Part shown: positions 1 through 35,439 of the stretch, in pieces
Numbering within the stretch: position 1 is the stretch's first letter
Layout of the letters: each line of letters begins with the position of its first letter
The notes under the pieces: model-generated
What the model was told of the DNA's origin: nothing
What the model saw: the letters and a program-made list of their open reading frames with translations, nothing else
Databases searched by the model: none
Sequence record: DRR723986_777
Strand: one strand, 5' to 3'
Length of the DNA stretch: 35,439 nt
Made by a program: the position numbers and the translations under genes

Positions 1-1
1 C

Positions 2-217
2 CCGATCCAGGCGGCCATCGGCGGCAAGGTGATCGCACGCGAAACCCTGAGCGCCCTGAGAAAAGACGTGACGGCGAAATGCTATGGCGGCGATGCCAGC
101 CGGAAGCGCAAACTGCTGGACAAGCAGGCCGCCGGTAAAAAACGCATGCGCCAGTTCGGCAAGGTGGAAATCCCGCAGGAAGCCTTCGTCGCCGCTCTGC
201 GTATGGATGGGGACTGA
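2..217 (+). CDS. lepA: Elongation factor 4 (LepA), 3' end, partial
   Basis: [15 protein letters not shown]...[20 protein letters not shown]...[18 protein letters not shown] is the LepA C-terminal signature; truncated by the window edge. Confidence 0.97.
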
Positions 218-220
218 TCC

Positions 221-646
221 CTACTTTCCGGGCGCCGCACTCGCGGGTGGGGCAATCCTTCCCACCGTAGCCGCCCTCAGGATCCGGCGGAAGCTCGGGC
301 ATTCCATATGGCTGGGCGCGCGGCACGCAGAGGCGTGGCGCAGGCCATCGCGCATGACGGTCAGCTGGCGGATTTTCTCATCCAGTTCGTCGGCCTTGTC
401 GATCAGGCGCTTCCGGTCGATCCGCGGCCCGTCCGGTGACATCATCGCGGCGATCTCGTCAAGCGTGAAACCGGCCGCCCGGCCGAGCGCAATAAGGCCC
501 AGTTTCTCGAACACGTCCGGATCGAAGGTGCGCTTCAGGCCACGCCGTCCGTTTGAGGCGATCAGCCCTTTTTCTCCATAATATCGAAGCGTCGAGGCCG
601 GCAGGCCGGACTGTCTTGCGACCTCTGAAATATCCGGATCTTTCAT
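221..646 (-). CDS. MerR-family transcriptional regulator
   Basis: DISEVARQSGLPASTLRYY..KGLI HTH, IALGRAAGFTLDEI, C-terminal CRAPSHMECP; ATG at 646 chosen over the ORF-track start, which overlaps the divergent promoter. Confidence 0.92.
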   Translation of the reverse strand: MKDPDISEVARQSGLPASTLRYYGEKGLIASNGRRGLKRTFDPDVFEKLGLIALGRAAGFTLDEIAAMMSPDGPRIDRKRLIDKADELDEKIRQLTVMRDGLRHASACRAPSHMECPSFRRILRAATVGRIAPPASAAPGK

Positions 647-648
647 GC

Positions 649-679
649 TTGACCTCAAGCCGGCTTGAAGTGGCAATGT
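649..679 (+). promoter_or_regulatory. MerR-type promoter/operator: -35 TTGACC, 19-bp spacer with perfect palindrome TCAAGCCGGCTTGA (655-668), -10 CAATGT
   Basis: A 19-bp spacer containing a dyad is the MerR hallmark; resembles the SoxR box CCTCAAGTTAACTTGAGG. Confidence 0.85.
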
Positions 680-718
680 GCGCCTGTCGAATACGAAACA
701 CAAGACAGAGGACCGGAC

Positions 719-1558
719 ATGAGCGACACGAACACGGCAAACCCCCAGATGGCCGAGCTATGGAACGGCCCCGGTGCGCGCAGCTGGATCACCGCCCAGG
801 CCGTACTCGACCTGGCCTTCCATGGCTTTGAGACGCTGCTGGCGGACATGGCAGCTGAGGCCGGTGCGCACGCCGTGCTGGATGTCGGCTGCGGCACGGG
901 TGCCACGACGCGCGCTATTGCCGGCCGCATAACGCCGGAGGGCATGGCGCTCGGGCTCGACCTCTCCGCCCCGATGATCGCGCATGCGGAATTGCTGGCG
1001 CAGGAGGAAAGCTCCCCTGCCCGCTTCCTCGCCGGGGATGCGCAGATCCATGCCTTCCCGCCCGGCGAATTTGACCTCATCGTCTCCCGCTTCGGCGTGA
1101 TGTTTTTCTCCGATCCCGTCGCAGCTTTTGCGAACCTCCGCCGCGCCGCGAGGCCCGGTGCCGGACTTGCCATGATTTCCTGGCGCAGCATTACCGAGAA
1201 TCCGTTCATGACGGTCGCCGAGCGGGCGGCCGCGCCGCTCCTGCCAGACTTGCCGAAGCGCGGCGGCGGTCCCGGTCAGTTCGCCTTCGCCGATCATGAC
1301 CATGTGCATAGCATCCTCGACACAGCAGGCTGGACAGATGTTTCCAGTGAAGCGCTCGATATGGTCTGTGCCTTCCCGGCTGCAGCGCTCGACACTTATC
1401 TCAGCCTCATGGGTCCCGTCGGGCAGATACTGGCGAAATCAGACGATGCCACCCGCGAACGGGTCATTTCAGCCATCCGCGACGGCTTCAGCGAGTATAT
1501 CGCGGGCCCGGATATTCAGTTCACCGCCGCCTGCTGGATGACGCGCGCGACGGCCTAG
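719..1558 (+). CDS. Class I SAM-dependent methyltransferase
   Basis: VLDVGCGTG motif I, GLDLS, GDAQ, FDLIVSRFGVMFF; GAGGA RBS before ATG 719. Confidence 0.92.
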   Translation: MSDTNTANPQMAELWNGPGARSWITAQAVLDLAFHGFETLLADMAAEAGAHAVLDVGCGTGATTRAIAGRITPEGMALGLDLSAPMIAHAELLAQEESSPARFLAGDAQIHAFPPGEFDLIVSRFGVMFFSDPVAAFANLRRAARPGAGLAMISWRSITENPFMTVAERAAAPLLPDLPKRGGGPGQFAFADHDHVHSILDTAGWTDVSSEALDMVCAFPAAALDTYLSLMGPVGQILAKSDDATRERVISAIRDGFSEYIAGPDIQFTAACWMTRATA

Positions 1559-3243
1559 CTGAACCGCCGGATATAGGGAATGCCGGAGAACAGCATTCTC
1601 TGCGGGACGCCATTGATCACACCGTCGAAACGGATCTGCTCTGGCGAGGAAGCATCCGCCGTCCGCCAGACGCCGCCGTCACCCGGGAAAAGTTCCACGA
1701 TATTGCCGAGCAGAACTTTCCCGTCGCGGACATAGACATAGATAGGGCCTGCCCAGCGGTCGTCATTGTCATACCGCCCGGCCAGAACGCTCAGCGATTC
1801 CGGCGGCGGTGGTTTGTACCCCGTCGACGGATCGATCAGGTACTCCACATCCCCGCACCAGGCACGTACGGCTTCGCCATCCGCTGATTCAATCACGAGT
1901 CCAGTGATCGCGTGGTCGGGGTCATCGGTAGCGAACAGGCGGTCGGTGGCACAGTAGAGCACGCTGTCCCGTCCATTCTTCCGTAAACGCACGTCTCCGC
2001 CCGACACGACAATATCGAACCGGTCGCCGTCTTTGGCAATGAACCGGCCAGCATATTGTTCGGGCGCATCCAGCGGTTCACGCGGCGGCCTCGGCGCAGG
2101 CGCTGCAGCACCTTCCTGCATGGCCCGCATGAGTTCACAGGCATGCACGGTGACGTCCTTCGGCCGGTAATTGAGCGAGTAATGGACATTGGTCGAGGCG
2201 AAGGCAGCGACGCCCGCCTCAGGATCAATGTCGAGGGACGAACTGAAGGAAATCATGCCGCCTGTATGGTGCAGGTATTCCCGCCCATCGATCTCGACCC
2301 GCGCAACACCATTTCCGTATTGTGATCTAGGACCCCAGCCCTCCACCGGATCGGCGAGGAAGCGCTTTGCGGTATCGTCGGAAAAAACAGCGCCGCCTTT
2401 GCCGTCCGCGACATCGATCATGAAGCGGAGGAATTTCACCATATCACCCGGCGTGGCCGCGATGTTCCCGGCCGCGCTGTCACTGTCCACCCAAGGGGCG
2501 GGTGTCATGCGGACCGGGATCGGATTCAGCCGATCTGTCAGCGCAGGTTCATAACCTTGTGCATAGCGTGCCCGGTCTGCAACGTGCATCGCGGCGGCGC
2601 TTTCCCCCATGCCAATCTTGTCGAGTACGCGCGCCTTCACGACGTCCGGGAACAGACGTCCGTCTGCATGCGCAATGATCTTGCCTGCCAGCCGGTAACC
2701 ACAATTCGAATAGGACCAGTCCGACCCCGGCTTGAAGCCGGTCCACAAGCCATCTTCCGGAAACAGGGCAGAGTCTCCTGGCAGGCCAGACGTGTGATCC
2801 AGCAGGTGCCGGAGGTGAATGTCTTCTCCGTCACGGATCTTCAATCCGTTCAGGGCGTCCAGCACTTTCACATCCGGAGACAGACGGCCTTCATCAATGA
2901 GCGACCACGCGGCGAGCGCCGTGAACATTTTCGAGATCGAGCCGACCTGAAACAAATGGTCCGGCCCAACTGGAATGTTCCGTTCAATATCCGCAAAGCC
3001 CGAAGACAGAACCGCCTCATAGCCGTCACGCGTGACGAGGGCGACCGTCATTCCCGGCAGGCCCCAAGCGGTACGATGCTGCTCAATATAGTCTCTCAGC
3101 GGGCCGGTGACCTGATCGTCAGGGACCATGGGCGTATTGGGCGGCGGCGCGTTCTCCGGCGCATTCGTGCTTTTTTGGCAAGCCGCCAGGAAACTGGCCG
3201 ACAAGGTTGCGCCGCCAATAAACGCCCTGCGATCTATATCCAT
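1555..3243 (-). CDS. Serine hydrolase, beta-lactamase/AmpC-like family; Tat-exported lipoprotein
   Basis: GSISK (SxxK), YSN and HTGG motifs; N-terminal DRRAFI twin-arginine and LAAC lipobox. Confidence 0.9.
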   Translation of the reverse strand: MDIDRRAFIGGATLSASFLAACQKSTNAPENAPPPNTPMVPDDQVTGPLRDYIEQHRTAWGLPGMTVALVTRDGYEAVLSSGFADIERNIPVGPDHLFQVGSISKMFTALAAWSLIDEGRLSPDVKVLDALNGLKIRDGEDIHLRHLLDHTSGLPGDSALFPEDGLWTGFKPGSDWSYSNCGYRLAGKIIAHADGRLFPDVVKARVLDKIGMGESAAAMHVADRARYAQGYEPALTDRLNPIPVRMTPAPWVDSDSAAGNIAATPGDMVKFLRFMIDVADGKGGAVFSDDTAKRFLADPVEGWGPRSQYGNGVARVEIDGREYLHHTGGMISFSSSLDIDPEAGVAAFASTNVHYSLNYRPKDVTVHACELMRAMQEGAAAPAPRPPREPLDAPEQYAGRFIAKDGDRFDIVVSGGDVRLRKNGRDSVLYCATDRLFATDDPDHAITGLVIESADGEAVRAWCGDVEYLIDPSTGYKPPPPESLSVLAGRYDNDDRWAGPIYVYVRDGKVLLGNIVELFPGDGGVWRTADASSPEQIRFDGVINGVPQRMLFSGIPYIRRFS

Positions 3244-3345
3244 TCAGCCGCCCTTTCCTGCGTCTTCCTCGGAAAGTCTTATCCTGTTCCCGGTCCCGGA
3301 AAAGAGGCAACCCTGCGTCGGGTCAATTGACGCTGCGATTATGGA

Positions 3346-3933
3346 TCACTCACCGGCACCTGCAGCATCTATTGCAGCAATTTCGGCATCAAGCTGCTTC
3401 ACGGCTCGGACATTCAACCAGGCCACACCGGCAAAGACGGCACTCACAATCGCCAGCGAAATGCCAAACTGGCTGAGGCGGGCAAGCAATGGCAGACCGG
3501 TATCCGGCGCAAAGGACACCCCTCCGATGAATATCAGGATGCCCGGCACGAAGGGCGCCAGATACCAGCGCGGCACAGTTGCCAGCGCCTGCCGTTGGCG
3601 CAGCAGTTCGGCGCGGTGATAGTCCAGGAGCGGTTCAGCTCCCTCTGGCCGGCCGCCGAACGTACCGGCTTTCTCATGAAGAGCGTAGGCAACATAGACG
3701 GCACCAAGCGCCGTCAGGATGCACCCGGCTTTCACGACGAGGTCCGGGATGAGAAACGCCATCCAGCCAAAGACTGCGACAACCAGTGCTGCGGCGGCAT
3801 ATTCGGTCAGGTTCCGTATGCGGATACGCGACCGGAAGCGGCGGGAATGGGCATGAATATCCGCGAGTGACATCGAAAATGTCTCCTGTGTCTGTTGGGT
3901 CCACAGGGTCTGGAGGGGATCACGATCAGGCAT
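3346..3933 (-). CDS. Membrane protein with about 4 TM segments, putative anti-sigma factor
   Basis: ATG overlaps the stop of the upstream ECF sigma (ATGCCTGA); four hydrophobic segments. Confidence 0.75.
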   Translation of the reverse strand: MPDRDPLQTLWTQQTQETFSMSLADIHAHSRRFRSRIRIRNLTEYAAAALVVAVFGWMAFLIPDLVVKAGCILTALGAVYVAYALHEKAGTFGGRPEGAEPLLDYHRAELLRQRQALATVPRWYLAPFVPGILIFIGGVSFAPDTGLPLLARLSQFGISLAIVSAVFAGVAWLNVRAVKQLDAEIAAIDAAGAGE

Positions 3934-4447
3934 GGTTCGGCTCCTCGAAGTCTTTGGTGAGCTGTGCCTTGAGGCGGGAAATACGTGTTGCAACGGCCCC
4001 GGACGAAAGGCCGGTAATGTCGGCGATCTCGGTGGCGGGCAGATCTTCCAGATAGAGTGTCAGGATCTGCCGGTCCGGTATCTTCAGGCGGCGGATCCAG
4101 GCATTCAGCCGCTCCATCGCATCGCCCTTCTCAAACACCGCCGCGATGTTTCGGCTGTCCGGCACGTCGGAAATCTCGTCGAGCGCGATCTGTCCGGTGT
4201 TATGGCGGCGTTCCCGGTCGACATGGCGGGCGGCGGTATTGTGTGCCACCCGGTAGACCCAGGTGCTCATCTGGCAACGCCCGTCGAACACAGCAAAACT
4301 CTTCCACAGCGCGACATGCATGTCCTGCAGAAGGTCGCGGCGCCTGTCCGGATTGGCCTCGCTGGCACGGGCGAGACGCTGCAGGGCCGGACCGAATCGC
4401 CTGGCCGCCTGCTGGTAAAGCGCATCCTGATCTACATGTTGTGTCAT
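3926..4447 (-). CDS. ECF-family RNA polymerase sigma factor
   Basis: DLLQDMHVALWKS...STWVYRVAHN (region 2) and EIADITGLSSGAVATRISRLK (region 4). Confidence 0.95.
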   Translation of the reverse strand: MTQHVDQDALYQQAARRFGPALQRLARASEANPDRRRDLLQDMHVALWKSFAVFDGRCQMSTWVYRVAHNTAARHVDRERRHNTGQIALDEISDVPDSRNIAAVFEKGDAMERLNAWIRRLKIPDRQILTLYLEDLPATEIADITGLSSGAVATRISRLKAQLTKDFEEPNHA

Positions 4448-4455
4448 ACTTGTTT

Positions 4456-4482
4456 AGTGCCAGCCCGGACCGTTTTCTTACA
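4456..4482 (-). promoter_or_regulatory. Candidate autoregulatory ECF promoter TGTAAG-N16-GCACT
   Basis: ECF-like bipartite motif ending 8 nt before the sigma ATG, with no SD. Confidence 0.4.
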
Positions 4483-4524
4483 GACCCTGCAAAGAAAAGC
4501 GCCCTTCCCCGCCGCTATCGCGGC

Positions 4525-4553
4525 TTGGGCCGGCCGGATTCAGACGTTATATG
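4525..4553 (+). promoter_or_regulatory. Sigma70-type promoter of tsaD (TTGGGC-17-TATATG), probably leaderless
   Basis: -10 ends 6 nt before ATG 4560; no SD. Confidence 0.5.
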
Positions 4554-4559
4554 CCCGGT

Positions 4560-5660
4560 ATGACACGCCCGCTGACCCTCCTCGGCATTGAAACCAGCTG
4601 CGACGAGACCGCGGCAGCAGTGATCCGCCTCGCGCCTGACGGCGGGGTCCAGATCCTGTCCGAAAAGGTCCACACCCAGCTGGAAGAACATGCGCCCTAT
4701 CTCGGTGTCGTGCCGGAGATCGCTGCGCGGGCACATGCCGAACTCGCAGACCAGACAGTCGCTGCAGCCATGGCCGACTCCGGCCTGTCCTACACAGATC
4801 TCGACGCGGTGGCAGCAACCTCCGGCCCCGGCCTGATCGGCGGCGTCCTGGTCGGCATGATGACGGGCAAGGCGATTGCGCAGGCAGCGGGCAAGCCCTT
4901 CCTGGCGGTCAATCACCTGGAAGGCCATGCGCTGAGCCCCCGGCTGACGCATGACTGCCCCTTCCCCTACCTGCTCTTGCTGGTCTCGGGCGGGCATTGC
5001 CAGTTTCTGGAGGTGCGCGGCCTTGGCGACTATCGCCGGCTCGGCTCGACGATTGACGATGCCGCCGGCGAAGCCTTCGACAAGACCGCGAAATTGCTGG
5101 GATTAGGATTTCCGGGCGGGCCAGCCGTTGAACGTATTGGCGCAGATGGCGACCCCGAAGCGATAGATTTTCCCCGGCCGCTACTGAACCGGCCGGGCCT
5201 CGACATGAGTTTCGCCGGATTGAAGACAGCCGTCGCCCGCGCCGCCGAGGCAGAAGCGCTGACGGATGCGCGCATGGCCAATATCTGCGCCAGTTTTCAG
5301 GCGGCTATCGTGGACGTGTTGTCGGAAAAGGCCCGGCGGGCGCTCGAGGATTTCAATCCGGGCAATGATTCCGGAAAGCGTTTTGTCGTGGCGGGCGGCG
5401 TCGCCTCGAACAAGGCAATCCGCGCCGGATTGGAAAAAGTGGCCGATGCGGCTGGCGCGGTCCTGATTGCACCACCCATGCGGCACTGTACGGATAATGC
5501 CGCGATGATTGCCCTTGCCGGGGCGGAGCGGCTGGCAGGCGGCCTCGAAAACGAGGCAGGTGACATTGGCGCCGGGGCCAGACCGCGCTGGCCGCTGGAT
5601 GAAGCGGCGGCGAAGTCAGATCCGGCCTATGCGACGGGACGCCGGGGCGCCAAGGCCTGA
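4560..5660 (+). CDS. tsaD: tRNA N6-adenosine threonylcarbamoyltransferase TsaD
   Basis: [52 protein letters not shown]. Confidence 0.97.
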
Positions 5661-5687
5661 AGGGTCTGCTCGAAACGGCTCAACGCC

Positions 5688-5801
5688 TTAAACCACGAAT
5701 TCGGCGAACGACACCATGGTGGCGATCAGGCCAACCGTGAACGGCAGGGCTGCCATAAGGGCAACGAGCGACTGGCGGGATTCGGTTTTCGAAAGGGTCA
5801 T
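5688..5801 (-). CDS. Small (37 aa) single-TM protein MTLSKTESRQSLVALMAALPFTVGLIATMVSFAEFVV
   Basis: ATG..TAA with AAGGA SD, upstream sigma70 promoter, GC3-rich codons, hydrophobic C-terminal two-thirds; below the ORF-track length cutoff. Confidence 0.65.
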   Translation of the reverse strand: MTLSKTESRQSLVALMAALPFTVGLIATMVSFAEFVV

Positions 5802-5850
5802 TGTCTGTGTTCCTTGTTCGGGAACGGCAACATTTGCCGTCCACGAGCTT

Positions 5851-5901
5851 CATATAGCGAAGCCATGAACACAAATCAATGAACGATTTTAAAATTATTC
5901 A
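5851..5901 (-). promoter_or_regulatory. Promoter of small ORF (TTGATT-17-TATATG) with abutting imperfect palindrome TGAACGATTTTAAAATTATTCA (5880-5901)
   Basis: -35 at 5874-5879, -10 at 5851-5856; palindrome matches its reverse complement at 18/22 positions. Confidence 0.6.
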
Positions 5902-5922
5902 GAGTTTAGAGTTTTTACCTAC

Positions 5923-6522
5923 TCATGGAACGCTGGCGTCCTTCGACAGGCCCGCGAGGATCAGGTCGAGGACTCCTTTCAGCTCCCGCTTCAGTTTCGG
6001 CAGGGTGAGGTGGGAAAACAGCTGCGGGAACCGGAATTTCATCAATGCCGCCTGCATGAATTCGGCAGTTTCATCGAGTCGCTCGAGCGGCCGGAACACG
6101 CCGTCACGAATGCCATCTTCAAGAATCTGCACCAGATAGACACGTTCCTGCGCCATCTGTTCATTCATATACAGCGGGCGTTCGTCCGCCAGAACCTCGG
6201 CAACTTCGAGAATCTTCGCTTTCGCCTCAATCGCCTGATAGGTGCTGACCATGCCGTAATCGAAGAACTCCCGCAGACGTTCGGGCGCAGGCTTCTTCTC
6301 GCGGGCGATCGACGCATAGGCCTGATACATCTCGCCGTTGAATTTGCGGGCCAATGCCTCAGCAATATCCAGCTTCGACGCGAAGAAGCGGTAGATGTTG
6401 CCGGCGGACATACCGCAATCCTTGGCAATCTCCGACATCGTGGTCTTGGCGTAGCCATAATGAAGGATCCGCTCGATGGCGGCATCCAGGATCAGCTGGC
6501 GGGTATCAGTGGTATCGTTCAT
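5923..6522 (-). CDS. TetR/AcrR-family transcriptional regulator
   Basis: TRQLILDAA...GYAKTTMSEIAKDCGMSAGNIYRFFASK HTH; ATG 6522. Confidence 0.95.
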   Translation of the reverse strand: MNDTTDTRQLILDAAIERILHYGYAKTTMSEIAKDCGMSAGNIYRFFASKLDIAEALARKFNGEMYQAYASIAREKKPAPERLREFFDYGMVSTYQAIEAKAKILEVAEVLADERPLYMNEQMAQERVYLVQILEDGIRDGVFRPLERLDETAEFMQAALMKFRFPQLFSHLTLPKLKRELKGVLDLILAGLSKDASVP

Positions 6523-6530
6523 GGAGCCGG

Positions 6531-6569
6531 ACCATACCGGGAAATACTGAAGGATCAATGATTCATTCA
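6531..6569 (-). promoter_or_regulatory. TetR gene promoter (TTGATC-16-TATGGT) overlapped by TGAA-N14-TTCA motif (6548-6569)
   Basis: Motif covers the -35; same end pattern as the palindrome at 5880-5901. Confidence 0.5.
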
Positions 6570-6656
6570 GGAAGCACAAAATCTGTTGCGGCAACCATAG
6601 GCAGGTGGGGCCGACTGTGCGATAGCCTCCGCCGGACGTCTGGATGGAGTGAACCT

Positions 6657-6953
6657 ATGCCCCTATTCTGCCTGCACTGCCTGGATAAAACCGATGGTGG
6701 CGCCGAAGCGCGCGCCAAGGCCCGGCCAGCCCACCTGGCTTGGGCGGCGGACCTTGGCGCCTGCGTACGCATGGCCGGACCGCTTCTGGACGAGGGCGGC
6801 AACATGGTCGGTTCTGTGTTCCTCATTGAAGCAGAGGATCTTGCCGCAGCAAAAGCGATCCATGCGCAGGACCCTTATGTCACCGGAGGCGTGTTCGGAC
6901 ACGTCCATATCAACGAGACCCGCTGGGCAATCGGTGTAGGCAAACCCGAATGA
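6657..6953 (+). CDS. YciI-family protein
   Basis: CLDK...RAKARPAHLAW...AGPLLD...GSVFLIEA...DPY pattern. Confidence 0.88.
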   Translation: MPLFCLHCLDKTDGGAEARAKARPAHLAWAADLGACVRMAGPLLDEGGNMVGSVFLIEAEDLAAAKAIHAQDPYVTGGVFGHVHINETRWAIGVGKPE

Positions 6954-7630
6954 GACGCCTCGTTCTGGGAAACCTGAACTATTCCAGCTGGTCGATCCGC
7001 CCACTCATGGTGGCCCGCAAAGTGGGCCTGCCGGTGGAAGAAAGCATCGTGCCGCTCGATTTTCCGGAAACGATAGCACGCCTGAAGGAAATCAGCCCGA
7101 CTGCAAAAGTACCGCTCCTCATCTGGGATAACCAGACGATCTGGGAGAGTCTCGCGATCACCGAATGGATCGCGGAATGGGCCCCGCCTGGCGCAGTCTG
7201 GCCGGAAGACCCGGTCGCCCGCGCTGTCGCCCGCGCCGCCGCCAGCGAAATGCATGCCGGCTTCCCGGAACTGCGCAACAAGTGCCCTATGGATATCCGG
7301 GGCCGGGAGCTTCCACCGGAAATGACCAACAAGCTCGCTGCCGATATTGATCGCATTCAGGAATTGTGGAGCGGCCTGCGGAGCGAGTATGGCCGGAATG
7401 GCCCGTTCCTGTTCGGACAATGGAGCGCAGCAGATGCCTTCTACCTGCCAGTCGTCACAAGATTCAGAACTTATGGCCTGCCGCTCAGCGGTGCTGCAGC
7501 GGATTATTCGGGTGCCGTTCTGTCAGATCCCGACTTCCTGAGACTGGAAGAGCAGGCCAAGGCAGAACCCTGGTGGATCAAATATGGACCGGACGGACGA
7601 TCCAGCGGCTATCTCAAGACGGAAGACTGA
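6950..7630 (+). CDS. Glutathione S-transferase family protein
   Basis: GNLNYSSWSIRP, SPTAKVPLL, WESLAITE, EMHAGF, ADAFYLPVVTRF; ATGA overlap with yciI. Confidence 0.93.
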   Translation: MRRLVLGNLNYSSWSIRPLMVARKVGLPVEESIVPLDFPETIARLKEISPTAKVPLLIWDNQTIWESLAITEWIAEWAPPGAVWPEDPVARAVARAAASEMHAGFPELRNKCPMDIRGRELPPEMTNKLAADIDRIQELWSGLRSEYGRNGPFLFGQWSAADAFYLPVVTRFRTYGLPLSGAAADYSGAVLSDPDFLRLEEQAKAEPWWIKYGPDGRSSGYLKTED

Positions 7631-8441
7631 GCAGGTCGTATCCAAGGTCGTGCCGGAACAATTCGCCGATCTTGCGCTGATAAATCTCCAGCGCTTCACC
7701 GGAAAACAGGTCCGACAGGCTGGTCTTGCGATTCTGCAGGACGTTCGGCTCGGCTTCCGGGTCCACTTTCTCAGCCATGGCTTCCTTCGTGCCTGCCTTT
7801 AGCGCCGCATCGATGGAGGCAGGCGCAAGCTTCAGGTTCCAATGCCGGTCAACGGCCTCCAGGATCTTCCGCGGGTCTTTCAGCGTGTCCTCATAATGTA
7901 CCACAAGGATGGACTCACCGTGACGGGCCAGGACTTCCCCCCAGCGGTTCCAGAACCGGGCGAGCCAGTAGAGATCGCAGCGGTATCTTGAGCCGGCCGG
8001 ATCCCCTTCCAGATAGGTCAGCCAGTCGACCTTGATGTCGTATTCCCATTTTGCGTGGTGACTGGCGAGGATCGACATCGGGTGCCGGACCGCCAGCACA
8101 TAGGGCGGCAGGCCGGCCAAGCCACGCGCCCAGCCCCAGTCCGCCAAACGGTGCGGGATCGTGTGGCTGAAGGCAAGTCTGGGAAGCTGCGGGAAAACCG
8201 GCGCATCCTTCGGCCAGCCGATATAGGGCCGCACGGCATTCTCGGAGAAGTACTTTGGCGGCTCGATCCCGTGCGTTTCAGCAAGTGCCACTGCCAGCAT
8301 GTATTTCAGCCAGTGCGTCCCCGAATTCTTTGATGTGACCAGCACGCCATCGAACGCACCATGGCGCAGCACCGAAAAATTGGTCCAGTTTTCGTTGAGC
8401 ACTTTGGCCCGGTAGGCAGAAGGCAGAGTCGTCGCGGTCAT
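7614..8441 (-). CDS. Sulfotransferase-domain protein
   Basis: KNSGTHWL (5'-PSB-like), VRHPMSILAS (3'-PB-like), VHYED. Confidence 0.8.
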   Translation of the reverse strand: MTATTLPSAYRAKVLNENWTNFSVLRHGAFDGVLVTSKNSGTHWLKYMLAVALAETHGIEPPKYFSENAVRPYIGWPKDAPVFPQLPRLAFSHTIPHRLADWGWARGLAGLPPYVLAVRHPMSILASHHAKWEYDIKVDWLTYLEGDPAGSRYRCDLYWLARFWNRWGEVLARHGESILVVHYEDTLKDPRKILEAVDRHWNLKLAPASIDAALKAGTKEAMAEKVDPEAEPNVLQNRKTSLSDLFSGEALEIYQRKIGELFRHDLGYDLLSLPS

Positions 8442-8477
8442 GGAACTGCCCTAGGGCCAGATGACAGACGGCGCAAC

Positions 8478-9017
8478 TCAGGTCTTCAGGCCGGCCTTGT
8501 CCCGATAGACCTGCAGCAGCGCCAGCTGGTCGCGGGTCGGCAGGCCTTCAGCCTCGGACACCGCCACAAGCATGGCATCAAGATCGATAATTTCTTTTGG
8601 ACCGAGCACGGAAGATGACACGATCATCTGGCTCAGCTTGCGCATGGTCTCCGCCGGCGGCGGGGCTGAATTGGTGACCCAGGCCGCATGCGCCGTCAGG
8701 GCATCAGCCTCCTCCCGGCTGAATTCGAAATGATGCATGATTTCGTGATCAATCGCGGCGGTCTGGCTCTCCGTCAGCGGGCCTCCACGGGCGCGGGCCA
8801 CTTCCATCATCATGATGGCCGCCGCTTCCCGTGGGTCTTCGATCAGGCCCAGGCCGCCCCGCCCCGCCCTGTATTTGAACGCAAGTTTGCGTGGCATGTT
8901 GATCGCTGTTTGCGCCAGTTTGCCAGCCTCACGCAGGCCTTCCCGCGCCATGCGGATCCGCCACGACCAGACACCGATCGCCACCAGAATACCGAGCAGG
9001 AACAGAAGTACTTGCAT
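8478..9017 (-). CDS. Membrane-anchored hypothetical protein with TerB-like C-terminal domain
   Basis: N-terminal TM; AAAIMMMEVARARGGPLTESQ and LVAVSEAEG resemble TerB-like helical repeats. Confidence 0.6.
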   Translation of the reverse strand: MQVLLFLLGILVAIGVWSWRIRMAREGLREAGKLAQTAINMPRKLAFKYRAGRGGLGLIEDPREAAAIMMMEVARARGGPLTESQTAAIDHEIMHHFEFSREEADALTAHAAWVTNSAPPPAETMRKLSQMIVSSSVLGPKEIIDLDAMLVAVSEAEGLPTRDQLALLQVYRDKAGLKT

Positions 9018-9020
9018 CCG

Positions 9021-9049
9021 AAAACAGTAACGCGGCCCACTGGGCCGCG
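9021..9049 (-). terminator. Probable intrinsic terminator of the PQQ dehydrogenase gene
   Basis: CGCGGCCC-AGT-GGGCCGCG hairpin followed by TTACTGTTTT on the - strand. Confidence 0.55.
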
Positions 9050-9078
9050 CTACAGGATTCGTCGGATGGAAAGAGGCG

Positions 9079-11226
9079 TTATTCGCCTCCATCCTCCGCT
9101 GCGGTGGCCGCATGCGCCTGAGCAAGCACATAGGCGCGGATCGCTTCGACATCGTCTTCGCTCAGATACTCCGCAAACGAGACCATGCCGTTTGCCGAAT
9201 AGTGCCCTTCCAGCACGATGCCTTTCCAGGCTTCAGGGTCAGCCGAGATGGCCGACCAACGCAGGTCTGGCAGCACTCCGGAGCTGACGGCCAGCGGGCC
9301 ATGGCAGACAGCACAGTTGCGGGAGAAGTCGACGACGCCTTCCGCCAGCTGAGCTTCGGTTCCGAACGGTTCGGCTTTCGGCGTGCGGTCAATCGGCGTG
9401 AGGTCTGCATCGGCAATCTCACCGGTACCACCCAGTTTGAAAGTCACCACTTTGCCAACGGTCGACGGCACCTTGTCATCATAGGCGAAGCCTGCGGCCA
9501 AGGCGAACGCGCTGCCCCAGCCCGTTGCGATGGTCACAAACTGTTCGCCATCGATCATGTAGGTGCCCGGCCCGGCGCCAGCGCCGGACTTCACATTGTA
9601 GTCCCACAGCACATCTCCGGTGGCAGCATCATAAGCAACGAAGTGGCCGTTCAGCTTGCCCTGGAAGACCAAGCCGCCAGCCGTCGACAGCACGCCGCCA
9701 TTCCAGGCATTGTCATGCTCCACGGTCCAGCGCGGCGCGCGGGCCACGGGATCCCAGGCGATGAGGCGGCCCTTCAGGGTCGAACGCAGGAACTTGGCCA
9801 CTTCCGGCGGCGCAATCGGCGGCACGCCGGCGGCGAAGTCCGCACCTGTATTCCACGCAGTGTCCTTGGAGAAGAAAAGCGGGTCTTCCGCATAGGCCTG
9901 CGGAATTTCCTGCGCCGGAATATAGGCCAGCGCCAGGTCCGGGTTATAGGCCATCGGATGCCAGTTGTGCGCGCCCAGCGGGCCCGGCAGCTGCTGGTAG
10001 GGCTCTTTGCCATAACGTGCCGCAGCGATCTCGATCGGGCGGCCGTTCTCGTCGAGCCCCGTCGCCCAGTTCATCGGACCGAAGGCATCGCCTGAAATGA
10101 ACTCGCCGGTTGCCGCATCGATCACATAGAAGAAGCCGTTCTTCGGAGCCTGCATGGCGACACGGCGCGAAGCCCCGTTCTCGCCAAGCGGCAAATCCGC
10201 CAGAATGATGGTCTGCGTGGCGGTGTAGTCCCAGTTGTCGCCCGGCGTCGTCTGGAAGTGCCACTTGTACTCGCCGGTATCCGCATCGACCGCGACGATG
10301 GAGGACAGGAACAGGTTGTCCCCGCCCGACGGGTCACGGAATGTCCGGTTCCACGGAGAGCCATTGCCGACGCCGAAGATGATCTGGTCATTCACTTCGT
10401 CATAGACGATCGAATCCCAGACGGTGCCGCCACCGCCATCGGTGACCCACGCGCCTTCGTCACCCCAGGTCGCATTGCCGACCTGTTCGAAGGCTGCATC
10501 AGACGCTTCACCGTCTGGCTGTTTTTGCGGGTTTGGCACTGTGTAGAAGCGCCAGATCTTGTCGCCTGTCTCCGCATCATAAGCGGAGATGTATCCGCGC
10601 ACGCCGAGTTCCGCGCCGCCATTCCCGATCAGCACCTTGCCGTTCACAACGCGCGGGGCGCCCGTGATCGTGTAGGGCTTCGATTGGTCGACGGTCACCT
10701 TTTCCCAGACGAGATCGCCCGTCTTCGCATCCAGCGCCTGAAGCCGGCCATCGATGACACCGACATAGATCTTGCCATCATAAACAGCGACGCCGCGGTT
10801 CACGACGTCACAGCAGGCGTTGGCGCCGACCGCGCGGTCGACATCCGGATCATGTTCCCAGAGCAGCTCGCCCGTCTTTGCGTCGAGCGCATACACGACG
10901 GACCAGGCCGAGGTGACGAACATCACCCCATCGACAACGATCGGCGTGACTTCCACGCCCCGGTTGGTCGCGAGGTCGAACGTCCAGGCGACGCCGAGCT
11001 GGTCGACATTGTCCCTATTGACCGCGTCCAGCGAGGAATGGCGCTGCTCATCATAGGTCCCACCATAGGTGAGCCATTCTGCACCGGCCGAGGCCGTTTC
11101 GATGCGCGCCGTATCGACGGCAGCGAACCCTTTTTCCTCTGGCGGAGGCGGGGTGTCCTTCGGCCCGCATGCGGCCAGCAGCGCCAGCGCTGAACCAGCC
11201 AGTAGAATACGACTCCAAACAGCCAT
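9079..11226 (-). CDS. PQQ-dependent quinohemoprotein (type II) alcohol dehydrogenase, lipoprotein
   Basis: ACCDVVNRG vicinal Cys, PQQ beta-propeller repeats, DNWDYT, GAHNWHPM, C-terminal CAVCHG heme site; LAAC lipobox; GAGGGGAGG SD before ATG 11226. Confidence 0.95.
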   Translation of the reverse strand: MAVWSRILLAGSALALLAACGPKDTPPPPEEKGFAAVDTARIETASAGAEWLTYGGTYDEQRHSSLDAVNRDNVDQLGVAWTFDLATNRGVEVTPIVVDGVMFVTSAWSVVYALDAKTGELLWEHDPDVDRAVGANACCDVVNRGVAVYDGKIYVGVIDGRLQALDAKTGDLVWEKVTVDQSKPYTITGAPRVVNGKVLIGNGGAELGVRGYISAYDAETGDKIWRFYTVPNPQKQPDGEASDAAFEQVGNATWGDEGAWVTDGGGGTVWDSIVYDEVNDQIIFGVGNGSPWNRTFRDPSGGDNLFLSSIVAVDADTGEYKWHFQTTPGDNWDYTATQTIILADLPLGENGASRRVAMQAPKNGFFYVIDAATGEFISGDAFGPMNWATGLDENGRPIEIAAARYGKEPYQQLPGPLGAHNWHPMAYNPDLALAYIPAQEIPQAYAEDPLFFSKDTAWNTGADFAAGVPPIAPPEVAKFLRSTLKGRLIAWDPVARAPRWTVEHDNAWNGGVLSTAGGLVFQGKLNGHFVAYDAATGDVLWDYNVKSGAGAGPGTYMIDGEQFVTIATGWGSAFALAAGFAYDDKVPSTVGKVVTFKLGGTGEIADADLTPIDRTPKAEPFGTEAQLAEGVVDFSRNCAVCHGPLAVSSGVLPDLRWSAISADPEAWKGIVLEGHYSANGMVSFAEYLSEDDVEAIRAYVLAQAHAATAAEDGGE

Positions 11227-11345
11227 GTCGGTGTTCCTCCCCTCGACATATTTCGCACGCGGTCTTCGAGCCGCTCTGTTGCCCGCAATGCTAGTCCTTC
11301 GAATGCGTTTGTCGAGGCATAACCCGGCGGCACGCCGGGGCCGCT

Positions 11346-12245
11346 TCAGGCCGGAATTGCAGACGTGCTGCCGGTCCGGCTTGAGAGATCGGCCTGCGCA
11401 GCATCGATGGCCGCTTCGACGCGAACCCGCCAATCCGGCAGATTGGCAGCATTTTCGGAACCTGCCGGGAAATTCACCGAACGGGACGCGCTGACCACGC
11501 CGCCCTCAAGCCGGTTGCCGGTCCACGTAAAGCCGGCCAGGGCTTCATCTGCGTCCGCGCCTTGCGCGCCATAGCCCGGCACGAGGAACAGAGATGTCGG
11601 GGCGATCTTGCGGATGGCCCGTGCTTCGTCAGGTCCCGTTGCTCCGGTCACCATCATCAGGCCGGACCAGCCAGACTGGCCGAGCAGGCGCTCTGCAAGC
11701 GGGGCCAGCGCCTCACCGACGCGCGCGTAGAGCGGCGCGCCCTCGAGATTGCGGGACTGAAAGTCTGCCGAGCCGGGATTGGAAGTGCGTACCAGCACGA
11801 TCACGCCCTTCCCGTTCGCCTCGCCCTCACGGACATAGGGCTCCAGCGTATCCAGCCCCATATAGGGGTTCACGGTCAGGGCGTCGGAATGAAACGGCGC
11901 GTCCTTGCCAAGATAGGCGGCAGCGTAACCTTCCGCCGTCGAGCCGATGTCGCCGCGCTTTGCGTCCATCAGCACGATCAGGCCGGCCTCTTTTGCGGCG
12001 CGGGCAATGGTCTGCAGCGCTTTCATGCCTTCCGGGCCGTGACGTTCGAACAGGGCAACCTGCGGCTTGATACAGGCGACCCGGCCTTCACAGGCGCCGA
12101 TCATGGCAAGGCCCCAGGCTGCCAGCCCTTCAGATGTATCCCCGCCGAACAGTGCCGGGATCCGGCCGGCATGCGGGTCGATGCCGACGCAAAGCGGCCC
12201 ATGCCGGCGGGTGGCATCGATCAGGCGGTCGGCAAAGCAGGTCAT
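11346..12245 (-). CDS. pyrF: Orotidine-5'-phosphate decarboxylase (subfamily 2)
   Basis: LCVGIDP, IKPQVALFE, DAKRGDIGST, VNPYMG, VRTSNPG, LVPGYGAQG. Confidence 0.96.
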   Translation of the reverse strand: MTCFADRLIDATRRHGPLCVGIDPHAGRIPALFGGDTSEGLAAWGLAMIGACEGRVACIKPQVALFERHGPEGMKALQTIARAAKEAGLIVLMDAKRGDIGSTAEGYAAAYLGKDAPFHSDALTVNPYMGLDTLEPYVREGEANGKGVIVLVRTSNPGSADFQSRNLEGAPLYARVGEALAPLAERLLGQSGWSGLMMVTGATGPDEARAIRKIAPTSLFLVPGYGAQGADADEALAGFTWTGNRLEGGVVSASRSVNFPAGSENAANLPDWRVRVEAAIDAAQADLSSRTGSTSAIPA

Positions 12246-13063
12246 GGCTTTACCTTGCAGGCAACCTTGACCACTTGCAACAGACGCCGGGCATTGTCGG
12301 ATCGCGGCCCGTAAGTCGCTTCATCGAACGCTTCCGCCGGACCGTTTTCAGGGCTGACATTCAGGCGCGTCAGGAAGGCTTCGACCGAGGCTGGCGCGGT
12401 GGTGTAGATCCGCCCGCGGCGCGGACTTTCCGCCACGATGACACCGCGAACACGCCCCTGCGCATCGAATACCGGGCCACCCGAGATCCCGCCCAGCGTG
12501 CCATCGAGGCCGCGGGTCCGGCCGAATTCCGCCCAGGCCAGGATCGGTTCGGAGTTTTCCCGCCGCCCGCGCGTGATCAGGTTGGACCGCGACATCAGTC
12601 TTGTCGCGACCTCGCCGGGCCGCCCCTGCGGGTAGCCAACATGATAACCTTCACTGCCGATGCGCAGCGGCGTCGCAAGATCAAGCTCAACCGGATTTGG
12701 GCTGCGGCCCGTGGAAATCAGCGCAAGATCGTGATCCGGATCGAGGGTAACTGACTCCACCGGCACATACTGACCCGGCGCGACGAGCAGGCCGACGGAA
12801 TCGCACCCATCGACCACATGCCGGGCCGTAATCCACTGGCCCTTCCGGTTGACGGCGAACGCCGTGCCGATGCCGTCTTTCGGCGCATCGACCTGAATCA
12901 GGATCTGCTCATCAAATGGAGAGGGCGGCGGCAAGGTCGGGCCGTCCGCCTCAAGGACGGTGGGCGGCGCCTCAGGCGCGTCAGCATGATCGCCCTGCGC
13001 AAACAGGACGAAAACGACCAACCCGAGCGCGGTAACATAAAGCAGCCAATCGAACTTGCGCAC
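12242..13063 (-). CDS. Trypsin-like (S1) serine protease with N-terminal anchor
   Basis: GTAF, TARHVV (His), DLALI (Asp), GISGGP (Ser); GTG start; ATGA overlap with pyrF. Confidence 0.9.
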   Translation of the reverse strand: MRKFDWLLYVTALGLVVFVLFAQGDHADAPEAPPTVLEADGPTLPPPSPFDEQILIQVDAPKDGIGTAFAVNRKGQWITARHVVDGCDSVGLLVAPGQYVPVESVTLDPDHDLALISTGRSPNPVELDLATPLRIGSEGYHVGYPQGRPGEVATRLMSRSNLITRGRRENSEPILAWAEFGRTRGLDGTLGGISGGPVFDAQGRVRGVIVAESPRRGRIYTTAPASVEAFLTRLNVSPENGPAEAFDEATYGPRSDNARRLLQVVKVACKVKP

Positions 13064-13084
13064 CGGCCCTATCTGCTCCTCAGA

Positions 13085-13516
13085 TCAAAATCTCTGCAAC
13101 GCAGGATCCCACAATCCTGCGGCAAGAATGAGGGCAGATGCCAGCTTTGCGGAAACGAGCACCGCGGCAGCGCCTATTTCGTCCTGTTCGATCCGTTTGG
13201 GCAGGCCGCCCAGCAGGAGATCCACCAGCCGGTAGACGATCAGCTGCAGCAACAGCGCCACCAGGCCCCAGATGGCAAAATCGATCAGGGTGATGCTAGA
13301 CGCGAGCGCCGAAGACATCGGCAAAGCCAGACCCGCGATCGCGCCACCGAGGGCGATTCCCGCTGCGGCGTTACCGCGCCGGACCTCAGCAAACTCCTTC
13401 CAGGGCGTCAGCAGAACATAAATTGTGCTCGACACGACCAGCATCACACCAGCACTGGCCGTCCAGATCAGGAATCTTGGAAACGCCTCGACAAATGCAC
13501 CGATTTCTCCGCCCAT
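13085..13516 (-). CDS. DUF350-family membrane protein
   Basis: YVLLTPWKE...VRRGNAAAGIALGG...IWG pattern; ATG 13516, since the longer ORF start is antisense to bdhA. Confidence 0.85.
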   Translation of the reverse strand: MGGEIGAFVEAFPRFLIWTASAGVMLVVSSTIYVLLTPWKEFAEVRRGNAAAGIALGGAIAGLALPMSSALASSITLIDFAIWGLVALLLQLIVYRLVDLLLGGLPKRIEQDEIGAAAVLVSAKLASALILAAGLWDPALQRF

Positions 13517-13609
13517 GAATCCTGATAATCCTGTGTGATTATAGTGGTGACCCGGCGGGGGCCCGGCCCTATTCCTAACATGGCACTTCCGCCGCTCAAG
13601 GAGACCATC

Positions 13610-14392
13610 ATGCTGAAAGGTAAAACAGCCCTTATCACGGGCTCCACGAGCGGCATTGGAAAAGCCATTGCGACGCGGCTGGCGGCCGAGGGCTGCAATA
13701 TCGTGCTCAACGGTTTCGGCGATTCCGGAGAGATTGACGCGCTGAAACGGTCGCTCGCCGCAGAACACTCGGTCATGGTTGGCTATTCGAGTGCCGACCT
13801 GACGCGAATTCCGGCCATCGAGAACATGATGGCTTATGTGCAGAGCGAATTCGGCGGCGCCGATATTCTCGTCAACAATGCGGGGATGCAGCATGTTTCA
13901 CCGATTGAGGACTTCCCGGTCGACAAGTGGAACCTGATCATCGCGCTGAACCTGTCTGCTGCCTTCCACACGATCCGTCTGGCCATGCCGGGCATGAAGG
14001 AAAAGGGCTGGGGCCGGATCATCCAGACGGCGTCGGCCCATGCGCTTGTCGCCTCGCCCTACAAGGCCGCCTATGTGGCAGCAAAGCACGGGATCGCAGG
14101 CCTGACCAAGACAGTTGCGCTGGAAGGTGCCACTCATGGCGTCCGCTGCAATGCGATCTGCCCGGGCTATGTCCACACCCCGCTGGTCGACGCACAGATC
14201 ACCGACACGGCCAAGGCCCGCGGCATCACCGAGGATGAAGTCGTGAAGAATGTGATCCTTGCCGCCCAGCCGACCAAGGAATTCGTCACCGCCGAGCAGA
14301 TCGGCGAGATGGCGGCATTCCTCTGCTCACCTGCAGCCAGTCAGATCAACGGGGCCCTGCTGCCGGTCGATGGCGGCTGGACGGCCCAGTAA
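13610..14392 (+). CDS. bdhA: D-3-hydroxybutyrate dehydrogenase (SDR)
   Basis: TGSTSGIG, NNAGMQHV, SAHALVASPYKAAYVAAKHG, CPGYVHTPLV; AAGGAG SD. Confidence 0.92.
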   Translation: MLKGKTALITGSTSGIGKAIATRLAAEGCNIVLNGFGDSGEIDALKRSLAAEHSVMVGYSSADLTRIPAIENMMAYVQSEFGGADILVNNAGMQHVSPIEDFPVDKWNLIIALNLSAAFHTIRLAMPGMKEKGWGRIIQTASAHALVASPYKAAYVAAKHGIAGLTKTVALEGATHGVRCNAICPGYVHTPLVDAQITDTAKARGITEDEVVKNVILAAQPTKEFVTAEQIGEMAAFLCSPAASQINGALLPVDGGWTAQ

Positions 14393-14409
14393 ACGGGCCG
14401 CCCGCCCAC

Positions 14410-15021
14410 CTATTCCAGCAGTTCGGTGAGGCAAGTGGCGATCGTCTCGTCCGTGTCTTCATGGGTGAAGAAGGTTTTCAGTTTCCAGTCTTCATCCATC
14501 AGGTACAGCAGAGACGTGTGATCCATCGAGTATTCGCTCTGGCTGCCCGGCTGCTCGATCCGTGAGTAATCCGCCAGGAAGGCATCCGCTGCCGCGCGGA
14601 CGTCTTCCGGCGTGCCGGTCAGTCCCTGAAGATTATCCGGGAAAGCATTGGTCGACACATATTGCGCCAGCTGCTCCGGCGTATCCCGCTCCGGATCGAT
14701 GGAAATCAGCAGGGTCTGCGGCGGGCTGACATCTTCCGGCAGCCGGTCGTAAGCCCGCTTGAGGGTCACCAGAGTCATCGGACAGACATCCGGACAATAG
14801 GTGAACCCGAAATAGATCAGCGTCGGGTGACCCTTATAGGTCTCTTCCGTGACAGGCTCTCCGTCCTGGTTCACCAGCGAGATCGGTCCGCCAATGTTCG
14901 GATAGGCGCGTGACATACAGCCTCCGGCCGACCCGCCGGCAGAGGGTTCAGCAGGTTTTGCGGGGCCACAGGCGGCGAGCAACCCGGCCAGCAAGGCCGC
15001 GGACATACGAAGTCTGATCAT
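14410..15021 (-). CDS. senC: SCO1/SenC copper-chaperone lipoprotein
   Basis: FGFTYCPDVCP (CxxxC), DPERDT, MDHTS; LAAC lipobox; adjacent to regBA. Confidence 0.9.
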   Translation of the reverse strand: MIRLRMSAALLAGLLAACGPAKPAEPSAGGSAGGCMSRAYPNIGGPISLVNQDGEPVTEETYKGHPTLIYFGFTYCPDVCPMTLVTLKRAYDRLPEDVSPPQTLLISIDPERDTPEQLAQYVSTNAFPDNLQGLTGTPEDVRAAADAFLADYSRIEQPGSQSEYSMDHTSLLYLMDEDWKLKTFFTHEDTDETIATCLTELLE

Positions 15022-15059
15022 GACCTTCCTCTAGGACGTGGACCCGCCGCTTGGCGAGG

Positions 15060-15074
15060 GCGTCACGCTGCCGC
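15060..15074. promoter_or_regulatory. Candidate RegA/RegR-type site GCGTC-N5-GCCGC between senC and regB
   Basis: Fits GCGNC-N5-GNCGC; short and GC-rich, so weak. Confidence 0.35.
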
Positions 15075-15085
15075 ATAAGACACAA

Positions 15086-16471
15086 ATGAGTGATCTGTCC
15101 CGACAAGACGTGAACCGCGCCGACCGGCTCGGCTTCGATGATGCGATCTTTACCCTCGCCCCGGAAGGGCTTGGGTCGGCCCAGTCGGCCCTCGGACGGA
15201 CGCGTTTGCGCACCTTCATCACGCTGCGCTGGCTGGCCGTCGCCGGGCAGACCGCTGCCGTGCTCTTCGTGGCCTTCGTGCTGCACTTCGACCTGCCGCT
15301 CGCGGCCTGCCTGGCCATCATTGCGGCTTCGGCCTGGCTGAACGTGTTCCTGTCATTCGCTTTTCAGAGCCAGCGCCTGACGCGCGGCTGGGAAGCCTCG
15401 TTGCAACTGGCCTTCGATACGGTGCAGCTCGCCGCCCTTGTGGCGGTGACGGGCGGCCTGTCGAACCCCTTCCTTCTCCTGCTGGTCGCGCCTGTAACGG
15501 TGGCAGCGCTCAGCCTGTCCCCCACGCGGGCCGTACTGATCGCCCTTCTGGCGCTGACTCTTGCGGCGATCATGCCCCTGATCTCGCTGCCCCTGCCCTG
15601 GATCAATGGCGCAATGGTGGAGCTGCCGCCGCTGTTTCACCTCGGCCAGTTTGCTGCGCTTGCCGTCGGCGTGGTGTTCTTCGCGGTCTCCGCCGGACGC
15701 GTCAGCCAGGACGAGGCCAAGCTGGTGCGCGCGCTTGATGCGGCCAGCATCGTGATGGCGCGGGAACAGAAACTCTCCGCCATCGGTGCAATGTCCGCCA
15801 TGACGACGCACGAGCTCGGCACGCCGCTCGCCACCATTCACCTCGTCGCCAAGGAATTGCTGACCGAGACCCCGCAAGATGATCCGAAATATGAAGACCT
15901 GACTCTACTGGCGGAGCAGGCCGACCGGTGCCGCAACATTCTGGCGACCATCCGCGAGGCACGCGAAGCCACCGACATCGTGCATGCCCGGGTCACGCTG
16001 GATGCGCTGGTTGCAGAAGCCGCTGCGCCCTTCAAAGGCCTGGGCGTCGCGGTGGAAGTCGTTGTCCGTCCCAGCGAAGACGAAGCAGACTCTCGTCCGC
16101 CCATCCTGAACCGGAGCCCCGAAATCCTCCACGCCATCAGCGCCTTCGTGGAGAACGCCGTGAGCTTCGCCGATTCCCGGGTGACCGCGCAGGCCAGCTG
16201 GACCGCTGACCAGATCATGATCTCGATCAGTGATGACGGACCCGGTTTTTCGCAGGAAGTGCTGCCGAAGCTGGGAGAGCCCTATGTCTCTGAGCGAAGC
16301 GAGGCACATCTCGGCGGCGGAGACATGGGGCTTGGCTTCTTTATTGCAAAAACCCTGATCGAAAGAACCGGCGGCAGGATTGCCACCAGGAACCGCACAC
16401 CACCCCGGACGGGCGCCATCGTTCAGGCCCTCTGGCCGCGTGCAGCTCTTGAAGCATCCGCGTTGGATTAA
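15086..16471 (+). CDS. regB: Redox sensor histidine kinase RegB/PrrB/ActS
   Basis: LRWLAVAGQ, GGLSNPF quinone motif, HELGTPL H-box, redox Cys in QADRCR, DDGPGF; start may be GTG 15038. Confidence 0.93.
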   Translation: MSDLSRQDVNRADRLGFDDAIFTLAPEGLGSAQSALGRTRLRTFITLRWLAVAGQTAAVLFVAFVLHFDLPLAACLAIIAASAWLNVFLSFAFQSQRLTRGWEASLQLAFDTVQLAALVAVTGGLSNPFLLLLVAPVTVAALSLSPTRAVLIALLALTLAAIMPLISLPLPWINGAMVELPPLFHLGQFAALAVGVVFFAVSAGRVSQDEAKLVRALDAASIVMAREQKLSAIGAMSAMTTHELGTPLATIHLVAKELLTETPQDDPKYEDLTLLAEQADRCRNILATIREAREATDIVHARVTLDALVAEAAAPFKGLGVAVEVVVRPSEDEADSRPPILNRSPEILHAISAFVENAVSFADSRVTAQASWTADQIMISISDDGPGFSQEVLPKLGEPYVSERSEAHLGGGDMGLGFFIAKTLIERTGGRIATRNRTPPRTGAIVQALWPRAALEASALD

Positions 16472-16519
16472 TTGATTTGGAAGTCCTATAAAAGAATCAG
16501 GTAGCTAGGGAAGCTGAGC

Positions 16520-17092
16520 ATGGAACGGCCAGTAAATATTAATCTTCATGAGAGCCTGGAGGGCGTCGAAGACCGCTCCTGTCTCGTAATGGACGATGAT
16601 GGCCCGTTCGTTCAGCGTCTGGCCCGGGCCCTCGCGCAGCGCGGATTCATTGTATCTGCTGTAACGAATGTTGCGGAAGGCAAGGATATCGCCCGCCTGA
16701 ATCCGCCGGCATTTGCCGTTCTCGACCTGCGCCTGGAAGACGGCAGCGGCCTGGACGTTGTGGAAGTGCTGCAGAAGAGCCGCCCGGAAGCGCGCGCCGT
16801 CATTCTGACGGGCTATGGCGCCATCGCAACAGCCGTCGCGGCAGTGAAGGCAGGCGCCGTGGACTACCTCTCAAAACCGGCTGACGTGGAAGACATCATC
16901 CGTGCGCTCACGGCCACCTCTGACGAGAAGCCTGCCCCGCCGGAAAATCCGATGTCGGCTGACCGGGTCCGCTGGGAACACATCCAGCGCGTCTATGAGC
17001 TGTGCAATCACAATGTCTCTGAAACGGCCCGCCGTCTGAACATGCACCGGCGCACACTGCAGCGAATTCTCGCCAAGCGCGCGCCGCGCTGA
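16520..17092 (+). CDS. regA: Response regulator RegA/PrrA/ActR
   Basis: PMSADRVRWEHIQRVYELC.HNVSETARRLNMHRRTLQRILAKRAPR signature. Confidence 0.97.
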   Translation: MERPVNINLHESLEGVEDRSCLVMDDDGPFVQRLARALAQRGFIVSAVTNVAEGKDIARLNPPAFAVLDLRLEDGSGLDVVEVLQKSRPEARAVILTGYGAIATAVAAVKAGAVDYLSKPADVEDIIRALTATSDEKPAPPENPMSADRVRWEHIQRVYELCNHNVSETARRLNMHRRTLQRILAKRAPR

Positions 17093-17102
17093 CTTTCTCC
17101 TT

Positions 17103-18419
17103 TTAGTCCTTCGCAGGCATCAGGGTCATCGCTCCGATGACCATGGCTTCCGTGCCCAGTTCCACCGAAGGCTCCGGCCAGATCCTGAATAACGGGGAAT
17201 GGTGGGACGAAGCATTTTCCAGCTCGTCGGCCGGAGTGCCGCCGACATTGAAATAGACCCCTTTCACGCCGGTATCTGGCGTGACGAAATAGGCAAAATC
17301 CTCGGCTCCCATGCCGTCGCGCGGCGGATCAACCAGCACGCTGTCTGAAATACGCGCGGCAAACGCATCACGCAGACGCTGGGCGGTCGCCGGGTCATTG
17401 AGCGTGGGCGGCGTGGTTTCCGTCTCGGACCGGATCACTTCCGGCATCAGGTCTTCAGGCACATTCATCGAGGTCGCGACCCCGCGCGCCACCCGGTCGA
17501 TACCATCCAGCAACTCCTCTCGGACTTCCGGATCGTCGGAGCGGACAGTGATCTGCATCTCGACCTTGTCGCCAATGATGTTGTGCTTGAAGCCGCCATG
17601 GATGGCCCCGACCGTGATCACGCCCGGCTCCAGCGGCGCGATCGATCGCGAAACAACTGACTGAAGCGAGACAACAATCTGCGATGCGACCAGCACCGGG
17701 TCGATCCCCAAATGCGGATAGGCGCCATGCGCGCCGACGCCGTGCACAATGATGTCCACACTATCGGAGCTGGAGGCGACCTGCTCCAGCGGCACCTGGA
17801 GTTTTCCGGTCTCAAGATCAGCCGCGACATGGAAGGCAATTGCATAGTCCGGTTTCGGGAACCGCTCATAGAGGCCGTCCTGGATCATGGCGCGCGCGCC
17901 GCCGATCCGCTCTTCGGCAGGCTGGCCCACCAGCACCAGCGTGCCCGTCCAGTCTTGCTTGCGCGCAGCCATCTGGCGGGCCGCGCCGACGAGCGAGGTG
18001 ATGTGCACATCATGCCCGCAGGCATGCATCACAGGCTTCTCGATGCCGTCGATATCGACTTGTGTGACCGTGGAGGGTTGGGCGACGCCGCTGTCTTCTT
18101 TCAGCGGCAGGCCATCCATATAAGCGCGCATCAGGACCGTCGGGCCGTCCCCATTTTTCAGGACCGCGACCACGCCGGTGCCGCCAACCCCTTCGGTGAC
18201 GTCATAGCCGAGGGCGCGCAGTTCTGACGCAAGCCGTTTGGCGGTTTCAGTCTCCAGGAAGGAGAGCTCCGGATGCTGGTGGAAATACTGGAAAAGCGGG
18301 CCGAGGTTTTCCTTGTAGTCCTTGTCGATCGCCGCACTGAGCTCGTTGTCGGCCGACGCCATGCCGGCAGTCCCAAGTGCGATCAGTGCGGCGGCGCAAG
18401 CCCGAAGCTTCCAGTCCAT
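17103..18419 (-). CDS. M20D amidohydrolase with Sec signal peptide
   Basis: HQHPELSFLE, MHACGHD, QPAEE, AEDF, HHSP; signal ending ASA; RADMD motif reads RAYMD. Confidence 0.92.
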   Translation of the reverse strand: MDWKLRACAAALIALGTAGMASADNELSAAIDKDYKENLGPLFQYFHQHPELSFLETETAKRLASELRALGYDVTEGVGGTGVVAVLKNGDGPTVLMRAYMDGLPLKEDSGVAQPSTVTQVDIDGIEKPVMHACGHDVHITSLVGAARQMAARKQDWTGTLVLVGQPAEERIGGARAMIQDGLYERFPKPDYAIAFHVAADLETGKLQVPLEQVASSSDSVDIIVHGVGAHGAYPHLGIDPVLVASQIVVSLQSVVSRSIAPLEPGVITVGAIHGGFKHNIIGDKVEMQITVRSDDPEVREELLDGIDRVARGVATSMNVPEDLMPEVIRSETETTPPTLNDPATAQRLRDAFAARISDSVLVDPPRDGMGAEDFAYFVTPDTGVKGVYFNVGGTPADELENASSHHSPLFRIWPEPSVELGTEAMVIGAMTLMPAKD

Positions 18420-18509
18420 GTGATGTCTCCCGCTGTTGGACGCAGGCTAGGCGTCATGCCCGGCGGTGTAAATCACCGACCTGTCAGCCCCAGCCGAACC
18501 TGCAGCAAG

Positions 18510-18529
18510 TAAAGTGCAAAGTCACTTTA
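18510..18529. promoter_or_regulatory. Inverted repeat TAAAGTG-N6-CACTTTA, candidate operator
   Basis: Perfect 7-bp AT-rich arms midway between divergent genes. Confidence 0.55.
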
Positions 18530-18610
18530 GCAGGCGTGCAGCAGCGAACAGGTTGATACGCTTTCGCCAAGCCTGATAAGCGCCCTCTTCCCAAAGAAGG
18601 GCCCCTCCAA

Positions 18611-20824
18611 ATGTCTCTTGCGCTTATCCTCGCCGCGTCAACATTCACTGCCGAACCGGATGATGCCCCGGCAAGACTCGATCCTGTCGTCACAACGGCA
18701 ACGGCCAGCCAGACGCCGCTCAGCGACATCCCGATGTCGGTCAGCGTCATCAACGGGGAGAATCTCGCGCTCGCCTCCGCTTATCTCGGCGCCGAGGATG
18801 TGACAGACCTGCTCACCGGTGTGGAAGCCGCCGTGGCCAATGGCAGCCAGGTGTCCTTCCAGATCCGCGGGATCGGCGCTGTGGACCATCAGGCGCTGAC
18901 ACCGGGCGCTGCGGCCGTCTATTCCGACGGCGTCCTGCTGGCAACAAATGTGCAGACCGGTCTGATGCTGTACGACCTGGCAAGCATCGAGGTGCTGAAA
19001 GGCCCGCAAGGCACATTGTTCGGGCGCAATGCATCCTCTGGCGCAATCAGCTTCCTGACCGCCCGCCCGGAAGATGGCCAGTCCCGCTATCTGCGCGCCG
19101 GATATGGCAATCTGGAACGCACCGATGTGGAAGGAGCGTTCGGTCGGACATCCGGCGGTTTCAGCTACCGCCTTGCCGGACGTTACCTTTCCCGCGATGC
19201 GGCGCTCGACAATACAGGCGGGCCAGACGCGGCAGGCGGCATACGGGACGAATTCGGCCTGCGGCTCGGTCTCAACTGGGAAGATGCCCTTGGCGGATCG
19301 CTCCTGATCCGCACGCACTATGAGGAAGACAATGGTGTGAATGCCGCGCCACGAAATGATACGCTTGGCCTGTCGGGTCATGATATTTCCGTTGGAAGCG
19401 ACGGTATTCAGGATACCGATAATGCGTTCTACGGAACTTCCGCAGATTATGTACGCGAAATCGGCGACTGGACGCTGACCTCCCTCACCGCGTTTGAAGG
19501 CTTCAACCAGTCTTACGGGTTTGACTTCGACGGGGGTGTGGCCCTCTTCGGAAACCCGCTCTTCAATGCAAACCTCTCTTACGATCGCAATTTCAGGCAG
19601 TATTCGCAGGAAGTCCGCCTGAAGACGGAGCGCGACCACAGCTCCACCCTGTTCGGCATCTATGCCGCCGCAGAGGATTTCAGCCAGACCTACACAATCT
19701 GGTGCGGAGAGCTGGCCCCGGACACCCTCCTCGGCACCTGTCCTTATGTCGGAGCCGCCAGCCGGGCCGGTCCTCAACCTGTTTCGGACGGAACCGCCAT
19801 GACGCTCATCACGGACATCCGGCAGGAACGCTCTGTCCTTGCCGCCTTCACCTACAATGAGGTCGCGCTATCCAACCGGCTCACCGCCACGCTCGGCGCC
19901 CGGATCACACGCGAGACAATCGAAGGTGCCGGCGCGGGACGGCACCTCTTCGATGACGGCACAGTGGGCTACAACAATGTCGGCGGTCTTGGCCTTGCCG
20001 CCGGTTCGAACGAAATTGAAGACACAAAGCTTACCGGGAATGCGGCGCTGGCCTATGAGACGGGTGCGGGCACGGCTTATGTGTCCATCGCAAACAGCTA
20101 CAAGTCCGGCGGTTTCAATGGGGAAGTGCAGAACAACGCCACCCACTTTTCCAATGAAGGCCTGTTCGATGCAGAGACCGTCACGGCGTATGAGGCGGGG
20201 CTCAAGTCAGACCCTTCAGGCCGTTTCATCTGGACCGCCGCCCTCTTCTATCAGGACTATGATGCCCCCCAGGCGCGCATCTTCGTGAGCTTTCCGCTTC
20301 CGGACGGTTCCAGCATTACGTCCAATTCCCTCTCCAATCTCGACGCAGCCACCGTTTATGGCCTGGATGCCGAGATGCGCTGGCAGGCAACCGATGCCTT
20401 GTCCCTGCAAGGCGGGCTCACATTGCTCAACACGGAAATTGATCAGACCTCTGATATTGGCGGCAATGCCGGAAAGTTCGATGGCAATCCCTTGCCTTTC
20501 GCGCCGGATGTCTCCGCCACGCTGGGCGGGCGGTATGAATTCGGCGTAGCCCCCAATGCGGACGGCCATATCTCGCTGCACGCAAAGTATCGCAGTCGCT
20601 ATTATCTGGATCCGGACGGACTGGCGTCCCGCATGCAGGAAGGGTTCACAACACTTCAGGCAGAAGCCGGTCTCCGGTTTTCAGATCCCGGAATAGATGT
20701 CAGCCTGTGGGCCCGGAATCTGACAGATGAAGACTATGCCCTCTCCGGGTATGGCTTCATCGGCTACGATACGTTCCGGTCCGATCCGCGTACCTATGGC
20801 CTCCGCATCGGCTACACTTTCTAG
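18611..20824 (+). CDS. TonB-dependent outer-membrane receptor
   Basis: TonB-box-like DPVVTTA, IRGIG, IEVLKGPQGTLFGRNA plug motif, C-terminal PRTYGLRIGYTF. Confidence 0.95.
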   Translation: MSLALILAASTFTAEPDDAPARLDPVVTTATASQTPLSDIPMSVSVINGENLALASAYLGAEDVTDLLTGVEAAVANGSQVSFQIRGIGAVDHQALTPGAAAVYSDGVLLATNVQTGLMLYDLASIEVLKGPQGTLFGRNASSGAISFLTARPEDGQSRYLRAGYGNLERTDVEGAFGRTSGGFSYRLAGRYLSRDAALDNTGGPDAAGGIRDEFGLRLGLNWEDALGGSLLIRTHYEEDNGVNAAPRNDTLGLSGHDISVGSDGIQDTDNAFYGTSADYVREIGDWTLTSLTAFEGFNQSYGFDFDGGVALFGNPLFNANLSYDRNFRQYSQEVRLKTERDHSSTLFGIYAAAEDFSQTYTIWCGELAPDTLLGTCPYVGAASRAGPQPVSDGTAMTLITDIRQERSVLAAFTYNEVALSNRLTATLGARITRETIEGAGAGRHLFDDGTVGYNNVGGLGLAAGSNEIEDTKLTGNAALAYETGAGTAYVSIANSYKSGGFNGEVQNNATHFSNEGLFDAETVTAYEAGLKSDPSGRFIWTAALFYQDYDAPQARIFVSFPLPDGSSITSNSLSNLDAATVYGLDAEMRWQATDALSLQGGLTLLNTEIDQTSDIGGNAGKFDGNPLPFAPDVSATLGGRYEFGVAPNADGHISLHAKYRSRYYLDPDGLASRMQEGFTTLQAEAGLRFSDPGIDVSLWARNLTDEDYALSGYGFIGYDTFRSDPRTYGLRIGYTF

Positions 20825-22815
20825 CGGCAGCTTTCCCGGTCGAACCGCATGGCGACGAAATTCACCGGATCGCCATTGGAATAGTTGAGCGCATAGTAAG
20901 GTTCTGACTCCGTGATGCAGAGGCCCATGCCTTTGGCCTGCGCGCGCAAATGTGCCACCTCCTCGGCCACCGGCGGTTCGGCTTTCCGGTCCTCGTAATT
21001 TACGAGATAAACGACCGGATAGGCGCTCTCATCTGTCGGCAAATCCAGCGGCGTCTCCGGCGGGTGTGTATTCTGAGTACCCATGGTGAGGATGTAGGAC
21101 GGCTCCGCATAGCCAAGCGCAAGGATGCGCTGGGGCGGTGTCATTGCGCAGGCCTCACCCGGGATGCCGCAGACATCTTCCAGCGCCAGACGTGCGGTTT
21201 CCGTCGGCTGCACCCAGACCTGACTCGGCAGCATGAAGATGCGGATATGCCAGCCGATGACGAAGGCTGCCGCTATGCTGAGCCCGATGGAGACAGCCAT
21301 CCGGGCACGGCTGAATTCGATCGCCGCGGCGCCGCAGAGCGCAAACGCCGCCCACCAGAGCCAGACCGGAAACACACGGTAGCCCTGCCAGGTCTGCAAT
21401 ACTTCAGAACTGGATGCGGTGGTGAAATCTCCTGCCGCTTCCGCCATGAAATTATGGGTCACACCGGGATAGGAGACTGCCAGCAACAGGACGGCGCCAA
21501 GTCCGAACAGGGCGAGCGAGAGCCAGCGTGAGACCGGCATCTTCACCCCTTCCATCAGGCGCACCGCAGCATAGCCGCAAAGCAGCGCCATGCCCGGATA
21601 GGCTGGCAGGATATAGTGGCTGAGCAGCGTCGGCATCAGTTCGAAAAAGGCATAGGTCAGCAGCGTCCAGCACAAGAGCAGGCGCAGGCCTTTCACCTCC
21701 GCTGAGGCTTCGGGAGAGGCCGGTGCCCGGCGCCACCATTCGTCCCGTGTCGAGAGGAACCAGAAAACCAGCAGCAGCACGGACGGATAAGCGACCTTTA
21801 CGCCGTTTGCGACGGTCGTGGGCAGGACCAGCGCCAGTAACAGGCTGATCGCAAGCAGCGCGCCGCCAATCAACAAACCTGGCAGACCGGCGCGCGCGAC
21901 AGTTGCCTGACGCACACCCTTCCAGCCTGCGACAAGCCCCGGCACGATCAGCAGGATCGCCGGGAAGAACCAGATCGGCAGATGGGTGAGGTGATAGAAT
22001 GGCCAGCCACCATGGCCTTCCGACGCGCCCGTGAACTTGTCTTTCAGATCCTTGCCGACCGCGCCCTGCAGAAACTCACCGCTCGTCGCCACCTGAACCC
22101 AGATGAACCAGGGCAGGACCAATGCGACGAACAGGAGCGGTCCCGGCCACCAGAGCAGCGGACGCCACCAGTCCCCGCCCCTACCGTTCTCCGCCCGGCC
22201 CCAGACCCAGACGCCGAGCCCTGCATAGAAGGCGACCATGGGCGTCACCGGCCCCTTGATCAAAAAGCCGAGCCCCATGGCGAGCCAGAAGAGGAGGGCC
22301 ATCTGCTTGGGCGAGCCCTCACGCAGGGAAAGCCGCCCCAATGCGCCAATGCCAAACGTCGTCAGGCAGACCAGCACGGCATCGGTCTTTGAAATATGCG
22401 CCTCGGACGTGAGCAGCAGGGTCGAGCCGAACATCGCCGCGCCGAGAAATGCGGCGCGCCGGCCGACCAGCGGGATGCCGCACCAGAAACAGGCCACAGC
22501 CGCAAGGCTCGCGCCGATCCAGCTCGGGAAACGGTAAGTCCAGATCTGCTTGGCTTCAGGCCCGGTGAATACCGCCGTTGAGGCCGCCTGCAGCCAGTGA
22601 ATACCGGCCGGCTTCTTGTTGCGCAGCTCGTCCTGGTACTGGATGCGGATATAGTCATGCTCTTCCAGCATTTCCTTTGAGGCTTGGGCGAACCGGCTTT
22701 CATCCCGGTCCAGCGCTGGCAACATGAAAACACCCGGCGCAGCCGCACTGAAGGTGATGAGGAAGAGAGCGACCCAGGCTTTCCAGCCGGTCGAAAGGCG
22801 GTCGAGCAATGTCAT
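20821..22815 (-). CDS. ArnT-like (GT-C) polyprenyl-phosphate-sugar glycosyltransferase
   Basis: DRDESRFAQASKEM, RNKKPAGIHWLQ, KTD, LIKGP, HYILPAYP; many TM segments. Confidence 0.9.
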   Translation of the reverse strand: MTLLDRLSTGWKAWVALFLITFSAAAPGVFMLPALDRDESRFAQASKEMLEEHDYIRIQYQDELRNKKPAGIHWLQAASTAVFTGPEAKQIWTYRFPSWIGASLAAVACFWCGIPLVGRRAAFLGAAMFGSTLLLTSEAHISKTDAVLVCLTTFGIGALGRLSLREGSPKQMALLFWLAMGLGFLIKGPVTPMVAFYAGLGVWVWGRAENGRGGDWWRPLLWWPGPLLFVALVLPWFIWVQVATSGEFLQGAVGKDLKDKFTGASEGHGGWPFYHLTHLPIWFFPAILLIVPGLVAGWKGVRQATVARAGLPGLLIGGALLAISLLLALVLPTTVANGVKVAYPSVLLLVFWFLSTRDEWWRRAPASPEASAEVKGLRLLLCWTLLTYAFFELMPTLLSHYILPAYPGMALLCGYAAVRLMEGVKMPVSRWLSLALFGLGAVLLLAVSYPGVTHNFMAEAAGDFTTASSSEVLQTWQGYRVFPVWLWWAAFALCGAAAIEFSRARMAVSIGLSIAAAFVIGWHIRIFMLPSQVWVQPTETARLALEDVCGIPGEACAMTPPQRILALGYAEPSYILTMGTQNTHPPETPLDLPTDESAYPVVYLVNYEDRKAEPPVAEEVAHLRAQAKGMGLCITESEPYYALNYSNGDPVNFVAMRFDRESCR

Positions 22816-22984
22816 GGCCCCTCCTCTAACCGGTTCGCGCCGGTTCGTCTTGCGCTTTTGGGCGTGAAGGCCGTGTCAGCCGCAAGTGAAGCGCAGGGCT
22901 CGCCTTTCGCCGGAACGCTCTGTATGACGCGAAGACTTTTTCGAGCGCCGGTTTGGGGGGCGCAGCAGCAGAAGGGATCTGGAT

Positions 22985-23716
22985 TTGGACCAGGCTCTTG
23001 AGTTTTCCGTCGTCGTCCCGGTGCACAATGAATCCGGGAATGTTGCGACCCTGATCGGCGAAATCACCAAGGCGCTCGACGGGCGCGCCTATGAAATGGT
23101 CTTTGTCGACGATGCCTCGACCGACGACACCCGCGCCCAGCTGGTGGAGCTGAAGGCGAAATATCCGATGCTGCGTGTGCTCGGCCACCGGAAGAATGCC
23201 GGCCAGAGCCGTGCGATCCGCTCCGGCATTCTGGCCGCAAAAGCTCCGGTCATCGGCACGCTGGATGGTGATGGCCAGAACGACCCGGCTGACCTGCCGG
23301 ATCTCTACCGCCAGCTCACCCGTCAGGATGCCCCGGAAAAGCTGAACATGGTCATGGGCCGCCGGGCAAAACGCAAGGACACGGCCTGGAAGCGGTTCGG
23401 CTCGCGCTTTGCGAACAATATCCGCAAGCGCATGCTGAAGGATGATTGCGACGACAGCGGTTGCGGCATCAAGGTGATGAAGCGCGCCGCCTATATCCAG
23501 CTCCCTTATTTCGATCACATGCACCGCTATATGCCGGCCCTGATGCGGGCTGAAGGGTTCGATGTGGAATACCGGAACGTCAACCACCGCGAGCGCGGGA
23601 CGGGCAAATCGAACTATACCAATTTCGGCCGCCTGAATGATGCTTTCTCGGATCTGCGCGGTGTCACCTGGCTGATCCGCCGCCGGCGCAATCCGGGCGG
23701 CGCGGACGAAATCTGA
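22985..23716 (+). CDS. GT2 polyprenyl-phosphate glycosyltransferase (ArnC/DPM-like)
   Basis: SVVVPVHNE, VDDASTD, GQSRA, DGDGQNDPAD, DSGCGIK, HRYMPAL; TTG start. Confidence 0.92.
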   Translation: MDQALEFSVVVPVHNESGNVATLIGEITKALDGRAYEMVFVDDASTDDTRAQLVELKAKYPMLRVLGHRKNAGQSRAIRSGILAAKAPVIGTLDGDGQNDPADLPDLYRQLTRQDAPEKLNMVMGRRAKRKDTAWKRFGSRFANNIRKRMLKDDCDDSGCGIKVMKRAAYIQLPYFDHMHRYMPALMRAEGFDVEYRNVNHRERGTGKSNYTNFGRLNDAFSDLRGVTWLIRRRRNPGGADEI

Positions 23717-23964
23717 GCCCCATTAAATTCATGGGCAAACCGCCTGCAAATCGCCCGATTTGCAGGAATACTGGTGGTTAAGGCCGTGGGGGTTTTTTCC
23801 TCGCCTCGCCGGAAACTATCCGGTACACCTCGTGTTAACACGCGCTGAGCGACGGGTTAGTGAACATGAAAAAGGACACGCAGGCAGCCGTCATTGGCGG
23901 GTTCATCGCCAGACGCAAACGGCAAAATGCCGGGTCCCGCAGCAGCACCGAAAAGGGGTATTTG

Positions 23965-24432
23965 ATGCGTGCAATCTTCGGAATCTTTCCGCTACTGGTC
24001 GTGCCGGTGGCCCTCTACAACCTTCTGGCGGTCATGGCCGGCGGCCCTGCGACAACAACCAATGAGCTTGGCCAGATCGTTGCCAGCGATACCGCCCCGC
24101 TTCAGGCCGTGCTGAACGAGACCTTTTTCTCGCTTCCGATGATTTCCGGCGTCAAATGGGTGCTGACCCAGGGCGACGCGATCCTGCTGCTGTCGATCGT
24201 TTTCCTGTTCCTGGAAATCCTGAAGTCGACCAGCACCGGCACCTCGACCATCATCAATCACGCGATTTCGATGATGCTGTTCATCCTGTGCCTGATCGAA
24301 TTCCTGCTGGCGCCGAACTTCGCCACCTCCACCTTCTTCATCCTGATGTCGATGACGCTGCTGGATGTGCTGGCCGGTGTGGTGGTGACCATCGTGTCCG
24401 CCCGGCGCGACTTTGGCGTGGATCACGGCTGA
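23965..24432 (+). CDS. Hypothetical membrane protein
   Basis: GGGG SD before ATG 23965, strong codon bias, about 4 hydrophobic segments, ends ARRDFG. Confidence 0.8.
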   Translation: MRAIFGIFPLLVVPVALYNLLAVMAGGPATTTNELGQIVASDTAPLQAVLNETFFSLPMISGVKWVLTQGDAILLLSIVFLFLEILKSTSTGTSTIINHAISMMLFILCLIEFLLAPNFATSTFFILMSMTLLDVLAGVVVTIVSARRDFGVDHG

Positions 24433-24456
24433 TCCGATACGGAAACCAAAAAACAG

Positions 24457-24486
24457 AAAAGCCCGCTCGATGGAGCGGGCTTTTTT
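24457..24486. terminator. Bidirectional intrinsic terminator
   Basis: AAAA-GCCCGCTC-GATG-GAGCGGGC-TTTTTT between convergent genes. Confidence 0.9.
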
Positions 24487-24507
24487 GATCCGGCGCTATG
24501 ACACGTT

Positions 24508-25098
24508 TCAGTCCTTGCGGTACAGCTCTGCCAGCTGGTCCTGGATGGCGGACATCTGGGCCTGCATGTTGGCAAGCGCCTCGGCCTGCATCTCCATCAT
24601 GGAGCCGGCCGGGGAAGACGACGAGGACGACTTTTCAGGCCTCGACGAGTTGTAGAGCGTCGGCATGAACATCTTCATGGCCTGTTCGAACATCGCCATG
24701 TTCCGGCGGGCCTGTTTCTCGAACATGGTCATCGGATTGGCTGCCTTCTGCCACTCCTTCTGTGCTTCGGCGAAGGAGTTCATCGACATGTCGAGGAAGG
24801 CCGGCAGGAAGGTCTGCGCGCCGCCGCCATAGAAGCCGATCAGCTGGCGCAGGAAGTTCAGCGGCAGGGCGCCCTCGCCCTTGGTTTCCTGTTCGAAGAT
24901 GATCTGCGTCAGAACCTGACGCGTCAGATCCTCGCCCGTCTTGGCATCGCGGACCTCAAAATCCCGACCCTCGCGGACAAGTTCCGACAGGTGATCCAGC
25001 GTCACATAAGACGAGGTCGACGTGTCGTAGAGGCGCCGGTTCGCATATTTTTTGATGATGATTGGCTCCGAAGAACCCGACCCTTTGACCATTTTCAT
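24508..25098 (-). CDS. phaR: Polyhydroxyalkanoate synthesis repressor PhaR
   Basis: IIKKYANRRLYDT..S.YVTL...DAKTGEDLTRQVLTQII. Confidence 0.96.
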   Translation of the reverse strand: MKMVKGSGSSEPIIIKKYANRRLYDTSTSSYVTLDHLSELVREGRDFEVRDAKTGEDLTRQVLTQIIFEQETKGEGALPLNFLRQLIGFYGGGAQTFLPAFLDMSMNSFAEAQKEWQKAANPMTMFEKQARRNMAMFEQAMKMFMPTLYNSSRPEKSSSSSSPAGSMMEMQAEALANMQAQMSAIQDQLAELYRKD

Positions 25099-25130
25099 CC
25101 CTCAGCTTTCCGCAAGGGGAAAGCAATTTT

Positions 25131-25226
25131 TGTGCTATGCCGCATAATCTCGCATAAAATCTGCATGCGACCAATGCGCTATTGAAGTTTCTGCAACAGT
25201 AACGCTAAGCATGCTGCAGTGCAAAA
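25131..25226. promoter_or_regulatory. Putative PhaR-binding TGC-rich sites, best ATGCTGCAGTGCAAAA (25211-25226)
   Basis: TGC-N3-GCA-type elements in the divergent phaR/phaB intergenic region. Confidence 0.6.
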
Positions 25227-25244
25227 TTTGAGGGAGGAGCACCC

Positions 25245-25970
25245 ATGTCCAAAACGGTTCTGGTCACAGGCGGTACACGCGGTATCGGCCACGCCATCAG
25301 CGCAGCCATGGCGAAAGCCGGCTACAAAGTCGCGGCAAACTATGCCGGTAACGAGGAAGCCGCCAAGGCGACCGCCGACGAGCTCGGCATCCATGTCTAC
25401 AAGTTCGATGTCGCTGATTATGACGCCGTTGGCGACGGTATCGCTGCCATCGAAAAAGACCTCGGCCCGATCGACATCGTCGTGAATAATGCCGGCGTGA
25501 CGCGCGATGCGCCCTTCCACAAAATGACGAAAGACCAATGGCAGCAGGTGATCGACATCGATCTGACCTCCGCTTTCAACGTGACGCACCATGTCTGGGA
25601 AGGCATGCGCGAGCGCAATTGGGGCCGCGTCATAAACATCTCGTCCATCAACGGCCAGAAGGGCCAGTTCGGCCAGGCGAACTATTCCGCCGCCAAGGCC
25701 GGCCTGATCGGTTTCAGCAAGGCCCTCGCCCAGGAAGGCGCCAAGAAGGGTATCACCGTGAACACGGTCTGCCCGGGCTATATCGACACCGAGATGGTGC
25801 GTGCCGTGCCTGAAAAAGTTCTCGAAGGCATCATCGCGACGATTCCGGTCGGCCGCCTCGGCAAGCCGGAAGAAATCGCCTCCATGTGCGCCTATCTCGC
25901 CAGCGACGACGGTGCGTTCATCACCGGCGCGACGATGACGGTAAACGGCGCGCAGTATATCGCCGGCTAA
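25245..25970 (+). CDS. phaB: Acetoacetyl-CoA reductase
   Basis: TGGTRGIG, NNAGVTRD, SSINGQKGQFGQANYSAAKAG, PGYIDTEMV; GGAGGAG SD. Confidence 0.95.
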   Translation: MSKTVLVTGGTRGIGHAISAAMAKAGYKVAANYAGNEEAAKATADELGIHVYKFDVADYDAVGDGIAAIEKDLGPIDIVVNNAGVTRDAPFHKMTKDQWQQVIDIDLTSAFNVTHHVWEGMRERNWGRVINISSINGQKGQFGQANYSAAKAGLIGFSKALAQEGAKKGITVNTVCPGYIDTEMVRAVPEKVLEGIIATIPVGRLGKPEEIASMCAYLASDDGAFITGATMTVNGAQYIAG

Positions 25971-25993
25971 GCCTGTTTCGTTCCGGGACAAAG

Positions 25994-26026
25994 AAACGCC
26001 CTCCCCTGCCGGGAGGGCGTTTTTTT
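25994..26026. terminator. Intrinsic terminator after phaB
   Basis: AAACGCCCTCCC-CTGCC-GGGAGGGCGTTTTTTT. Confidence 0.88.
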
Positions 26027-26082
26027 CATGTCCACATATGATCCTGGCATGATCATACCGGACTATAACGGACTTTGCCGGA

Positions 26083-27087
26083 TCAGACCGTCAGGACGAT
26101 CTTGCCGAAATGCTTCTGGCTCGCCTGGTGGGCGAACGCATCGGCGATCTTGTCCAGCGGGAAGGTGCTATCGATCACCGGCTTGATGCCGTTCGCCTCG
26201 ATGGCGTCGATCATGTCTTCCTGCATCCGGCGTGAGCCGACCGTAATGCCCGACAGGGTAATGTTGCGCGAGAAGAGCGCCGCCGTCGGCACTTCACCTG
26301 AGACGCCGGTAAGCACGCCGATCAGCGAGATGTGCCCACCCGGGCGGCACGCCGCGATGGACTGCGCCATGGTGCCCGGCCCGCCGATTTCGACAACTTC
26401 ATCGACGCCGCGTCCGCCTGCCAGTTTGAAGGCTTCAGCGCCCCATTCCGGGTTTTCCTTGTAATTGATCACATGATCGGCGCCGAGGGCTTTCAGCTTT
26501 TCGAGCTTCTCGGCCGAGGACGAAGTCGAGATCACCCGGCAGCCAGCCGCCTTGGCGAGCTGCAGCGCGAAGATCGAGACGCCGCCTGTGCCCTGCGTCA
26601 GCACCCAGTCGCCCGGCTTGACCTTGCCTTCGGCGACAATGCCGCGCCACGCGGTCAGCGCCGCACACGGAAGGGTTGCGGCCTCTTCAAACGTCCAGCC
26701 TTCCGGCATGCGGGTGAAGGCCGTTTCAGGCGCGGCGACAAGCTCCGCCGCAAAACCGTCTGCCCCGTCGCCGGGAACGGACTGGAAGCCCGCTGCCTCG
26801 ATCTGGCCGGACTGCCAGCTGGGGAAGAACAGCGAGAGGACCTTGTCGCCTTCTTTCCATTTGGTGACACCCTCGCCGACGGCGACGACTTCGCAGGCGC
26901 CGTCGGACATCGGAATGCGGCCATCCGGGGTCGGGATGCCGCCCATGACGACGACAAAGTCGTGATAGTTGAGGCTGGAGGCGCGCACGCGCACCAGCAC
27001 TTCTCCCGGGCCGGGTTTCGGGTCGGGGCGTTCTTCGATGACGAGGTTTCCGGGTCCGCCCGGCTTCTTGACGGCTGCAACTTTCAT
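26083..27087 (-). CDS. NAD(P)-dependent medium-chain dehydrogenase/reductase (quinone-oxidoreductase-like)
   Basis: SLNYHD, PMSDG, ATLPCAALTAW, QGTGGVS, HFGKIV; GGAGGA SD before ATG 27087. Confidence 0.9.
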   Translation of the reverse strand: MKVAAVKKPGGPGNLVIEERPDPKPGPGEVLVRVRASSLNYHDFVVVMGGIPTPDGRIPMSDGACEVVAVGEGVTKWKEGDKVLSLFFPSWQSGQIEAAGFQSVPGDGADGFAAELVAAPETAFTRMPEGWTFEEAATLPCAALTAWRGIVAEGKVKPGDWVLTQGTGGVSIFALQLAKAAGCRVISTSSSAEKLEKLKALGADHVINYKENPEWGAEAFKLAGGRGVDEVVEIGGPGTMAQSIAACRPGGHISLIGVLTGVSGEVPTAALFSRNITLSGITVGSRRMQEDMIDAIEANGIKPVIDSTFPLDKIADAFAHQASQKHFGKIVLTV

Positions 27088-27161
27088 GGGGTTTTCCTCC
27101 TGAATTTGAGAGGAAGGGAGCGGTCCCGCCCTAGGGTAAGTCAAGCGGAACCGGAATCACT

Positions 27162-28631
27162 TCAGGCGTTTTGGGCCATGGCCGCGATCCGCTCTTCGCG
27201 GAGCGTCTTGCGGCGTACCTTTCCGGCATCGTCGCGCACGGCTTCGCTGACATATTCGAAGCTCTTCGGGATCTTGTAGCGCACAAGCATGGTGGCGAGA
27301 TGGGCCACCATGTCGGCCTCGTCCACTGCGCCCTCCGGCCGGCAGATGACGGCATGCAGGCGCGCGCCCATATCTTCGTCCGGCAGGCCGATCACGGCGG
27401 ATGATTGTACGCCCGGATAGGCATCGATCGCCGCTTCCACTTCCGCCGGATAGATGTTCGCCCCGCCCGACAGGATCATGTCGGACAGGCGGTCTGTCAG
27501 GTAGAGGTAGCCATCTTCATCCATGTAGCCCATGTCGCCGAGGCTTTCCCAGCCGCCTTCGAGCGATTTGGCCTCCGCGCCGATATAGCGATAGGTCGTG
27601 CCCGGGCCTTCCAGCGGGCGCATGAAAATCTCGCCGACTTCGCCAGGCGGCAGGGTTTCGCCATTTTCGCCGACAACCTTCATCTCGCACGCCTCGACCG
27701 GCCTGCCGACGGAGCCGCGATGCTCCAGCCATTCCGTTCCCTGAATGATCGTCGTGCCCTGCCCTTCGGTGCCGGCATAGAGCTCCCAGATCACGTCGCC
27801 GCCCAGCCATTCGATGAAGCATTCCTTCAGCCAGGCCGGGCATGGCGCCGCGAGGTGCCAGAGCGCCTTGAGGCTGGACAGGTCGTACTTGTTCCGCACG
27901 TCTTCCGGTAGCGCCCAGATGCGGCGCATCATGGTCGGCACAGTGTAGACGACATCCACTTTCAGCCGCTCGATCGTCTCCAGCGTCTTTTCCGCGTCGA
28001 AGCGCGTCGTGATACCGACGGTGCAGCCTTTGAAGAGGGCGATCATCGCCCACATGAAGGGGCCATTGTGATAAAGCGGGCCGGGGATCAGCATCGCGCC
28101 CTGCACCGGGATTTCGAGATAGGGCAGTTCCGGATCCCATGCGGCGGGAATTTTGGAGACGATCAGTTTCGGCCGGCCGGTGGAACCGCCGCTGGTCATC
28201 GCCTTGATCGAGGCCGCCATGCGCTCAGGCAGCTCCGTATCCGGAAGGCTCGTGTCTGGTTCGTAATTCTCGGGCACCGACGGCGTGTCGCCATATTCGC
28301 TCGCCGGAACGCCGACCACGAGGGATGGCTTGCCAAGCTCCACGATCTGGTCGCGCTCATGTTTTGGAAGACGCGACGAAATCGGCTGTGGCGTCGCGCC
28401 GGCTTTCCAGGTGGCGAGGCAGGCTTCGAAGAATTCGATCCCGTTCGGCAGGGCGATGGTGACGAAATCGTCCTGCTCCACGCCCAGTTTTTCATAGGCG
28501 CGCGCAAGGCGGTTGGTGCGCCGGTCAAGGTCTGCCCAGCTGATCTGGACCCCTTCATGATCGATCGCAGGCCGCTCCGGCTGTTTCGCCGCCCAGAAAG
28601 CCAGAATGCGTGAAAGCGTAATGATCGCCAC
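27162..28631 (-). CDS. AMP-binding acyl-CoA synthetase/ligase
   Basis: TSGGSTGRPK, PLYHNGP, YAGTEG, GDMGY, SGGANIYPAEVE, GKV; GTG start with AGGAGG SD. Confidence 0.93.
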   Translation of the reverse strand: MAIITLSRILAFWAAKQPERPAIDHEGVQISWADLDRRTNRLARAYEKLGVEQDDFVTIALPNGIEFFEACLATWKAGATPQPISSRLPKHERDQIVELGKPSLVVGVPASEYGDTPSVPENYEPDTSLPDTELPERMAASIKAMTSGGSTGRPKLIVSKIPAAWDPELPYLEIPVQGAMLIPGPLYHNGPFMWAMIALFKGCTVGITTRFDAEKTLETIERLKVDVVYTVPTMMRRIWALPEDVRNKYDLSSLKALWHLAAPCPAWLKECFIEWLGGDVIWELYAGTEGQGTTIIQGTEWLEHRGSVGRPVEACEMKVVGENGETLPPGEVGEIFMRPLEGPGTTYRYIGAEAKSLEGGWESLGDMGYMDEDGYLYLTDRLSDMILSGGANIYPAEVEAAIDAYPGVQSSAVIGLPDEDMGARLHAVICRPEGAVDEADMVAHLATMLVRYKIPKSFEYVSEAVRDDAGKVRRKTLREERIAAMAQNA

Positions 28632-28666
28632 AGGTTTCCTCCTAACCCCAGTCTATTTTTTCTTGT

Positions 28667-29617
28667 CTATATATCCGCACGTTTCAGGAGGCGTTGGAAG
28701 CCCTCCCAGAACTCCGCACGTTTGTCGTCCGTTTCCATCAGGATCTCGTGCATCGCGCCCTCAACCATCACGTGCTCACAATCCGGCAGGCGTTTGCAGA
28801 CAGCGGTATGGGTCGCATTGTCGACCAGCTGCTCTTCCGAGGCAGAGGCGACGAAGACGGGAATGGTCACAGAGCTCAGTGTCCTGGCTTTTGTGAAGGT
28901 CGCAAGGATATCCAGCGACGCACCAAGCCAGCCCCATGTCACCGGGCCGAGGTCCAGCTCCGGCCGGGCATCGACGAGGTCGCGCTGCAGCTGCCAGTGC
29001 TTTCTGTCATGGGTCACGATGTTCGTCTCGAACGTCTCCGGCGGGCCGGGCTGGACAGCATAGTCACCGGACCGGCCGGTCGCCCGCATCGCCCAGACGA
29101 GATAGCGCATGCCGAGGAATTTTGACTTGATCCCCCACATCGGCGCAGAGAACGCGGCCGCGTCCACCTTCACCAGACCCTGCGCAATGGCGGCCAGCGC
29201 AATCGCGCCGCCCATGGAATGAGCCAGCGACACATAAGGCCGCGGCAAGCGGTCATCGAGCGCCTCCAGCCCGTTGGCCAGCGCGCCCATGAACGTCTCG
29301 AACCGGTCGATATGGCCTTTCTTCGTGTCGTCGAGCAGGCGCTCCGACAGGCCCTGCCCCGGCCAGTCCAGGATCACGACGGCAAAGCCCATCGCCTGCA
29401 GCTCATGGCCGACTTCAAAATATTTTTCGATGAATTCGGTCCGGCCCGGGCAGACGATGGCCGTGCCGCGCGGCGTGTCGGGCGCCAACGCCGGGGCGAC
29501 GCAGGCCCGCAGGGCGCGTCCGCCCGTGCCCTTGAACCAGACAATCTCAGCCCCTTTCGGCGGTGGATTGCCGGGGACGAGGACGAATTCGGTATCCGGC
29601 GGCGAGGTCGTGTCCAT
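28667..29617 (-). CDS. Alpha/beta hydrolase, lysophospholipase L2 (PldB)-like
   Basis: PGRTEFIEKY, DWPGQGLS, AHSMGG, HEILME. Confidence 0.9.
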   Translation of the reverse strand: MDTTSPPDTEFVLVPGNPPPKGAEIVWFKGTGGRALRACVAPALAPDTPRGTAIVCPGRTEFIEKYFEVGHELQAMGFAVVILDWPGQGLSERLLDDTKKGHIDRFETFMGALANGLEALDDRLPRPYVSLAHSMGGAIALAAIAQGLVKVDAAAFSAPMWGIKSKFLGMRYLVWAMRATGRSGDYAVQPGPPETFETNIVTHDRKHWQLQRDLVDARPELDLGPVTWGWLGASLDILATFTKARTLSSVTIPVFVASASEEQLVDNATHTAVCKRLPDCEHVMVEGAMHEILMETDDKRAEFWEGFQRLLKRADI

Positions 29618-29636
29618 GCAATTTTATCCCAGACGG

Positions 29637-29670
29637 AAAAGGCCGCCCGCAGGGTGTCCCGGGGCGGCCT
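29637..29670 (-). terminator. Probable terminator after SCP2 gene
   Basis: AGGCCGCCC...GGGCGGCC-TTTT on the - strand. Confidence 0.55.
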
Positions 29671-29699
29671 GACCTGTCAAACCCGAAGGGCTACTCGCC

Positions 29700-30002
29700 T
29701 TAGGAGAGCGCCTTCATCAGGCTCTGAAGCTGCATGGCAACCGACATGTCGCCTTCAACTTTCAGTTTCCCCTGCATGAAGGCCATCGTGGCATCGAGGC
29801 CGCCGGAGGCGATCTTCTTGAAGTCTTCCCAATCAACCTTGATCGTCGCATCGGCTGCGTCATCAGAATTGTTGGCCACGCCATTCATGCCATCGATCAA
29901 AAGTTTGCCGGCATCGCCGAAGTCAAACTTCACCTTTTTCTTGAAGTCGCCGCCTGCGGAAACAGCGTCATTGGCCTTGGCTGTGAGTTCTGCGAGATCC
30001 AT
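29700..30002 (-). CDS. SCP2 sterol/lipid-carrier domain protein
   Basis: VKFDFG..ADATI..LDATMAFMQGKLKVEGDMSVAM; AAGGAGG SD. Confidence 0.92.
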   Translation of the reverse strand: MDLAELTAKANDAVSAGGDFKKKVKFDFGDAGKLLIDGMNGVANNSDDAADATIKVDWEDFKKIASGGLDATMAFMQGKLKVEGDMSVAMQLQSLMKALS

Positions 30003-30152
30003 GAGATTCCTCCTTGGGATGGATTTGATGCGATAAAGCAGACCCCCGGTATGAAAATCAAGGAAAAGCTGTGTGACATACCGTACCGGAATGGGGGCTT
30101 TCAGAGCCTCGCAGTGCGGCCTGTGTTCTCCGGGCCATGCCCGCTGAAATCT

Positions 30153-30170
30153 TGTGAGACCGGTTTCACA
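30153..30170. promoter_or_regulatory. Palindrome TGTGAGACCGGTTTCACA, candidate operator
   Basis: 16/18 self-complementary, central CG, just upstream of TTGACG (30176-30181). Confidence 0.45.
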
Positions 30171-30211
30171 TCCGCTTGACGTTGCGCTGGGGAAGCGTGG
30201 AAGGTCGCGGC

Positions 30212-31759
30212 ATGAGTTGGGAAAAATCGATTGAGGAACTCCGCCGCCGGGAACGGCTGGCCGAGAAAATGGGCGGCGAAGAACCCGTCGAACGCCAGCG
30301 CGGACGCGGCAAGCTGACCGTCCGCGAACGGGTCGCTTTCCTGGCAGACCCCGGCAGCTTCCATGAACTGGGCAAGATTGCCGGGCGGGCCACCTATTCC
30401 GCAGACGATGAGCTGGAAAGCTTCCTGCCGTCGAACTCCGTGACCGGCCGGGCCCGGATCGATGGACAGCCGGTGGCCATCCTCGCCGACGACTTCACTG
30501 TTCGCGGCGGCGCCTCAGATGCCTCGATCCGCGGCAAGCTGCTGATCATGATCAAGATGGCCGCCGAATACCGCATGCCGCTGGTCCAGCTGATCGACGG
30601 CACAGGCGGCGGCGGCTCGGTCAAATCCCTGGAACAGGACCCGCGCACCTATATTCCCGAGACGCCGGGATGGGACGGGATTGTCCACGGCCTCTCACAG
30701 GTGCCATTTGTGTCGCTCGCCCTGGGCCCCTGCGCAGGCATGGGCGCAGGCCGCGTGGCAGCCAGCCATTTCTCGGTCATGGTCAAGGAACTCAGCCAGG
30801 TGTTCGTGGCCGGCCCGCCGGTGGCGATCGCGCTCGGCGAAGACGTCACCAAGGAGGAGCTCGGCGGCTGGAAGATCCAGGCGCAGAACGGCACGGTGGA
30901 CAATGTCGTCGACACCGAAGCCGACGCGTTCATCGCGGCACGGCGCTTCTTGTCCTACCTGCCCCCCTCCGTACACGACCTGCCCAAGCGGACCGCCCCG
31001 GCCGATCATCCTGACAGGAAGGAAGAGAGCCTGCTCTCCATCGTGCCGACCGACGGGAAGACACCCTACAAGCCGCGCAAGATCATCGACGCCACGGTCG
31101 ACCATGGAAGCTTCTTCGAGATCGGTAAGGAATGGGGCCGCGGAATCGTCACCGGTCTCGCGCGAATCGACGGCTACCCGGTTGGCATTCTGGCCGGAGA
31201 TCCCTTCTTTCTGGATGGGGCCTGGACGGCAGATGTCTGCGACAAGGTCACAAGGCACATGGACATCTGCTCCATGTTCCACCTGCCGGTCATCCACTTC
31301 GTCGATTGCCCCGGCTTTGCCGTCGGCGTGAAGGCGGAGACCGCCGGCGTCACCCGTGCAGGCGTGCGCGCCATGACGGCCGTCTATCAGGCAGACGTGC
31401 CGGTCTGTTCCGTGATCATCCGCAAGGCCTATGGCCTGGCCGGGTCGGCCATGATGAACCAGTCGAAGACCAAATGGCGTTATTGCTGGCCGAGCGGCGA
31501 CTGGGGCAGCCTGCCCATGGCCGGCGGCATCGAGGCCGCGTTCCGCAAAGAACTTGCCGAGGCCGAGGATCCCGACGCCCTGAAAGAACAATTGTACCGG
31601 AAATTCGAAGCGATCCGCTCACCGTTCCGTACGGCGGAAAGTTTCTTTGCGGAGGAAATCATCGATCCGCGGGATACACGGCCGCTGCTGGTGGATTTCA
31701 TCCATCACGCCTGGCGGGTTCTCGAACCCGGCGAGCGCAAAGTCGGCTACCGGCCCTGA
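30212..31759 (+). CDS. Acyl-CoA carboxylase carboxyltransferase (beta) subunit
   Basis: GKLTVRERV, DDFTVRGG, AGPPV, KEELGG, VDCPGF, IIRKAYG, EIIDPRDTR. Confidence 0.93.
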   Translation: MSWEKSIEELRRRERLAEKMGGEEPVERQRGRGKLTVRERVAFLADPGSFHELGKIAGRATYSADDELESFLPSNSVTGRARIDGQPVAILADDFTVRGGASDASIRGKLLIMIKMAAEYRMPLVQLIDGTGGGGSVKSLEQDPRTYIPETPGWDGIVHGLSQVPFVSLALGPCAGMGAGRVAASHFSVMVKELSQVFVAGPPVAIALGEDVTKEELGGWKIQAQNGTVDNVVDTEADAFIAARRFLSYLPPSVHDLPKRTAPADHPDRKEESLLSIVPTDGKTPYKPRKIIDATVDHGSFFEIGKEWGRGIVTGLARIDGYPVGILAGDPFFLDGAWTADVCDKVTRHMDICSMFHLPVIHFVDCPGFAVGVKAETAGVTRAGVRAMTAVYQADVPVCSVIIRKAYGLAGSAMMNQSKTKWRYCWPSGDWGSLPMAGGIEAAFRKELAEAEDPDALKEQLYRKFEAIRSPFRTAESFFAEEIIDPRDTRPLLVDFIHHAWRVLEPGERKVGYRP

Positions 31760-31790
31760 CCGAAGCCAGGGCCGGGGCGCCACCACCTAT

Positions 31791-32954
31791 TTAGATCGAG
31801 GTCAGGACTTCTTTTGCGGCCGCGTGGCACTTGTCGATCTCGTGATCGAGGCCCACGCAGATGCGCGTCCAGTTCGGCAAGTCGCTCCAACGCTCGCCGA
31901 CAACGCGCACATTGCGCTCCAGCATCTTGGCCGCGAAATCCTTCGCCGGCATGCCGACATCCATATAGATGAAGCTGCCCTGCGGATCCGGCGCGATCGG
32001 GCGGCCAAGGTCAGCCGCCATCGCGACCAGCTTGGCGCGGCCCCGGCCGAGCTTCAGGCGCATTTCTTCGAAATAGGCCGTGTCGTCGAGGGCGGCGAGA
32101 CCGCCCACGAGGCCAAGCTTGTTGACGTTGGACAGGCGGCCCGTCATGCGGATTTCCATCGCCATGTCAGCCGGCATCAACGCGTAGCCAAGACGCTGGC
32201 CAGCCATCGCATAGAGTTTCGAGAAGGTCCGTGCAACGACGACCGGCTTGCCAGCGGCAACAAACTCACTCATCACGCCGGCCGGATAGTCATCTGAAAT
32301 ATCGAGATAGGCTTCGTCGATGAAGACCGGAACCTTGGCGCTGACGTCTTCGACGAAGGCTTTCAGCTGGGCCGGCGGGATCGTCTTGCCGGTCGGGTTG
32401 TTCGGGTTGCACAGGTAAACGGCGCCGGTGTCCGGACCAACGGCTGCAGCGATGGCTTCAAGGTCGTAGCCCATATCCTGCGTGAGCGGCATGTAGACGA
32501 CTTCGGTACCTGCCTGCTCGGCGACGCGCGGCACGCCTTCATAAGTGATGGCGGAGGTGATGATCTTGCCACCCTTCACGTTCACCCAGTCAGCAAAGGC
32601 TGCGAGGATCGGGGACGAGCCGTTGGTGACAAGCACCTGCTCCGGCGCGACGCCTTCCTTGGCGGCGATCTTCTCGGCGAACTTCATCACCGTCGGATAG
32701 GTGTAGCGATAGATATTGGTCAGCTCGGCCTGCATCGCGGCAACCGCCATCGGCGACGGGCCGAACGGGTTTTCGTTGGACGACAGGATCGCCATGGCAT
32801 TCGGGTCGATGGCATCATTGGCCGGCGTCGCGGCGGTCGCGGTTTCCGAACAGGCCGAGAGGGCGGTCGCTGCGCCAACGGCGCCGACACCGGCCAGTTT
32901 CATCAGGCTGCGGCGGGAAGGTGAAAAGAGCGGTTCGCTGGAAAATCTGTTCAT
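31791..32954 (-). CDS. HisC-like PLP-dependent aminotransferase (class I/II) with Tat signal and lipobox
   Basis: SSNENPFG, CNPNNPTG, DEAY, RTFSK..G.RLGY; SRRSLMK twin-arginine, LSAC. Confidence 0.92.
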   Translation of the reverse strand: MNRFSSEPLFSPSRRSLMKLAGVGAVGAATALSACSETATAATPANDAIDPNAMAILSSNENPFGPSPMAVAAMQAELTNIYRYTYPTVMKFAEKIAAKEGVAPEQVLVTNGSSPILAAFADWVNVKGGKIITSAITYEGVPRVAEQAGTEVVYMPLTQDMGYDLEAIAAAVGPDTGAVYLCNPNNPTGKTIPPAQLKAFVEDVSAKVPVFIDEAYLDISDDYPAGVMSEFVAAGKPVVVARTFSKLYAMAGQRLGYALMPADMAMEIRMTGRLSNVNKLGLVGGLAALDDTAYFEEMRLKLGRGRAKLVAMAADLGRPIAPDPQGSFIYMDVGMPAKDFAAKMLERNVRVVGERWSDLPNWTRICVGLDHEIDKCHAAAKEVLTSI

Positions 32955-33281
32955 GACCTTGGGTCCTTAGAATGGTCCGGAGGGTCTCTCACCGAGGCTG
33001 GAGGACCGGCGCACCCTCCGAGGCGCCGGATATGCAGGAACGATCCGCCTCGCCTGCTGCGTCGGCAACACAAAGGTCTCCCTGCCGGGGAATCCGCTGG
33101 CGATTGCTTCCTTGATGACCAGATTCGCCTGTGAGGCGGGCGCCGTTGCAGGCGGGTCGCGCGCCTGAACCGCAATCTGCCCCGTCACACGGACCCGACC
33201 GCCGCAATTTTTCGCTTTGCGAGCGGAATCTTGCCTTTTTCCGCGTTTCATGTGGGAGATGAGTCCACTGGAGGGACACAC

Positions 33282-34217
33282 ATGAACACCAAATCACTTC
33301 GCATCGCCCTGTCGGCGCTTACCCTGTCGGCCATGGGCCTTGCCGCCTGCGGCGGGCCCGGCGCATCGCGGGAATCCGCCCGCCAGATGAACGCGCCCCC
33401 TCCCCCGGTCGAAATGTCGATGGGCGCGAAATACGCCGCCGACGACGCCATGTTGATGGAAGAGATGGAGGCCGGCGCCGGGCCAGACGGCAGCATGGGC
33501 GGCGAGACCGTCGCCCAGCAATACATTGCCTACTCCCACTCCATCGGCATGCGCCTGCCGGTAAATGCAATCGAGCCGACGCTGCAGGGCCATATCGATG
33601 CCTGCAACAAGGCCGGGCCCACGGTCTGCATGGTGACGAATTCCTGGATGAATGCCTATTCGGAGGACGAAGCCTCCGCGTCGCTGAACCTTCGCGCCAC
33701 ACCGGCCTGGATCGAACAGTTCCTGAATGGCGTCGAAGCCGAAGCCAAAGCGGCGAAAGGCGAAATCACCAACCGCCAGACGACTGCCGAAGACCTGACT
33801 GTTTCCATCATCGATACCGATGCGCGGCTCGAAGCACAGGAAACGCTGCAGGCCCGGCTGGAACAGCTGCTGGCCGACCGGCCCGGCAAGCTGGGCGAAC
33901 TGCTGGAAACCGAGCGGGAACTGGCCCGCGTAAACGGCGAGATCGATTCCCTGAAATCCTCCCTCGCGGCCCTGCGCCAGCGGGTGAACATGAGCCAGCT
34001 GTCCATCGGCTATGAAACCAAGCGCAATCCGGTCTCGCAGGGCGCGCTGGAGCCGCTGGCCCGCGCCTTCGGAGACTTCTTCTATAATCTGTCGAGCGCG
34101 CTGGCCGCCGTGATTACCGCCTTTGCCATCGGCCTGCCCTGGCTGATCCTGATTGGCGTCTTCGTCTGGATCTGGCTGAAACTGATCTGGCCGCGTATCC
34201 GCCGCAAGAAGAGCTGA
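33282..34217 (+). CDS. DUF4349-like lipoprotein with C-terminal TM
   Basis: LAAC lipobox, EDLT..IIDTDARL, ERELARVNGEIDSL, C-terminal hydrophobic helix; GGAGGG SD. Confidence 0.85.
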   Translation: MNTKSLRIALSALTLSAMGLAACGGPGASRESARQMNAPPPPVEMSMGAKYAADDAMLMEEMEAGAGPDGSMGGETVAQQYIAYSHSIGMRLPVNAIEPTLQGHIDACNKAGPTVCMVTNSWMNAYSEDEASASLNLRATPAWIEQFLNGVEAEAKAAKGEITNRQTTAEDLTVSIIDTDARLEAQETLQARLEQLLADRPGKLGELLETERELARVNGEIDSLKSSLAALRQRVNMSQLSIGYETKRNPVSQGALEPLARAFGDFFYNLSSALAAVITAFAIGLPWLILIGVFVWIWLKLIWPRIRRKKS

Positions 34218-34235
34218 TCCGGCATCCGAAACAGC

Positions 34236-34267
34236 AAAGCCCCGCGGAGCGATCCGCGGGGCTTTTT
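34236..34267. terminator. Bidirectional intrinsic terminator
   Basis: AAAGCCCCGCGGA-GCGA-TCCGCGGGGCTTTTT between convergent genes. Confidence 0.9.
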
Positions 34268-34283
34268 CTTTACCGGTCTGGAA

Positions 34284-35438
34284 TCAGGCCTTCGCGGCGA
34301 CCTTTTTCTTTGCCTTCGGCTTGGTGCGGCCAAGCAGCAGGTGCGCGATTTCCTTGGGCACGACCATCAGCATGTCGTGGACGGCGCGGTCCCAGTCATC
34401 GAGGATTTCCTTGCCGCGGACAGAGCCCGTGCGGCGGACATGTTCCTCAATCAGGGCCTTGGCCTCGCCGATATGTTCGGTCGGCATTTCCGGCAGCGGA
34501 TACCAGTCGATGGAGTCCGGGTTGGCGACGCGTTCGAACCGGTTGGTCGGATCCCAGATGAAGGCCGCGCCGCCCGTCATGCCGGCGCCGAAATTGTCGC
34601 CGATGGGACCGAGGATCACCGCGCGGCCATTGGTCATGTACTCGCAGCCATTCGCGCCGCAGCCCTCGACCACCGTCTTTGCACCAGAGTTCCGGACCGC
34701 AAAGCGCACACCCGCCGTACCGGAAGCGAACAGCTTGCCGCTGGTCGCACCATAGAGACAGGTATTGCCGATGATGGCATCACCGGAAGCCGAGCGGCGG
34801 TCTTTCGGGCGCGGGGCTACAACAATGGTCGCCCCGGACAGGCCCTTGCCGACATAGTCATTGGCATCGCCGATGACTTCCAGCAGCAGGCCCTGCACCG
34901 AGAAGGCGCCGAGTGACTGGCCGGCCGAGCCTTCAAGCCGGATGTGCAGGCGGCCTTCCGGTAGGGCGTGCATGCCGAACTTGCGCGTGATGGCGGAGCT
35001 CGACCGTGTACCAATGGCGCGCATCGTGTTCTGCACGTCGTATTCGAGCTGCATCTTCTCGCTGCGCTCGAAGAAGGGCTCTGCATCGCGCAGGATCTGG
35101 GCGTCCAGCGTATCCGGCACTTCCTCGCGGTGAGCCGGCTGGTAGACGATCGGCTTGTCGGTATCGACCTGGACCAGGAGCGGGTTGAGGTCGAGGTCAT
35201 CGAGATGCGTCGCGCCGCGGCTGACCTGGGCCAGCAGGTCCGTGCGGCCGATGGCTTCGTCGAGGGACTTCAGGCCAAGCGAGGCGAGGATCTCGCGCAC
35301 GTCTTCGGCGATGAAGCTCATCAGATTGACGACCTTCTCCGGCGTGCCGGTGAAGTGCGCACGCAGCGCTTCGTCCTGCACACAGACGCCGACCGGGCAG
35401 GTGTTCGAGTGGCACTGGCGCACCATGATACAGCCCAT
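34284..35438 (-). CDS. gltB: Glutamate synthase large subunit, 3' part (partial)
   Basis: GCIMVRQCHSNTCPVG 3Fe-4S motif, GSAGQSLGAF, DANDYVGKGLSG, RFAVRNSGA, GCEYMT. Confidence 0.97.
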   Translation of the reverse strand: MGCIMVRQCHSNTCPVGVCVQDEALRAHFTGTPEKVVNLMSFIAEDVREILASLGLKSLDEAIGRTDLLAQVSRGATHLDDLDLNPLLVQVDTDKPIVYQPAHREEVPDTLDAQILRDAEPFFERSEKMQLEYDVQNTMRAIGTRSSSAITRKFGMHALPEGRLHIRLEGSAGQSLGAFSVQGLLLEVIGDANDYVGKGLSGATIVVAPRPKDRRSASGDAIIGNTCLYGATSGKLFASGTAGVRFAVRNSGAKTVVEGCGANGCEYMTNGRAVILGPIGDNFGAGMTGGAAFIWDPTNRFERVANPDSIDWYPLPEMPTEHIGEAKALIEEHVRRTGSVRGKEILDDWDRAVHDMLMVVPKEIAHLLLGRTKPKAKKKVAAKA

Positions 35439-35439
35439 C

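Follow-up and report, generated by a model that had tools for sequence, protein, structure and literature searches.

The 37-codon open reading frame that lies behind a tetR gene is a genuine protein-coding gene under purifying selection, and we consider it very probable that its product is a real membrane peptide under TetR control. The gene lies in the window, by which we mean the whole stretch of 35,439 nucleotides analyzed (record DRR723986_777); the features of the locus are listed in Table 1. Judged by its sequence, the window is Hyphomonas DNA: the encoded TetR matches that of Hyphomonas sp. CY54-11-8 at 100% identity and that of H. jannaschiana at 93%. The best explanation of the locus is that the peptide gene is monocistronic and sigma70-driven and encodes a 37-aa single-pass inner-membrane protein. 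An earlier, sequence-only reading had described a palindrome, the promoter TTGATT-17-TATATG, a leader hairpin, an AAGGA Shine-Dalgarno (SD) sequence, and the reading frame, each of which is present on the minus strand where it had been placed. Its main proposal, a real small membrane protein, agrees with the conservation, the dN/dS ratio, the promoter evidence, and the single hydrophobic helix described below. What it missed is that the palindrome is a probable TetR operator, the feature that says most about function.

Table 1. Features of the peptide locus, in window coordinates
Feature	Position	Strand	Remarks
tsaD	4551..5660	+	convergent with peptide gene; stops 27 nt apart
37-codon ORF	5688..5801	-	single hydrophobic helix, short polar N-terminus, Pro20, small-residue face (S11, A14, A18, T22, with E7)
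Shine-Dalgarno AAGGA	5811..5815	-	9 nt 5' of ATG; unpaired in fold
Leader hairpin, 5'-terminal, 9 bp	5822..5842	-	structure kept, with compensatory changes; core 5824-5840
-10 box TATATG	5851..5856	-	17-nt spacer to -35; predicted start site near 5845
-35 box TTGATT	5874..5879	-	TTGACA in many sister-family loci
22-bp palindrome TGAAYR-N10-YRTTCA	5880..5901		predicted TetR operator, adjoins -35 box
TetR-family regulator gene (TetR_N + TetR_C_27)	5923..6519	-	predicted repressor of peptide gene
Second operator copy, 1 mismatch	6548..6569		in tetR promoter; predicted autoregulation
YCII-domain gene and glutathione S-transferase-like gene	6657..7630	+	divergent from tetR, across second operator

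HNE_0132 of H. neptunium, which is syntenic to the glutathione S-transferase-like gene of the window, is annotated as glutathione S-transferase. No intrinsic terminator was found between the peptide gene and tsaD (window positions 5660-5688); many relatives have a terminator after the peptide gene, unlike the window lineage.

Conservation and range of the small gene

Only 1 of the 172 ATG-initiated reading frames of 30 to 45 codons in the window has a 19-residue hydropathy mean of at least 2.0, and this sole outlier is the peptide ORF, which places it above chance. To find relatives we used TetR as the anchor, which is present in 202 of 214 Hyphomonadaceae genomes, and studied 136 distinct regions downstream of tetR, a subset of these matches. 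An ATG ORF of 32 to 42 hydrophobic codons stands behind tetR in 130 of the 136 regions; contig ends cut two, and the peptide ORF is gone from four, which indicates that the peptide is dispensable. Our orthologue filter demanded a proline 15 to 18 residues from the end, so that the invariance of the proline is partly by construction; one of the 130 loci failed it, its orthologue starting with TTG. Orthologues were thus retained at 129 of 136 loci (35 to 40 aa, 116 distinct sequences); 105 of the distinct sequences have E7, and 92 have R9.

The sequence-only reading had proposed conservation of the frame and dN/dS in relatives as a check, and both favor a coding gene. The pooled dN/dS of 46 disjoint pairs is 0.165; the two shifted frames give 1.45 and 3.06, and tetR gives 0.07. 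Of the 561 nucleotide differences, 373 fall at third codon positions. Synonymous divergence of the peptide gene is below that of tetR in the same pairs (pS of 0.26 versus 0.48). A profile of the peptide matches 154 of 214 Hyphomonadaceae genomes and gives 54 matches among 1.84 billion representatives, 53 of them 33 to 68 aa long. No profile match at E 1e-4 was obtained in 48 of the 202 TetR-positive genomes, many of which carry divergent versions of the peptide. The gene had been called hidden, which holds only in part, since gene callers predict a "hypothetical protein" in several Hyphomonas genomes, for example those of H. pacifica, H. beringensis, H. atlantica, and H. neptunium (HNE_0135, annotated as 49 aa from an ATG further upstream).

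Several loci have additional features. Three (L065, L073, and L080) carry, between tetR and the operator, an additional hydrophobic ORF of 38 aa, which has an upstream region of its own, resembles the main peptide at its end, and is without the central proline. L076 and L093, too, have longer gaps between tetR and the operator. A large secreted-looking protein, by inspection possibly a TonB-dependent receptor, is encoded 3' of the peptide gene in three of four loci (L589-L592). One 427-aa protein (P0095) clusters with a 38-aa member of the peptide family; it may be a fusion, or else an artefact of assembly.

TetR is unevenly distributed among the families compared: it is found in 12 of 13 genomes of f1, 11 of 12 of f3, and 10 of 11 of f6, and in 0 of 12 each of f2 and f5. 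Family f3 includes Candidatus Phycosocius and probably also Terricaulis; our guesses are Caulobacteraceae for f2 and Parvularculaceae for f6. The first 18 f3 and f6 loci all (18/18) have tetR, operator, promoter, and a hydrophobic ORF of 36 to 40 aa, often in tandem twos or threes, with the cassette typically between gpsA and tsaD. Of 111 loci surveyed for gpsA, 94 have it close to tetR, and it is divergent from tetR where inspected. The f3 and f6 peptides align poorly with the query family (hhalign, 10% and 1.8%) and their proline is later or missing, and the poor alignment argues against a fixed binding surface. They are positional equivalents of the query peptide and only possible homologues. 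Divergent Hyphomonadaceae genera have intermediate peptides of 42 to 45 aa (5/5 loci). These can be aligned with the query family (79%, E 1.6e-5), while their ends resemble those of the f3 peptides (1% or less). Searches with the sister-family peptide profiles, which have low sensitivity, gave weak matches inside long frames in 3 of 61 f2 genomes and no match in a set of 30 genomes. One f6 genome has an Rrf2-family regulator 3' of the peptide gene (L266:1983-2423).

Promoter, predicted operator, and regulon

The -35 and -10 boxes are kept in position across the orthologous loci; a simple sigma70 scan of the window did not flag the peptide promoter (8/12 matches, no T at position 6). The leader is 44 nt long with an unpaired SD, and across 123 leaders the SD region (last 16 nt) is 80% unpaired. 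The 5' hairpin persists despite sequence change: in 41 leaders, 84.5% of cells pair and there is compensatory change at all 8 pairs. Its covariation score of 0.416, a value inflated by sequence relatedness, exceeds 500 shuffles and all slid controls. Leader and ORF RNA as a whole have no unusual structure (z of -1.2), and Rfam gave 0 matches, antitoxin RNAs included, at the window region and 20 relative loci. The 3' UTR is conserved in neither length nor sequence among 129 loci; CCTCCC-type motifs occur in 47 of these and are missing from 82 and from the window.

Some data from others touch on transcription. GcrA is a sigma70 cofactor, and the H. neptunium ChIP data in S5 Data of PMC7200025 include a MACS2 peak (peak 102, 119495-119631, fold enrichment of 3.56) that covers the operator, promoter, and start of HNE_0135, as well as peak 101 at HNE_0134, the TetR gene (fold enrichment of 6.9). 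Such peaks are common: the sheet has 2,979 rows, with peak 102 in row 251. HNE_0135 is not among the CtrA-regulon or CtrA-site entries in the searched files of PMC7200025 (files 13 to 23 stood outside the search). In metatranscriptome data, contigs of three runs, drawn from two studies, stop at 5834, where no loose end is listed; this signal is weak and unstranded. A contig from a fourth run spans the peptide promoter. RNA contigs, likewise unstranded, continue from the peptide ORF into tsaD. On the plus strand, a promoter-like match at 5866-5895 over the operator, antisense toward tetR, is near chance level.

The pattern TGAAYR-N10-YRTTCA stands 5' of the peptide gene at all 129 loci, exactly at 114, with one mismatch at 14, and with two at 1. 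With at most one mismatch it is also found before tetR in 89 of 134 regions, compared with 0.5 in shuffles, and some of the misses reflect a wrongly chosen start. On a matrix of the operator, the window palindrome scores 41.1, partly by construction because the matrix came from orthologous sites that include a copy identical to it; the next-best sites score 10.5 (the tetR promoter copy) and 2.3. The peptide gene has the strongest operator among the scored sites, on a matrix derived from the peptide-gene sites themselves, and one-mismatch matches to the pattern are mostly low-scoring. Of the four loci that have lost the peptide, one keeps a site with one mismatch, and the other three have none even when two mismatches are allowed. 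The peptide was found in 0 of the 12 Hyphomonadaceae genomes lacking TetR. A palindrome at both the target and the regulator's own promoter, together with co-occurrence with the regulator, is the pattern expected of a TetR-repressed gene. The right arm adjoins the -35 box at the peptide gene and includes it at CC_3452 promoters, which is the geometry of a repressor. Based on these observations, the palindrome is probably the operator of the adjacent TetR, which we infer to bind it.

A test unselected on the motif used the 30 best CC_3452-family loci of an order-wide search. The operator lies upstream of the gene in 21 of 21 TetR-positive and 0 of 9 TetR-negative genomes, a contrast confounded by kinship since all nine TetR-negative genomes are from one family; downstream controls gave 0 of 30, and five TetR-less Hyphomonadaceae genomes had no CC_3452 match. 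In Henriciella-like loci such as L116, L124, and L128, the tetR stop codon and the left operator arm overlap. One f2 genome has 34 exact pattern matches (G315:C1), mostly one near-perfect 22-bp palindrome (see also G255:C14:225185), which is probably a Caulobacter-type intergenic repeat unrelated to the operator.

Beyond the peptide gene, there are 144 exact operator sites in 121 Hyphomonadaceae genomes, and we examined 46 of these (30 supplied and 16 hand-picked). CC_3452/UrcA genes are at 17 sites, 16 of them matched as divergent from an acyl-CoA dehydrogenase. Operons for IorA-type 2Fe-2S/molybdopterin oxidoreductases and genes for SDR/epimerase-family reductases are at 6 sites each, tetR at 4, and at 1 a gene for a flavodoxin-fold NAD(P)H oxidoreductase with a nitroreductase gene behind it; the other 12 are elsewhere. 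This enzyme set suggests, by family names, detoxification of lipophilic or electrophilic compounds. In f3, 26 of 30 sites were examined, of which 7 are at CC_3452, 4 at RND adaptor genes, 2 at tetR, and 13 at other genes; two of the four RND sites have their own divergent TetR, a potential binder. In f6, 0 of the 22 sites examined (of 32) are beside known regulon genes. In five Hyphomonadaceae genomes, the 1.5 kb in front of each of 30 RND adaptor loci contained no operator (best score of 6.3, threshold of 10). UrcA is an uncharacterized periplasmic protein induced by stress (PMC8963506), and CC_3452 is up 2.5-fold under iron limitation (PMC3751524). A CU-rich stretch, AAGGTTTCCTCCC, lies immediately 5' of the ATG in CC_3452/UrcA genes (e.g., L413, L569, and L572) and many peptide genes, has a variant form in TetR-negative genomes, and recurs in 3' UTRs; it is possibly a shared post-transcriptional element.

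Peptide shape and known systems

AlphaFold predicts one helix (residues 5-36, pLDDT of 94). Positions S11, A14, A18, and T22 hold small residues in 91 to 100% of the 116 sequences and share a face with E7. Net charge is 0 to +2 at the N-terminus and 0 or -1 from the proline to the end (116/116). These features agree with a single-pass helix, N-in, that carries a packing stripe; the topology is weakly predicted from charge only. The peptide has no Pfam or NCBIfam family match, a PDB profile search found no family (best E of 0.81), Foldseek gave 0 matches, and ESM Atlas gave unnamed clusters at 0.82 to 0.83 and DUF3948 at 0.76, below the useful range. A signal peptide or exported pheromone was set aside by inspection only: the hydrophobic stretch is ~26 residues, and what would follow a possible cleavage site is an unconserved tail.

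The closest likeness in shape is AcrZ, an E. coli small membrane protein that binds AcrB through a proline bend and hydrophobicity and not through specific contacts, and that lies N-out/C-in with a cytoplasmic polar tail (PMC7267776). Like AcrZ, the peptide is short, forms one hydrophobic helix, and has a proline at its center (the bend is predicted); the S-L-x7-P spacing is shared as well. AcrZ outscores 296 of 300 of its own shuffles on the peptide-family matrix, a result inflated because AcrZ was chosen post hoc. In contrast, hhalign gives a probability of 0.4% (E 0.15), the matrix score of AcrZ is -13.7 versus 26.5 for the weakest family member, and the peptide matches AcrZ in neither Pfam nor PDB, lacks a polar tail, and is weakly predicted to be N-in. 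The Hyphomonadaceae regulon as examined also has no RND pump (0/30 loci); there are four sister-family RND sites. By these comparisons the peptide appears AcrZ-like in shape and is not an AcrZ member by sequence. Since AcrZ acts through its bend and overall hydrophobicity, a functional analogy is reasonable.

Two Caulobacter systems resemble the regulatory side. TipR of C. crescentus is an autoregulated TetR that represses acrAB-nodT and djlA from an inverted-repeat operator (PMC10754441), and its 11-bp arm ends in AATGAAC, similar to the reverse-read right arm of the peptide operator. However, its reported targets differ, and searches of presumed Caulobacteraceae genomes with the window TetR do not point to orthology: there was no match at E 1e-9 in four genomes and 0 of 12 matched at 1e-22. 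UzcRS is a two-component activator with the site CATTAC-N6-TTAA that, like the predicted regulon, governs UrcA-type periplasmic and unknown envelope proteins (PMC8963506), whereas the peptide locus uses a TetR and a different palindrome.

Possible roles

In the mechanism that we propose, TetR would bind the 22-bp palindrome, occlude the -35 box, and repress the peptide gene and itself, together with the genes for CC_3452/UrcA secreted proteins and for several oxidoreductases that depend on NAD(P)H or molybdenum. TetR would be freed from the operator by a lipophilic or electrophilic ligand. The peptide would insert N-in/C-out, bending at Pro20, so that its Ala/Ser/Thr stripe could pack on a helix of a partner membrane protein (a transporter or envelope-stress component), which it would tune during detoxification; its working would be AcrZ-like without its being an AcrZ. 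We give about an even chance to such a role as accessory modulator of a membrane protein in detoxification. The transporter or kinase modulator named in the sequence-only reading is plausible by shape.

The peptide might instead act on the bilayer itself or as a homo-oligomer, co-induced with periplasmic CC_3452/UrcA, with TetR sensing a lipid or acyl-CoA signal. The Ala/Ser stripe is suited to helix self-packing. From family to family the sequence changes but length and hydrophobicity are retained, and tandem copies occur; within the family, however, E7, R9, Q10, and P20 are conserved, which suggests a specific contact. A lipid signal would suit the nearness of gpsA to tetR and the divergence of the CC_3452/UrcA site from an acyl-CoA dehydrogenase, but the TTGACA inside that operator faces CC_3452/UrcA and not the dehydrogenase. 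KstR2 and fatty-acid regulators are among the best PDB matches of TetR, with E values no better than 2e-11. We judge this alternative unlikely. It is a good deal less likely still that the peptide or a fragment binds its own TetR, as a membrane tether or peptide ligand, and so amplifies or locks induction. The tetR-operator-peptide cassette of the three families of stalked bacteria would then be an ancient circuit, complete in itself: the peptide, as the tightest target, would bind the repressor, and a lipophilic-toxin signal would set off an envelope and detoxification response that amplifies itself, each lineage having its own peptide-repressor pair. Such feedback would account for the peptide never occurring without TetR, for the matrix-based rank of its operator, and for an adjacency to tetR that survived rearrangements in three families alongside lineage-wise divergence of the peptide. 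Linkage and joint loss are, however, also expected of an ordinary cassette target gene, the peptide is almost wholly hydrophobic, and there are TetR-positive genomes without a profile match and four loci clearly without the peptide.

Two further proposals of the sequence-only reading are not supported. Type I toxins of the Ibs, TisB, and Ldr classes are small hydrophobic peptides, and the present peptide shares their size and hydrophobicity, has tandem duplicates in a sister family, and faces a convergent tsaD transcript that could overlap antisense across the 27-nt gap. Unlike such toxins, it has a short leader that lacks translation-inhibiting structure and leaves the SD open, a protein repressor in control, no Rfam antitoxin, and no cationic C-terminus, and its inheritance is vertical, syntenic, and mostly single-copy, so that we consider a toxin-like membrane peptide very improbable. 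A dual-function RNA, whose transcript (through a CU-rich 3' UTR or an antisense overlap with tsaD) would be the main effector, is also very improbable. The reduced synonymous divergence relative to tetR, the 3' UTR motifs, and the unstranded contigs into tsaD would fit it; against it, no conserved non-coding base-pairing region emerges from the 3' UTR or Rfam, most loci and the window lack the motif, and third codon positions are free to vary.

The literature searched contains little on this locus. A full-text search found no mention of HNE_0135, and work on Hyphomonas small proteins and TetR is unrelated, judging by title and abstract start. No description of the cassette was found in the openly accessible literature on TipR, UrcA, CC_3452, and AcrZ, "small protein" is absent from the main text of the TipR paper (PMC10754441), and the main text of a marine small-protein survey (PMC12856327) does not name Hyphomonas. 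The operator may be on record elsewhere, RegPrecise and subscription papers being outside the search. What is new to the searched literature is a small-protein family without a library entry together with a predicted TetR regulon, the general kind being already known. The orthologous pair HNE_0135/HNE_0134 is available in genetically tractable H. neptunium. If the peptide modulates a transporter, it would be an independent AcrZ analogue, and if it binds TetR, it would form an unusual peptide feedback loop. The cassette offers a handle on the uncharacterized CC_3452 and UrcA proteins and on the handling of lipophilic toxicants by marine stalked bacteria.
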